This document shows positions 1 through 64,000 of a stretch of 64,000 nt of DNA, in pieces. Source of the DNA: Candidatus Krumholzibacteriia bacterium (GTDB lineage Bacteria > Krumholzibacteriota > Krumholzibacteriia > Krumholzibacteriales > Krumholzibacteriaceae). Made by a program: the position numbers and the translations under genes. The stretch spans positions 96,001-160,000 of the forward strand of contig CAWIIQ010000001.1 of NCBI GenBank assembly GCA_963836185.1, written 5' to 3'. Numbering within the stretch: the first letter of the stretch is position 1; the number at the start of each line of letters is the position of its first letter. The notes below the pieces were generated by a model. That model was not told the DNA's origin. It saw only the letters and a program-made list of their open reading frames with translations, and ran no database searches.

Positions 1-2
1 TC

Positions 3-284
3 GAGGGCGTGGAGTACAGGGCCGAGCTTAAGGGCAAGGCGCTCGTGATGGCTCTCGGTTATTCGCATCCGGTACGCTATGAGCCTGCCGAGGGCGTGGA
101 GATAGAGGTCGCCGACCCGAAGAAGATCGCGGTGAAGGGGATCGACAAGCAGAAGGTCGGACAGGCCGCAGCCGAGATACGCGGTTTCAGGCCTCCCGAG
201 CCTTACAAGGGTAAAGGTATTCGCTATGCCGGCGAGCAGGTTAGACGCAAGGCCGGTAAGACTGCAGTCGGTTCAGGCTTCTAG
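3..284 (+). CDS. rplF: 50S ribosomal protein L6 (5' partial)
   Basis: C-terminal signature [13 protein letters not shown]; directly upstream of L18. Confidence 0.97.
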
Positions 285-369
285 CCTGGCCACAGCACAG
301 GGACGGAGGCGGGGTCGCCAGGCGAAGCGGCCCGTGCGCCCCGGCCGATGACAGGAGTTGGAAGAAGAG

Positions 370-804
370 ATGAGCAAGGCATACGAGAAGAGGCAGCAGA
401 GACTGAGCAGGAAGGTAAGGGTCCGCAAGAAGGTGCGCGGCACCAGCGAAAGGCCCCGCCTCTCAGTCTACAGGTCCCTCAATCACATCTACGCTCAGGT
501 GATCGACGACGATTCGGGCAAGACGCTCGCTTCGATATCGAGCCTGCGCCTGGAGGTGCCTGCCGTAGAGGCCGCGGAGGCTGCACCGGCGGAAGAAGAG
601 GGCAAGAAGGACAAGAAGAAAAAGAAAGAGAAGAAGCCCGAGGGACTCAAGGTGCGCCGCTCGCGCGCGGTCGGCAAGGCGATCGCCGAGAAGGCCACCG
701 GCCTCGGTATAAAGAAAGTCGTGTTCGACAGAGGCGGCTTTCTATATCACGGAAGGGTCGCAGCTCTGGCGGAGGCAGCCAGAAAGAACGGACTGGAATT
801 CTAA
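370..804 (+). CDS. rplR: 50S ribosomal protein L18 with acidic/Lys-rich internal insertion
   Basis: [16 protein letters not shown] and [14 protein letters not shown] motifs; ATG at 370 preferred over TTG at 358. Confidence 0.97.
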
Positions 805-854
805 TTGAGACGGCTCGCGGGACTGCGGGCTGAACGCGCACGGGGGTGCGATAG

Positions 855-1511
855 TTGAACACAAGAGACAGAAGAGATTCCCGAAGGGACAACAGGCGTG
901 ACAGGCGTGACGACAGCGGTCCGGAGTATCTTGAGCAGACGGTTCACATCAACCGTGTGGCCAAGGTAGTCAAGGGCGGCCGCCGTTTCAGCTTCAACGC
1001 TCTTGTTGCCGTCGGCGATGGTATGGGCAAGGTCGGCATCGGCCTGGGTAAGGCGAATGAGATCAGCGATGCCATCCGCAAGGCCGGCGAAGCAGCTCGC
1101 AAAGCCATGATCACGGTTCCGATGATCGGGGGGACGATACCCTACAAGACGATCGGTCGGTATGGAGCTGCGAGGGTCCTGCTCAAACCGGCGGCTCCGG
1201 GAACCGGCGTTATCGCCGGCGGAGGCGTTCGCAGCGTTCTCGAGGTGGCTGGTGTGAGGGATATCCTCACCAAGTCGCTCGGCTCCAACAATCCGCACAA
1301 CATGGTGAAAGCCACGATGGTCGGTATCAAGAGCCTGAAGAGCGCGAAGGATGTCGCGAAGAGACGAAATATATCGGTGAGGAAGCTTTTCGCCCTCGAT
1401 GACAAACCGGCGCCAGAGGTCAAGGCTGAAGTCGAAGAGAAGCCGGCCGTTGAGGCCGCGCCTGTCGTCGAAGAGAAGGCTGCCGGGGATACCCCGGAGC
1501 AGGGCGAATAA
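855..1511 (+). CDS. rpsE: 30S ribosomal protein S5
   Basis: [15 protein letters not shown] and [12 protein letters not shown]; TTG start. Confidence 0.97.
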
Positions 1512-1565
1512 AGAGAGGCTTCCGGTAACGGTTTTCCTTTCTGGAGAAACGGACGAGGATTTGAG

Positions 1566-1853
1566 ATGGCCAAGAAACTGAAGATAACACAGGTGCGCAG
1601 TATCATCCATTCCCAGGAGAAGAAGCACAAGCGCGTGATGACTTCCCTGGGATTCACGAAGAACTACGCCACGCTGTACAAGAACGACAACGCCCAGATC
1701 AGGGGCATGCTGGCGAAAGTGCGCCACCTGGTCGAGGTCGAGGAGATCGAGGAAAAGGACGTGCCTGTTGCCGCCAGCCGGACCAAGGGCTATACGGTGA
1801 TAAAGGCAGCCACGAAGACAGGTAAAAAGGAGCCAGACGGAGATGAAACTTAA
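1566..1853 (+). CDS. rpmD: 50S ribosomal protein L30 with C-terminal extension
   Basis: LKITQVRS...[15 protein letters not shown]; lies between rpsE and rplO. Confidence 0.93.
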
Positions 1854-2325
1854 CGAGATCAGCCCGGCAAAGGGTGCCGTAAAGAAAAGGAAACGGGTCG
1901 GATGCGGTCCCGGTTCCGGTCACGGCAAGACCGCCACGAGGGGCCACAAGGGGCAGAACTCGCGAAGCGGCGGAGGAGTTCCTCCCTGGTTCGAGGGTGG
2001 TCAGATGCCGTTGCAGAGGCGTCTGCCGAAGAGAGGGTTCCACAACCTTTTCAGAGTCAATTATCAGGTTGTCAATCTCGATGATCTTGCCAGATTCGAG
2101 AGCGGCACGAAGATAAACAGGGGCGTATTGATCGAGGCCGGCCTCGTGAAAAAGGCCACAGAGCCCGTAAAGATACTCGGACGCGGAGAGCTGAAGGTCG
2201 CCCTCGAAGTAGAGGTCGATGGTTTCAGCAGAAGCGCCGCGAAAGCGATCCGGGACGCGGGGGGCAGTGTTTCCCTCGTCTCCGGTAAGAACGTTCCAGT
2301 TCCTGAAGAGGAGGAGCGCCAGTAA
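1843..2325 (+). CDS. rplO: 50S ribosomal protein L15
   Basis: GSGHGKTATRGHKGQNSRSG and FEGGQMPLQRRLPKRGF. Confidence 0.98.
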   Translation: MKLNEISPAKGAVKKRKRVGCGPGSGHGKTATRGHKGQNSRSGGGVPPWFEGGQMPLQRRLPKRGFHNLFRVNYQVVNLDDLARFESGTKINRGVLIEAGLVKKATEPVKILGRGELKVALEVEVDGFSRSAAKAIRDAGGSVSLVSGKNVPVPEEEERQ

Positions 2326-3629
2326 TGCTTAAGAAGTTTCAGGATATATTCAGTATTCCGGAGCTCAAGAGGCGCATTCTCTTCACGATAGGCCTTCTTG
2401 TGGTCTACCGGATCGGCGGACACATCACGACACCGGGAGTCAACCCGCTTGCGCTGAGCTATTTCTTCGAGAGCCAGCGCGGGACGATCTTCCAGCTCTA
2501 CGATCTGTTTGCCGGCGGTAACCTCAGAAGAGCCACGATCTTCGCGCTGGGCATCATGCCTTATATCAGTGCGTCGATCATCATGCAGCTTCTCCAGGCG
2601 GTAATACCGTTCTTCGAGAAGCTCGCGAAAGAAGGCGAGGAAGGGCGCAAGAAGATCACGCAGTACACGAGGTACGGGACCGTCGTCCTGGCTCTCGTGC
2701 AGTCGGTCGGCATAACCGTGTTCCTGATGAACATGCAGCCGGGCGGTGTGCAGGTCGTCACGATGAATCCGCTGGCGTTCAGGCTCCTTACCATGCTTAC
2801 GATGACCGCCGGAACGATCTTCGTGATGTGGCTCGGGGAGCAGATATCCGAGCGGGGAATCGGAAACGGCATCTCGCTGATCATCATGATCGGTATCGTT
2901 GCCCAGTACCCGACATACTTCCTCAGCTCCTGGAGAGCTTTGAAGCTCGGACAGATCACTCCGCTGAGGCTGCTCGTGTTCGTTGTAGTGCTTGTGGGGG
3001 TCGTGGCCGCTGTGATCCTGATCACGCAGGGCCAGAGGAGGATACCGGTCCAGTACGCCAAGAGGATCGTGGGCCGCAAGGTCTACGGGGGTCGTTCCCA
3101 GTATATCCCGCTGAGGGTAAACACGGCGGGCGTTATCCCGATTATCTTCGCGCAGTCGATCATGGTCTTCCCGACGACGATCGCGTCGTTCTTCAATCTC
3201 GGTTTCATGGATACGTTCCAGCTCTATATGTCGCCGGGCACAGTGTTGTACATGACGATATATTCGCTGATCATTATATTCTTCACATACTTCTACACGG
3301 CGATCGTCCTCAATCCGGTCGATCTCGCCGACAACATGAAGAAGTATGGAGGGTTCATCCCCGGGATCAGGCCGGGAAAGAAGACGAGTGATTACATCGA
3401 CAGGATCCTCTCGAGGGTCACGCTCCCCGGAGCTGTGTTCCTCGCGTTTATCGCGGTTCTGCCCGATATCCTCTACCGGAGAGCCGGACTTCCGTTCTAC
3501 TTCGGCGGAACGGGCCTGCTGATCGTCGTCGGCGTTATGCTCGACACGCTCCAGCAGATCGAGACGCACCTCCTGATGAGGCACTACGACGGATTCATGA
3601 AGAAGGGCCGCCTGCGCGGAAGGCGTTAG
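2325..3629 (+). CDS. secY: Preprotein translocase subunit SecY
   Basis: IFALGIMPYISASII, WLGEQISERGIGNGISL, FIPGIRPG; about 10 TM segments. Confidence 0.99.
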   Translation: MLKKFQDIFSIPELKRRILFTIGLLVVYRIGGHITTPGVNPLALSYFFESQRGTIFQLYDLFAGGNLRRATIFALGIMPYISASIIMQLLQAVIPFFEKLAKEGEEGRKKITQYTRYGTVVLALVQSVGITVFLMNMQPGGVQVVTMNPLAFRLLTMLTMTAGTIFVMWLGEQISERGIGNGISLIIMIGIVAQYPTYFLSSWRALKLGQITPLRLLVFVVVLVGVVAAVILITQGQRRIPVQYAKRIVGRKVYGGRSQYIPLRVNTAGVIPIIFAQSIMVFPTTIASFFNLGFMDTFQLYMSPGTVLYMTIYSLIIIFFTYFYTAIVLNPVDLADNMKKYGGFIPGIRPGKKTSDYIDRILSRVTLPGAVFLAFIAVLPDILYRRAGLPFYFGGTGLLIVVGVMLDTLQQIETHLLMRHYDGFMKKGRLRGRR

Positions 3630-3656
3630 AAGGGCCCGCAGAAGAAAGTGAATGTA

Positions 3657-4304
3657 ATGGCCGCAAGGCATGTAATAATAATCGGCCCCCCGGGATCTGG
3701 CAAAGGCACGCAGGCTATGCGGGTCGCCGATCAGCTCGAACTCAGGCACCTCTCGACGGGGGACCTTCTCAGGGAAGGCGTTTCAGCCGGAACAGAGCTG
3801 GGCAAAAAGGCCGAGGAGTACATGAAGGCGGGGCTGCTCGTTCCTGACGAGATCATGCTCGGCCTGATAAGGGAACAGTTCGAGGCCCTCGAGGGCGGCG
3901 GCTGGATCCTCGACGGATTTCCCAGGACGCTCCCGCAGGCCGAGGCGCTTGCCGAGCTGCTGGATGAGAAGGGGCTGGGCATAGATATGGTCCTTCTCAT
4001 AGATGTCGAAAGCGAAGAGATTGTGGGCCGGCTGACCAGCCGCCGGATATGCGGCGACTGCAAGGCGGTCTATAACCTTTCGATGCTCCCCGACGGCGAT
4101 GACAGCGTCTGCGAGAAATGCGGAGGCAAGCTCGTGACAAGGCCGGATGACAGGGAAGAGACAGTCAGAAGGCGACTGAAAGTGTACGAGGAGCAGACTT
4201 CGCCGGTTCTGGAGTTCTACCGCAAGTCGCCAGGCGTGACGGAGATCGCCGGTACCGGGGATATTGACGAGATCACCGCGGAAATAGTCCGCGCGATGAG
4301 ATGA
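3657..4304 (+). CDS. adk: Adenylate kinase with Zn-binding LID
   Basis: GPPGSGKGTQA P-loop, LDGFPRT, CxxC...CxxC lid; alternative GTG start at 3648. Confidence 0.97.
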   Translation: MAARHVIIIGPPGSGKGTQAMRVADQLELRHLSTGDLLREGVSAGTELGKKAEEYMKAGLLVPDEIMLGLIREQFEALEGGGWILDGFPRTLPQAEALAELLDEKGLGIDMVLLIDVESEEIVGRLTSRRICGDCKAVYNLSMLPDGDDSVCEKCGGKLVTRPDDREETVRRRLKVYEEQTSPVLEFYRKSPGVTEIAGTGDIDEITAEIVRAMR

Positions 4305-5044
4305 TAAATATAAAGACCGAGCTGGAACTCGAGAAGATGAGAAAAAGCGGGGAAGTCCTCAGGGAGACCTTTTCCGTTCTCGAGAAGATGATCCGGCCCG
4401 GAGTGACGACCGCGGAGCTTGATGAGGCCGCAGAGGAGTACATGAGGTCGCGGAGCGGTATTCCCGCTTTCAAGGGATACCAGGGATACCCGGCGACGAT
4501 ATGCGCTTCGGTCAACGAGCAGGTCGTCCACGGCATTCCCGGCAAGCGTTCCCTCGAAGAGGGAGACATAGTCGGGATCGATATGGGAGTCGTTCTCGAG
4601 GAGTTCTACTCAGACGCTACGAGGACGTATCCCGTAGGGACGATATCGGAGGAAGCAGACCGCCTGATCAGGGTCACTAAAGAGTCTCTCGATCAGGGGA
4701 TAGAACAGGTGAGACCGGGAAATCACCTCTCCGATATCTCGCATGCGATACAGAAGCATGCTGAGAGCCACGGGTACTCGATCGTTCGGGCGCTTGTCGG
4801 TCACGGGATCGGACGGAGGATGCACGAAGAGCCCCAGATCCCGAATTTCGGCCCTCCCGGAAAAGGGCCGGAGCTCAAGGCGGGGATGGTCCTCGCGATC
4901 GAGCCGATGGTAAATGTCGGTACGCACGATGTCCTGACGCTCGAAGACAAATGGACCTTTGTTACGGTTGACGGGAAGCTATCCTGTCACTTCGAAGATA
5001 CGGTGGCGGTTACCGATAGCGGTTACCGGATCATGACCCGGTGA
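4301..5044 (+). CDS. map: Type I methionine aminopeptidase
   Basis: [39 protein letters not shown]. Confidence 0.98.
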
Positions 5045-5090
5045 CCATCGGCCACGCAAACCGCGGACGGATGTTAAACGGAAAGGCTGT

Positions 5091-5309
5091 ATGGCCAAAC
5101 AGAAGGGCATACCGGTAGAGGGAACGGTCGTCGAGGCGCTGCCCAACGCGATGTTCCGGGTCGAGCTCGAGAACAAGCATATCGTGCTCGCCCATGTTTC
5201 CGGGAAGATGAGGATGCATTTCATCAGGATCCTCCCGGGAGACAGGGTCGCACTTGAACTGAGTCCCTACGATCTTGGCAGAGGAAGGATCACATACCGG
5301 TACAAATAG
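5091..5309 (+). CDS. infA: Translation initiation factor IF-1
   Basis: [14 protein letters not shown]...[15 protein letters not shown]. Confidence 0.98.
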
Positions 5310-5397
5310 ACCCGGGTATCGGGACGGCCGGTAGACGATTCCACCGCCAGCGGCACGGAGAAGACTGTGCCAGCGGACCGGAAAGGATAGAACAGAG

Positions 5398-5511
5398 ATG
5401 AAGGTCAGAAGTTCAGTAAAGAAGATGTGCCCCAGCTGCAAGATTATAAAGCGCAAGGGTGTTCTGCGTGTCATATGCAAGAACCCCAAGCATAAGCAGC
5501 GACAGGGATAG
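5398..5511 (+). CDS. rpmJ: 50S ribosomal protein L36, Zn-ribbon type (not in ORF track)
   Basis: Hand translation [37 protein letters not shown]. Confidence 0.98.
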
Positions 5512-5551
5512 GGGCTGCAGAAGTAACTGGGAATACGAAAGGAGAACACCT

Positions 5552-5923
5552 GTGGCGCGAATAGTCGGAGTCGATATACCCGACAACAAGCATGTTGAGA
5601 TCGCATTGACTTATATCTTCGGAATAGGTCGTACGAGTGCCGTCGAGATCCTTGAAAAGGCCAGGATCCCTTTGATGACAAAGACGAAGGAACTGACCGA
5701 CGAGCAGACAGCAAGGATCAGGGAGATCATCGAGAGTGATTACACGATCGAGGGTTCTCTCAGGACGGAAAGAACGATGAATATCAAGCGGCTGATGGAT
5801 ATCGGCTGTTATCGCGGTCTCAGGCACAGGCACGGGCTGCCCTGTCACGGTCAGCGGACGCATACGAATGCCCGCACCCGTAAGGGCCCCCGACATCGTC
5901 CGGGTTCAAAGAGGAAAAAATAG
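5552..5923 (+). CDS. rpsM: 30S ribosomal protein S13
   Basis: GTG start after AGGAG; ARIVGVDIP...[10 protein letters not shown]...[13 protein letters not shown]. Confidence 0.97.
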
Positions 5924-5983
5924 GGCTGATACGCATATTGAGGTCATGCCTCGATCTTGACGGTATTATTAGGGAGGTTTCAA

Positions 5984-6373
5984 TTGGCCCGTCCGCAGAA
6001 GACGAAGAAGAAAAAACTGAAGAAGGTGGATGCGTATGGCATCGCTCATGTTAAATCCACCTTCAATAACACCATCATAACGATAACGGACCGTGAAGGT
6101 GCCGTGGTCGCGTGGTGCAGCCCGGGAAAGGTCGGATACAAGGGCTCGAGGAAGAGCACGCCTTTCGCCGCGCAGCAGGCGGCCCAGACCGTCGCACGGG
6201 ACGCCCTCGCTATGGGGATGAAAAAGGTAGAGGCCTGGATCAAGGGCCCCGGACCGGGCAGGGAAGCAGCGATACGTTCGCTTCGTGCCGCTGGTCTCGA
6301 GGTATCCGGGATCAAGGACTGCACACCTATTCCTCACAATGGCGTGAGGCAGAAGAAACGCAGGAGAATCTGA
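5984..6373 (+). CDS. rpsK: 30S ribosomal protein S11
   Basis: TTG start after GGGAGG; [29 protein letters not shown]. Confidence 0.97.
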
Positions 6374-6432
6374 CCCTCAAGAATTGGATCAAGAGGACGA
6401 TCGGCCCCGTTGGGCCGGGGAGGTAACTTTAA

Positions 6433-7062
6433 ATGGCGAGATACACAGGTCCCGCATGCAAACTCTGCAGAAGAGAGGGGACCAAGCTGTTCCTTAAAGG
6501 GGACCGTTGCTACTCCGACCGCTGCGCAATCGAGAAGAGGAACTATCCTCCCGGTGAGCACGGGCGCGCGAGATTCAGCAGGAGGAGTAACTACAGGATA
6601 CAGCTGAGGGAGAAGCAGAAGCTGCGCCGTATGTACCAGCTGCTTGAGCGTCAGTTCCGCAACTACTTCAAGGCAGCCGAGACGAGCAAGGGCGTAACCG
6701 GTGAGAACCTTCTCAGACTGCTCGAGCAGAGGCTGGACAATATGGTCTACAGGATGGGCTTCGCGCCTTCCCGTGCGACCGCGCGCCAGCTGATTCTGCA
6801 CAATCATTTCGAAGTAAACGGCAAGAGGGTCAATATCCCCTCTTACCAGCTTAGTGTGGGCGACCGTGTCGCTCCGAGGGAGAAGAGCAAAAACCTTCTC
6901 GTCATCGAAGAAACAATCAAGGGATACGGAAGCCGTGGAACGGTTCCCTATATCTCGGTCGATGTCAGTAAGAAGGAAGGGACCTACGCCGAGGAACCGA
7001 CGAGAGACGTCATACCGGTACCCGTCGAGGAAAACCTGATCGTGGAGCTTTACTCCAAGTAA
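6433..7062 (+). CDS. rpsD: 30S ribosomal protein S4 (Cys-containing type)
   Basis: MARYTGPACKLCRREG, QLREKQKL, LEQRLDNMVYRMGFA. Confidence 0.98.
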   Translation: MARYTGPACKLCRREGTKLFLKGDRCYSDRCAIEKRNYPPGEHGRARFSRRSNYRIQLREKQKLRRMYQLLERQFRNYFKAAETSKGVTGENLLRLLEQRLDNMVYRMGFAPSRATARQLILHNHFEVNGKRVNIPSYQLSVGDRVAPREKSKNLLVIEETIKGYGSRGTVPYISVDVSKKEGTYAEEPTRDVIPVPVEENLIVELYSK

Positions 7063-7106
7063 TCTGGCATAGGCGGCTCGCCAGCCGCGCAAGGAGGATT
7101 GCTTAG

Positions 7107-8102
7107 ATGAAATGGCGTAATCTATTAATGCCCAAAGAAATCGTGATGGACGAAAGTTCGTACGGCCCGAAATTCGCCAGCTTTAGTGTGGAGCCGCTCG
7201 AGCGCGGTTTCGGAAATACGATCGGGAACGCCCTTCGCAGGACGCTCCTGTCCTCGATCCAGGGGGCAGCCGTTACGGCAGTCAAGATCGACAAGGTGCA
7301 GCATGAGTTCAGTACGATAAAAGGCGTCAAGGAAGACGTGACCGACATCGTGCTCAATCTCAAGCAGATCATTCCCGTGATGCACTGCGATGATCCGAGG
7401 TTCCTGACCATCGATACGAACAAGAAGGGTGAGATCACCGCGGCCGATATCAACGAGGATGCGGAGATCGATATCCTCAACAAGGACCAGGTGATCTGCA
7501 CGTGCACCGAGAAAGCGAAGCTGAAGATGGAGATCCTCATAGGCCACGGGAGGGGATATGTTCCCGCTGAGGCCCACGTCCTCGAGGATTACGCGATCGG
7601 CCTGATACCGATCGATTCGAACTTCAGCCCCGTGACACTGGTCAACTATACGGTGAAGAATACGCGAGTCGGACAGAGGACCGATTACGATTCGCTTAAA
7701 CTGGATGTTACGACAAACGGAAGCGTCACTCCCGACGATGCACTCGGGTACGCGGCGAAGATCCTCAAGGATCACATGCTTCTGTTCATTCATTTCGAGG
7801 AGGAGCCGGTCGAGGAGATCGACGAGGTGGTCAACGAGGAATCGGAGAAGATGAAAGAGCTGCTCGAAAGAAGCGTCGAGGAACTCGAGCTTTCCGTCAG
7901 GTCCTCGAACTGTCTCAAGGCAGCGAATCTCAAGAATCTCGGCGAGCTCGTCACGAAGTCGGAGAGCGATATGCTCAAGTATCGCAATTTCGGCCGCAAG
8001 AGCCTCAAGGAGATAGCGGATATTCTCGACGGCATGGGACTTCACCTCGGGATGGACATCGATACCGCCGAACTGACTAAAAAGGACGAAGAGGAGAAGT
8101 AG
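7107..8102 (+). CDS. rpoA: RNA polymerase alpha subunit
   Basis: [22 protein letters not shown]; [15 protein letters not shown]...NFGRKSL. Confidence 0.99.
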
Positions 8103-8104
8103 CA

Positions 8105-8734
8105 ATGCGTCACAACATTGACCACAAGAAGCTCGGCAGGACGGCTGCGCACCGCAAGGCGATGCTGAGCAACATGGTCACCTCTCTTTTCGAGAGGGAG
8201 AGGATCGAGACTACGACTGTAAAGGCCAAAGAAGCGAAGCGCCTTGCGGAGAAGATGATCACCTTCGCCAGGAAGGGCGATCTGTCCGCGAGGCGGCAAG
8301 TCGCCAGAACAGTGAAGGACCCCGTCGTCCTGAAAAAACTGTTCGACGACATCGGGCCGAGATATGTCGACAGGCCGGGCGGGTATACGCGTGTCCTGAA
8401 GACCGGCGTCCGCAAGGGTGACGCAGCTCAGACCGCGATCCTCGAGCTGGTCGGCAAGGACGACAAGCCCAGGGGAAAGAAGAAAACATCCCGAAAGACG
8501 CACCACAAGGTCGAGATCCCCGAGAGCCCCGTGATCGCCGCGAAGAGAGCGGCTGAGGAAGCCGAGAAGGCGGCTGCGAAAGAGGCTAAGGCTGCCGAAG
8601 AAGCGGCGAAGAAGGCAGAAGAGGAAGCGGCGGCTGCTGAAGCCGCGGCTGAGGAAGCTGCTGGGCCCGAAGCCGAAGAAGCGCCTGCCGAAGAGGCTGA
8701 GGCTCCCGCGGACGAAGAGGAAAAGAAGGAATAG
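8105..8734 (+). CDS. rplQ: 50S ribosomal protein L17 with long Ala/Glu-rich tail
   Basis: MRHN...[22 protein letters not shown]. Confidence 0.97.
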
Positions 8735-8767
8735 ATCCAGCGAACACACCTGCCGTCTGGATCTAGT

Positions 8768-8800
8768 GAAAGCCGCCCGAAAACGGGCGGCTTTCCTTTT
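8768..8800 (+). terminator. Rho-independent terminator ending the alpha operon
   Basis: GAAAGCCGCCCG-AAAA-CGGGCGGCTTTC perfect 12-bp stem followed by CTTTT. Confidence 0.9.
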
Positions 8801-8836
8801 GGATAAAATTCCGGGAAATGGTATCTTTTCAGCCTG

Positions 8837-9778
8837 ATGGTCATTACCGACGTAATACTACCGATAGTCTTCATAGTCCTCCTGGGATTCCTTCTCAGGC
8901 GGTTCGGGGGGAAGTACGAGCACGCTTTCTCGAAGACCCAGCTCTACATACTCGGCCCGGCGCTTCTTTTCTCGGTGATGGCCCGCAACGACACCGGTTA
9001 CGGCCTTATTCTTCAGCTGCTGATCTACGTCATCATCCTCTCGGCTGGCCTGCTCCTGCTTACCCAGATGACCGGGAAGCTTGCCGGGGGAGGCAGGGTA
9101 GAACGCAATGCGATGTCGCTCGCCGGCGTCTTCACGAACAGCGGTTTCTACGGTATCCCCGTCTGCATGCTTGCATTCGGGGAGGAGGGGCTCAAGTGGG
9201 CGGCCCTCTATATAGTCGCATCGTCGACCGTCCAGTCGACGCTCGGTATATTCCTCGCCAGCGCGGGAAAGCAGAAGGCCACGGCCGCCCTGGCGACTGT
9301 CTTCAAGGTGCCCCTTATATGGGCGCTGATAGCAGGGCGCGTTCTCGCTGACGTCAACCTTCTTCCGCCGGAGCCCTTCATGGAGATGATCGATCTTCTC
9401 GGCCGCTCCGCCATCCCACTCGGCCTGCTCCTTCTCGGGATGCAGCTCGAGAGGATAGTGACCGGTGACGACACAGAGGCGGAATGCGTCAAGGAAGAGC
9501 AGCTGAGTTCCAGACGGCTGGTCTCTCTTGGTGTGGCGAGCGGTGTAATAAAGATATTCGGAGGGCTGGGCATAGCCCTGCTGATATTGAGGTTCTTCGA
9601 TGTCGACCCTGTTCTGAGAAATGTGATGCTCGTCCAGTCGGCGATGCCGACGGCAGTCAACGCGGTGGTCTACGCCACCGAATTCGACTGCAGGCCGAGG
9701 ATCGTGACAATCGGAATCCTCTCATCGACATTGATAAGTGTTGGAAGTATAACGATGATCCTGAGCTTTCTGGTCTGA
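8837..9778 (+). CDS. AEC (auxin efflux carrier / malate permease) family transporter
   Basis: About 10 TM segments; FTNSGFYGIPV and AMPTAVN crossover motifs. Confidence 0.88.
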   Translation: MVITDVILPIVFIVLLGFLLRRFGGKYEHAFSKTQLYILGPALLFSVMARNDTGYGLILQLLIYVIILSAGLLLLTQMTGKLAGGGRVERNAMSLAGVFTNSGFYGIPVCMLAFGEEGLKWAALYIVASSTVQSTLGIFLASAGKQKATAALATVFKVPLIWALIAGRVLADVNLLPPEPFMEMIDLLGRSAIPLGLLLLGMQLERIVTGDDTEAECVKEEQLSSRRLVSLGVASGVIKIFGGLGIALLILRFFDVDPVLRNVMLVQSAMPTAVNAVVYATEFDCRPRIVTIGILSSTLISVGSITMILSFLV

Positions 9779-10483
9779 TGGAATATTCAGATATGAAAAA
9801 GATATTATTCTCACCTGAAGACAGTGATTCCGCGGCCCGTTTTCTTGCCGAGTGCTCGAGACTCGCCGATGTAGGCCATGATGTCTCTGTCACGATTTGC
9901 GGGAAGCGGAGACGGTGAACGTGTTCCCGGCGAGACGGTCCTGGCGGAGATGGCGCAGGAAGGGATCGCTGCTGATCTCCTGTTTGAAAACCTCTCCGGC
10001 ATCGTAGAGATATCTCCATCGGACATGCTCATAAGGGCGAAGGGTGGCACACCTGTATCGGCGATAGCCGTGGCGGCGGAAGAGTCGATGCTCTGGTTCC
10101 CCCACTATGAAAGTTCCATAAAGAAGGAAATGACGATCGCTTCCCTGCTGATGGAGGCGCCTGTCCTGCCGGTGTCCGAAGAGTACGGAGGCCTGCGGGA
10201 ATATATCCTTTCAGTCGAGCTCGTCACGGGGAAGGGAGAGAGGGTCCGGTTCGGTTCGAGGTCGGTCAAGGATGTGGCCGGGTACGAGGTGATCGGAATG
10301 CTGCTCGGAGGGGGCGGAAGGTACGGGATGATCACTGAAGTGACCCTGAGGCTGATTCCGGGCAGGGGCAGGCAAGTAACAAGCCCTGGTGATCCGGCAA
10401 AAATAGAAGATAGTGAACCGCTTGAACGTATTACTGCGAATATTCAGAAAGTCTTCGATCCGGCGGGGATATTGAGATGGTAG
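9778..10483 (+). CDS. FAD-binding oxidoreductase, GlcE-like, with apparent frameshift at about 9901-9903
   Basis: KDVAGYE, GGGGRYGMITEVTLRL, FDPAGIL; ATG 9778 overlaps the AEC stop, and removing one G from GGG joins VSVTIC to GSGDG. Confidence 0.75.
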
Positions 10484-12084
10484 ACGGGAAAAAAGAAAGA
10501 AACGTGGCCGACGATTTCCTGCTCTGCAACAGGTGCGGGGCCTGCAAGGCTGTCTGTCCCGTAGCCGATGCCGTCGGCGAGGAATGGGCGTCGGCGCGCG
10601 GCAAGGTCGAGCTTGCCGAAGCCTTCTTCAGGGGCGAGAAGCTCAGCGACGAGGATCTTCAGCAGGCCTTCGATCTATGCCTTCACTGCATGGCCTGTGA
10701 GGAGAATTGTCCCTCGGGGATGAGAGCCGAAGAGGTCATCCTTGCCGCGAGATCCGAGATGGCACGCCGGGGGAAGATCCCGAGGATGAAGCGTATCGCA
10801 CTGAAGATGCTCGACGGGATGGACAACGCTCTTTTCAGGACGATGAGACTTCTTGGCCTCTCGCGAAAGGGGCCGCCTCACGGAACAGGGGGGAAAAGCC
10901 CGCTCAGCGTTTTTTATCCACTCCTGGGCTGGCCCCGGCAGAGATTCTTCCCGCTGCCGAAGAACAAACCGTTCCTGAAAAAGGGGTCGGAATATTTCCC
11001 GGCGTCCTTCTTCGATGAGATCATGCTCGACTCATCCAGGCTTCTCTCAAAGACCTATGGCGAAACAGGTTTCGATGAGGCAAAGGCATCAGGACTGATA
11101 GACCTGGTTCTCAGAACGAGGATGAAGAACCGCGCGGAGCGCAGGCGCGCCTTCTTCTTCGTCGGCCACACAGTGAACCATTTCTTTCCCGAGGAGGCCG
11201 AGGCGATCACGCTCGTCCTGAACATCCTCGGGATCGACGTACACGCCCCGGCCGGCCAGGGATGCTGCGGGGCGCCGCAGTTCTACTCGGGAGATCTGGA
11301 GGCGGCAAGAAAGGCCGCCGCGAAGGTAGTCGAAGAGATCTCGAAGGTAGAGTTCGACTGGATCGTCACATCATGTTCATCGGGCGGTCGGATGCTCAAG
11401 CACGAGTTCCCTCGTCTTTTCGACCTGAACGAGGATGGCTTCTTCAATATTGCGTGGGATCCGGTCACAGAGGTCTTCACGAGAAAGGGTCTGGGCCACT
11501 CGGCGCGCGAGGAGTACTTCGAGACAGGCGAGCTGTACAGGAAACACATCGAAGCACGCGTATTTGATATTAACGAGCTGATCGTCGATCTGCTCGGCCT
11601 GGAGAAATCGGTCAGGGGATTCGATACCCTGGTCATGAACATGGGTGAAGCCCATAAAGAGGATGGGACCGGTGGAGCAGATAAAACCCCGGATGCGAGG
11701 CCGACGGTCACCTATCACCATCCCTGCCATCTCAACCGGGGTCAAAAGGTCGACTGGCAGCCAGAGATGATACTGGAAAAGCTGCCTGGCTGGAAGTATG
11801 TCAGGATGAAGGATGCCGACGTATGCTGTGGCGGGGGAGGGACCTTCACATTCACACACCCGGAGGAATCGGAGAAGATCGCAAATAGGAAGATGGATGC
11901 CGTAGAGGAGACCGGGCCGGGTGTCGTGGCGACCGCCTGCCCCCTGTGCAGGATCCAGCTGATGGACATGATAAAACGCAGGTTCACTGCCGGAGCGAAG
12001 GAAAAGGGCCTGCCTCCCCGCGACATTCCCGTAGTATCTCCAGTCGAACTGTTGGCAGGGGATTTGCTCAAGATCCTCAGGTAA
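10477..12084 (+). CDS. Fe-S oxidoreductase, GlcF/CCG-domain family
   Basis: Two CxxCxxCxxxCP ferredoxin motifs, two CCG motifs, YHHPCHL, ATACPLC. Confidence 0.88.
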   Translation: MVDGKKERNVADDFLLCNRCGACKAVCPVADAVGEEWASARGKVELAEAFFRGEKLSDEDLQQAFDLCLHCMACEENCPSGMRAEEVILAARSEMARRGKIPRMKRIALKMLDGMDNALFRTMRLLGLSRKGPPHGTGGKSPLSVFYPLLGWPRQRFFPLPKNKPFLKKGSEYFPASFFDEIMLDSSRLLSKTYGETGFDEAKASGLIDLVLRTRMKNRAERRRAFFFVGHTVNHFFPEEAEAITLVLNILGIDVHAPAGQGCCGAPQFYSGDLEAARKAAAKVVEEISKVEFDWIVTSCSSGGRMLKHEFPRLFDLNEDGFFNIAWDPVTEVFTRKGLGHSAREEYFETGELYRKHIEARVFDINELIVDLLGLEKSVRGFDTLVMNMGEAHKEDGTGGADKTPDARPTVTYHHPCHLNRGQKVDWQPEMILEKLPGWKYVRMKDADVCCGGGGTFTFTHPEESEKIANRKMDAVEETGPGVVATACPLCRIQLMDMIKRRFTAGAKEKGLPPRDIPVVSPVELLAGDLLKILR

Positions 12085-12146
12085 AACCCGGTTAACCGGC
12101 ACTCGTATAACGTATTGCGGCCGCTTCGCAGGGCTGTTTTGGACTA

Positions 12147-12175
12147 TTGACAACAGGGTTAAGGGATACTATTAT
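12147..12175 (+). promoter_or_regulatory. Sigma70-type promoter for tRNA-Asn
   Basis: TTGACA-17 nt-TATTAT followed by a GC-rich discriminator-like stretch. Confidence 0.75.
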
Positions 12176-12228
12176 TATTACCCGGCGGGGCCAGCGGCGC
12201 CGCCGTAAAAATTTAAGGATTTTAGTGC

Positions 12229-12304
<76 letters not shown>

Positions 12305-12347
12305 AATTTTAGTAATCCTCTTCTGAGCTGATTATCTGCGAAAGAGA

Positions 12348-13979
12348 TCAGGGTAGTTCCAGACCCGCTTTATTCAACCCTTCGACCAGCTGCCCGGCGA
12401 TGCTATCGATCTTGATGGTGCGGGCGATGAGCTCCATGGCCCGGTCTTCGAAATCGGGTTTGAGTCTCCGGAGCTCCGCAAAGTAGGCGCTGGCCTGAGC
12501 CTTGCGTTCCAGCATGCCGAGCGAAGCTGCGCAGACCACCGGATGCCAGAAACCGATGTTGGGTCCGGCGTTCAGAGCGGCCCGATAAGACGATTCGTAA
12601 CGCTCCAGCCGGTAATCGTCCAGCCAGATCGCGTGATGGAACCATCTCGGATGACAGGGATTGAGCGCGACAGCTTTCTCGACGAGGGATCTGCCGCGGT
12701 CGAAGTCTCCCGCCAGGACGAGGACATAACCTATCATACCCGCGAAGTAAGCAGAGTTAGGGTTGAGCGAGATGGCAACGTCGGCCTCGCTGCGCGCGGA
12801 CTCGAGCTCGCCCCGCAGGAGATACACGTAGGCCATGATGATCCGCGTAAGCTGGTTGGCCGGATCCGTCATGGTCCCTTTTCTGGCGTATATTCGCGCC
12901 GTCTCAATCGGATCCTCGAATTCGGGCAGGTCCCATATGTATGCCTGGCAGTGCAGATTGGCGAAAGCCGAGCACGCCGGCCCGTAGTCGGGTTCACGCT
13001 CGATTGCGGCTTTCAGCGCGGCGAAAGCATTCCGGTACAGTTCCGGCGTCATCACCAGCATGTAGTGGTGGTAGCGCAGCATGGCCTCGTACGTCGTGAG
13101 GTCGGAGGGTTCCTTGGTCCGGACTTCGCGTGAAAGCCGCTGAGATATGATACCTGTCTCCCCCGCGATCGTAGTGACGACGTCTCTTGCGATAGATTCC
13201 TGGGTCGAGATGACCTCTGCCGGGTCGAGCTTGTACGCGTAGGCTTCGCTCCACAACTGCCTTCCCGTGGCCGTATCGGTCAGCTGCATGGTGACCTTCG
13301 CCCTTTCCGAGTCTCTGCGCAGCGACCCGCCGAGTAGAAACCTCGCACCCAGCTTGGATCCAGTGACCTTCGCGCTATTGGGGTCGCTGGGCACAGGGCC
13401 CGCTCCACCGCTGGGGATCGCTATGATATCCTGGTATCTGCCGAGCTCGACGGCCAGTTCGGAGAGGAGTCCGTGCACAAAGTAGTCCTGCACGGTATCG
13501 CCGGTGAGATTCTCGAGGGGCATGACGGCTACGGAAGGCGTGGCGATGGCCCCGGATGCCTGCGATACAGGCCCGGACAGTTCACGGGCGGCGGGCCCGG
13601 GCTTTTCGATGAAGAGAGGTACGTACCTGCCCTTGGGTATTTCGATCCGTATCGGATCCTCCATCCCGGCGACGAGATAATACCTTTCGAGCTCTCGCCG
13701 GAGCTTGCCCGCCTCTATGCGGACTATCGGGTCGAGCCCGGAATCGAAATCCTCACCCCGGCCGAAGACCGCCATGGCGATCGAATAACCTTTGATCTGG
13801 TCCGTCCTTCCGGCGAGTGTCTCCTCGACTACATATGTCAGGAAATTTCGGCGTTTATAGGATGCGAGGAACTCCGGGTGCGCAAGAACGAGGCGAAGCT
13901 CTTCACGGACAACCTGATGGGAGATGCCCGCAGGGGCCTGGGGAGAGGACGAACCCTTATTAGAATCCTGCATGGCCAA
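12348..13979 (-). CDS. Putative regulator: N-terminal wHTH-like domain + TolB-like domain + TPR
   Basis: IKGYSIAMAVFGR...DPIVRIEAGKLRRELERYY...IEIPKGRYVP; PSVAVMPLENL; TPR-like helices. Confidence 0.75.
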   Translation of the reverse strand: MAMQDSNKGSSSPQAPAGISHQVVREELRLVLAHPEFLASYKRRNFLTYVVEETLAGRTDQIKGYSIAMAVFGRGEDFDSGLDPIVRIEAGKLRRELERYYLVAGMEDPIRIEIPKGRYVPLFIEKPGPAARELSGPVSQASGAIATPSVAVMPLENLTGDTVQDYFVHGLLSELAVELGRYQDIIAIPSGGAGPVPSDPNSAKVTGSKLGARFLLGGSLRRDSERAKVTMQLTDTATGRQLWSEAYAYKLDPAEVISTQESIARDVVTTIAGETGIISQRLSREVRTKEPSDLTTYEAMLRYHHYMLVMTPELYRNAFAALKAAIEREPDYGPACSAFANLHCQAYIWDLPEFEDPIETARIYARKGTMTDPANQLTRIIMAYVYLLRGELESARSEADVAISLNPNSAYFAGMIGYVLVLAGDFDRGRSLVEKAVALNPCHPRWFHHAIWLDDYRLERYESSYRAALNAGPNIGFWHPVVCAASLGMLERKAQASAYFAELRRLKPDFEDRAMELIARTIKIDSIAGQLVEGLNKAGLELP

Positions 13980-14142
13980 CTGAGACCTTATGAAGCTAAT
14001 TGTTATTATGACATAGCCTTTATAGATGTAGGCTACATGAGACTACTGTAAACTCCTTACGCCTGCAAGCATTCTATGCAAGATTCCGGGTGGAAGTTAA
14101 GTGGCTCCCAGCATCCAGATTCTAAAATATGGGGATTAGACA

Positions 14143-14442
14143 GTGACAGACCAAAAGAAGGCGTTCAGGACCGCCGCAGCCTGCTTTCCCCGTTATGCCG
14201 CAGAGATCGAGCGTGCGTACGAGGAGATAGGCGAGTTCCGTTCGATCTGCACCGATCTGCTTGAATGTGACGAGGCCCTGAATCATTGGAGTAAGGTGGA
14301 TACCGACGAGGGAGCCTCGCGGAGTGAAGAGTACGCGGAACTGTTCGAATCACTCAAACAGGAGGTGCTGGACTGGCTGGCAACTCACGGATTTCTCAGT
14401 GAGGGCGAGGTGGAGGGCTCGGCCGAATCGGAGCAAGTCTAG
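14143..14442 (+). CDS. Small helical hypothetical protein divergent from the TolB/TPR regulator
   Basis: FP...FRSICTDL..C.EAL..W...EY.EL...L..EV pattern recalled from similar loci. Confidence 0.6.
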   Translation: MTDQKKAFRTAAACFPRYAAEIERAYEEIGEFRSICTDLLECDEALNHWSKVDTDEGASRSEEYAELFESLKQEVLDWLATHGFLSEGEVEGSAESEQV

Positions 14443-14496
14443 TATGGACGTTTAAGCGTGCAGAACAAATAAAAAGGAGAAAGGAAGGAGAGTGCT

Positions 14497-15943
14497 ATGA
14501 GTGTTTCCAAAGAAAGAATGGGAATACTGGTTCTAATCCTGGTGGTGATTTTTTCGGTTACCTCCTGCTCCCGGGACCTTCCCGGTATGGAGGAGACGCA
14601 GGCGATCGCGAAGGAAGCCTATGTCTACGGTTTCCCGATTGTCATGAACTACAAGACGATGTACCAGTACACGGTCGATACGGAGAACCCGGACTACAAG
14701 GGACCGTTCAGCCAGGTCGCCTGCGAGGCGCGCGTGTTCACACCGCAGGACAAGGCAGTCGTGACGCCGAACTCCGACACGCCGTACTGCATGTTCTGGA
14801 TGGATCTGCGTGCCGAACCGCTTGTCCTGTCCGTGCCGGAGATGGGCCCGGAACGGTACTACAGCTTCCAGCTCATCGACCTCTATACACACAATTTTGC
14901 CTATGTCGGCAACCTCACCACGGGCAGCAGCGCCGGAAGCTACCTGCTCGCCGGGCCAGGCTGGAACGGGGAGAAGCCGGCGGGCATCACCGATATCATC
15001 CGCTCAGAAACCGGCTTCATTTTCAATATCACCCGGACGCAGCTCTTCGGTCCGGATGACCTGGAGAAGGTCAAGGCGATCCAGGATCAGTACGAACTGC
15101 AGCCGCTGAGCGCTTTCCTGGGAGAGAAAGCCCCGGCATCCATGCCCCTGCCCGATTTCCCTGAATGGGTCGAGGGCTCGCAGTTTGACGAGCGCTTCTT
15201 CGCCTACCTCGACTTCGTGATGGACCTTCTCGAGAAACCGGGACCTGGAGAGGACGCACTCTGGCAGGACCTCGCGCGCCTGGGCATCGGCCCCGGCAAG
15301 ACCTTCCGACTGGATGCACTTCCCGACGAACAGGTCGAGGCGTTGAAGGCCGGCGTGAAAGAGGGGTTTTCCGACATCGAGGCATTCATTGCCGAGCATA
15401 CGAGCGATCCCCTTGTCAGCGGGAAAATATTCGGCACACGTGAATTCCTGAACGAAAGCGCCGGGAAGAACTACGGGCTGGACAAACCTGACATGCTCCG
15501 CTCTGTTGCCGCGCACATGGGACTGTACGGTAATTCGGCGAAGGAAGCGATATATCCGACCTATATAATCGATGCCGACGGCGAGCCGCTGGACGCCTCG
15601 AAGCGCAGTTACACGATCACCTTCCCTGAAGACGCTCTCCCGCCGGTGAAGGCTTTCTGGTCGCTGACCATGTACGACGGAAAGACCCAGCTTCTAGTCG
15701 ATAATCCGCTCGACCGCTACCTCCTGACCTCGAACATGTTGGACGATTTCAATCGGGGAGAGAGACGGCTCTCTGGTGCTGCATATCGGCAAGGACTCGC
15801 CCGGTAGGGACCTGGAGTCCAACTGGCTTCCCGCGCCCGACGGACCCTTCTACATGGTCATGCGGCTCTACGGACCCGAGAAAGCCGCACTGGAGGGCCG
15901 GTGGACGCCGCCCGGGATAAATGAAAGCGGATTAGACAAGTAG
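14497..15943 (+). CDS. DUF1254/DUF1214 lipoprotein with frameshift at about 15760
   Basis: Lipobox VTSC; VTPNSDTPY; PPVKAFWSLTMYD; the shifted frame supplies DGSLVLHI...NWLPAPDGPFYMVMRLYGP to TAG 15943. Confidence 0.82.
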
Positions 15944-15975
15944 ACGCGATAAGGTCCATATTGAAAGGAGAGACC

Positions 15976-17005
15976 ATGAGATCGATCATCACCTCGACCG
16001 TCGTCATAATGGCGATCGTCATTTCCGGTTTGGCGGTAGTCGCCGGGGAGAGCAAGGAGCCGGTCGGCGTGACCGTCGACAACTTCGTGCGGGCCGAATC
16101 GGACCACATGATCCGAGAGAACATGAAGATGATGGGTGTCGTCTTCGGCAAATTCACGCATCTGCGCGAGCCTACCACGCCGGACAACCAGCCCGTCATC
16201 CGAATGAACCAGGACACGTTCTACTCCGGGACGGTGCTGGACCTCTCCAGGCCCGTGACGATCACGCTGCCGGAGGCCGGCGGGCGCTATATGTCGATGC
16301 ACGTGGTAAGCCAGGATCATTACTGTTTCGTCGAGTCGAAACCGGGAACGTACGAGCTGACGGAAGAGAACGTGGGCACGCGCTTCGCCCTGGTGACCGT
16401 CCGAACCTTTTACAACGTCGGCAATCCCGACGACATCCCCGCCGCCCACGCGGCCCAGGACAAGATCGAGATCAGCGGCGGGGGCGGCGGCCCGTTCGTG
16501 GCGCCGAACTGGGACACCGATCAACTCGCGAGCTGCGCGCAAGGCCCTAAACGACCTGGCAGTCCTCGGCTTTAACGCGTCCTACGCTTTCGGCCGCAAG
16601 GAGGATGTCAGGCCGATCGACCATCTGGTCGGCGCCGCGGCCGGCTGGGGTGGACTGCCTCGCACCGCCGCTATGTACATCCTCGACAGCGTCGAAAAGA
16701 ACGACGGCAAGACGCCGCACGCGGTGACGGTCAAGGACGTGCCGGTGGATGCGTTCTGGTCCATCACGGTCTATAACGCCGAAGGGTATCTCGAGGCGAA
16801 TGAGCTCGGAAGGAACAGCTTCAACAACCTCTCCGCCGAGCCTAACGAGGACGGATCGTACACGATCCGTTTCGGCGGAGACCCCGGGAGCGTGAACTAC
16901 CTGCCGATCGCCGAGGGCTGGAACTACGCGATCCGCATGTATGAGCCGCGCCAGGAGATCCTGGACGGCACATGGACGTTCCCGAGCATCGAGCCGGTAA
17001 AATAA
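15976..17005 (+). CDS. DUF1254/DUF1214 secreted protein with frameshift at about 16533
   Basis: VTVDNFVRAESD, IRMNQDTFYS; the shifted frame reads HLVGAAAGWGGLP...VPVDAFWSITVYN...GWNYAIRMYEP. Confidence 0.82.
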
Positions 17006-17065
17006 TCGGGTTGACCAGTATTTGCATACCTGGAAAGAAGACGTCGTGATGAAAATGCATTTGTC

Positions 17066-17161
17066 CTCGATCCCGGCAGCCCGCTGCGGGCGGCGGACAA
17101 GTGCGATGCGCCCTTCGAGTTCGAAGGAACCCTGAAACGGCTTTATTTCAAGAACCTGTGA
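17066..17161 (+). pseudogene. Probable remnant of an arylsulfatase C-terminus
   Basis: Startless frame reads LDPGSPLRAADKCDAPFEFEGTLKRLYFKNL*, resembling from recall the GSPV...APFxFxG tail of long arylsulfatases. Confidence 0.45.
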
Positions 17162-17185
17162 TCAACAACAGGAGGAGACATAATT

Positions 17186-17998
17186 GTGAGATTCGTTTTT
17201 TGTATCCTGACCGTTCTAGTGCTGGCGATCGCATATCCAGCGCTGGCCCAGCAGGGCGGGACCGAAGTGGAAGAGATGTCGAAACAGGCGGCGAACCCGC
17301 TGGCCGACCTGATAAGCCTTCCGCTGCAGAACAACACGAACTTCGGTCTCGGCCCGTATGGCCGGACGAGCAACATCCTCAACATCCAGCCGGTGATCCC
17401 GCTCGCGGATGGACGTATCATCACCCGTACGATTGCGCCGATAGTCTGGATCCCCGAATACGGCGAAGAAAGCGGTCTGTATACGTGGGGGCTGAGCGAC
17501 ATTCAGTTTACGGCGTTCTATGTGCCGCCGTCCGAAGGCCTGATGTGGGGTATCGGCGCGGTGGCCGAGATCCCGACCGGGGGAGAGAAACGCGGTTCAC
17601 AGAAATGGAGCCTGGGCCCTTCGGTCGTCGTGCTGTATCAGCCCGGAGACTGGACATTCGGAGTTCTCGCGAACAACGTATGGTCCGTGGCGGGCGAGTC
17701 CGGGCGGCAGGACGTGAACAAAGGACTGGTCAATCTCTTTCTGGTCCGACAGCTTGGCGGCGGATGGTACGTCAACAGCGCGCCCATCATCACAGTCAAC
17801 TGGGAGGCGGAATCGGACGAGCGATGGATCGTCCCGCTCGGGGCGGGAGCCGGCAAGGTCGCCATGTTCGGGAAGCTTCCCGTCAACACGCAGGTCGGTG
17901 CCTATTTCAATGTCGTGAAACCGGACTTCGGGCCGGATTGGCAGTTACGGGTCCAGGTCCAGGTCTTCCTGCCCAAACCGGGGAGCGGCAAGGGCTGA
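17186..17998 (+). CDS. Outer-membrane channel-like protein (often annotated neuromedin U family)
   Basis: Signal peptide; ANPLADLISLPLQNN, LNIQPVIP, WSLGPS, W.VPLG.G motifs. Confidence 0.75.
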   Translation: MRFVFCILTVLVLAIAYPALAQQGGTEVEEMSKQAANPLADLISLPLQNNTNFGLGPYGRTSNILNIQPVIPLADGRIITRTIAPIVWIPEYGEESGLYTWGLSDIQFTAFYVPPSEGLMWGIGAVAEIPTGGEKRGSQKWSLGPSVVVLYQPGDWTFGVLANNVWSVAGESGRQDVNKGLVNLFLVRQLGGGWYVNSAPIITVNWEAESDERWIVPLGAGAGKVAMFGKLPVNTQVGAYFNVVKPDFGPDWQLRVQVQVFLPKPGSGKG

Positions 17999-18092
17999 GC
18001 AGAAGGGAGGTTTTAACGCTATAATACGCTGGATTAAACTGTTTTTTATACATCGGGAGAAATGGTTCAGAACTTTAACGAAAGGGTTTACC

Positions 18093-18524
18093 GTGAAAGC
18101 TGCGAGAATACTGTTAATCACCGTCGTCATGCTCGTCATGGCTGCATCGGCATCGGCGGAAATCAAAGGTTTCGGGCTCGGCGCTGGCTCCTTTGACGGA
18201 GAATTCGGCGTTCAGGGCCGCTGGGATATAAAGCTGGGCGGCGATATCTCGCATATCACCGCACAGGGTTCGATCGCTTTTGCTGACCGGACGACATTTT
18301 TGGTCGATGCCGACTATCATTTCGTCGTCAAATCGGGGAAAGGACGCTTTTACCCACTGGCCGGACTGCAGTTCGCCTTTAATTCCGACGACTCCGAATT
18401 CGGTGTAAACGCCGGCGGCGGCTTTAACTTCATGCTTACGGAAAATATGGCTGCCTTCGCAGAGGTAAAGTATGTTTTCTTCGGCTGGGAAGGCTGGTTC
18501 ATCACGGGCGGTATTTATTTCTGA
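18093..18524 (+). CDS. Small outer-membrane beta-barrel protein
   Basis: Signal peptide, alternating beta-strands, C-terminal aromatic (GGIYF). Confidence 0.7.
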   Translation: MKAARILLITVVMLVMAASASAEIKGFGLGAGSFDGEFGVQGRWDIKLGGDISHITAQGSIAFADRTTFLVDADYHFVVKSGKGRFYPLAGLQFAFNSDDSEFGVNAGGGFNFMLTENMAAFAEVKYVFFGWEGWFITGGIYF

Positions 18525-18639
18525 GGCTCGCCGCCACCGGGAGCTGATGTCCGAGCCTGAAGTTGACGATAGATAAGGCCGTGCCCTATACTTTCGCCGT
18601 TTTTCGGAGCACTGGGCAAAGGAACAAAGGCAGGGGGGC

Positions 18640-18931
18640 ATGAGACTGAATATTTCGCTTATCACTGCGGGCATTATCCTTGTCGTTTTGTGCAGCGTTG
18701 AGCCCGCGGCGTCGATGGATATTGTGTCAAGGGATCCTTGTGCGGACGCCATTGTGGTCGATGCGGCGACCGGAATTGTACGGGGACACATATTTTCGTG
18801 CTAATTCTTTAATACGGCTCGTGAGAGAGTATGACCCAGATAAGGGTAGTTATGTTATGCGGGAACCGTATGTTGATGAAATTCGTGTATGTGTATTAAC
18901 TATTAGCGAGTTTCCATACAAGAAAAAATAG
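18640..18931 (+). pseudogene. Fragmented secreted-protein gene remnant
   Basis: Signal peptide MRLNISLITAGIILVVLCS; frame breaks near 18775 and runs into AT-rich DNA. Confidence 0.35.
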
Positions 18932-19064
18932 ATCAGGTTGCTAACTTCTCTATTACCACCAAAAAGGTTCTAAGGTCGTCCTGCCTGACGAGCCAATTCT
19001 ATCGTGCATTAACTCCTGACAGCCTGATGAAGCACAACGCTGGATATCCGTGCATACAGAATGA

Positions 19065-19100
19065 CCCGGCCCCGAAGAGTGGATCCTCTCCGGGGCCGGG
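19065..19100. terminator. GC-rich hairpin, probable terminator
   Basis: CCCGGCCCCG...CGGGGCCGGG inverted repeat just downstream of the minus-strand SnoaL/FlgD gene. Confidence 0.55.
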
Positions 19101-19136
19101 CACCCTTTAATTACTTTTTCTCAAAAGAGACACGTA

Positions 19137-20553
19137 CTATCTGAGCAGCACCATCTTCTTCGTCTCCGAGAACGAAGGTGCCGTAAGCTGGTAGAAGTAT
19201 ACTCCGCTGGAGACGGGCTGGCCCTGATCGTTCGTTCCGTACCAGCTCACCTCTCTGGTGCCGGAAGGTTCATGACCGTTGACCAGGGTCCTGACCAGCC
19301 TGCCCGCACTGTCATAGATGTGCAGCGATACGTTCGCACCCCCATCGGGTACCACGAAGGAGATCGTCGTGGTGGGATTGAAGGGATTCGGGACGTTCTG
19401 CTGCAGGCTGAACGCGGGCAAGGGCTGTACGGCGTCGCCCTTGGCCACCTCGGCCCCGTCAGCTTCGAGTGTTGCGGGCGGCGGGAGGGGACAGTCGAAG
19501 GCCGGGTCCACGACACACTTGTAGGAGATCCGGAATCCCTCCACCGCCTGGTCGAGCCCGGGGATGGTAGCCATGATATCGGACTCGCTGTAGTAGTCTC
19601 GCGAGTAGTACGTCTGTGTGCTCCAGTCACGGAACTTGAGGATCGACATGCCCTTGGCGCTGTAGGGCACGCCATTGAAGCTGCCGACCATCGTCCACGT
19701 CGCTGTGTACACACCGCCGATCAGCATTTCATCCTCGACCGTGGTGACCAAATTGGGCGAACTGGCGAAGAGTCGCGCGAAAAAGGGCACCAGCGTGTCG
19801 AAGCCGTAGATGTCGACGATCGGATCGTGATACTCGTAATCGTCGGTATAGTACGGCAGCAGCGATTGCCAATTCGAGGCGTTGATCTCGACGAGCGCGC
19901 GTCCGATCTCGAGACGTTCCTGGCGCAACCTGACCACACCGCCGCGCGCGGTTGTCCGAAGCCGGCGAGTCGAGCAAAGGTTCGATTGCGGGCAGGGCGT
20001 CGGCCGCGGCCGGCTCGAGAGGGCAGTCGAAGGTTGGGTCGACGGCGCACCGGTAGTATGTGCGGAATCCCAGGATCGCTTCATCGAAGCCGGGGATATT
20101 GATCATGATGTCGCCTTCAGAGTAGTAGTCCCGCCAGTAGTAGACCTCCCTGCTCCTGGGACGGAACTTGATGATCGAAATCCCCTTGGCTTCGTAGGGC
20201 ACGCCGTTGAAGCTGCCGACCATCGTCCAGGTCGCCGAGTACACGTCGCCCACCAGGGTTTCGTCTTCGATCGTCGTGATGAGGTCCGGCGAGCTGCCGT
20301 ACAGCCGCCCGAGGAACTGCGTCAACATATCGATGCCGTAGACGTCGACGATCGAATCGTGGTACTCGATGTCGTCAGCGTAGTAGCCCAACAGCGTGGT
20401 CCAGTCCACGTTCTGCACCTCGAGCATGCCGCGCCCGATCTCCAGCCGATCCTGGCGCAACCTGCCCCAACCGTGGCCCCTGGGGCTGGCAAGGACAGGC
20501 GTGAGCACAAGAATGCAGATGAAAATCACTGAGCAAGTGAACAGCTTTCTCAT
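19137..20553 (-). CDS. Secreted tandem SnoaL/NTF2-like domain protein with C-terminal FlgD-Ig domain; frameshift at about 19945
   Basis: Signal peptide MRKLFTCSVIFICILV; two ~150-aa repeats; QNVPNPFNPTTTISF...SGVYFYQL...KKMVLLR. Confidence 0.8.
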
Positions 20554-20781
20554 CTTTCGCCTCCTAGAGCTAATCCTATGGTGTATAAACTGTAGGACCA
20601 TTATAGCACGAAATGTTGTGCAATTCAATCTCAGTCAGGAATGATTATTGATTTCCTCCCTTGCATGTACAGCAGTTAATAATAGACCTGCTTCATGTCA
20701 TCGGGCGCCGGATCTCCAGGCAGGCCAAGAATCTGGAGGGTGCAAGGCAACTGACGATCCGTTCATCTCGTATACTGTAAT

Positions 20782-21867
20782 ATGAGACTCACTAAGGTCA
20801 TATTACTCCTGATCGCCGGCCTTCTGCTGTGTCAGCTGGTCGTGGTCGGTGGGTGTCATGAAGATGCCACCTCTCCGGCCAACGAGGGAACTGGAACTCT
20901 CGTCGACGGCGTAGACACGCTAAGCACGATAAACAGCTTACAAAAGACCGGCGACCTGTATACGATGCACTACTACGGTGATTACTCGGACATCCTGGAT
21001 GACATGAACCAGTCGATGATCGGCGGGACCGGCAGCGGTTCCGACAACTCAGCCTGGATGCCGTCTTTCTGCACCTTGTTCTCGGCCCTTTCAGATCCGG
21101 ACAGTGCACTTCTGGGCAGGAACTTCGACAATCCATTTTGTCAGGTCCTGTTGACCAACTATGATCCTCCCGCAGGATATGCTTCTCTTGCATTCACACG
21201 CATGAGTGATCTTGGATACGGACTGTCCGCGGATCTTGACAATCTGACATTTGAGGAAAAACTGGGATTACTACGAGCGGTTTATTTCGTGCCGGATGGA
21301 ATTAACGAATGCGGTCTCGCGGCGGGGCTCGCATATGTGAGGTCGGTCACGTATACGCCTGATGGGAGCAAAGAGACCATTTTCGTCACCTACCTGATTC
21401 GAAAAATCCTTGATGGAGCCAGGAACATTGATGAAGCGGCCACAATAGCGAACAGTTACAACGTGTTCGATAGCGGGATCGGGACGATATCTCATCATCT
21501 ACTGGTAGCTGACGCGTGGGGCAGATCTGCGATCCTGGAGTTCGATCAGGGTGCATTTCAAGTCATAGAGAACAGCACGGCGTGGCAGGTGCTCACTAAT
21601 ATCCCAGTCTACAATAGATCGGTATCGGATCTAAAAGCACTCTGCTGGAGATACCGCACTGCCTACGATGCCCTTGAGTCCGTGGCGGGTGATATAGACG
21701 GAGGGGAAGCCATGGGGATATTGCAGAGTGTATCTCAAAGGTTTCCCGAGAGTGGTACAATCTGGTCGGCCGTCTACGATCTGAAGGCCCGAGGCGTCTA
21801 TGTATGCTTGAACAGAGTTTATTCCAATCCACAATATCTGGTCCTGCAGCACACCGGAGACCGGTAA
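20782..21867 (+). CDS. Ntn-hydrolase lipoprotein (choloylglycine hydrolase / C45-like)
   Basis: Lipobox-like VGGC; FCTLF nucleophile Cys, GRNFD, DGINECGL, TIWSAVYD. Confidence 0.8.
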   Translation: MRLTKVILLLIAGLLLCQLVVVGGCHEDATSPANEGTGTLVDGVDTLSTINSLQKTGDLYTMHYYGDYSDILDDMNQSMIGGTGSGSDNSAWMPSFCTLFSALSDPDSALLGRNFDNPFCQVLLTNYDPPAGYASLAFTRMSDLGYGLSADLDNLTFEEKLGLLRAVYFVPDGINECGLAAGLAYVRSVTYTPDGSKETIFVTYLIRKILDGARNIDEAATIANSYNVFDSGIGTISHHLLVADAWGRSAILEFDQGAFQVIENSTAWQVLTNIPVYNRSVSDLKALCWRYRTAYDALESVAGDIDGGEAMGILQSVSQRFPESGTIWSAVYDLKARGVYVCLNRVYSNPQYLVLQHTGDR

Positions 21868-21908
21868 TCAGCGACGTTCACTTTATGAAAAGCCAGCAAC
21901 GAGGATGA

Positions 21909-23360
21909 CTATATTTTACCCGATAGAATAGTGATAGCTGCGATGACTTTGTTCGCAAGTATTGGATCGCCGTTATCCTCGGCGATTTTCGCTCCCTCCA
22001 GGAAGAAAGGGACAGCTCCCATTCCCTGATATTTCACTACCGCCTGTTTCCCGGACTTCTCCTCTATCAGGGAAGCCAGTTTCCACCCGAGCCCGTAAAG
22101 TGGGCCGTTGTTCCTCAGGCCCTCACTGATAAACGCATCCACATCCTCCACGCCCCACTGTTCTATGACTTCATCGACGAACCTCGACATCAGTTCCGAG
22201 CCCGGCTCCACTTTGCCGGGCAGGTCGTCAGAGGCGAAGGGCCCGCGTACAAGGTTCGCGACACCCTCAAGCATCGAGTATGTGATCATCGCATAGAGGG
22301 CGTCATATCGCTCGTCCCCGGTATCGACAGAGGTGAGGTCCGAAAAGTCAGTGGCTGTCCCGCCTCCGGCTGCGGGGCAAAGCTCGATCTGGAGCCTGTG
22401 GTACGTCTCTTCTATCAATGTTCCCAGCATATGATCCCAGTCGTCCTTGGGCTGCTCGATATTCAGCCCTACCATGTCAGGCGTCGCCCAGCCGCGAATG
22501 GCCCATCCGACAGTAAATGCAAAATGGACCTCCGACTGCATATCCGGGGGAACGTAACCACCGATCTTTCCAAGGGCCGCAGCAGTTATATCGCCTTCAT
22601 ACTCTTTCAGTTCGGAAAGGAAGCGCAGATATTCATCCTTGTTCTGGACGAGATCGGCATATCCGAAAGCATTCTGGGGATTCAGCCAGATCCACAGGCG
22701 GTCCAGTGGATCGGGCGAACCGGCCATGCGGATCATCTTCGCCAGCGATCCGGTGTCGGGCAGAGGCTCGGGGACATATCCGAGGTTTTTACGGTGCTGG
22801 AGCATAGCCTGGTTGCTCGGCAGTGCTGCAAGGGCGCCGGCCTCTGATTCGAGGATCTCGCCATCCTCCAGTGCATCGAAGAATCCCGTGAGCGCGGAAT
22901 AGTCCAGCACGAGACTCAAGCCTTTGACGGATCCAATCGTTTCATCGGTCAGTCCGATACGCTCAAGTGATCTGTGCGGGGATTCACCTTTGAATTCCAG
23001 GGTGTATCCTGGATTAAACTCCTTTAAAGCTGCCAGGTTCGATTCGCGCTGACGCTCCAGGCAGGCAGCTGCTTTATTGAGCCCGGCCCTGTCCGTTGGT
23101 ACCGGGATGCTGTCCGGATCCGGAAGCTGCTCGGGCATAAGGCCGTAAAATCCCCCACCCAGTTCGAGCTGAAGATCATTGTAACCCGAGAGCTCTCGAA
23201 GGCGTTCTGGGGGCTGGACGCGGGCGAGTTCGGCCAGCAGGATCTTCCTATCCGAATCTGTGATCTCCCCGGGCGTCGTGTTATGCGCGGCGTTGATTGC
23301 GGGAAACAGTGATAGCAGGAGCAGGAGAGTGCCGGTCAGGGTTTTCGTTCTTCTCGACAT
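21909..23360 (-). CDS. Secreted DUF5700-like putative Zn protease with variant motif
   Basis: Signal peptide; EETYH followed by LEGVA; GPLYGLGWKLA. Confidence 0.5.
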   Translation of the reverse strand: MSRRTKTLTGTLLLLLSLFPAINAAHNTTPGEITDSDRKILLAELARVQPPERLRELSGYNDLQLELGGGFYGLMPEQLPDPDSIPVPTDRAGLNKAAACLERQRESNLAALKEFNPGYTLEFKGESPHRSLERIGLTDETIGSVKGLSLVLDYSALTGFFDALEDGEILESEAGALAALPSNQAMLQHRKNLGYVPEPLPDTGSLAKMIRMAGSPDPLDRLWIWLNPQNAFGYADLVQNKDEYLRFLSELKEYEGDITAAALGKIGGYVPPDMQSEVHFAFTVGWAIRGWATPDMVGLNIEQPKDDWDHMLGTLIEETYHRLQIELCPAAGGGTATDFSDLTSVDTGDERYDALYAMITYSMLEGVANLVRGPFASDDLPGKVEPGSELMSRFVDEVIEQWGVEDVDAFISEGLRNNGPLYGLGWKLASLIEEKSGKQAVVKYQGMGAVPFFLEGAKIAEDNGDPILANKVIAAITILSGKI

Positions 23361-23532
23361 GTCGCGGTTTCCTCCAGTAGTCCGGATACGTGGATATTCG
23401 GGCTTCTGGCCGCATTATATCCACTGGTAACATTGTTGTCTATACGTGGAGGGTGTTCCATTATGCTATATTGGTGGTGAATATCTTGATAGCGGCACAT
23501 GTATTCCATAATGAATCAGTGAAAGGCAGTAA

Positions 23533-23829
23533 ATGAAGGTTCTGATCTGGATAAAAGAGTTTTTCTCGCATCCATTAATCCAGCTGGCTTTGGTTTCGGG
23601 GGCGAGCATAATCGCTCTGGCATATGTTTCCAAGCGAGTGCTGCCTGAGCCGATGAAAAATCTATATATAAGTCTGCCCCCGCTCCTGGTCGCGATGGCC
23701 GGCGGGCTTATGGGAATGAAAAAAAAGGCCTGGTATACCAACAGATACTTATGGCTTCTCGCTGTCGCGATGACAACGATCTTTATCATCGCCATCCATC
23801 TGGCCAGGTATGGATCTGGTTCTCCTTAA
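23533..23829 (+). CDS. Small membrane protein (3 TM)
   Basis: Three hydrophobic segments; AAAGG upstream. Confidence 0.6.
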   Translation: MKVLIWIKEFFSHPLIQLALVSGASIIALAYVSKRVLPEPMKNLYISLPPLLVAMAGGLMGMKKKAWYTNRYLWLLAVAMTTIFIIAIHLARYGSGSP

Positions 23830-24203
23830 AACATCCGCCCGATTGCGGCGCCGGCAAACAGGGCGACGAATCCGACTCCGTTCTGGATTGCCAGATTCAT
23901 CCCGGCTCTCATCCATTCGGCTGTGCGCATCAGTTCGCTGGTCTCCATGATAAGAGCTGAAAATGTCGTGAAAGCTCCCATGAAGCCCACAAGCACCAGT
24001 GTCCGGATTTCTGCCGAGACGGTCCAGCGATTCTCGAACAACATCCATATCATTCCGGCTACAAAGCACCCTGTAAGATTTACGATCGCCGTACCCCAGA
24101 AAGAGGGTTCGCCATTTACCTTGTGGACAAATCCTGCCAGACCGTAGCGTGCCAGCGTTCCCAATCCTCCGGCGACTGCCAGCCATATGAACTTCTGAAT
24201 CAT
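23826..24203 (-). CDS. crcB: Fluoride channel Fluc
   Basis: GGLGTLARY, GT..VN.TGC, GFMGAFTTFS; RBS AAGGAGG. Confidence 0.92.
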   Translation of the reverse strand: MIQKFIWLAVAGGLGTLARYGLAGFVHKVNGEPSFWGTAIVNLTGCFVAGMIWMLFENRWTVSAEIRTLVLVGFMGAFTTFSALIMETSELMRTAEWMRAGMNLAIQNGVGFVALFAGAAIGRMF

Positions 24204-24334
24204 TTGTCAGGTCCTCCTTTGATCATTCCAATATATTGATGTATCTTGAATTAGCAAGTCGACAATTTGCCGGACTGAGTGGAATATGATACGATTATGA
24301 CCATGGTGGAGAGGCTGCAGGCAAGGAGGCGGAT

Positions 24335-25498
24335 ATGGTTAAAATAAAAGCGCGAATCGCTCTGGTCGCATTGTGTTGTTCTGTTTGTGTTTTGACTTCC
24401 GTTCAGATTCTCGCGGCTGACATAAGCCTGGTCGACAGCGGCCAGAGTCTTGGCGATGGACGGACCTTTTCCATGGCCCTGGGGGATCTGGATGGTGATG
24501 ACGACCTTGACGTATTTTTCGCGTGCTATATCCAGTCGAATATAGTCTGGCTCAACGACGGTGCCGGCATATTTACGGACAGCGGCCAGAATCTTGGCGG
24601 CTCGTCGGGACACGGCGTCGCCCTGGGCGATCTGGACGGTGATAACGATCTTGATGCCTTCGTGGTGTTTAACAGCTCTTCCGACAGGGTGTACCTGAAC
24701 GACGGGTCCGGACTTTTCTCAGATAGTGGCCAGAGTCTCGGCGTTGCGGGTGACTATGGAAACTTTGTCATATTGGGAGATATCGACGGGGACAACGACC
24801 TGGATGCACTGGTTGCTTTGTATGAGCATCCGAACAGAGTCTGGATCAACGATGGGGCAGGGAATTTTTCTGACCAGGGACAGAGGCTGGGCAATAATAG
24901 TTCAGGAGCTATGGCGTTCGGAGACCTGGATTCTGACAACGACCTCGATATTTATCTCGCTGTTGCATCCGCGGCCGACCGGATATGGTTGAATGACGGG
25001 GAAGGGACATTCGTTGACAGCGGCCAGAGCCTGGGGCCGGGCGATGGCTATGGACAGGCCGCTCTCGCCGACCTCGATGGTGACGACGACCTTGACGCGT
25101 TTGTCGTAAACTCGAATAACAGCAGCAGGATCTACCTGAACGATGGATCCGGGCTGTTCAGTGATTCGGGCCAGTTGCTGGGGCTCGGCAGCCAGAGGAT
25201 CTGTCTCGTCGATCTTGATCGCAACGGTACCGTCGATGCGGTAACGACCCATATGGCGAACGGGAACCCTGTCTGGATCAACGATGGAGCGGGCACTTTC
25301 AGCCATTCCGGCCAGAGCCTGGATGTGCTGAATGCTCTCGCCATCTCTTCGGGCGATGTGGATGGAGACGATGACTTCGATCTGTTACTCGGTATGCTGG
25401 AAGGCTCAGGCGGGAACAAACTCTATTTCAACGAGACGCTTCTTTCAACGGAGGCTACGAGCTGGGGACGGCTCAAGTCACTCTTCGGCAGCGATTAA
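24335..25498 (+). CDS. Secreted FG-GAP/VCBS beta-propeller with C-terminal SWGxLKxLF tail
   Basis: About 7 repeats of DSGQSLG...GDLDGDxDLD...WLNDG; ends TEATSWGRLKSLFGSD. Confidence 0.88.
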   Translation: MVKIKARIALVALCCSVCVLTSVQILAADISLVDSGQSLGDGRTFSMALGDLDGDDDLDVFFACYIQSNIVWLNDGAGIFTDSGQNLGGSSGHGVALGDLDGDNDLDAFVVFNSSSDRVYLNDGSGLFSDSGQSLGVAGDYGNFVILGDIDGDNDLDALVALYEHPNRVWINDGAGNFSDQGQRLGNNSSGAMAFGDLDSDNDLDIYLAVASAADRIWLNDGEGTFVDSGQSLGPGDGYGQAALADLDGDDDLDAFVVNSNNSSRIYLNDGSGLFSDSGQLLGLGSQRICLVDLDRNGTVDAVTTHMANGNPVWINDGAGTFSHSGQSLDVLNALAISSGDVDGDDDFDLLLGMLEGSGGNKLYFNETLLSTEATSWGRLKSLFGSD

Positions 25499-25555
25499 TC
25501 GGCTATATCATTGGACTCATCGTTAATCACATGATATTGGACAGCGTCCGATCTA

Positions 25556-25564
25556 TGGTATAAT
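25556..25564 (+). promoter_or_regulatory. Extended -10 promoter element
   Basis: TGGTATAAT upstream of the methyltransferase gene. Confidence 0.45.
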
Positions 25565-25637
25565 AGTATCAAGGGAACTGCGATAATGACAACATAAGCG
25601 GCCGATATACAAGACATAGCTTAGACGATTAAAGACC

Positions 25638-26423
25638 ATGGAGCGGCAGTCAGGTATGGAGCAGAGAGAATACGCGACCATGTATGGCATTGAAGACCAT
25701 CATTGGTGGTATGTAGGGCTGCGGGATATTGTCTTCTCCATACTCGACGATCTGCGGCAGGCGAAAAACGACTTTTTCCTGCTCGATGCGGGGTGCGGCA
25801 CGGGAGGTGTCCTGTCCCGGTGTGATAATATGAAGGCTTGCGGGTTCGATGTCTCTGCCGAAGCTATTTCTTTCTGCAAGACACGTAACTGTGACCAGGT
25901 CCTGCAGGCGACCATCTGCGAGATCCCTTTCAACAAACAGTGCTTCGATGTCGTTGTGTCCCTGGATACGCTGACCTGTCTTGAGCGGGAGGGACGCGGC
26001 AGAGCGTTAGCAGAGATCTATCGAGTTCTTAAGCCGGGAGGGATGCTGGTTATGAATCTGCCGGCCTACCAATGGCTCACGAGCAGGCATGACCGGGCCG
26101 TCGGTACCAGGCGCCGGTGCACGACAGGAGGGCTGAGGGAGGAATTGGAGAAGGCGGGATTCAGAGTAACGAAGATGACTTATCGCAATATGTTTCTTTT
26201 CCCCGCTATCGCTATAAAGAGGGTTATTGACAAGAGACCGAGGCGGGGATCAGAAGCTGAGAGATCGGACCTGAAAACGGTCCCGGAGTTTTTCAACAGG
26301 CTCTTAAGCACGGTATTATTTTTTGAAAACAAGCTGTTATCTCGTATCAGTTTTCCATTCGGGCTGTCAGTATTCTGCGTCGCTCAAAAAGACGGCGTAG
26401 ATACGCAGCATGGAACAGAGTGA
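25638..26423 (+). CDS. Class I SAM-dependent methyltransferase
   Basis: EDHHWWY, LLDAGCGTG, RVLKPGG, PFGLS. Confidence 0.88.
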   Translation: MERQSGMEQREYATMYGIEDHHWWYVGLRDIVFSILDDLRQAKNDFFLLDAGCGTGGVLSRCDNMKACGFDVSAEAISFCKTRNCDQVLQATICEIPFNKQCFDVVVSLDTLTCLEREGRGRALAEIYRVLKPGGMLVMNLPAYQWLTSRHDRAVGTRRRCTTGGLREELEKAGFRVTKMTYRNMFLFPAIAIKRVIDKRPRRGSEAERSDLKTVPEFFNRLLSTVLFFENKLLSRISFPFGLSVFCVAQKDGVDTQHGTE

Positions 26424-27871
26424 AGTTCGGTATGCAGACAATCTTCCGTCCGGTATCCCGGCCCGTCTTCTGGAGCCTGTTGGGGATATGCACGCTTTTT
26501 CGTGTTTTCCTGGCAACATTGCCCGGCTACATTCCCGACGTACACTCATTCAAGAACTGGGCTATCGGTTCCGCCCTCTACGGGTTGCCGGCGGCCTATG
26601 ACAATACAGACATAGATTATCCTCCGCTTGTGCTCTATTTCCTTTACCCCGCCGGCAAGCTCTATATCTGGAGTCAGCCCGAACTGAGGACGGCGGAGTT
26701 CAAGCGTGCCGAGTGGGGGGAATACCTGTTTTATACAGGGGATGGGCGGATCTATCGATCGGACATGGGATTCAGGGCCGAACTGCCCGAGGTCGAAATG
26801 CCCTCATATCCGCTTCCCGGTTCAAGGTTTCTGACATTCCTGGTTAAGGCCATGTTCATCCCGTTCGATTTTCTGGTCGGAATGCTCCTTTTCTGGCTGG
26901 TTTCCGCCGGGGGCTTATGGGGCGAGTCACGCGCGGGACCGGGGTGGGGGCGACTCGTCGCTTTGCTCTACTTGTGGAACCCGGTCGTGCTCTGGGGATC
27001 GGGCTACTGGGGAGAATCGGACAGCATCATGTTCGTGTTCGCCGTGGCTTCGCTGGCGATGCTGGCCTTCAATCGGATCGCTTTTTCGGGCATGCTGCTC
27101 GCAGCGGCGGTGTTGATGAAGCCCGTGGCCGCGCCTCTGGTACCTGTGCTGGCAGGAGTGGCGTGGATCCGCCACCGGTTCCGTGGATTGATGCCTGCGG
27201 CACTCGCCGGCGCGGCAGTCTCGATTCTCCTGTTTCTCCCGTTTGTGTTGTCGGGACGGACTTGCATGACTTTTTGCAGGGTCCTGTCGGATGCGGAGAT
27301 CATGCCTTATACGTCCTGCAACGCGCACAATTTATGGTGGCTCATCGGATATTACTGGCATGATGCTAACGCGCCGGTGATCGGGGCGCTGACACCGAAA
27401 ATGATCGGTCTCGCACTCTTCGGCACAGCCTTTGTCTTGCTTCTTGTCCACAGCCGCCAGTGGATCGCTGAGGCTGAGGCAGAGGCGCAGGCATATCGCG
27501 CGGGGATCTTTCTCTTCTCTGCGGCTACTGTGGCGACATTTTTCTTTGTATCTACGCACCTGCATGAGCACCATCTCAGCATGACAGTGCCTTTACTTCT
27601 GGCTGTGGCAGGCCGCGACAGAAAACTTGCCTGGCTTGCACTGGGCTGCACTGTGGCCTGCTTCACAAACATGGTGTTGCATGACCTTGTCCTTCCATAC
27701 CGTCTGCCGTTGAGCTTAAACGCGTCGTCGCCGGTCATGTATCCCCTGATGCAGCGTCCTTTTACATGGCTGCAGCTGGCTGGGAGCTACATCAACAGCG
27801 GATTGATCGCGCTGGTTGCCGTATCGGTGTACATTGCCGCTTGGCGTAGGACCGGAATTTACAGGAAGTGA
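26420..27871 (+). CDS. GT-C fold integral membrane glycosyltransferase
   Basis: DYPPL motif, WNP...WGESD, NAHNLWW, HEHH; more than 10 TM segments. Confidence 0.72.
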   Translation: MKFGMQTIFRPVSRPVFWSLLGICTLFRVFLATLPGYIPDVHSFKNWAIGSALYGLPAAYDNTDIDYPPLVLYFLYPAGKLYIWSQPELRTAEFKRAEWGEYLFYTGDGRIYRSDMGFRAELPEVEMPSYPLPGSRFLTFLVKAMFIPFDFLVGMLLFWLVSAGGLWGESRAGPGWGRLVALLYLWNPVVLWGSGYWGESDSIMFVFAVASLAMLAFNRIAFSGMLLAAAVLMKPVAAPLVPVLAGVAWIRHRFRGLMPAALAGAAVSILLFLPFVLSGRTCMTFCRVLSDAEIMPYTSCNAHNLWWLIGYYWHDANAPVIGALTPKMIGLALFGTAFVLLLVHSRQWIAEAEAEAQAYRAGIFLFSAATVATFFFVSTHLHEHHLSMTVPLLLAVAGRDRKLAWLALGCTVACFTNMVLHDLVLPYRLPLSLNASSPVMYPLMQRPFTWLQLAGSYINSGLIALVAVSVYIAAWRRTGIYRK

Positions 27872-27979
27872 CCTGCCGGCCTACTTCCAGTAGGCGGAGA
27901 TTCAGATTCCCCGATTCCTCGAATCCCAGCAATTGTATTCGTTTATTGATCTCATCGAAACCACGCCATTTCGTGACTT

Positions 27980-28517
27980 GTATATGCCTGTGATTATCGC
28001 GCCCAGGACGCTCCGAGAGTGTTGATGCCGTAAAGCAGCCCCGTATAGGAAGCAGCCTGTCTGAATCGGCGCACAGTCGCTGTGATAAGCACGGGCGCTG
28101 TCATCCCCATCGCGATCGTCGGGGGGGCAGGAGGATCGATCCGGTAACAGCGAGACGAGCGATCTGGGCCGCGGGAGTCTCATATCCGAGGGCCGGCAGG
28201 AACTCTATGAAGAGGGAGCTGGCAGACGAAATGATGTAAGGAGAGAAAAACAGATAAAGTGCCAGCCCGCCCTCAAGAGCAGCGTACAACAGCAGATAGC
28301 GGGAGGTACGCCTGCAGGTCCGTTCGGCCAGGCGTGCCCCGATGGCTAATCCGGCCATAAACGTTATAAGGATGATGTTCAGAGCTGCCGCGGAGCTTCC
28401 GAGCGTCACCGTCAGCTGGTGCAGTCAGCACAGCTGGGCGCTCAACGCCGCCGCCCCCGAGAGCAGGAAGGGAAGCAGCAGGGGTGCGATCGGGAACTGT
28501 TTACTTCGATTCTCCAT
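27980..28517 (-). pseudogene. Truncated N-terminal membrane part of a fused MFS/spermidine-synthase-like gene
   Basis: FLLSGAAAL.AQLC-TGA (28425-28427, at a Trp position), FMAGLAIG, then frameshifted LPPTIAMG...YGINTLGA; no methyltransferase domain follows. Confidence 0.75.
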
Positions 28518-28530
28518 CCAGTGATCCTTG

Positions 28531-29625
28531 TCAGGCTATTCCGAGCAGAGTGTCCGCGACACGACGCGTGTCACTCAATTCCAGCCCCGGATAAAGCGGA
28601 AGCGAGATCACAGAATCGCAGGCGGCCTCTGTCACCGGCAGATCTCCCTTTCTGGCACCGAGAAACCGGTATGCTTCCATGAGATGGACCGGTTCGGGAT
28701 AGTGGATCCCGTACCCGATTCCGGCACGGTCCAGTGTATCTATTGTTCGCTGCCGGTCCGGTGTCTGTACAACAAAGAGGTGGTATGTGTGTGTTCCATC
28801 CGGGACTTCGGCGACAGGCCGGTAACTCGAATCGGTCAAAGCGTTCGTGTATGTACGAGCAATCTCGCGGCGGGCCTCTATCGCACCTGACAGGTGCCGC
28901 AGCTTCACGCGGAGAATCGCGGCCTGAAGCTCGTCAAGCCGGCTGTTGAATCCCTCACAATGCGCGTGCCGGTCGTTCCTGAATCCGTAAAACCTCAGCA
29001 CTCGCAGATGTTCCTCCAGGGAGGGATCGTTCGTCACGCAAAGCCCCCCGTCACCAAAGGCGCCGAGGTTCTTTGTCGGATAGAAGGAGAAACAGCCTAT
29101 GTCGCCAAAACTCCCCACATGCCTGCCTTTGTACAGACTTCCATGTGCCTGGGCACAGTCTTCGATGACCTTCAGCCTGTTTGCGGCGGCGAATTCGAGA
29201 ACAGGGTCCAGAGCAGCAGGCTGTCCGTAAAGGTGTACCGGGAGAATGCAGCGTGTGCGATCCGTCAGTGCCGTCTCCAGTTGAGCGCCGTCCATAAGCA
29301 GGGTCGCGGGATCAATATCGACGAACCGCGGTACTGCCCCGACAGCCCTGACCGCGGCGACTGGAGGCACTCCGCAGTTTGCCGTCGTGATCACCTCGTC
29401 GCCGGGGCCGATTCCAAGAGCCCGCAGGGCAAGTATCAACGCGTCGGTGCCTGAGCCCACGCCGACTGCTCCATTCACCCCCGCGTAGTCGGCGAACTCC
29501 CGCTCGAATGCAGATACCTCGGGACCGAGGATCAGCTGGCCCGAAGCAAGTACTCTTCGAATCGCTATCTCGATCTCATCCTTGATCTGAAGATATCCCG
29601 GAAGGTAGTCGAAGAAGTTTATCAT
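28531..29625 (-). CDS. DegT/DnrJ/EryC1/StrS sugar aminotransferase
   Basis: VHLYGQ, EDCAQAHG, FSFYPTKNLGAFGDGG (PLP Lys), NSRLDELQAA. Confidence 0.93.
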   Translation of the reverse strand: MINFFDYLPGYLQIKDEIEIAIRRVLASGQLILGPEVSAFEREFADYAGVNGAVGVGSGTDALILALRALGIGPGDEVITTANCGVPPVAAVRAVGAVPRFVDIDPATLLMDGAQLETALTDRTRCILPVHLYGQPAALDPVLEFAAANRLKVIEDCAQAHGSLYKGRHVGSFGDIGCFSFYPTKNLGAFGDGGLCVTNDPSLEEHLRVLRFYGFRNDRHAHCEGFNSRLDELQAAILRVKLRHLSGAIEARREIARTYTNALTDSSYRPVAEVPDGTHTYHLFVVQTPDRQRTIDTLDRAGIGYGIHYPEPVHLMEAYRFLGARKGDLPVTEAACDSVISLPLYPGLELSDTRRVADTLLGIA

Positions 29626-29629
29626 GGGG

Positions 29630-30610
29630 CTATGCGGCGGGATAACCGATCTCCTGGTAATACTTTACGGTTTTCTCAAGTCCGGCGGCCAGGTCGATCC
29701 TGGGGTTCCAACCTGTCAATTCATGAAACTTATGGAAATCGCTGTAATAATCGCCGATGTCGATGATGCCGATCTCCGGCGGGAATGGTACCATCTCGTA
29801 AGTGAACTCGGTGAATTTCCGCAGTATCTCCACGAACTCGAGAAGACTCTTCGGCTCGGGGTGGCCGATATTCAACGCCTTGCCGGCGGTCTCCCTGGTG
29901 GAGCCGGCAAGGATGAGGGCATCTACCACATCGTCAACATAGTTGAAATCCCGAAGCTGATTGCCCGTCCCATAGATCTCGATGGTCTCACCCCTTAACG
30001 CCTTGCGGACAAAGATACCGACGAATCCCTTGGTATCGCTCTTCAGGTCCATACGGGGCCCATAGGTGTTGGTCAGGCGGAGACTGACGGTACTCATGCC
30101 GTAGACCTTGTGGTAGAGGGAGTAATACATCTCTGCTGCGAGGTTGTTGATTCCGTTGACGTCCACAGGGATAAGTGGATGTTCCTCACTTACCGGCAGG
30201 ACACGCGGCTGGCCATACACCTGGCGTGTGCTGGCAAAGACGATCGCCACCTCCGGGTTCTTGAGACGGCAGCATTCCAGCAGCGACAGCTGACTACGGC
30301 AATTGATCTCCATGTCGGTCAATGGATCGCACATGCTGTCGATATGGCTGATCTGGCCGGCAAGGCTGAAGATCACGTCCTGCCCCTGAACTATGTAACT
30401 CAAGCTGGCAGAGTCCCTGACGTCTGAGAAATTGACGTGCACCTTGTCCTTTATCGGCTCGATGTTAAGGAGCGTCGCGCCGTAAGCGGGCAGCATCGAG
30501 TCTACCAGCGTTACCTGCGCTCCAAGTTCAACGAGGCGCAGGGCGAGGTTGCTGCCGATGAAGCCAATGCCGCCGGTAATCAGTACGCGTTTATCTTTGT
30601 AGATTTCCAT
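29630..30610 (-). CDS. NAD-dependent sugar epimerase/dehydratase (extended SDR)
   Basis: ITGGIGFIGS, RLTNTYGP, RDFNYVDD; atypical catalytic segment NGINN. Confidence 0.88.
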   Translation of the reverse strand: MEIYKDKRVLITGGIGFIGSNLALRLVELGAQVTLVDSMLPAYGATLLNIEPIKDKVHVNFSDVRDSASLSYIVQGQDVIFSLAGQISHIDSMCDPLTDMEINCRSQLSLLECCRLKNPEVAIVFASTRQVYGQPRVLPVSEEHPLIPVDVNGINNLAAEMYYSLYHKVYGMSTVSLRLTNTYGPRMDLKSDTKGFVGIFVRKALRGETIEIYGTGNQLRDFNYVDDVVDALILAGSTRETAGKALNIGHPEPKSLLEFVEILRKFTEFTYEMVPFPPEIGIIDIGDYYSDFHKFHELTGWNPRIDLAAGLEKTVKYYQEIGYPAA

Positions 30611-31557
30611 TGTGACTGTTTTTTTCTCTTTCTTATGTAGCGTATTACATACTGGGGATTCTTTGAATTATCGAGACAGAGACGGCCCAGATATTCGCCG
30701 ATGACGCCCAGGAGCAGAAGCTGCAGCCCGGCGAAGAATACGATTGTAGTGAGGACAGTCGGTATTCCGAGTGTCACATCAGGCGTTATGTACAGCTTGT
30801 CGATAGCGATGGCGATGAACGCAAGAATACTCAAGCCCGAGGCCAGAAGGCCCATCAGAGTGGCAATGCGCAACGGCGCGATGGAAAAGCCAAGGAATGA
30901 GTTCAGCCACAGGAAGAACAGCTTCGATACCGTGTAACTGGATTGCGATGTTTCCCTCGGCCTGTGCTCGACATCTATCTGGCCCAGGTTTCGAGTCGAT
31001 CGCACTATCAATCCGTCAATATATGGAAACGGGCCGTGGTACCCCGTTATCTCGTCCACGACAAAGCGGTTCATGATCTTGAAACTCGACAAGTAGAGGT
31101 CGCGCGGTTTCTTGAGCAACAAGTTGGCAACGTGATGGTTGAGCTGACTCCCAAGGTTGCGCCACCTGCTGTGATGTTTTATCCGGTATCGCCCGAACAC
31201 GACATCGAAATCCTTCTCCCTGATCTCTTCGTACATTTTAAGCAGTTCTTCGGCGGGAGTCTGTCCGTCGTCGTCAAGTGTCGCGATGTAGGCGCCTGAA
31301 GCCTGGCCTAGACCAGCCATGACAGCGTTGTGCTCTCCGAAATTGCGCGACAGGTTGAGAAATGTGATCGTATCGGGGTGTGACTCGTAAAGGGCCTGGC
31401 AGTCTTCTTCGCTGTCGTCGACAGAGCCATCGTTTACGAGCACGATCTCGAAATCGATGCCCGCGAAGACCTCGTGGATGTGTTCGACGACCGTACGGAC
31501 CGCGCCGCAACTGTTGTAGACTGGTATGACAATAGAAAGTTCAGGTGTGGTTTCCAT
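30580..31557 (-). CDS. GT2 polyprenyl-phosphate glycosyltransferase (ArnC/GtrB-like)
   Basis: VNDGSVD, SRNFGEH, DDDGQ, two C-terminal TMs, GEYLGR. Confidence 0.9.
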   Translation of the reverse strand: METTPELSIVIPVYNSCGAVRTVVEHIHEVFAGIDFEIVLVNDGSVDDSEEDCQALYESHPDTITFLNLSRNFGEHNAVMAGLGQASGAYIATLDDDGQTPAEELLKMYEEIREKDFDVVFGRYRIKHHSRWRNLGSQLNHHVANLLLKKPRDLYLSSFKIMNRFVVDEITGYHGPFPYIDGLIVRSTRNLGQIDVEHRPRETSQSSYTVSKLFFLWLNSFLGFSIAPLRIATLMGLLASGLSILAFIAIAIDKLYITPDVTLGIPTVLTTIVFFAGLQLLLLGVIGEYLGRLCLDNSKNPQYVIRYIRKRKKQSQWKSTKINAY

Positions 31558-31981
31558 GAATCGACCTCAATACAGTTCTAATTCCAGAGATCCCCTGCTG
31601 CGAGGTATATAACTGCCTGCGGGCGCCTATATACTTCGCGCACAACGAAATTAAACCCACCTAGCCTTCAGCGCTCTACGAGCCGAAACTCGAAAAGCAT
31701 GGCGGAGCTTGATGGGTTACATATTGATAGGTGATATCCCTGAAGTAGCCTGAACCTACTATCTACTAATGAATGTTATCATATGGTGAGCTGGATGTCA
31801 AGATGCCGGCTGGCGCCAGCGCATGCGCTATCCTGATAGTATTAATGTGGTAAAATTGTCAAAAGTGGCCGTCCAGGCAGACAGCCCCGGTTTAAGGTCT
31901 TTTGTCAAAGCTCCGATTCCGATAATATCGGTGTATGCCGGATACCAGCTCCCACTGATCGTGACCGCCGCCGAAGGAGTG

Positions 31982-33166
31982 ATGGGAATCAAGAAGAAGA
32001 AATGGTATTCGAATGTTACCCACTGGATAATCGCGGCAGTGGCCTCGACGGTCCTTATTATCGTTCTGCATCTCGTCGCCGAGACGGCCCCGGCCGGTAA
32101 TCCGCCCCTGGAGAACGAGCTCCAGGGTGTCCTTGAGGAATTCCTGTCTGAAAACATCATCGCACCAGGTCTGTCTGCCTGCGTGATCTGTCCTGATCTG
32201 GGGCTGGACTGGTCCGGTGCGGCGGGTAGCGCGGCGAAGAGTGACAGCACGCCGATGACAACGGCCCATACATTCCGAATTGCCAGCAACACCAAGACAT
32301 ATGTGGCAGCTTCTGTTCTGCGGCTCGTGGAGATGGAGCGACTCTGCATGGATGATGCTATGAGCGAACATCTGGCTCCGGAAGTGAACGCCTTGCTGCG
32401 CGGTGACGGCTATGACACGGATATCATGACGGTCGCCCAGGTCCTCAGCCACACTGCCGGCCTGGGAGACCACACGAACGACTCTCTTTTCGTTGTCCGG
32501 CTATTTGAAGACAACCAGCACACATGGACCCCTGAGGAACAGATCCGCTGCCTCGTGGAGTGGCGCGAACCTGTTGGAGAACCAGGCGAGAAGTATGTCT
32601 ACTCCGACGCGGGGTACGTCATCCTCGGCACTGTCGTCACGCGTATCACGGGAAAACCACTGGGGCCTTCCGTGCGCGGCCTGGTCGATTTCGAAGGACT
32701 GGGTCTCACGGTCACTTACTGGGAGTATATGGAAGAGCCTCCTGTTGAGGCGGGCCCGCGCGCGCATCAATACTTCGGTGAGGTCGATGTCACATCCTGG
32801 AACGCTTCCTTCGATCTTTACGGAGGAGGAGGCATCGTCACCGATTCCCGCGAACTGGGCCTCTTTATGCGAAAGCTGCTCAAGGGAGAGGTCCTTGCCG
32901 ATGAATCCACGCTCGAGGCGATGACCACCCGGGGGACAGGGCCATACCGTCTCGGCCTTATGGTCCTCGAATGCGACGGGTTCGAGGCATTCGGCCACCA
33001 GGGATTCTGGAACACCTTCGCCTTTCACGTGCCATCGCTGGACCTTACGGTCAGCGGGAGTATCCTGAACCACGACGCGACAAACGGCCGCGAACTGATG
33101 TGCAGGCTGGTGAGTACGGTCGCGGCTGTGTCAGGCCGCCTCAATGTTGACAAAAGTACCAAATAA
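31982..33166 (+). CDS. Serine hydrolase (beta-lactamase class C / D-peptidase family)
   Basis: FRIASNTK (SxxK), LSHTAGL, YSD, GHQG; the frame is open from 31823, so the start is uncertain. Confidence 0.85.
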   Translation: MGIKKKKWYSNVTHWIIAAVASTVLIIVLHLVAETAPAGNPPLENELQGVLEEFLSENIIAPGLSACVICPDLGLDWSGAAGSAAKSDSTPMTTAHTFRIASNTKTYVAASVLRLVEMERLCMDDAMSEHLAPEVNALLRGDGYDTDIMTVAQVLSHTAGLGDHTNDSLFVVRLFEDNQHTWTPEEQIRCLVEWREPVGEPGEKYVYSDAGYVILGTVVTRITGKPLGPSVRGLVDFEGLGLTVTYWEYMEEPPVEAGPRAHQYFGEVDVTSWNASFDLYGGGGIVTDSRELGLFMRKLLKGEVLADESTLEAMTTRGTGPYRLGLMVLECDGFEAFGHQGFWNTFAFHVPSLDLTVSGSILNHDATNGRELMCRLVSTVAAVSGRLNVDKSTK

Positions 33167-33175
33167 TGGTACATT
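33147..33175 (+). promoter_or_regulatory. Sigma70 promoter overlapped by a palindromic operator
   Basis: TTGACA-17 nt-TACATT with extended TG; GTACCA-AATAA-TGGTAC at 33156-33172. Confidence 0.7.
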
Positions 33176-33181
33176 ATGAGC

Positions 33182-33550
33182 ATGAAGTTGTCCCTGGATA
33201 AGATTGACTGTCTGTGCAGGCAGCGAAGCGAAGGGATCGGTGAGATGCTACGTGAAGCCGGCGTCAGCCGTAACGCATTCTATTCGCTGGCGCGAAAAGA
33301 ATACGTGGTGCCTCGATCCCTTATCAATATCGCTGAACATCTCGGGGTTTCAGTTTCTGCATTTCTGGATGATACAGCTACAATGGGCCAGCGGATGAGA
33401 TCCCTTGCCCGGGAAACGGACCGGATCGTGAGGCAACATGAAGAGGTCGATCGGGACAATGTCAGGCATACTCTTCTTCTGCTGAACGAAAAACCGGTGG
33501 ATCGGTTAAGGAGGGCGTTGAGGCGTGGTCGATACGTTGATCTTCGGTGA
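33182..33550 (+). CDS. XRE-like HTH protein, putative antitoxin/regulator
   Basis: LREAGVSRNAFYSL...IAEHLGVSVS HTH; alternative ATG at 33176. Confidence 0.65.
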   Translation: MKLSLDKIDCLCRQRSEGIGEMLREAGVSRNAFYSLARKEYVVPRSLINIAEHLGVSVSAFLDDTATMGQRMRSLARETDRIVRQHEEVDRDNVRHTLLLLNEKPVDRLRRALRRGRYVDLR

Positions 33551-34010
33551 CCGGGAGATAGAATTTCTCCAGGAGCTTGTCCGACAGAAGGTCGATTTCA
33601 TGCTGGTCGGGCTTTCCGCCGCCGCATTGCAGGGAGTACCTGTAGTGACGCAGGACATCGATCTGTGGTTCCGGAAAGTGCCTGATCCCGGCCTGGTGAA
33701 GGCTCTGAATAATGTTAATGCTATCTACGTACCACCGGTTCTGGGGAATCCACCAATGTTTGCGGGCGAAGGCGTCGAACTCTTTGATATAGTGCTAAAC
33801 ATGGATGGGCTCGATGGGTTCGACGAGGAAAAGAAAAACACGATCAAAATACCTTTAGGCCGCTTTAAAGTTCTAGCTCTGAAACTCGAACGGATCATTG
33901 CCAGTAAGGCAGCGGCTGGAAGGGAAAAGGACAGACTTGTCATGAAAGTCCTGGCAGATGCATTGACCGCAATCCAGGAACATGAGACCATCGAATTGCC
34001 AGAAGACTGA
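33525..34010 (+). CDS. Nucleotidyltransferase-fold protein (DUF6036/AbiEii-like)
   Basis: VGLSAAALQG...TQDIDL and K.AAGREKD motifs; overlaps the HTH gene. Confidence 0.7.
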   Translation: MVDTLIFGDREIEFLQELVRQKVDFMLVGLSAAALQGVPVVTQDIDLWFRKVPDPGLVKALNNVNAIYVPPVLGNPPMFAGEGVELFDIVLNMDGLDGFDEEKKNTIKIPLGRFKVLALKLERIIASKAAAGREKDRLVMKVLADALTAIQEHETIELPED

Positions 34011-34059
34011 AGATACTGTGCGGCAAACACCTGCTTTTAAACTGTATAAGGAGAACAAA

Positions 34060-34746
34060 GTGAAGAAAGTGTTCATAGTAGTCGCGGTCATCGTAGTACT
34101 GATAGCAGGCGGGCTGTTTGTTCTGCTGGCCAACCTGAATTCCGTAGTAGCGAAGGCTATCGAGAAGCACGGGAGCAAGGTGACACAGACGAATGTCGCT
34201 GTTTCGGGAGTCGATATATCGCTGAAGGAAGGCCGCGGATCGATAAAGGGGTTGAGCGTGGAGAGCCCCGATGGATTCGATATGCGTGAGGCTTTTTCTC
34301 TCGCGGATATCACGCTCGATATCGATGTACAGAGTCTCAGGGGAGAACCCATCGTTATCGATGAGATCCGGATCCTTGCCCCCGTCGTCAATGTGGAGGT
34401 AAAGGCAACCGGAGCGAGCAACATAGATGAGCTCAGGAAGAACATTGAGGCATCTGTCAGCGGAAACTCCGGCGGCGGCGGTGATTCGGAAGGGAAGAGT
34501 AAAAAAATACGGATCAAGAAGTTCGTATTCGCTGAGGGCAGTATCGAAGTAGATGCGTCGGCCATGGGCCTTGAAAAGCGCACTGTCATCCTTCCCGAGT
34601 TCCAGCTCGACGATATCGGCGGCACCGATGGGGCGACTCCCGATGAGATAACGAGGATCGTCATGGATGCCGTGAGTAAAAAAGTGGCTTCAGAGATCTC
34701 AAGCTCGGGAGTCAAGGGATGGCTCAAGAGCAAGCTCGGCGGGTGA
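34060..34746 (+). CDS. AsmA-like / DUF748-like membrane-anchored protein
   Basis: GTG after AAGGAG; N-terminal TM; VIDEIRI..P, SNIDEL. Confidence 0.65.
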   Translation: MKKVFIVVAVIVVLIAGGLFVLLANLNSVVAKAIEKHGSKVTQTNVAVSGVDISLKEGRGSIKGLSVESPDGFDMREAFSLADITLDIDVQSLRGEPIVIDEIRILAPVVNVEVKATGASNIDELRKNIEASVSGNSGGGGDSEGKSKKIRIKKFVFAEGSIEVDASAMGLEKRTVILPEFQLDDIGGTDGATPDEITRIVMDAVSKKVASEISSSGVKGWLKSKLGG

Positions 34747-34771
34747 GGATTCCTGCCGGGGAAAGGCATCG

Positions 34772-35500
34772 ATGATATCGAAGATATTTGCCGGACTGCT
34801 GTTGTCTGGCGCCCTGATTTTCGCGTTTTCCGGCTGTGCTGCGCTTTCGGAGAGCGCGGGGGACATCCTCAATACGGGCTCCGGAGATGGAGAGCTCGAC
34901 GAATCAGTTGTCATAGATGGTATCAGGGAGGCTCTGCGTGTCGGCACTCAGAACACGGTGATCTCTACCTCGCAGGTAGATGGGTATCTCGGCAATGAAA
35001 TGATCCGGATCGCTCTACCCGAACAGATGGGATCTGTCGCTTCGACCTTGCGGACTGTCGGGCTGGGCGCGTACGTTGACGAACTCGAAGTCGGCATGAA
35101 CCGGGCCGCTGAGCTGGCAGCTGCCGAAGCCCGGGATGTCTTCTGGAAGGCGATCAACAGCATGACCGTTACTGATGCCTTCGGAATCCTCAATGGTGAA
35201 GATACAGCTGCCACCGAGTATTTCCGCAGACAGACCGGCGCCGACCTGAGGGCCCGTTTTCACCCCATAATCGAAGAAAAGATCGAAGAGATCGGACTTT
35301 CGCGGATGTACAGCAAGGTAGCTGATGCTTACAACGATCTTTCCTTTACTGGAGCTCCCGGCCTCGTCGATCTCGATGAATATGTGACAGACCAGGCGCT
35401 CGAGGGTCTTTTCACGGTCCTGGCTCAGGAAGAAAAGAAGATAAGGGAAGATCCGGCGGCGCGCACGACAGAACTTCTGCGGAAAGTATTCGGGGGTTGA
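34772..35500 (+). CDS. DUF4197 family lipoprotein
   Basis: Lipobox FSGC; GIREALRVG, MNRAAE.A, IREDPAARTTELLRKVFG. Confidence 0.88.
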   Translation: MISKIFAGLLLSGALIFAFSGCAALSESAGDILNTGSGDGELDESVVIDGIREALRVGTQNTVISTSQVDGYLGNEMIRIALPEQMGSVASTLRTVGLGAYVDELEVGMNRAAELAAAEARDVFWKAINSMTVTDAFGILNGEDTAATEYFRRQTGADLRARFHPIIEEKIEEIGLSRMYSKVADAYNDLSFTGAPGLVDLDEYVTDQALEGLFTVLAQEEKKIREDPAARTTELLRKVFGG

Positions 35501-35502
35501 CC

Positions 35503-36111
35503 ATGCGCCTTCCCGAGGGTTATTACACGTCAACCGGAGCGGCCCTTATTCTGGGCGGGCTCCTGACCGCCCTGATAAATATTTTTCTGACTCCGCAACT
35601 CGATCTCGGGGCATCATTCGCGGCAACGGCCGGGTCATTCCTGTTTTTTATGAGGCTGGTCCTGGCCGGTATCGCGGCGCTGCTCGTTCTGATAGGCTGC
35701 ACCGGGCTTTATGCGCGGCAGGCTGAAAAGATCGGTGTATTCGGGTTCATCTCGTTTCTTGTGACCTTCATCGGGATGACAGCTCTGTTCGCGAATGAGT
35801 GGACTTATGTATTCGCCGTGCATGAGATTGCGAAGACGGTTCCGGAAGCACTGGAGGCACTGGAGGATTCCGCCCTGTTCGATTCTGGAGCGATAATCGC
35901 TCTGGGATTGACGGTGCTCGGGTGGATCGTCTTTGCGGGTGTGACCTTGCGGGCCGGAATACTGCCTCGCTGGGCTGCCCTGTCCGTTATCGCCGGTTAT
36001 ATCGCTGTGTTGTTGCTTCCCGCGCTTATTGGACCCTGGGGTGCTGCAGGGGGAAATGCGATACTGGGAGCGGGATGGATGGGTCTGGGATGGAGCGTAG
36101 CACGCCATTGA
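35503..36111 (+). CDS. Hypothetical membrane protein (about 6 TM)
   Basis: Hydrophobic helices; GLYARQ..., RAGILPRW pattern. Confidence 0.7.
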   Translation: MRLPEGYYTSTGAALILGGLLTALINIFLTPQLDLGASFAATAGSFLFFMRLVLAGIAALLVLIGCTGLYARQAEKIGVFGFISFLVTFIGMTALFANEWTYVFAVHEIAKTVPEALEALEDSALFDSGAIIALGLTVLGWIVFAGVTLRAGILPRWAALSVIAGYIAVLLLPALIGPWGAAGGNAILGAGWMGLGWSVARH

Positions 36112-36183
36112 TCCCTGATACAATAAGGGCTCCTCAAATGAAGAGCCCGATATCCAGGGAATTGGATCCACCAAGAATAATAC

Positions 36184-36208
36184 GCGGATATTCTAGCAGA
36201 ATATCCGC
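36184..36208. repeat. Perfect 11-bp inverted repeat
   Basis: GCGGATATTCT-AGC-AGAATATCCGC, intergenic. Confidence 0.7.
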
Positions 36209-36354
36209 AAAATATCAATAGGAGGTTCTGCTCATAAGCAACCGTGCGTTATTACGGTTGCCAGGGGGAACGATATTGACCATCATCTTATATACCTTGT
36301 AGAGTTCCGGGCTTGACTGCTACGCTGAATCTGATGATTCCAGAGGAGAAAGTG

Positions 36355-36963
36355 ATGCGAAGACTTTCCGATATAATTATTCTGATGGTCATTCTGGCTG
36401 TGGCCGGTTGCGGCTCGGATGAACCTGTAACTGCTGAGGAGCCTCTCGCCGACATCCACGATCTTCGCGTCGAGCTCGAGTGCCTGGGGGCCGGTTCCGC
36501 CTACGTGAACTGTTATGTGCCGGATGTAGATGAGGAATCCACGGCAGTCGATGGAGAGGAAGGGACGACGTACGATGTGACGATCAGGGTGCGCGGTGTG
36601 GTCGAACAGAAGACCTACAGCGACTATGTTAATGGTGACGGGATGTGGATAGAGGGAGGCGTACCGGATGGAGGCACGTTCAACATATTCAGGCTCCATG
36701 TCTCATCTCCTGACAAGACCTACCATCTGAATTCAGGCACCTCCGGCTACGACGAGTGTTATCTGCTTGATATACAGAAGACGATAATTGTTGATGACGG
36801 CGCGGTCCTCACGCTGATCGCCGATTCAGGCGGAGATAATTACGGTACGATAAACATGGATGGAGATGAAGAGCCGATCGTAGTCACAGGCATAGCTCCT
36901 TATCCTGATCCATTCAACGGTCAATTTGTTCAGTTAGATGTCATCGACATCAGGATTCATTAG
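36355..36963 (+). CDS. Hypothetical lipoprotein
   Basis: RBS GAGGAG; lipobox VAGC; acidic, beta-rich. Confidence 0.7.
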   Translation: MRRLSDIIILMVILAVAGCGSDEPVTAEEPLADIHDLRVELECLGAGSAYVNCYVPDVDEESTAVDGEEGTTYDVTIRVRGVVEQKTYSDYVNGDGMWIEGGVPDGGTFNIFRLHVSSPDKTYHLNSGTSGYDECYLLDIQKTIIVDDGAVLTLIADSGGDNYGTINMDGDEEPIVVTGIAPYPDPFNGQFVQLDVIDIRIH

Positions 36964-36977
36964 ACGGGAGAAGGGTC

Positions 36978-37322
36978 ATGACAAGCATGGAAAAGCTTCT
37001 CGATGCTCTCGATGATTGCGGCGAGGCCGCGGTGTTTTACAAGGGCAAGAACATCATGATGGCCAACAGGCTCTTTTCAGAGATGTTCGAGATCGAGCAG
37101 GAAAAGTGCAAGGGGCTGCCGATCATTGGTATCCTGCATGAGGAATCGATCGAGATGGTCACGGATTTCATAAGGAGAAGGAGTCACGGGGATCCAACTC
37201 TCCCGGCGGCATATACCGCCGATTTCAGGACAAAGAGCGAATCGAGGGTCCCGCTTCAATTGACGATAGTGAAGACGAGCAATACCGAAGGTGCTCTGCT
37301 GGTCATCATACAGAAGGCTTGA
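36978..37322 (+). CDS. Stand-alone PAS domain protein
   Basis: IMMAN..F.EMF...G..I..ILHEE PAS pattern; no output domain. Confidence 0.65.
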   Translation: MTSMEKLLDALDDCGEAAVFYKGKNIMMANRLFSEMFEIEQEKCKGLPIIGILHEESIEMVTDFIRRRSHGDPTLPAAYTADFRTKSESRVPLQLTIVKTSNTEGALLVIIQKA

Positions 37323-37362
37323 GCACAACGTTGTGTCTGGTTGGATCCAGGAGGTTGGGATA

Positions 37363-37881
37363 ATGGCAGGACGGACTGGCTTGATATTTATGCTGGCGGT
37401 CGTTGTGCTGGCAGCAGGTGGACTTTTTGAGGGCGCCCGCAGCGGAGAGCATCAGCTCGGCGGCGGGATCCATTACCTCGAGACCCTGGGGGATATCAAA
37501 GATGTTCCCGAATGGGATTCAAGTTCTCTCGGGTGGATGATCTCCTATCGGTACAAGATGACCCTGATCAAGATCGAGGCCGATCTCGAATGGATCCCCG
37601 ATTACGGCGGTTCTGATAAAACATTGTCCCAGCCGCAGGTATGGCTCATCGTCGGTGGCCTGATCTATGGCGCGGGAGGTATCGGGGGGAGCTACATCGA
37701 CGGTGCCTGGCTCGACAATCCGTTCTACGGCCTGCGGGCGGGGGCCGATCTCACGGTCGCGGGGCTCAATCTCGACCTGTTCGCGGCGTACTTCTTTCAG
37801 AGCACGCAGGTCTTCGAGGATGTAGACCAGAAGGACCTCGACTCGATTACGTTCGGCGCGATAGTTCGATTCGTATTCTAG
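37363..37881 (+). CDS. Outer-membrane beta-barrel protein
   Basis: RBS AGGAGG; signal peptide; ends GAIVRFVF. Confidence 0.65.
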   Translation: MAGRTGLIFMLAVVVLAAGGLFEGARSGEHQLGGGIHYLETLGDIKDVPEWDSSSLGWMISYRYKMTLIKIEADLEWIPDYGGSDKTLSQPQVWLIVGGLIYGAGGIGGSYIDGAWLDNPFYGLRAGADLTVAGLNLDLFAAYFFQSTQVFEDVDQKDLDSITFGAIVRFVF

Positions 37882-38918
37882 GCTGAGAACTCGGCCGCCA
37901 GGGTCCAGTATGGATCCGTAACCGGATGTACCAGCACCGACTCCTCGCCGCCGTGAACGAGTGTGAGTCCGTTTTTCTCAGGGACGACCTCTCCGCACAC
38001 CGCTCCGGGTATCCCGTTTTCACCCAGCGCGGTTACCAGTTCATCCGCCTGATCTGACGCGACGACCGCGAGCAGCGTGCCTTCGCTGATGGCGCTGTAC
38101 ATATCGAAATCGAAGAGATCCGCAGTTTTCTGTATCACAGGCAGAACAGGAATGAGGTCCCGCTCGATACGCAGTCCGTAGGATCCGGCCCTGGCCATCT
38201 CGAAGAGTCCGCCCAGTATGCCGCACTCGGTTGCGTCGTGCATGACATGAACACCTGGGAACGTCCTGGCTATGGCGCATTCGTCGAGGACCGACATCTG
38301 GTCGAAGACTCCTGCGGCCTCCTTCTGAAAATCCTCGCCGCCGGCTGATATGAACCTGTCAGGGAAAAGCGCCGCGAGCAGACCGGTCGCTTCGATCGCC
38401 GGCCCCTTGGTGATGATTATCTTGTCTCCGACAACGGCTCTGTGCGGTCCCCTCAGCTCTGATTCGTCACCGATAGCGATCGCTGTCGCACCGCCTACCA
38501 TGGGGTAGTTGCAGCCTGTGTATCTTGCTGTATGGCCCGTGACGATACTTACACCGTACCTGACCGACTCCTCGTGGACAGTGTTCCACATCTCTTCCAT
38601 CTGCTCCTCGGTCATCTCCGGCGGCAGATTGAGATCGATAGCGAGATGTTTCGGAGGAAGACCCGATACCGCCACGTCGCAGAAGATGATATGAAAGCCG
38701 AACCAGGCGGCTCTCGCGAAACCCAGTGACGGGACGATAAAGAACGGGTCGGTCGACATCGCGATCGCCTGGCCGCCGACACGTATCACTCCGTAATCGA
38801 CGCCGTGGCGAGGACCGATGATGATACTGTCGTCCGTGACGCCAAGCCGGGGGTAGATCACGCGATCGAAGAACTGTGGGTGGATCTTGCCGAGTTCGGG
38901 CAGTTTTTCCTGGTCCAT
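37878..38918 (-). CDS. AIR-synthase/PurM-like family ATP-dependent enzyme under TPP riboswitch control
   Basis: GPRHGVD, STDP, DVAVSG, VTGHT, MHDATECG, ISEGTLL; lacks the HypE C-terminal Cys. Confidence 0.85.
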   Translation of the reverse strand: MDQEKLPELGKIHPQFFDRVIYPRLGVTDDSIIIGPRHGVDYGVIRVGGQAIAMSTDPFFIVPSLGFARAAWFGFHIIFCDVAVSGLPPKHLAIDLNLPPEMTEEQMEEMWNTVHEESVRYGVSIVTGHTARYTGCNYPMVGGATAIAIGDESELRGPHRAVVGDKIIITKGPAIEATGLLAALFPDRFISAGGEDFQKEAAGVFDQMSVLDECAIARTFPGVHVMHDATECGILGGLFEMARAGSYGLRIERDLIPVLPVIQKTADLFDFDMYSAISEGTLLAVVASDQADELVTALGENGIPGAVCGEVVPEKNGLTLVHGGEESVLVHPVTDPYWTLAAEFSA

Positions 38919-38923
38919 ATTTG

Positions 38924-39020
38924 CTCCCTCCGCAGGTGCTGGCCTGATCAGGTTCGACGGGTCCCTGGATCTCCTCCAGGTTCTCAGCCCCGGTTTCGTC
39001 AGCCGAGGGGCTCCCCGGAT
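38924..39020 (-). promoter_or_regulatory. TPP (THI-box) riboswitch
   Basis: Minus strand GGGGAGC...GGCTGAGA...GACCC GTCGAACCTGATCAGG...CCTGCGGAGGGA; the 3' end overlaps the SD. Confidence 0.92.
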
Positions 39021-39152
39021 ATTTCGTCTGACGAGATGATATTGCAGGCGGGCCGAACTGTCAATAGACTGAAACCGGACCGGTCAGGTATCGTACTATT
39101 AATATAACAGTCTTTCGGGATAAGTATCATTCAGCGATCGAGGAGGGGCAGG

Positions 39153-40247
39153 ATGAACCGTTTCGCGGGAATCATCTTCATACTCATTGTCATTATTGCT
39201 CTGCCATTCTTTTCCGTACAGGGGGGAGAGGCGATAGATCAGTCCGGGGAAATAGGAGCGGCGCCGTACCGGATCCGTATCCCCGCCGACTGGAACGGCA
39301 ACCTTGTCATGTATGCGCACGGATACAAGCCGAGGGGAGGGATGTGGAGGCCGCTGGCGGATGTTCTCGCCGGTGTCTTTCTTGAGCGTGGATTCGCTCT
39401 CGCTGAATCGGGATATTCCAGGCAGGGGTGGGCGCTTGAGGAGGCGATAGCCGAGACCGAAGAGCTGAGGGTCCATTTTTCAGAGGTCCACGGGAAACCT
39501 GATTCGACATTTGTGACCGGACATTCGATGGGAGGGCTCATCACGCTCGCTACGGTCGAGACTTTCTCCGATTCATACGACGGGGCGCTTCCGATGTGCG
39601 GGCCGCTGGCTCCGGCGCTTCTTTTCTTCAGGGACCACGTTTTCGATATGCTGATCACATTCGAGGCGCTTTTCGGAGATCACATCCCCGCTGATTACAA
39701 GCCTGTTATCGAGGTGGCAGCGCTCAGTGGAGCGGTCGTGGAGCAGGCCCTCGCTTCTGATTCTTTGCTCGCGGATACTTATGCCGCGAACAGGGGTGTA
39801 AGGCGGGAGGAACTGGCGGCGATAATCGCCATGGACCACATGTTGTACAAGGAGCTGGCGGACAGGGCGGGCGGCAATCCGATTGACAACCGAAACACGA
39901 TCTACTCTGATTATATCGGATCAGTCGACCTTAACGCCGTCGTTTCGAGATATGCGGCCGATCCATCGGCCCTGGATTACCTGAGGCGCAACTACACTCC
40001 CAGCGGCAGGCCGGGCATGCCGGTCCTCGCCGTTCATACGACATATGACGCAGGCGTACCTCCATGCGTTCCCGGATTCTACAATACGGCGTCCTGCCTT
40101 ATTGATGACGGGAAATACTTTGTGCAGATGTACGCGGAAGCGGACGGGCACTGCAGGTTCACACCGGCCATGACCGGGAAGGCATTCGATCTGTTGAGAG
40201 GATGGGTTGCGTCAGGCGTGCGTCCCGAGCCGGGCCGGCTAGAATGA
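39153..40247 (+). CDS. Secreted alpha/beta hydrolase
   Basis: Signal peptide; YAHG, GHSMGG nucleophile elbow, GHC.F. Confidence 0.8.
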   Translation: MNRFAGIIFILIVIIALPFFSVQGGEAIDQSGEIGAAPYRIRIPADWNGNLVMYAHGYKPRGGMWRPLADVLAGVFLERGFALAESGYSRQGWALEEAIAETEELRVHFSEVHGKPDSTFVTGHSMGGLITLATVETFSDSYDGALPMCGPLAPALLFFRDHVFDMLITFEALFGDHIPADYKPVIEVAALSGAVVEQALASDSLLADTYAANRGVRREELAAIIAMDHMLYKELADRAGGNPIDNRNTIYSDYIGSVDLNAVVSRYAADPSALDYLRRNYTPSGRPGMPVLAVHTTYDAGVPPCVPGFYNTASCLIDDGKYFVQMYAEADGHCRFTPAMTGKAFDLLRGWVASGVRPEPGRLE

Positions 40248-41666
40248 TCATTTCTCCGCGAACTCGTTCTGCCAAACGGGATCGCTGAGTTTCCGGTATC
40301 CGTCAGCATATTCTTCCATCACACGATGATAGCCGGGGTCTTCCAGGGCCTCGGCCGCAGCCTCGTTGATCGGCCTGGCGCCGGTCTCGACAACAGCGGT
40401 GCGCAGTTGGTCGAAATGATCCCGGATAGGGCAGGGGCAGAGCCAGTTCCCGACCTCTTCTGCGGGCCGTCCGAATCCGTATTCGTACTGCCAGTCGTGG
40501 ATCTTTTGAAAAAACGGGGTCTTGAGCAGTGACGAGAGGTCATCTCCCCGCTCGTATACGTCGTAGATATTGTCGGCCGCGTAGGGAACGAAGACGCACG
40601 GCGTGACGTCGCCGTTCCAGTCTATGTAGAACTGACCTCCAGGGCGGCCCGCGCTGATGCATCCGTAGCTGGCTATTCCGCTGTTCCAGAAATCGGCAAA
40701 GAGGATCTTCTTGTCAAAGACTATGCGCCGGGTTCTCTTGAGCATTTCGAGGCGGTTCTCCGGGGTTATCATAAGGTCGAGGTCGGGGTCGCGTCCGATA
40801 GGCATGTACTGGAAGCACCAGATGTAGACCGCTCCCTGCTCTTCGACGCAGAAATCGAGGAATTCATCGCTCGTGAGCAGATCCCAGTTCCGGTTGGTCG
40901 GAGTGATCGATATCCCGAACGGGACGCCGTGCCTGCGCAGCCTCTCGAATGTGTCGAGGATCTTCCTGAAAACACCATTCCCCCTGCGCGCGTCCGTTTC
41001 CTTTTCATACCCTTCCAGAGACAGCGCGGGGGTGATGTTCCCGAGTTCTCCCATCCGCTTCGCCGTATCGTCGTCGATCAGCGTGCCATTCGTGTAAGTC
41101 ATGAAGTACTCGGTCGGGTGTTTTTCAGCGAGGTCCAGGATGCCTCGCTCGCCGTCACGCCAGAGAAACGGCTCCCCGCCCGAGACGATCGTCAGGTAGG
41201 AGTCCCACAGCTCTCTTTTCTCGGTGACGATCCTGTCGAATATCTCCCACGAGAGACTCGCGTGTTTTGTCGGGTCGCTTGCCGCGTAGCACCCCTCACA
41301 TTTCAGGTTGCATGTCCCGGTCGGGCTTACGACGAGCACGAGGGGATTGTGTTCCGTAGATGGCCCTTCACGTCTTTCATTAACGACTATATTCTCAAGG
41401 ACCGATCCAAGAAGTCTGTCGAGGACATTCCTTGATACATGTCCGCTTGTCATAGCCCTGTGGAAACCATGGAAGAGGGCCATCATGTAGGCGTGCTTGA
41501 GCTCCTGCACGCCTCGCGGCCGTCCATCCTCGTTCTCCACGACAAGTTTCTGGTAAATACGCCGGTTTACGATATCGACAAGGATCTTCCTCGACAGGCG
41601 GTTCTCCAGCATAAGCCGGTAGAGCTCCCTGACCGAGGAGCTTTCGAGGATTTTCCCTGGTATCAT
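40248..41666 (-). CDS. Radical SAM protein with partial SPASM-like C-terminus
   Basis: CNLKCEGC (CX3CX2C), SGGEP, TNGTL, GCISAG...PCVF, CPIRD. Confidence 0.88.
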   Translation of the reverse strand: MIPGKILESSSVRELYRLMLENRLSRKILVDIVNRRIYQKLVVENEDGRPRGVQELKHAYMMALFHGFHRAMTSGHVSRNVLDRLLGSVLENIVVNERREGPSTEHNPLVLVVSPTGTCNLKCEGCYAASDPTKHASLSWEIFDRIVTEKRELWDSYLTIVSGGEPFLWRDGERGILDLAEKHPTEYFMTYTNGTLIDDDTAKRMGELGNITPALSLEGYEKETDARRGNGVFRKILDTFERLRRHGVPFGISITPTNRNWDLLTSDEFLDFCVEEQGAVYIWCFQYMPIGRDPDLDLMITPENRLEMLKRTRRIVFDKKILFADFWNSGIASYGCISAGRPGGQFYIDWNGDVTPCVFVPYAADNIYDVYERGDDLSSLLKTPFFQKIHDWQYEYGFGRPAEEVGNWLCPCPIRDHFDQLRTAVVETGARPINEAAAEALEDPGYHRVMEEYADGYRKLSDPVWQNEFAEK

Positions 41667-41677
41667 TCAGATCGTCT

Positions 41678-42244
41678 CTAGAACGCTACCCCGACATTGA
41701 CAAGCCTGATGATCGGAAGGAATCCGGCCTGATCGTCCTCGAGATCCCCACCGAACAGTCTCGTCGCGCCAGCTCCGACACTTATGGCGAAGTTCTGGTT
41801 GTCGCCGAGCAGCCACGTGTAACCGACGTCGAGACCAAAACCGAAAGCGGTGCCTTTCTCGGTGGGCTCGTCGTCATAATATTCGAACTCGACAGAGGTC
41901 ACGCCGAGCCTGCCCCCGAAATAGAATCCGGAAGGCGCCTTGCCCGACGGGTAAAATCTGTAAATCAGGTATCCGCTGAGATATTTCGATTTTGCAGCAT
42001 CCATATCCTCTTCATCATCTTCATACGAAGTGTATGATGCCGCGATCCCGAGCGTGCTGTTCGGTGCTATCTTACGTTCATATTCTATGTTCCACCAGCT
42101 GAACAGAATGAGGAAAGGATTGGTAGTTATCAGATTCTTGGTAGTCGGAGCAGGAGGTGTGTTGTCCTGTGCCGCGACAGGAACGCTCATCGAGGCCATG
42201 ACAATTATCAAGCCGATCACCGTAAGACATCGTGCTCTGCTCAT
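41678..42244 (-). CDS. Outer-membrane beta-barrel protein (DUF3575-like)
   Basis: Signal peptide; N.EYER, YRFYP, GFYFG, VGYTWL; ends VGVAF. Confidence 0.7.
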   Translation of the reverse strand: MSRARCLTVIGLIIVMASMSVPVAAQDNTPPAPTTKNLITTNPFLILFSWWNIEYERKIAPNSTLGIAASYTSYEDDEEDMDAAKSKYLSGYLIYRFYPSGKAPSGFYFGGRLGVTSVEFEYYDDEPTEKGTAFGFGLDVGYTWLLGDNQNFAISVGAGATRLFGGDLEDDQAGFLPIIRLVNVGVAF

Positions 42245-42338
42245 CTTTCATCCACCTTCCATCAGAATAAAGACAGCATTCAACTGGATACCTGCGGGGA
42301 GTTTCATCGAAAGGACGGGGTTGTGTCAAGAGTAATGA

Positions 42339-42370
42339 CAAAAGCGCGCGGGGCCAACTCCCCGCGCGCT
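42339..42370 (-). terminator. Rho-independent terminator after the RND operon
   Basis: AGCGCGCGGGG / CCCCGCGCGCT stem with a T-run on the minus strand. Confidence 0.75.
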
Positions 42371-42396
42371 GAATGTGATCGAGAATAGATATAGTG

Positions 42397-43623
42397 CTAT
42401 TTGAATTCGACGTAGTCGAAATCGTCCCAGTCGATCTCGATCTCCTCGCCAGAGTCGAGGATCACAAATATCCCCTTGTTTTCATCGTCGACGTCGTTCG
42501 ATCCCTTGACCTTGAATTCGTGGCCGTCCCAGAGGGTGATGATTGAAGAGCAGCATCCCTTGCGCCGGATCGAGCTGATGTTACCCAGTTCGATATCCAT
42601 CTCGACGCCCCTGAACTCGGTATCCATGACTTCCCAGGTGTATTCCTCATCGTCATCCCACCTGATATTTCCCGTGTACGATTCGCCTGAATCGGTATGG
42701 ACGGTGCCCCTGAGAAGCTTTCCTCCGTCGAAACGGCTGTACTCTACCGGGGCGGCTGCTTCCTCGAAATCGATGCGGTCGAATTCGTCCCAGTCGACCT
42801 TTACGACGCCGAAGTCCTCGACAAAGATGGAGATCCCTCTGTTCGAGCTGTCCACGTCGTTAGTGCCTTTCAGCGTGATCTCGTCGCCGTTCTTGAGGGT
42901 GACACGCGCGCTGCTCGAACTGCGGCGTTCGATCGACCTGATCTTTCCGAACTCGATCTCGCGGTCGCGTCCGCGCTGCTCGCCGTCCAGCACGTCCTCT
43001 TCCAGGACCTCGTCAGCGTCCCAGACGACCCAACCGGTAAATGTATCGTCTTTTCTTGTGGTAAGCGTTCCGTACAGCCTGTCTCCATAGTCTGAATAGA
43101 CCTCGTAGCCGCCCTGGCTGAATTCGACACGGTCGATTTCGTCCCATTCGAACTCTATCTCGCCCTCATCGGGATCCTCCACGATTATACCGCGGATATT
43201 GTCGCCGATGTCGGTCGAGCCGGCCTTGACTTCCATCTCTTCGCCGGACTTGAATATGAGCAGAGCAGTGTCATCTTCTATGACTTCGATAGCTTCGAGG
43301 TGGCCGAACGCCACGGCGCACTGAGCTGACATATTGTAGGAACCCTTTGTCTTCACGTTGCCGACACGTATACCGAAAATACGGATCGACTTTACCTTCT
43401 CATTGTCTTTGTACCGGCGCTTGGAGAGTTCGAGTTCCTTCGTGCAGTCGATCATATCGACCCACGAAACCTCGTTCTTGTCCCACCTGATCAGGCCATC
43501 GTACCTTTCGCCTTCAGATGTGATTACTCTGCCGTGTATCCTGCCGCGCGCGTCGGCGAATGATGGCGCGGATACAGTCGCGGCGAGGACCAGGATCAGC
43601 CCTGTCGTCAGGAGCTTCTTCAT
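42397..43623 (-). CDS. Secreted acidic protein with three internal ~125-aa repeats
   Basis: Signal peptide; GxxxT...G.I/V.WD.xE repeated three times; ATGA overlap with the RND stop. Confidence 0.75.
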   Translation of the reverse strand: MKKLLTTGLILVLAATVSAPSFADARGRIHGRVITSEGERYDGLIRWDKNEVSWVDMIDCTKELELSKRRYKDNEKVKSIRIFGIRVGNVKTKGSYNMSAQCAVAFGHLEAIEVIEDDTALLIFKSGEEMEVKAGSTDIGDNIRGIIVEDPDEGEIEFEWDEIDRVEFSQGGYEVYSDYGDRLYGTLTTRKDDTFTGWVVWDADEVLEEDVLDGEQRGRDREIEFGKIRSIERRSSSSARVTLKNGDEITLKGTNDVDSSNRGISIFVEDFGVVKVDWDEFDRIDFEEAAAPVEYSRFDGGKLLRGTVHTDSGESYTGNIRWDDDEEYTWEVMDTEFRGVEMDIELGNISSIRRKGCCSSIITLWDGHEFKVKGSNDVDDENKGIFVILDSGEEIEIDWDDFDYVEFK

Positions 43624-46600
43624 ATCGATAGCCTCCGTTCAGGTTCAGCGGGCGCCGCTGGCTGCGTGCCCTTTGCGTTAGCGATGATTCTTCTGGACCA
43701 GTTTCTCAGATCGTCGAGAATGGCATATATCGTCGGCAGGACCAGAAGGGTTATCATCGTTGAGAATGTTAACCCGCCGACGATCGCTCTGGCCATAGGG
43801 AAATAGGGCGGTCCGTTGCCGCCTATCTGAGTTGCCACGACACAAAGAGGGACGAGGCTCAGCACTGTCGTGCCGGCCGTCATGAGGATTGGCCTGAGCC
43901 TGTCACGGCCAGCCTGCACGATGGCGTCGTTCCTCTTTAATCCTTTCAAGCGCAGATGGTTTATGTGGTCGACCAGTACGATCCCGTTGTTCACTACAAC
44001 ACCTATCAATATCAGTATCCCTATCATGGCCATGATCGACATCGTGGTGCCTGTCAACAGGAAGAACCAGTAGACACCGACTATGGAGAATATTATCTGG
44101 GTCCATATAGCCGTCGGGTAGAGGAGCGACTCGAACAATGAAGCCATCACGAAGTATATAAGCGCGAGCGCCAGCAGCAGGTTGATCAGCATCGTGTTCA
44201 TCGCTTCCTGCTCGTGGTCAAAACTCTGGCCGTAGTTCCAGGAATACCCGGCGGGGAAGTTGTAGTTACCCAGCACGAACGAGATCATCTTCTGCGCTTC
44301 ACCCTTGGTGACATCTGTCAGGTTGGCTGAGATTCCCAGGGAGGTCGTCCTGTCTTCCCTGCGGATATTCCGCGGCCCGCGACGAATCCGGAAATCCGCG
44401 AGAGAGGCCAGCTTGACCGTTCTGCCCGTTCTTGAATGAAGAGGAAGGTCCTTTAACTGCTCCAGTGTCTCCCGGTCCTCCTCCTGGAACTCGAGGCGGA
44501 TATCGATCTCGCCCGATTCGCCGTGCATCTTTCTCAGGTTCACGCCTCGCATCGCCGCCGAGATGACCTGCGCGATCTCACCCGCCGAAAAGCCGTATTG
44601 CCTCGCGCGATCGCGATCTACCGATATCTGGACTTCCTCTTCTCCTTTTTCCGCGTCGGAACGCACATCGGAGAACCCGGGGAGCTGGCTGAGGGTCCAC
44701 GCGACGTCCTGTGAGATCTCCGCCAGTTTCTCGCTCGATTTGCCGGTGAGACTGATGTTGATAGATGTGCCGCCGCCTCCCTGGTTTCGCCATGTGAACG
44801 AGGGGTTGGCGATTGCCATCTTGGGCAGGCCCTCTTTTATCTCGTCTTTTATTTCCTTGGTCGATTTCTTCGTTCCCTCTTTATTCAGGAGTATCGTCGA
44901 AGACGCGTAGTCGCCCTGGAAGTAACTGTAGATAGATTCTATCTCGAATTTATCCTGATTTTCGAACAGGTAATCCTCGTATTCGGTCACGGCCGCCTCG
45001 ACCTTCTCCAGGGTATAGCTTCCGTTGATATGGTAGTGGAGCCTGATCCGCCGGTCCTCCGGTTCATCGAACATGTCCGTCTTGACGAACTTCATAGGAA
45101 CGGCGATGCTCAGGAGCAGGCCGATGATTATCCAGACGGTGGCTTTCCTGTGGCGCATGGTCCATTCGAGAGCGACGGCGTATTTTCCGATCAACTTGTC
45201 GATGACAGTCTTTTTTGTAACGGGCTTCGGCGGTTTGATCCTCGACGAGAGAAGGGGGACGATCGTCTGAGCCAGCAGGAGGGAGACTCCGAGGGCTATG
45301 ACGATCGTTATCCCGATGTGCTTCAGGTATATGGAGATATCATCGTTAGGGCTTACGATATTTGGCAGGAAGACTATCCCCGTCGTTGCTGTTCCCGCCG
45401 TGATAGCCATGGATACTTCCCTGACACCGGTAGAGATCGACTTCGTTGAGCCGGGATCGGCAAGCTGATGCCGATGTATGCTTTCGGTCACAACGACCGC
45501 GTTGTCGACGAGCATCCCAACGGCGAGCATCAACCCCATCATCGACAGGATGTTCAACGTCACTCCCATGAAGTACATGAATGTAAGCGTGATAAGCAGG
45601 GACAGCGGCACGGCCAGTGCGACGATGAAAGTCGTTACAAGGCGCCTGAGAAAAAAGAAAAGGATCAGAACCGCTAGAGAGCCTCCTATGAGGCCGGACT
45701 TAAGTACCTCGTTAAGAGAGCTTGTGACGCCCTCGGCGAGATTGTCCATGTAGAATATGCTGATTCCCTCCATCTCGGGAATCTCCTTGATGATCTCGAT
45801 CTCCGCGATGATCCTGTCGGTCACCTCGACCAGGTTCGCTCCGCCCTCTTTGAATACGTTGAGTCCGATCGCGTACTTCCTGTTGAGATGCCTGCCGTAA
45901 TGACGCTCGGGCTGTTCGTATGTCACGGTCGCGATGTCGCTGAGCCTGAGGCCGTGCTCCCCGACGATCACCCGCCCGATCTCTTCGATGGACTGGTACT
46001 CCCCGACCGGCCTCACCACGAACCTCTGGTTCTGATCGGTTATCTTGCCGGCCGTTACGAGGAAATTGCTGCGGCGCAGAGTCTGTGAGAGCTGACCGAT
46101 ATCTATTCCATGCTGGATTATCCTGTCTGCCGAGAGTTTGATCCGAACTTCCTTCTTCTGCACGCCGTAGAGATCGACCTTGGAGACGCCCTCGATCCTC
46201 TCGATCCTTCTCTTGACGTTCCTGTTGAGCATGTCATACGAATTCGACAGGTCACGGTTGCTCGATATCCTCAGGGTCAGTATCTCCATGTCGGCAGTCG
46301 ACCATTTCAGGACATGGAAACGTTCCAGGTCGTCAGGGAAGAGGTGCCTGATCCCCTCGAGCTTCTCCTTCGCTTCGAGGGCCTTGACGTCGGTGTCGAC
46401 TCCCCATTCGAACTCGAGCCTGATCCACGCGCCGTTTGTATGTGAATTCGATTCCATACGTTTGAATCCGCTGATGGTCGCTATGACCTCCTCCGCGGGT
46501 CTTGTTATCTGGCGCTCGATCTCCTCTGGAGTGGAGCCGGGGTAGGGGATGTCGATAAATATGAACGGTGCGTCGAGATCGGGGAAATATTCCATGGGCA

Positions 46601-46694
46601 GGAGCCTGGCCGAGATGATCCCGAGCACGATGAAGCACACGAAGACCATAAGGGTCGTCACCGGGCGCTTGATCGATGCGTTCGTCAGGTTCAT
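43620..46694 (-). CDS. RND efflux permease (AcrB/MdtB-like), subunit 2
   Basis: GMLVDNAVVV.E, VNNGIVLVD, RLRPILMT. Confidence 0.93.
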   Translation of the reverse strand: MNLTNASIKRPVTTLMVFVCFIVLGIISARLLPMEYFPDLDAPFIFIDIPYPGSTPEEIERQITRPAEEVIATISGFKRMESNSHTNGAWIRLEFEWGVDTDVKALEAKEKLEGIRHLFPDDLERFHVLKWSTADMEILTLRISSNRDLSNSYDMLNRNVKRRIERIEGVSKVDLYGVQKKEVRIKLSADRIIQHGIDIGQLSQTLRRSNFLVTAGKITDQNQRFVVRPVGEYQSIEEIGRVIVGEHGLRLSDIATVTYEQPERHYGRHLNRKYAIGLNVFKEGGANLVEVTDRIIAEIEIIKEIPEMEGISIFYMDNLAEGVTSSLNEVLKSGLIGGSLAVLILFFFLRRLVTTFIVALAVPLSLLITLTFMYFMGVTLNILSMMGLMLAVGMLVDNAVVVTESIHRHQLADPGSTKSISTGVREVSMAITAGTATTGIVFLPNIVSPNDDISIYLKHIGITIVIALGVSLLLAQTIVPLLSSRIKPPKPVTKKTVIDKLIGKYAVALEWTMRHRKATVWIIIGLLLSIAVPMKFVKTDMFDEPEDRRIRLHYHINGSYTLEKVEAAVTEYEDYLFENQDKFEIESIYSYFQGDYASSTILLNKEGTKKSTKEIKDEIKEGLPKMAIANPSFTWRNQGGGGTSINISLTGKSSEKLAEISQDVAWTLSQLPGFSDVRSDAEKGEEEVQISVDRDRARQYGFSAGEIAQVISAAMRGVNLRKMHGESGEIDIRLEFQEEDRETLEQLKDLPLHSRTGRTVKLASLADFRIRRGPRNIRREDRTTSLGISANLTDVTKGEAQKMISFVLGNYNFPAGYSWNYGQSFDHEQEAMNTMLINLLLALALIYFVMASLFESLLYPTAIWTQIIFSIVGVYWFFLLTGTTMSIMAMIGILILIGVVVNNGIVLVDHINHLRLKGLKRNDAIVQAGRDRLRPILMTAGTTVLSLVPLCVVATQIGGNGPPYFPMARAIVGGLTFSTMITLLVLPTIYAILDDLRNWSRRIIANAKGTQPAAPAEPERRLSI

Positions 46695-49600
46695 CTATTT
46701 TCTCCTGTCGAGCAGATCATATACGACAGGTATTACGATAAGAGTAAGCAGTGTCGATACGCTGAGCCCTCCGATGACGGTGATCGCCATCGGTGCTCTC
46801 ACTTCAGCGCCCTCGCCGATCCCCATGGCCAGCGGGAGAAGGCCGAGTGTAGTCGTAAGTGTTGTCATGAGAATCGGCCGCAGCCTCGATTTGCCGCCTT
46901 CAAGGATAGCCGCCCGTTTTCCCGTTCCTCCGTCACGCAGCTGATTGATCAGGTCGATCAGCACGATCGCGTTGTTTACCACTATTCCCGCGAGAAGTAT
47001 AAGGCCGATGAAAACGACCACGCTGATAGTAGAGCCGGTCAGGAACAGGGCCCAGACCGCTCCGATCAGCGCCAGTGGAATCGTAAAGAGGATTACGAAG
47101 GGATGCAGGAATGATTCGAACTGGGATGCCATCACGAGGTAGACGAGGAATACTGCCAGAAGGAGAGCGAACTGGAGAGACTTGAAGGACTTCGCCATCT
47201 CCTGGTTCTGCCCGGCTATGTTGATCGCCAGACCGGCGGGCATGGGGATGCTGCGAATCATGCCGTTTATCTCCTCGGCAGCAGTGCCGAGATCGCCGTA
47301 GTTCAGGTTGGCCGTCACGAGGGCTACCCTTTCCTGGTCGACACGCCTGATCTCGCCGGGGCCTGTGTCGAGTGTGATGTCCGCGACCGCTTCGAGCGTG
47401 ACGGGTCTTTCGCTTTCCGGGTTGATGATCAATTTTCTTATCTTGTCGACCGAGTTCCTGTCCGATTCCTTCGCGCGGACGAGGATGTCGATCTTCCGGT
47501 CGCGCCAGGAGTAGCGTGATGCGACATCGCCGCGGACCTTGCTCACTACGCGGTCGGCGACCTCGTAGACCTGGAACCCGAGGGCCGCGGCTTTCTCGCG
47601 GTCGAATCTTATCTGGATCTCGGGATGCCCCGCTTTCATAGTCGATTTTACATCGGCGAAGCGGGGATTCGAGTCGAGCCTGGAGGCTATATCGTTGCTG
47701 ACCTTCTTGAGGCTTCGCAGATCGTATCCGGCGATCTCTATCTCGACAGGAGTCTTGAAAGTGAACAGAGTCGGTCTCGAGAACTTGTACTGCAGGTCGG
47801 GAACGCGATGCAGATCATCACGCATCTGGGCCATGACTCTTTCCTCGTCGTTTCGCTGCGAACCGGGCAGGAGTACGACATTGAGTTCACCCCAGTTCTC
47901 GCCGCCCTGCTCGGGATTGGCGTCCATTCTGTTGCCGGTGCCGGCTACCGCGAAAACGGTGCTGATGCCGGATATGTCCCTGGTAGATTCCTGGACGCTT
48001 CTTATCGCCCTGTCGGTCACTTCGAGCGGAGTGCCGGGGGAGAGGCGGAACTCGACGCTGAACTCGCCCTGCGAGAGCTGCGGAATCAGCTCTACGCCCA
48101 GGTTCCTGGCCATCAGCATCGTCCCGAAAAACAGGATAAGCGCTATCAGTATGACTCTACCCCTGTGATCGAGTGACCACGCGAGCGTGCCGTCGTACCA
48201 TCCGGCGACGACATCGTAAAATTTAGTGAAGAGCTTGAGTATGGGCCTGAGCAGGAAGGAAAAGATTCTCGCCAGACCCCGGCAGATGCCCAGTATGACT
48301 CTCGTGAAAAAGACAGGAACAGTATTGAAAATGAATCTGCCGAACGCCGAGAACCATCTGCCGACACGTCTTTTCGGTTCTTTTTTCGGAGCCGGAGCAG
48401 GCGGCGGCTCTTTGTTAGACTGCAGGGACGCCAGCATGGGGATGAGCGTCAGGGCTACCACAAGAGACGCGATCAGCGCGAAGGTGACCGTAAGAGCCTG
48501 GTCCCTGAATAGCTGCCCCGAGATTCCCGAGACGAATACGAGCGGCAGGAAAACAGCGACCGTGGTGAGCGTCGAGGCTGTCACAGCCTTGCCGACCTCG
48601 CCCGCGCCGTCCCGGGCAGAGTCGGCGATATTCTTTCCCATCGCCCGGTGTCGGGATATGTTTTCCAGCACGACGATGGAGTTGTCCAGGAGCATTCCGA
48701 CCCCGAGCGCGATCCCTCCGAGAGACATGATGTTGAGTGTCAGGTCCGAGCCGTACATCATATTGAATGTCGCGATAATGGATACAGGTATGGAAAGGGA
48801 TATGATGACGGTTGCCCAGAAATTCTGCAGGAAGAGGTAGAGGATGATTATCGCGAGGATGCCTCCGATGACGGCTGCCTGTATGACCTCGTTGATCGCC
48901 TGTCTGATGAAGGTCGACTGGTCGTAGACCTTGACGAGGTTGTACCCTTCAGGCAGGACCTTTTTCGTGCGGCCGAGATGTTTCTCGACCTCGCGGGCCA
49001 CGGCGACAGTGTTGGCGTCGCCCTCTTTGTATATCGCGATCTCCACAGCCTCGCGCCCGTTTAGCCTGGTGATCGCCTCTCTCTCCTTGAAGCCGTGCCT
49101 GACTGTAGCGATATCGCGAAGATATATCGGCTTGCCGTCCTTCGTGGAGACGACGACATCCCCGATCTCCTCGACCGATTCGAACTCGTTAAGTGTCCTG
49201 ACGAGGTACTGCTGTGTTCCTTCCTCGAGCCTGCCGCCCGAGAGGTTGACGTTCTCCGCCCCTATCTGGGTGGCCAGGGCACTTATCGGCAGGTCCAGCT
49301 GGGCCGTGCGCTGCTGATCGATGAATATCTGTATTTCATCCTCGAGGCCTCCGCTGACCTTGACCGCGGCGACTCCGAGGGAAGCCTCGAGCTCTTTCTT
49401 TACCTCTTCCTCGGCGAACCGGCGGAGGAACTTCAGTTCCTCCTCGTCGAACCAGTCGCCGGATGAGTCTGCGCTGTCAGCTTTCGCTTCCGAATCAGTT
49501 TCCTTGTAGAACCCGAATCGCATGACCGGGTCGAGGGAGGGGTCGAACCGCAGAAGAGTCGGCCGTTCGACGTCCAGAGGCAGCTGAAGCACGTCGAGTT

Positions 49601-49931
49601 TTTCGCGAACGTCGAGACTCGCGTAATCCATGTCTGTTCCCCAGGCGAACTCGAGGATCACATCGGATTGCCCCGAACGTGAGATCGAGCTTACCCGGTT
49701 GACGTTCTTGACCACCCCGAGAACTTCCTCGATCGGTTTCGATATGACGTTTTCTATCTCGGCTGGAGCGGCGCCTGGATATTCGGTGCGTACCGTCAGT
49801 GTGGGATATGTCAGTTCGGGTAGAAGGTTGATTTTGAGCCGGGAAAAAGAGACTGCCCCGAACAGTATGATTGCCAGCGTGAACATCGCTATCGTCACAC
49901 GCCGCCGGATGGAGACATCGATTATCTTCAT
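46695..49931 (-). CDS. RND efflux permease (AcrB/MdtC-like), subunit 1
   Basis: GMLLDNSIVVLENI, VNNAIVLID, RLRPILMT. Confidence 0.93.
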   Translation of the reverse strand: MKIIDVSIRRRVTIAMFTLAIILFGAVSFSRLKINLLPELTYPTLTVRTEYPGAAPAEIENVISKPIEEVLGVVKNVNRVSSISRSGQSDVILEFAWGTDMDYASLDVREKLDVLQLPLDVERPTLLRFDPSLDPVMRFGFYKETDSEAKADSADSSGDWFDEEELKFLRRFAEEEVKKELEASLGVAAVKVSGGLEDEIQIFIDQQRTAQLDLPISALATQIGAENVNLSGGRLEEGTQQYLVRTLNEFESVEEIGDVVVSTKDGKPIYLRDIATVRHGFKEREAITRLNGREAVEIAIYKEGDANTVAVAREVEKHLGRTKKVLPEGYNLVKVYDQSTFIRQAINEVIQAAVIGGILAIIILYLFLQNFWATVIISLSIPVSIIATFNMMYGSDLTLNIMSLGGIALGVGMLLDNSIVVLENISRHRAMGKNIADSARDGAGEVGKAVTASTLTTVAVFLPLVFVSGISGQLFRDQALTVTFALIASLVVALTLIPMLASLQSNKEPPPAPAPKKEPKRRVGRWFSAFGRFIFNTVPVFFTRVILGICRGLARIFSFLLRPILKLFTKFYDVVAGWYDGTLAWSLDHRGRVILIALILFFGTMLMARNLGVELIPQLSQGEFSVEFRLSPGTPLEVTDRAIRSVQESTRDISGISTVFAVAGTGNRMDANPEQGGENWGELNVVLLPGSQRNDEERVMAQMRDDLHRVPDLQYKFSRPTLFTFKTPVEIEIAGYDLRSLKKVSNDIASRLDSNPRFADVKSTMKAGHPEIQIRFDREKAAALGFQVYEVADRVVSKVRGDVASRYSWRDRKIDILVRAKESDRNSVDKIRKLIINPESERPVTLEAVADITLDTGPGEIRRVDQERVALVTANLNYGDLGTAAEEINGMIRSIPMPAGLAINIAGQNQEMAKSFKSLQFALLLAVFLVYLVMASQFESFLHPFVILFTIPLALIGAVWALFLTGSTISVVVFIGLILLAGIVVNNAIVLIDLINQLRDGGTGKRAAILEGGKSRLRPILMTTLTTTLGLLPLAMGIGEGAEVRAPMAITVIGGLSVSTLLTLIVIPVVYDLLDRRK

Positions 49932-50998
49932 TTATCGCCGCCCGACCTTACGATCTCGACTTTAGTGCTGTCCTTGAGGCTGCCCTTGCCAGTAGTGACG
50001 ATAGTGTCACCCGGCATGAGTCCTGAAAGGATCTCCACATAAGTCGTGTTCGTATAACCGAGGACTACACTGCGCCTGTAAACCGTACTGTCCTGGACGA
50101 CGAAAACGGCGGATTCGCGATCCTCGGCGATGATGCCATCTTTCGGGGCCAGTGTCGTTCCGGTGTGGACGTCGTAGACGATTTTTACGCGGGCGAACAT
50201 GCCGGGCCTGACGCGGCCCGTCGGGTCGTTGACCTCGATCGTGATCTTGACCGTCCCTGTGCCTGAGTCGACGATGGGGCTGATGCGTTTGATGTAGCCC
50301 TCGAAATCAATACCCCCGAGTGCGTCTATGTGGAGGACGGATCTCTGCCCCGGTTTCATCCTCTCGAGCTGTCTCTCGGGAACGTGAAGGATCGCGATTA
50401 TCGGATCGAGACCGCTGACCCTGAATATATTCTCGTTCTGGAGGACCATATTGCCGACCTTGACCTTCCTCTCGGCGACGACGCCGCTGATCGGGGTCTT
50501 GATCGACGTGTACTTGAGGCTCAGCTCGGCGAGGTCATATGCCGCCTTCTGGCGCTCATACTCGAACTGGACCTGTTGAAAGACTTCAGTGCTTACCAGC
50601 TGCTTCTGGTGAAGGTCCCTGTTGCGCTCGAAGTTGTTTTCCTGCTTCCTCAGGTCGGCCTTGGCCTGCTCGAGCTGGACGGAGATCATCTCGTCGTCGA
50701 GTTTGGCAAGGACAGCACCGGCCTTTACGAAATCACCCTCCTCGACGTAGAGCTCCTCGACAACTCCGCTGACCTTGGCGACGACACCCGTCTCTTCCTC
50801 AGCCTCGACAGTCGCCGTTCCTGTGAAGTACGCCGAGATGTCCCCCGTCTTGACTGCGCCTACCTCTACCGGCACGACCGGTTCCTTCTCCTCTTCGCCG
50901 TTCTCCTTCGACTGCGAATCTCCGCCGCAGCCGTATGACGCTATCGCGAGGATCATCAATACGATGAGCGCCGGCAGGAGCTTACTTGAGTTTCTCAT
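49928..50998 (-). CDS. RND periplasmic adaptor (MFP) lipoprotein
   Basis: ATG 50998 after GGGAGAG; lipobox SYGC; lipoyl halves, RPGMF. Confidence 0.9.
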   Translation of the reverse strand: MRNSSKLLPALIVLMILAIASYGCGGDSQSKENGEEEKEPVVPVEVGAVKTGDISAYFTGTATVEAEEETGVVAKVSGVVEELYVEEGDFVKAGAVLAKLDDEMISVQLEQAKADLRKQENNFERNRDLHQKQLVSTEVFQQVQFEYERQKAAYDLAELSLKYTSIKTPISGVVAERKVKVGNMVLQNENIFRVSGLDPIIAILHVPERQLERMKPGQRSVLHIDALGGIDFEGYIKRISPIVDSGTGTVKITIEVNDPTGRVRPGMFARVKIVYDVHTGTTLAPKDGIIAEDRESAVFVVQDSTVYRRSVVLGYTNTTYVEILSGLMPGDTIVTTGKGSLKDSTKVEIVRSGGDK

Positions 50999-51218
50999 TA
51001 CGGATTCTCTCCCTGGTGATTGAATTACGCTGTCCATACCAGATATACGGGTATTAATGACAAAAGTTGCATGAAATGCCGAAGTGTATGCTGTTGAAAT
51101 AATGTAAATTGGCGTGTTGCCGTTCCAGCCCCATACATGATAGGTTGTGGATATGGAGGCTAAATGAGAATGCGGTGAATATTCATCTGTTTTCCCGGGC
51201 TGATCGAAGGAGGTCGAC

Positions 51219-51557
51219 GTGAAAAGATCATTTCTCGTTATCGTCCTGGCCGCGGCGCTGTTTCCCGTGATCGCCGGCTGCGGAGGAAGCAGCGTTGAAA
51301 CAGGTATCGTCGGAGAGTGGAAGGGCGATACCGTCAAGCAAGACTTTCATTTCTACAGTGATGGAAAGGTGGAGCTGAACGATCTTCAGAACTCCATGTA
51401 TTCCGGAACCTACAAGATAACTGACGGCAGCACCCTGACCTGCACATTCGAGAGCCCGATATTCACGGAGCCGGTTGCGATGAAAGTGGAGATCAAGGGG
51501 GATAAGCTGACCCTGACCGCTGATTCAGGAAGAAAGGAAGTATATACCCGAAAGTGA
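51219..51557 (+). CDS. Small lipocalin-like lipoprotein
   Basis: RBS AAGGAGG; lipobox IAGC; IVGEW...GTY...YTRK. Confidence 0.7.
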   Translation: MKRSFLVIVLAAALFPVIAGCGGSSVETGIVGEWKGDTVKQDFHFYSDGKVELNDLQNSMYSGTYKITDGSTLTCTFESPIFTEPVAMKVEIKGDKLTLTADSGRKEVYTRK

Positions 51558-51585
51558 TCGCGGACCATATTCATCTGAAGACGCA

Positions 51586-52611
51586 GTGCGGGTATTACTA
51601 GGTGGCGGAACAGAGAAGGCGGAGTCGCTGTACCGGGACGCGGAGCTCAGCGCGATCAAATCGCACCTCTTCAATGACACGCGCCTCCTTCAGCAGCAGG
51701 CCGGCAAGAACAAGGTGGATAAGTACGCTCCCAAGACGCTGGCCCGGTCATTGACTCTCCTGGAGCAGGCCGAAACGGCGCTCGAGCAGAACCGGTACGA
51801 CACGGATCGTCCGCGTACTCTGGCCAGGGAGGCGATGTACGAGGCGAAACACGCGATCCATATTTCCGAAATAGTCAGCAACATGGAGAAACGGAAAGTA
51901 ACTACCGAGGACCTGATCCTGAACTCGGAGGTCCCGCTCAGGAGGATTGCGTCAAGCATCGGCGTAACGGCCCTGTTCGATGAGGGATACGAGAAGACGA
52001 CAGGGCATGGTCCTTGAATATATCGAGGCCGAGCGGACAGCGGTCGAGCGGTCGAGCCAGGAGATCGCGGATAAGAATCAGCTTATCGCAGACCTGGAGG
52101 AGCATATCGCCTCGATGGAGGCCAAGCTTGGCGGGGCGAAGGAAGAGCAGACCGTCCTCAATGAACGCATCAGCGCCCAGGAAGAGGCGCGAAAGAAGTT
52201 CGGACAGGTCGAGAATATTTTCGACAAGTCCGAAGCGAGGGTGCTGCGGGAAGGCAATACCATCATAATCCGCCTGATAGGCATGAACTTCGAGGTCGGT
52301 CAGTCCACGATCCGCTCCGCGAACATTTCGGGTTGTTATCAAAGGTCCAGGAAGCGATCATGGTCTTCCCGAAATCCGATGTACGGGTAGAGGGCCATAC
52401 TGACTCTTACGGTACGGACGAAGCGAACCTCAAGCTCTCGGAGGAACGTTCGGAGGCGGTGAGGCTTTATCTCACAGCCAATATGGGAAGCGGAGCTCCG
52501 AAGATAACATCTGTGGGTTACGGCGAGACGCGTCCTATCGCGAACAATGAGACAGCTGATGGAAGGGCGAAGAACCGCAGGATCGATATTGTCATCGTTC
52601 CGCAGATGTAG
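51586..52611 (+). pseudogene. Coiled-coil OmpA-family protein, apparently 5'-truncated, with two frameshifts (about 52004 and 52320)
   Basis: Three frames join into coiled coil + VEGHTDS...N.KLSEERSEAV...GRAKNRRID; no signal peptide or RBS. Confidence 0.7.
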
Positions 52612-52641
52612 GAGAATGGATCCGGGGACAGGAGGCACAGG

Positions 52642-52758
52642 ATGGGAGACAGAGGCGGTAAGAAGGACAAGAACAAGCATAAGAAACAGGACAAGAGCAA
52701 GCGGGATAGGAAGGCTCAGGACAAGAAGGACAAGCAACCGAAGAGAATCCCCAAATAA
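52642..52758 (+). CDS. Tiny Lys-rich protein, 38 aa (not in ORF track)
   Basis: AGGAGG 7 nt before ATG; MGDRGGKKDKNKHKKQDKSKRDRKAQDKKDKQPKRIPK*. Confidence 0.65.
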   Translation: MGDRGGKKDKNKHKKQDKSKRDRKAQDKKDKQPKRIPK

Positions 52759-52785
52759 AGGGAGGGGGATCCTGTCTGTTATCTG

Positions 52786-52813
52786 TTGACAAACGCCGCT
52801 GACAGATTATCTT
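52786..52813 (+). promoter_or_regulatory. Possible typA promoter
   Basis: TTGACA-16 nt-TATCTT. Confidence 0.45.
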
Positions 52814-52914
52814 TCGGCACGATTGGAAAACCAGCCGCTCCCATTCCTTGAAAATGGTTCGATGTCCAGGCCAGATATGGCCCGTCGGGGAGCCGGCGAT
52901 TTCCGGAGCTGTTT

Positions 52915-54768
52915 ATGAGCAGAAGTGTTGAAAATAAGAATATCAGGAATATCGCCATAATCGCACACGTCGATCACGGGAAGACCACGCTTGTCGACGC
53001 GATGTTCAGGCAGAGCGGCCTTCTCCGTGTGGGGCAGGTAGTGGACGAGCGCCTGATGGACAGCATGGACCTCGAGCGCGAGCGCGGCATCACGATCGCC
53101 GCCAAGAACTGCTCCGTAATATGGAATGACGTTAAGATCAATATCATCGACACCCCGGGGCACTCCGATTTCGGCGCTGAAGTGGAGAGGGCCCTGTCGA
53201 TGGCCGATGGCGCCATACTTCTCGTGGACGCTTCCGAGGGCCCCCTGCCGCAGACACGCTTCGTGCTCAAGAAGACACTCGAGGCCGGGCTGAAGGTCAT
53301 CGTCGTGATAAACAAGATCGACCGTAAGGACGCGCAGATCAGCCAGGTCCTCAACGATATCTACGATCTCTTCATCGACCTGGGCGCCGGAGACGACCAG
53401 ATCGATTTCCCGGTCCTCTACGCGATAGGCCGCGACGGGATCGCCAAGAGGACTCTTGAAGAAGAGACGGATAATATCCACCAGCTGCTCGATGCGATAA
53501 TCGACGAGATCCCGCCGCCGGTTTATGATCCTGCGGAGCCGTTCCAGATGCTTGTCTCAGATCTCGGGTATTCAGATTTTCTCGGTCGCCTGGCGGTCGG
53601 CAAGATCGTTAACGGCACGGTTAGCTCGAACAAGCTCCTCGTCTGCATCAATGAAGAAGGCGAGCAGGTGCCGCTGAAGGTGATGAAGCTTCAGAAGTAT
53701 GAGGGCATGACTTACAAGCCTGCCGACTCGGCTGATGCCGGTGATATCGTGGTCCTCGCCGGGATCGATAACGTCAAGATAGGCGATACGATCTGCACGA
53801 GGGAGCATCCTAAGGCTCTGAAACGAATCACTGTCGACGAACCGACGATATCGATGCGGTTTACGATCAACACCTCGCCGTTCAGCGGCCAGGAGGGACG
53901 TTTCGTGCAGTCGACCAAGATACGCGAGCGTCTCTTCAAGGAGACCCTGATGAACGTCGCGATCCAGATGGAAGAGGCCCATGGCAGCGACAGTTTCATC
54001 GTGAAGGGGCGCGGAGAGTTCCAGATGGCGATCCTGATCGAGACGATGAGAAGAGAGGGCTTCGAGTTCTGCGTGGGCCGCCCGCACGTCATATACAAAT
54101 ACAAGGATGGGAAAAAGCTCGAGCCGATCGAACGTCTCTTCATCGACTGCGAGGAGGAGTTCCTCGGTGTCGTTACCGAGAAACTCGCGCAGCGCAAGGC
54201 GAGGATGGCCGACATCATCCACGACGACAGCGGCCGGGCAAGGGTAGAGTTCTCGGCTCCATCGAGGGCGTTGATCGGGTACCGCGACGAGTTCCTCACC
54301 GACACGAAGGGGACCGGAGTGATGAACTCGTACTTCGCGGGGTACGAGGAATACAGGGGCGATTTCGTGACCCGCCAGACAGGTTCGATCGTCGCCGACA
54401 GGTCCGGCAAAGCAGTCGCTTACGCTCTCTTCAATCTCGAGGCGCGAGGACGGCTCTTCGTGAAGCCGGGCGATCCGGGATACGAAGGGATGATCGTCGG
54501 TGAGCACAACAGGGAAAACGACATCAATGTCAACCACTCGAAAGAGAAGAAGCTGTCGAACATGAGAGCTGCCGGCAAGGACGCCGCGGTGGTCCTCACC
54601 CCGGTCAAGCCGATAACAATAGAGAGGGCTATCAACTTCATTCGCGACGACGAGATGGTCGAGATAACGCCGAAATCAATCCGGCTGAAGAAGATAATTC
54701 TTTCCGCAATGACCAGAAGGACCCTCAAGCCGGATACATTGGCCGGCAACGGCCAGCGCCCGATGTAA
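52915..54768 (+). CDS. typA: Translational GTPase TypA/BipA
   Basis: IRNIAIIAHVDHGKTTLVD, ERERGITI, DTPGH, GRGE...LIETMRREG. Confidence 0.97.
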   Translation: MSRSVENKNIRNIAIIAHVDHGKTTLVDAMFRQSGLLRVGQVVDERLMDSMDLERERGITIAAKNCSVIWNDVKINIIDTPGHSDFGAEVERALSMADGAILLVDASEGPLPQTRFVLKKTLEAGLKVIVVINKIDRKDAQISQVLNDIYDLFIDLGAGDDQIDFPVLYAIGRDGIAKRTLEEETDNIHQLLDAIIDEIPPPVYDPAEPFQMLVSDLGYSDFLGRLAVGKIVNGTVSSNKLLVCINEEGEQVPLKVMKLQKYEGMTYKPADSADAGDIVVLAGIDNVKIGDTICTREHPKALKRITVDEPTISMRFTINTSPFSGQEGRFVQSTKIRERLFKETLMNVAIQMEEAHGSDSFIVKGRGEFQMAILIETMRREGFEFCVGRPHVIYKYKDGKKLEPIERLFIDCEEEFLGVVTEKLAQRKARMADIIHDDSGRARVEFSAPSRALIGYRDEFLTDTKGTGVMNSYFAGYEEYRGDFVTRQTGSIVADRSGKAVAYALFNLEARGRLFVKPGDPGYEGMIVGEHNRENDINVNHSKEKKLSNMRAAGKDAAVVLTPVKPITIERAINFIRDDEMVEITPKSIRLKKIILSAMTRRTLKPDTLAGNGQRPM

Positions 54769-54802
54769 CCCTCGTTTTAACTCTAACGCTCACTTCAGAA
54801 GG

Positions 54803-54892
54803 CTACTTGGCTTTCTTCTCTTTTCTTTTTTCCTTCAGGCTCTTGGTGGGCTTTTTCTTGGTCTCTTTCTTGGTGCTCTTTTCTTTTCCCAT
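54803..54892 (-). CDS. Tiny Lys-rich protein, 29 aa (not in ORF track)
   Basis: GGAGGT RBS; MGKEKSTKKETKKKPTKSLKEKRKEKKAK*; 23 nt downstream of the glnS stop. Confidence 0.7.
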   Translation of the reverse strand: MGKEKSTKKETKKKPTKSLKEKRKEKKAK

Positions 54893-54915
54893 TATCTGAC
54901 CTCCAGGTCTGCTGC

Positions 54916-56625
54916 TTACTTGTTCTTTATCTTCGCCCAGGTGTCCCGCAGCGGGACGGTCCTGTTGAAGACCAGGGCACCTGCCGTTGAATCTGTATCT
55001 TCGCAGAAATAGCCGTGCCGGAGAAACTGAAAATGTCTGCCGGGGCTCGATTCCTTCAGTGAGGGTTCGACCTTGCAGCTGGTAAGTTCTTCCAGGGCAT
55101 CGGGATTGACGTAATCCATGAAGGTCTCGCCCTCCTCGACATCATCGGGATTTTCCTTCGTGAAGAGCCGACCGTACAGCTTGACTGTCGCGTCAGCGGC
55201 GTGCCTGGCCGATACCCAGTGCAGTGTCCCCTTGACCTTCCTGCCGTCGGGGGCGTCGCCCCCCTTTGTCTCCGGGTCGTATGTGCAGCGCAGCTCTGTG
55301 ACTTCGCCCTTGTCGTCCTTGACTGCTTCGTTGCAAGTGATGAAGTAGGCATGTTTCAGCCTTACTTCACGGCCGGGAGCGAGGCGGAAGAACTTGCGCG
55401 GCGGATCCTCCATGAAATCCTCGCGTTCTATATACAGTTCGCGCGAGAAAGGGAGTGTCCTCGTGCCCATCGACTCGTCCTCGGGATTGTTGATCGCCTC
55501 GAGTTCCTCTTCCTTGTCCTCGGGGTAGTTCTCGATAACGACCTTCAGCGGGTTAAGCACTCCCATGAACCTAGGGGCTCTCTTGTTGAGGTCCTCGCGG
55601 AGGCAGTGGTCGAGAAGGTCTATCGAGACCCTGTTGTCCTTTTTGGCGACCCCGATCGTCGCGGCGAAGTTCCTTATCGACTCGGGTGTGTAGCCGCGCC
55701 GCCGCAGCCCCGAGATCGTCGGCATCAGGGGATCGTTCCAGCCTGAGACCTTGCCTTCCTCGACGAGCATGAGGAGCTTGCGCTTGCTCATGATCGTATA
55801 TGTGAGGTTGAGCCTGGCGAACTCTATCTGGCGTGAGGGGAATATCCCGAGCTCCCGAAGGTACCAGTCGTAGAGGGGGCGATGCGCCTCGAACTCGAGG
55901 GTGCAGATCGAGTATGTGATTCTCTCGATCGAGTCGCTGCAGCCGTGTGCCCAGTCGTACATCGGGTAGATGCACCAGTCGTCGCCGGTGCGGTGATGCG
56001 TGGCGCGCAGGATACGGTACATGACCGGGTCGCGCATGTTGATGTTCCCGGCGGTCATGTCGATCTTCGCGCGAAGTGTCCTCGACCCGTCCTCGAACTC
56101 GCCGGCACGCATCCGCTTGAAGAGGTCGAGGTTCTCCTCGACGCTTCTGTTTCTGAAGGGGCTTTCGCTGCCAGGCTCGGTCAACGTCCCGCGGGTCTTC
56201 CTGACCTCTTCGGCGGTCAGGTCGCAGACGAAAGCCTTGCCGTCATTTATCAGCTTAAGGGCGAACTCGTAGAGCTGCTCGAAGTAGTCCGATGCGTAGT
56301 ATTCGCGGTCGTCCCAGGAGAATCCGAGCCAGTGCACGTCTTCCCTGATCGAGTCGACGTACTCGACATCCTCTCTGCTCGGGTTCGTATCGTCGAACCT
56401 CAGGTTGCAGAGGCCTGCATACTGCTTCGCGATCCCGAAATTGAGGCAGATCGATTTCGCGTGCCCTATATGGAGGTAGCCGTTCGGCTCGGGCGGGAAC
56501 CTCGTATGGACCCTTCCATCATGCTTCCCGGTCTTTATGTCGTCCTCGATTATCGCCCTGATGAAGTCGACGGAGCGTGATTCCTCTCCATCGGTTTCAG
56601 GCGGATTCTTTTTATTTTCATCCAT
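54916..56625 (-). CDS. glnS: Glutamine--tRNA ligase
   Basis: [39 protein letters not shown]; ATG at 56625. Confidence 0.96.
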
Positions 56626-56740
56626 TTGAGGGTCTCCTGGTGGAAAAATAAGGGGGCCGCGGCCGGTGTGAACCGGCAGGCCCCGGCACTGCGGAATATT
56701 ACTCGAAAACAACCCTGAAATCCAACAGTTTCGATGCCGG

Positions 56741-57739
56741 TCAGCGGTTCTTCACAAGAGCGACGACCTGGTGGACCGCACTGATGGCGACAGGGATTAT
56801 AGATGCCAGGAGAGCGGTCTTTATCATTCCGGCGACCACGGGGTACACGGTCGTCTTGAAGAGGGCCGGATACTCGGGCGGAACGACCGGGCTCCCGTGC
56901 CACCCGGGAAGTACCCCTGTCAGGCCTGCGGTCATGGCGAGCCGGTAGAGAAGGATGCCCAGGAAGACAGTCAGCGCCAGCCGGAATATCCTCGCCGCCA
57001 TGTGCCACGTATTGGTTCGAAGTACGATGAGGTTCAGCGCCAGTGCCAGGATCAGGTAGAAGTCGAGCCAGAGTATCATCCGCAGGAATCCGTCCCCCAC
57101 GATAGGAACGAATATCCACTGACCCTCGTAATTGTTGATCACTCCCATCCACTCTCTGGCGAAGTTGAAGAGTAGCAGCAGTCCGGCGATTACGAAGCAG
57201 CGGACGATGAGCCCGGCCCTGTTGACTTTTATCGCCCCGGCAATGGGGGGCAGGCTTTCAGGGTCCCATTCACCTTCGGCCGTGCGCGGTGAGCCGAAAC
57301 GTTCTATCAGGGCGAAAACGGCCGTGACGAGCCCGAATATGAACAGCGCCCTGAAGGGGAAACGTCCCGTTGCGTCCAGGATAGCCTTCAGAAAAAGATC
57401 AGGGCCTACATTGCCCGATATCAGGTATGTCAGGATAAAAGCGAGCATTATCGCGTAGGCGCCTATGATACTGATCTTCAGTGTCCTTATATACGGCCTG
57501 TAGAGCCGGGGGCCTATCAGGCAGAGGGAGGGGGAGAGGTACGACTGCGCGATCTTTTTCGGTGGCCCGAACTCCTTCAGGACCACCGCGGCCGCCTCAT
57601 CGGGCGATCCGCCCGTCTCGCTGACCCTCGCGTCGATCGCGTCATCGATGGAGGAACCTATCTCCCTCGCTACATCGTCCCTGATATCGCGGGGCAGGTG
57701 CCGCCTTACCTCGAGTACATACCTGTCGACCAGTTCCAT
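56741..57739 (-). CDS. Membrane protein with N-terminal HAAS-like domain (PadR partner)
   Basis: LVDRYV.EV.RHLP...L.EFG.P..IA; LIGP.LY; several TMs. Confidence 0.72.
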
Positions 57740-57752
57740 ATCATTCTCCTTT

Positions 57753-58091
57753 TCAGCCCGACAGCAGGCGTTTCATCACATCGCCGAGCTCTTTCCATTC
57801 AGTCGTCGCCTCGGCAAGGGCCTTCCTGCCCTTCGGCGATATGCTGTAGTAACGTCTCGGCCTGCTACCTTCGACCTTCCAGCTGCTTTTAAGCAGCCCC
57901 TGTGACTCGAGACGGCGAAGGAGGGGATAGAGCGTACCCTCGTTGATATCGAGACCCTTTGCGGCAAGCTTCTCCCTCAGAGAATACCCGTAGTGTTCTT
58001 CCGTGAGCTGGCTGAGGATAGCGATCACGAGCGCCCCTCTTCTGAGCTCGTGAGTGATGCTTCCCGCGGTTATGCCGTCTTTCTTCTTCAT
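57753..58091 (-). CDS. PadR family transcriptional regulator
   Basis: ELRRG, YGY, EGTLYPLLRRLE, RRYY. Confidence 0.92.
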   Translation of the reverse strand: MKKKDGITAGSITHELRRGALVIAILSQLTEEHYGYSLREKLAAKGLDINEGTLYPLLRRLESQGLLKSSWKVEGSRPRRYYSISPKGRKALAEATTEWKELGDVMKRLLSG

Positions 58092-58132
58092 ATTGTGTGA
58101 TACATAATACTGTGTATTGCACAGTAAGTCAA
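58091..58132 (-). promoter_or_regulatory. padR promoter with two tandem palindromic operators
   Basis: Minus strand TTGACT-17 nt-TATTAT; TACTGTG-N5-CACAGTA (58108-58126) and TATTGTG-N5-CATAATA (58091-58109). Confidence 0.75.
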
Positions 58133-58163
58133 GAAAAATTTTCCGGGGGTTCCGGACCGGACA

Positions 58164-59991
58164 TTATTCGTACTTCAGGACCCTGGGAGCTCCCGGGGAG
58201 AGGAAGGGGATATTTATGTTTCTTACCGCCTCAAATCTGAACAGCTGGGTATCCGCGCCCTCCGGCACCACGGGGTGGAACATGAAGCGCGCCTCGAAGG
58301 CATCGAAGATCAGCCTCTCGTTATGGACCCTCAGTCCGCCGCCGAGGCTGTAGTAGAACTTCGTGTCGAGGAACGAGTTCCATTCCGGCCCGCACTGCCC
58401 CGCCTGGGCGTATCCGAAGGAGGCGAACCTGAAGCCGTACCAGTCCCAGTCTGCGAAGAGGACCCCTTCCCATCTGATGACGAGGCGCTCATGCCCCTCG
58501 ACTCCCGTTCTGGACAGGCCCCTCAACTCCCCCCGCGGATACTCGAGGGCGATGTCGTCGTTCTCGAGCCTGTTATAACCGTGTATATAGTCTATGGTCA
58601 GGAAATGTCTCCCCATCGCGCGCCATGCGGGAAGCAGGCTGGTAAAGCCTCCCACAGTCAGAGACAAGGTTCCGTCCTCGGTGCTCCCGTTCCGTGTATA
58701 GCTCCCGACCGCTCCCCTCGCTGCGATGTATCCTGAACTCCCGATGAATCTCGCGTACGCGAGATCGAAGGCGAGGTAGGGCCTCGTATAGAACTCGGAC
58801 ACGTTCGGCCCGCTCGTGACCGAAGCGAGGAGACCGTACGGGACATCTTCCGTGCGGCCGAAGCTGAAGACCATCCTCATCTTACGGAAGGAGCGTTCGG
58901 TGAGCGAAAGGTTCGCAAGATACAGTATCCTGTCCTGATAGCCCCGGTTATGATCAGGGCCCGACGGGGGGGCGGACATGATAGTCGGTCCTCTGGACTC
59001 TCAGCGCCGGAATTATCCTCATCCTGCCGCCCTCTTCGGTATAACCGGTTCCGATGCGAAATGACCGGCCGAGCCAGAAATCCTCGCGGTCCCACTTCTT
59101 TATCTTCCCGGGATTCTCGTCGTAGTCGTCCATTCCCTCGATGGAGACGGCGCCGGTCCACTTGATCTCGGGAGAGACAAATCCCCTTCTCAGGGCCCAC
59201 TCGTTGTATTTGTAGGCGACCGCGTCGACCCACCTCACCGATCCGTCGATGAAGGTGCCATAGATGTTAGGCGCCCCGTAGTAGATGGTATGGTCGATTT
59301 TCCTTTCCCTGCTGAGCTCGATGGTGCCTTCCCACTGGATAGTCTGGCCGTATCCGCCCAGGTTTCTCTCGTAGAGCTTTACCCTGTGGCGGTCCTCCGT
59401 TATCCAGGTGTATCCAGCGCCGATCGACCAGACGTCCCTCGTCAGAACCTGCACATCGACAGAATCAGCGCTGCCCTCGACGGGTACGACCCTGACCATC
59501 GCCTCCTGGATGAACGCTGTTTCCCTGAGCAGGCGCTCAGTGTCGGACAGGGCATAGGGATCCACGGGATCGCCTTCTTCAAAGAGGAGGAATCCGGCGA
59601 TCTTGCCTATCCTCGTATCTACGTGGATCCACTCAAGCGCGCGGACAAAGCCGGGGGACTCAGAATTGTCCGTTCCGACCTCGGTATCGCTGAAGATGTC
59701 ATACCTGTATATCTCGACATGCCGGATGAATCTGCCTACATACGGGACGAAGGGATCCTCGCTTTTGACGGCGTTCCGTCCGACACGGGCCGTATCTATC
59801 TTCGTTACAAAGACGTAATCGGCAAGATACCTGCCGAGGGAGTTTCTTTCCACCTGGGTCTGGAGCGAATCCAGATCCTCCTGGCTCTTCGACTTGATAG
59901 TGTCGGGTATTTCCCTTGTGAACTGGCCGGCGGCGGTCCCGGCGCACAGCGTCAGGAGGAGGATCACGTATATGCCGATTTTGGGTTTCAT
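58164..59991 (-). CDS. BamA/TamA-like outer-membrane protein (POTRA-like + barrel) with frameshift at about 58960-58972
   Basis: Signal peptide; SDTERLLR, TRDVWS, ERNLGG.G, ELRG, GLRVHNERL; frames switch at a G7/GGGCCC run. Confidence 0.7.
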
Positions 59992-60098
59992 TACAGGCCC
60001 GATTGTAACCGCAGGGGATCGGTTAAAAAAGTGCTTTTAAGCAGCGAAAGGGCTACAATAACATGCAGGATACAGTAAACAATGGAACGGAGAAGACC

Positions 60099-60593
60099 AT
60101 GAAAAATCAGATCAAATACTGGACAACGATGAAAACGCCCGTAGGGGAGCTGTTTATCGCCGGCCGTGACGGAAAGATAACAGAGGTCCTTTTCAGCAGG
60201 CCGCAAAAGGGTTTTCCGGGCCCGATGTGGGAGAGGTCCGACGAGCCGTTCGCCGATGTCAGGAAGCAGCTCGGTGAATACTTCAGCGGAAAGCGCAGGA
60301 AGTTCGAGCTCAAGCTCGCGCCGGAGGGCACTCCTTTCCAGCTCGCCGCGTGGCGGCAGCTGCGAAGGATACCGTACGGGAAGACGATCACGTACGGTGA
60401 GCAGGCCAGGAGGATGGGGAATCCGAAGGCCTCCAGGGCGGTCGGCGGAGCGAACGGAGAGAATCCGATATCGATAATCGTGCCGTGCCACAGGGTCATC
60501 GGGGCCGACGGCAGGCTGACCGGCTTCGGCGGAGGGCTTGGGAAAAAGAAGAGACTGCTCGACCTCGAAGGAGCCGTGGGCTTCAGGCGTTAA
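60099..60593 (+). CDS. ogt: Methylated-DNA--protein-cysteine methyltransferase
   Basis: GTPFQ, IPYG, RAVGGA, IVPCHRVIG. Confidence 0.93.
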   Translation: MKNQIKYWTTMKTPVGELFIAGRDGKITEVLFSRPQKGFPGPMWERSDEPFADVRKQLGEYFSGKRRKFELKLAPEGTPFQLAAWRQLRRIPYGKTITYGEQARRMGNPKASRAVGGANGENPISIIVPCHRVIGADGRLTGFGGGLGKKKRLLDLEGAVGFRR

Positions 60594-60872
60594 AGTGGGT
60601 CGAGGGAAGCGAGAGTAGCTCCCCAGCCGCCTGCGTCCTCGCCGGCCAGCCTGTACGATATCACGGATGGGAGGGATTTCAGAAGGGCGTGGATGGTCTC
60701 CCGCATGGCTCCAGTGCCCTTTCCATGGATTATCCGCACCTCCAGGATACCCGCGCGCGCGGCATTCCTCCAGGTAATGCGTAACGAGCTCCCTGGCCTC
60801 TGACGGCTCGAAGGTGTGAAGGTCGAGGGTTCCGTCGATGGGCAGTTCTACCGGTCCGGATCCGTTTTCCAT
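60590..60872 (-). CDS. Small Smr/MutS2 C-terminal domain protein with frameshift at about 60751
   Basis: IDGTLDLH; removing one G gives VRIIHGKGTG...GGWGAT to TAA 60590. Confidence 0.82.
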
Positions 60873-60916
60873 GCCTCTATATTCCTATAAATGAACCACT
60901 GATTCAATCACAGTGT

Positions 60917-60945
60917 TTGATTTTTTGGCGCTTCGGTGGTACTTT
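60917..60945 (+). promoter_or_regulatory. Sigma70 promoter upstream of the structured leader and PPIase
   Basis: TTGATT-17 nt-TACTTT with extended TG. Confidence 0.55.
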
Positions 60946-60949
60946 ACAG

Positions 60950-61075
60950 GGAGCCTGCCCTCCTCGCAGCAAGAATGGCGGGGATGGGCGCCAGGCGGTC
61001 ACCAGGGAAAATCCCATTTCAGGCTGTTGTGCTCCAGATCGAGCTGCCGGCTTGATGCCGGAAGGGACCGCCGCA
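60950..61075 (+). ncRNA. Candidate structured RNA (leader or small RNA), family not recognised
   Basis: Long 5' hairpin plus GGCGGTC/GACCGCC stem enclosing three small hairpins. Confidence 0.35.
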
Positions 61076-61104
61076 TTTATTCTATCGGAGGGAGGAACCA
61101 TCCG

Positions 61105-62133
61105 ATGTTGAGAACGAAGATCGCGTTTATCCTGCTTGTTGTCATGGTGGCTGCCATAAACGGATGCGGGGAAGACGGGAAGAAAGAAAGTGGAGAAAAC
61201 ATGGACACCCCTATGACGGACAGCGCAGGTTTCGTGGCCAAGGTAAACGGTGAAGTCATCGGAGACAAAGCGCTCGCCCAGGAACTTGCCATGCTGAAGC
61301 AGCAGATGGCCGGCAGGGTCAGCCAGCAGCAGCTTGACTCGATGGAGCCGATGCTGAAGCAGCAGGCTGTCGCCAACCTCGTAAACAGGAGCCTGCTTAC
61401 CCAGGCTGCCAAGGTTGAAAATATTACTGTGACTGAAGAACAGATCACTGGAAAATATGATGAGATCAAAGCCAACTTCCCCGACGAAGAGACTTTTATC
61501 GCGCAGCTTGAAAGAAGCAATATGTCTCCCGATGAGTTCCGCGTGGAAGTCGAGCGCGGGATGAAGCTTGAGGAACTGGTCGATATGAAGACCACGGGTA
61601 TCGCGGCGCCGACCGAGGAAGAGGCGAAGGAATTCTACGACTCGAATGCCGAAAGATTCACTACGTCCGAGAAGGTCCGTGCCTCACATATCCTGATCAC
61701 GGTGGCTCAGACTGACACGGAGATCACGCGTGAGCAGAAGAAGGCGAAGATCGATGATATTCATGCCCAACTCGTGGCGGGCGGCGACATGGCCACGCTG
61801 GCCATGGAGAACTCGGATTGTCCGAGCAAGGACAAGGGCGGGGACCTCGGCTTTTTCGGCAGGGGCCAGATGGTAAAGCCGTTTGAGGATGCCGCGTTCG
61901 CTCTTGATACGGGAGAGATAAGCCCCGTCGTGGAGACGAGTTTCGGTTATCACGTCATCACGGTCACAGAGAAGGAAGAAGCGGGCACTACTCCCTTCGA
62001 GGATGTAAAGGAAAGCATCATCGATTATCTCGCCGACATGAAGAAGCAGGACGAGATGAACACTTACATGACCTCGCTGAGGGATGCCGCCGTGATCGAG
62101 TACGCCGATTCGGCTTTCGCTCCGGCCATGTAA
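61105..62133 (+). CDS. PrsA/SurA-like parvulin peptidyl-prolyl isomerase lipoprotein
   Basis: RBS GGAGG; lipobox INGC; VRASHILI, GGDLGFF.RGQMV.PFE, FGYHVI. Confidence 0.92.
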   Translation: MLRTKIAFILLVVMVAAINGCGEDGKKESGENMDTPMTDSAGFVAKVNGEVIGDKALAQELAMLKQQMAGRVSQQQLDSMEPMLKQQAVANLVNRSLLTQAAKVENITVTEEQITGKYDEIKANFPDEETFIAQLERSNMSPDEFRVEVERGMKLEELVDMKTTGIAAPTEEEAKEFYDSNAERFTTSEKVRASHILITVAQTDTEITREQKKAKIDDIHAQLVAGGDMATLAMENSDCPSKDKGGDLGFFGRGQMVKPFEDAAFALDTGEISPVVETSFGYHVITVTEKEEAGTTPFEDVKESIIDYLADMKKQDEMNTYMTSLRDAAVIEYADSAFAPAM

Positions 62134-62157
62134 GCAGGCCCGCACGGCGGGATCGCG

Positions 62158-63309
62158 ATGAGCGCATTTTTTATCAATAAGCGAGCCGGGAGCATGGAGA
62201 ATATCCATGACCCCGGCTCTTCTTCTATCTCCTTCCATCGAAGGCTTCCCGGATACAGGCCTTCCCCCCTGAGAGCATCCGCTTCCGCGGCGAGATCGCT
62301 CGGCTGCCGCAGTGTCATGCTGAAAGATGAATCCGACAGGTTCGGGCTTCCCTCTTTCAAGATCCTCGGGGCATCGTACGCCGTGTACAGGGAGCTGATG
62401 CGCCGGCGCCTCTTTTCCGGGGACTCATGGGACTCTCTCGATGATCTGGTGAGACTCTGCGCCGATATCCTTCCCCGCGGCCTCGTTTCCGCTACCGACG
62501 GGAACCACGGCCGGGGGGTCGCGCGTGTCGCGGCCTGGCTTGGTGTCGGGGCGGAGATCTTCGTGCCGGAGGGCACGGCGGAGGCAAGGATAGAGGGGAT
62601 AATATCCGAGGGCGCATCGGTAAAGGTCGTCCGCGGCGACTACGATGACGCGGTCGAAGCAGCCGCGTCGCGGGAGAGTGAGGATCTGTGGCTCATCCAG
62701 GACACTGCGTGGCCCGGATACGAACGGATACCGGCATGGATCGTCGAAGGGTACGCGACGATCATGGAGGAGATGGAAGATCAACTTGCGGCGGCAGGAG
62801 GCCGTGTGCCCGGAATCGTTGCCGTCCAGATCGGAGTCGGGAGTCTCGCCGCCGCGGTGATACGGCATTTCAGATCGGACGGGAACGGGGATGCTCCTGT
62901 GATCGCCGGTGTCGAGCCCGGCAGCGCCGCCTGCGCGTATGAATCTGTCAGGGCGGGAGAGATCGTCACCGTCCCCGGGCCGCACCGCTCCGTGATGGCG
63001 GGACTGAACTGCGGTACCCTCTCCAGCCTTGCCTGGCAGGCGATAAGGGATGGGGCGGACATACTTGTCACCGTGACCGACGATGACGCGTTTGAGGCGA
63101 TGAAGTTGCTCGCGGGTGACGGGATCGTCTCGGGCGAGTCGGGCTCGGCCGGCCTCGCGGGAGCCATGGTCCTGTTTCGGGATGCCGGGGCGCGCGATGA
63201 GCTCTCTTCGATGGGGCTCGGGCCGGAGCCTGACCTGATGCTGATATCCACTGAGGGTATTACAGATCCCGTTCTCTATGGAAAGATCGTCAGTCCTCAC
63301 GGTCGATGA
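62158..63309 (+). CDS. dpaL: Diaminopropionate ammonia-lyase
   Basis: KDESDRFGLPSFKILG (PLP Lys), ATDGNHGRG, QDTAWPGY, MAGLNCG. Confidence 0.88.
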   Translation: MSAFFINKRAGSMENIHDPGSSSISFHRRLPGYRPSPLRASASAARSLGCRSVMLKDESDRFGLPSFKILGASYAVYRELMRRRLFSGDSWDSLDDLVRLCADILPRGLVSATDGNHGRGVARVAAWLGVGAEIFVPEGTAEARIEGIISEGASVKVVRGDYDDAVEAAASRESEDLWLIQDTAWPGYERIPAWIVEGYATIMEEMEDQLAAAGGRVPGIVAVQIGVGSLAAAVIRHFRSDGNGDAPVIAGVEPGSAACAYESVRAGEIVTVPGPHRSVMAGLNCGTLSSLAWQAIRDGADILVTVTDDDAFEAMKLLAGDGIVSGESGSAGLAGAMVLFRDAGARDELSSMGLGPEPDLMLISTEGITDPVLYGKIVSPHGR

Positions 63310-64000
63310 AGGCTGGATCGGCCGATGTCGTATGCATCTTCTCGGCCGGGATGACCAGGCGGTCAGCCTTCCAGATCTCCCTGTTGTACTCCATGATCGT
63401 CCTGTCCGAGGAGAACCTTCCCGAGCGGGCAACATTGATCAACGACTTCCTGTTCCAGTTCTCGCTGTCGGCGTATTCCCTGCACACATTCTCCTGCGCC
63501 TTGCGGTACGAGTCGAAATCGGCGAGGACGAGGAACCGGTCATTTCCAAGGATCGCTTCGACGAGGGGCCGGAAGAGATCCTTCTGGCGCGGGGAAAAGA
63601 AGCCTTTTCGCAGAAGTTCGATGGTCTTCTTCAAGATCGGATCGGATGATATGTAACGGCGGGCGTCGTAATCCGCCGCCGTCTGTCTCGCCTGCTGCGC
63701 GTCCAGGCCGAAGATAAAGATGTTTTCCTCTCCCACTTCCTCCATGATCTCGATATTGGCGCCGTCGAGCGTGCCTACGGTCAGGGCGCCGTTGAGAGCG
63801 AGCTTCATGTTGCCAGTTCCCGAGGCTTCATATCCCGCCGTGGAGATCTGTTCGGAGACATCGGCCGCGGGTATGATCGCTTCGGCCAGGGTCACGCGGT
63901 AATTCGGCAGGAAGACCACCTTGAGCCTGTCGCTCGTCTCGCGGTCTTCGTTTATCATTCCGGCTACATGGTTGACGAGGCTGATGACGAGCTTGGAGAT
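63290..64000 (-). CDS. glgP: Glycogen/starch phosphorylase (5' part outside window)
   Basis: EQISTAGYEASGTGNMK PLP motif, GTLDGANIEI, FSSDRTI.EY. Confidence 0.95.
   Translation of the reverse strand: MSKLVISLVNHVAGMINEDRETSDRLKVVFLPNYRVTLAEAIIPAADVSEQISTAGYEASGTGNMKLALNGALTVGTLDGANIEIMEEVGEENIFIFGLDAQQARQTAADYDARRYISSDPILKKTIELLRKGFFSPRQKDLFRPLVEAILGNDRFLVLADFDSYRKAQENVCREYADSENWNRKSLINVARSGRFSSDRTIMEYNREIWKADRLVIPAEKMHTTSADPAFIDRED

Follow-up and report, generated by a model that had tools for sequence, protein, structure and literature searches.

On the minus strand of the window considered here, a stretch of 64,000 nucleotides from Candidatus Krumholzibacteriia bacterium, a TPP riboswitch precedes the gene of a PurM-superfamily protein termed P0001 (Table 1). 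The earlier note had recognised a canonical THI-box upstream of this gene, and the covariance search with RF00059 bears it out: the aptamer scores 58.7 bits (E 6e-9), above the gathering score of 54.3, and covers model positions 1-105 in full; no second RF00059 match occurs in the genome (3.5 Mb, 92.5% complete). A promoter-like site ends 9 nt before the aptamer; two such sites were found, against 0.5 +/- 0.7 in shuffles. Transcription would start about 7 nt downstream of this promoter, leaving a 5' leader that is little more than the aptamer, and no terminator-like site was found when the leader was searched for one. The Shine-Dalgarno sequence is separated by a spacer of 5 nt from the ATG at 38918. 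Because the promoter stands directly before the aptamer, the leader has no terminator-like site and the Shine-Dalgarno sequence is inside the aptamer, we infer that the binding of TPP would lock this sequence and block translation. Such a direct sequestration is a described mode of TPP riboswitches. The Shine-Dalgarno sequence had been assigned to the 3' strand of P1: it is indeed inside the aptamer, but its bases belong to the J5/4-P4 3' strand and the beginning of P1, and a long P1 3' strand is not present. The P1 helix is also weak in 25 relatives. MFE folding without ligand did not reproduce the full aptamer and was left out of the evidence.

Table 1. Features of the P0001 locus, in coordinates of the window
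Feature	Position	Strand	Remarks
Gene for P0001, PurM-superfamily protein, 346 aa	37878..38918	-	AIRS + AIRS_C
H227-DATECG motif	38220..38240	-	His227, Asp228, Thr230 and Glu231 invariant; Cys232 in 136/138 core sequences
G128-HTARYTG-C136 loop	38511..38537	-	His129 invariant; Cys136 in 131/138 core sequences
D81-VAVSGLPP motif	38652..38678	-	Alignment
Lys11	38886..38888	-	Kept in 137/138 core sequences, one gap; aligns with SelD Lys20
TPP riboswitch aptamer (RF00059)	38907..39027	-	Rfam covariance model, whole-model match
Shine-Dalgarno GGAGGGAG	38924..38931	-	Inside the aptamer, P4 3' strand / P1 junction
Sigma-70-like promoter TTGACA-17-TATCAT	39036..39064	-	11/12 consensus matches

The gene is solitary, as had been noted, and so are the homologs of P0001 in close relatives. 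The six nearest neighbours belong to no thi or hyp family, which agrees with the earlier reading of the surroundings, and the genome's thiL, thi4, hypE, thiD2-thiE and thiC all lie beyond the window, whose genes are annotated in part. The protein itself matches Pfam AIRS and AIRS_C, both above cut-off, and its structure model (pLDDT 94) retrieves HypE as the best match in Foldseek, then SelD, ThiL and PurM, so that the PurM fold proposed from its motifs can be upheld. P0001 stays below every NCBIfam cut-off (73.7/251.6 for HypE, 48.9/184 for ThiL and 45.7/125 for SelD), and the ThiM models PF02110/TIGR00694 give no match in it. The D81-VAVSGLPP segment is the DX4GAXP-type motif of the superfamily, and H227-DATECG aligns with IDISDG of ThiL and RDATRGG of HypE; four histidines (His76, His129, His227 and His331), Glu279 and Trp338 are conserved in the family. 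For this family ESM Atlas returned AIRS-labelled clusters alone, and a search for longer forms gave one protein, the AIRS-TonB join P0122, probably an artefact.

Judged from its sequence, P0001 is neither ThiL, HypE nor SelD. The genome carries its own thiL, hypE, selD, PurM and PurL besides the P0001 gene. Its own HypE ends in PRIC; P0001 ends in DPYWTLAAEFSA (terminal residues AAEFSA) and lacks this cysteine, as had been claimed, and the GEDYEL-type motif of ThiL, also said to be missing, is replaced by ISEGTL where ThiL has GEDY/GEEY. The comparison with ThiL that had been suggested was carried out by phylogeny: in an IQ-TREE tree of 25 rows, with references limited to 5 ThiL and 1 HypE and with long outgroup branches, the family is a single clade (96/96), and a branch with support 98/97 divides it, together with HypE, from ThiL; a topology that joins it with ThiL is rejected by the AU test (p-AU 0.008).

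These results bear directly on the proposal of an alternative TMP kinase. P0001 could be a second TMP kinase (a ThiL isozyme) or an HMP-P kinase in place of ThiD, since it has the ThiL fold, ThiD is absent from all 18 carriers of the gene in the genome's own taxonomic family, and the ThiN fusions described below recall the archaeal ThiDN. However, the search of the genome for thiL found it, separate from the P0001 gene, and thiL also occurs in the same operons as relatives of that gene (L132, L144, L160 and L162). This and the AU test led us to reject the ThiL isozyme. The replacement of ThiD, an idea prompted by the lack of thiD and by the fusions to ThiN, was dropped for the ThiD2 domain in the source genome's ThiE; thiD itself lies near the family gene in 10 of 80 metagenome loci. 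We find either kind of second kinase hardly credible.

The connection to thiamine extends well beyond this locus. Homologs had been suggested as a place to look for TPP switches and thi neighbours, and both are found across the family. Of the GTDB loci, 31 of 46 have a relaxed aptamer pattern, which takes in AACTTG variants, in the 900 nt before the gene (26/46 with the stricter first pattern); the pattern is also present at 17 of 80 loci from metagenomes, and in no control window. With Rfam, the aptamer was confirmed in 14 of 16 loci that matched the pattern, in 6 of 15 chosen for their diversity and in 3 of 7 regions from Dehalococcoidia. A tblastn search of the 80 metagenome loci places thiE (23 loci), thiD (10) and tenA (9) within 5 kb of the family gene, thiE being usually the next gene downstream, and four loci have the operon order gene-tenA-thiE-thiL-thiD. 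Some family proteins are fused to ThiN, at the N-terminus (L065, P0172) or at the C-terminus (P0123, P0199). A thiamine-binding-protein gene diverges from the family gene in five bacterial loci (L040, L042, L111-L113), and two Haloarcula plasmids carry such a divergent gene together with a thiamine ABC binding protein. At the G068/G100 locus the order is TPP riboswitch, methyltransferase, family gene, tenA and thiE, in genomes that have ThiD and no ThiC, ThiG, Thi4 or ThiM. The general proposal of an enzyme, neither ThiL nor HypE, that catalyses an ATP-dependent step in making or salvaging thiamine thus gains from the conserved riboswitches, the thiE adjacency, the ThiN fusions and the tree, and on these genomic grounds we regard the assignment of the family to thiamine metabolism as strong. 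More distant relatives, termed group B (about 30% identity, a DPIT motif, a C-terminal DE and, in some, a fusion to a HAD hydrolase), have no thi genes among their annotated neighbours; ThiM is present in 4 of the 8 that were searched, and they are excluded from the carrier counts.

Which step is concerned can be approached through the gaps in the pathway. The source genome has ThiC, ThiD2-ThiE, a His-type Thi4 and ThiL, and searches for ThiG, ThiM, ThiD, TPK and TenA gave no match in it. In the taxonomic family of this genome (24 genomes, 88-99% complete), ThiE is present in 24/24 and ThiG and ThiM in 0/24, and every genome has Thi4, the P0001-type gene, or both. Thi4 is present in all six genomes that lack the gene, and the gene in all twelve that lack Thi4, 11 of these twelve also having ThiC; Thi4 is then missing in 12/18 carriers vs 0/6 non-carriers. 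Beyond this family, we gathered 58 non-redundant carriers from several phyla (36 via loci, 20 from the own phylum and 2 others, with duplicates and group B removed). None of them has ThiM, 2 have ThiG and 12 have Thi4, in counts that include many incomplete MAGs and kin that are not independent. No known thiazole synthase is present in 44/58 carriers, 34 of which have both ThiC and ThiE. Since ThiE is useless without thiazole phosphate, it is likely that the family supplies this compound to ThiE, and such a step appears well supported by the genomics. The absence of ThiM (0/63 carriers searched, and thiM at 0/136 family-gene loci) is weak evidence, because ThiM is rare in the phylum anyway (1/14 non-carriers tested).

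We tentatively favour, at slightly less than even chances, a kinase of hydroxyethylthiazole (HET), perhaps also of thiamine, that would replace ThiM without being homologous to it. With ATP, the PurM-fold enzyme would phosphorylate the hydroxyethyl arm of scavenged HET or carboxy-HET, possibly of whole thiamine too, and the thiazole phosphate formed would be coupled to HMP-PP by ThiE or ThiN. The chemistry would be a direct transfer of the gamma-phosphate, by likeness to the relatives ThiL and SelD. In the source genome, ThiC, ThiD2-ThiE, Thi4 and ThiL make up a complete de novo path, so that P0001 would there be an entry for salvage, repressed by thiamine. The family gene precedes thiE as thiM does (thiM and thiE are adjacent in 5/5 control loci). 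Catalytic roles are known for the Lys and the GH motif of SelD, for the acidic residue of ThiL and for the Lys/Arg of HypE; P0001 shares the phosphotransferase residues, with Lys11 at SelD Lys20, His129 at SelD GH and Glu231 at the acidic position of ThiL, and the Lys/Arg of HypE is not kept in the family. A set of ThiC, ThiD, ThiE and ThiM without synthase is named as a recognised type of HET auxotroph in the portion of PMC6593275 that we draw on, and three genomes of the present sample have ThiC, ThiE and ThiM without a synthase. The coexistence with Thi4 or ThiG in 14/58 carriers would also fit the habit of salvage enzymes. A kinase would, on the other hand, make 44/58 carriers thiazole auxotrophs, and a possible transporter is linked in few loci only (L128 MFS, L130 TonB, L166 ECF-like). 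Besides, the set of Cys136, Cys232, His76, His129, His227 and His331 exceeds what an alcohol kinase requires.

The simpler proposal of a kinase acting on intact thiamine only, with TMP then passed to ThiL and ThiK or TPK replaced, seems improbable to us. It draws on the lack of TPK in the 5 carriers tested and of any TenA match in the source genome, on the thiamine-binding-protein and tbpA neighbours, and on the conserved Glu279 and Trp338, which stand near the positions of the ThiL GEDY motif and C-terminal aromatic residue, both of which serve to bind TMP. Nevertheless, the thiamine kinase put forward in the earlier note would not, alone, account for the 34/58 carriers in which thiC and thiE are retained although no thiazole source is present, and the thiE adjacency and the ThiN fusion are left over.

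The main rival of the HET kinase comes from the sulfur context of the gene. Sulfur-supply genes, for which a kinase has no evident need, surround it in 28/80 metagenome loci, and just 2 of these 28 also have a thi gene. It takes the slot of Thi4 in Rrf2-cysK-nifS operons, which also counts against a kinase: the order Rrf2-cysK-thi4 (L222) is matched by Rrf2-cysK-gene (L141, L155, L181), and Rrf2-thi4-nifS (L223) by Rrf2-gene-nifS (L147), with a further exchange in nifS-gene-MOSC-fdhD-nadA (L215/L216, L124). The part of PMC13325395 that lists the neighbours of Thi4 gives CysK, NifS, NifU, MOSC, CysE, LarE, FdhD, MnmA and HcyBio, and the neighbour list of the family matches it. As thi4 lies within 5 kb of the family gene in 1/136 loci, present-day hitch-hiking is rare. 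Among 91 Dehalococcoidia, 9 have the family gene, 22 have Thi4 and 2 have the two together, and five with the gene only, searched for Thi4, ThiM and ThiG, have none of the three.

Such observations could be explained if the family made thiazole phosphate de novo, as a third synthase besides ThiG and Thi4 or as the key sulfur-inserting step of one, which we think somewhat unlikely. As proposed, the enzyme would draw on ATP and on sulfide or a persulfide derived from NifS, carried by Cys136/Cys232 or by a metal bound by His/Asp/Glu, and would close the thiazole ring from a pentose- or deoxyxylulose-phosphate backbone and glycine; for the P0001 family, no evidence of NAD or glycine use was seen. 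The loss of Thi4 from carriers in the genome's family would be explained, and the 44 carriers without a known synthase need not be auxotrophs. Both cysteines are near-invariant, dxs is matched in 5/5 carriers (over the cut-off in 4), and the nearest named relative is HypE, which activates an S-C(=O)-N group. However, the sulfur context is mainly that of one subclade, largely Dehalococcoidales, and is rare outside it (L054, L065; TauE at L052 and L126), and cysK adjoins thiM too, in 1/5 control loci. No partner enzyme is conserved, such multistep chemistry has no precedent on this fold, and a synthase would duplicate Thi4 or ThiG in 14/58 carriers, the source genome included. Cys136 and Cys232 are both missing from most of the deep members with a thiamine link (ThiN fusions, haloarchaea). 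Dehalococcoides mccartyi CBDB1 reportedly needs added thiamine, which would count against a synthase if CBDB1 carries the family gene. The choice between a kinase and a synthase is close, and in our analysis the precedent of the fold would tip the balance towards the kinase.

Two other reactions were considered. A repair enzyme could activate a formamide and, with sulfide, re-close desthio- or ring-opened thiamine fragments, or it could re-aminate oxythiamine. The chemistry of PurM and HypE resembles the formamide activation involved, and repair would unite the sulfur and the salvage contexts; orphan degradation products of thiamine do exist, according to the section of PMC11223231 used here. 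Its product would still need ThiM, absent from 63/63 carriers, or a thiamine kinase, TPK being absent from 5/5, and we hold this reading to be very improbable. Thi4 in the source genome suggested in turn a hydrolase that would free carboxythiazole phosphate from the Thi4 product ADT by a SelD-like alpha-beta cleavage. Thi4 is also found in G065 and G039, the fold binds ADP, and the ThiN fusions would be in keeping with it. But Thi4 has no match in 46/58 carriers, for which reason this candidate was dropped, and the 6/6 non-carriers of the genome's family have Thi4 without the family gene, which leaves such a hydrolase slightly less probable still than repair.

The databases name the family HypE, hydrogenase maturation factor or AIR synthase family, and 4874 proteins belong to it at E <= 1e-100 among the 8000 candidates scored. 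In open-access and bioRxiv full text, we found no literature that assigns it to thiamine metabolism. The present evidence links thousands of proteins labelled HypE or AIR synthase family to a single step in the metabolism of vitamin B1, namely thiazole phosphate supply, in genomes where the pathway would otherwise have a gap. As a kinase, the family would be a new case of convergence on the ThiM function and would add an activity to the PurM fold, and predictions of auxotrophy and cross-feeding for sediment anaerobes would be corrected. As a synthase, it would open a third route to thiazole, although, according to PMC11223231, no enzyme is still missing from the canonical pathway. It might then, with the same limited probability as the reading itself, replace Thi4 and ThiG in many anaerobic lineages. 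These lineages would be Krumholzibacteriota, Margulisiibacteriota, Zixiibacteriota, Aminicenantes and Dehalococcoidia, in which annotation would, if this unlikely case applies, miscall thiazole auxotrophs.

The comparison with known systems starts with the riboswitch. As in RF00059 at large, the conserved AGGGA segment is present, and here it contains the Shine-Dalgarno sequence; unlike in the canonical element, P1 is only about 2 bp long and the gene that it would regulate codes for an enzyme that has no name. Among known proteins, HypE (carbamoyl dehydratase; TIGR02124; PDB 3VYT, 3WJP, 2I6R) is the best match to P0001 in sequence and in structure, with a Foldseek TM of 0.77-0.78 at 21-24% identity. 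Both have the Asp ligands and the DxT motif and stand on the same side of the tree, but P0001 has no PRIC cysteine, reads GHTA for GDTK and has Glu231 for Arg, and the context of its family is thiamine and not hydrogenase. ThiL (thiamine-phosphate kinase; TIGR01379; PDB 3C9T) shares the PurM fold (TM 0.68), the thiamine pathway and the acidic residue of the D-x-S/T-D/E motif, while it differs by an identity of 14-17%, a separate clade and GEDY where P0001 has ISEG. SelD (selenophosphate synthetase; TIGR00476; PDB 3U0O) has in common with P0001 the N-terminal Lys (K11 = K20) and the GH motif, and gamma-phosphate transfer may well be common to SelD and the family; P0001 reads E-L-G-K11, however, without the Cys/Sec that SelD has three residues before Lys. 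Thi4 (sulfide-dependent thiazole synthase; TIGR00292) is interchangeable with the family in its slot and largely complementary to it in distribution, but has a different fold and occurs together with it in 12/58 carriers. ThiM (hydroxyethylthiazole kinase; TIGR00694, PF02110) is, like the family, adjacent to thiE, accompanied by tenA and thiD, and found in ThiC+ThiE genomes without synthase, and the two never occur together in the 63 carriers. Its fold is ribokinase-like, unrelated to that of P0001 and without any sequence match to it.

Among the neighbours of the study gene, neither the divergent, weakly hydrolase-like protein nor the radical SAM protein nor the 173-aa ORF whose stop overlaps that of the study gene has any relation to thiamine. 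The coordinates of these genes are gathered below, together with those of the other features of the window and of the thiamine-phosphate synthase of the source genome.

Features of the window and thiamine-phosphate synthase of the source genome (G000)
Feature	Position	Strand	Basis
tRNA, GUU anticodon	window 12229-12301	+	
Aminotransferase/epimerase/glycosyltransferase trio	window 28531-31557	-	translations only
Unassigned 173-aa ORF	window 37360-37881	+	
Weakly alpha/beta-hydrolase-like protein, divergent from study gene	window 39153-40247	+	
Radical SAM/SPASM protein	window 40248-41666	-	
Two tandem RND-like exporters	window 43620-49931	-	translations only
ThiD2-ThiE fusion (thiamine-phosphate synthase)	G000:C1:1839189-1839731; L097:1420-2499	-	

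At other loci, class I SAM methyltransferase genes repeatedly adjoin the homologues, either upstream (L066, L067, L159, L165) or downstream (L047, L048, L051, L210, L213), and at L066 and L165 they sit within the TPP operon. Directly upstream of the gene at L030 and L031, the TPP aptamer is reduced to its 3' half (GAACCTGA...GCGxAG), apparently a decayed switch, and at L013, L022 and L044 the SD part alone is kept. L040-L042 have a GGGGAG...CTCCCC hairpin some 40-100 nt ahead of the gene, and at L040 and L042 this hairpin separates the gene from a divergent thiamine-binding-protein gene; Rfam gave no match at the two loci scanned.

The group B proteins of L091 and L092, more distant relatives of the study protein, carry an N-terminally fused HAD hydrolase, which Pfam confirmed for L091; they form an unassigned PurM-fold subfamily of their own, and no thiamine link was seen for them. 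In the 928-aa P0122, a TonB-dependent receptor is attached to a truncated family member, possibly through a frameshift joining adjacent genes, and a TonB receptor likewise lies upstream of the gene at L130. Genome G241, deposited as Patescibacteria, holds a member (L024, 70% identity) and gave no match to ThiC or ThiE, and mis-binning or recent transfer is possible.

In the source genome, ThiD2 and ThiE are joined in one thiamine-phosphate synthase and canonical ThiD was not found; ThiD is present in only one of 23 genomes of the same taxonomic family, a genome without the study-gene family. As for Thi4, the sulfide-dependent thiazole synthase, 14 of the 15 inspected sequences (L197-L223 and L204) have the LHxDP motif with His, which we take to mark the catalytic, sulfide-using type, and despite this several of these genes are located in sulfur-relay operons.
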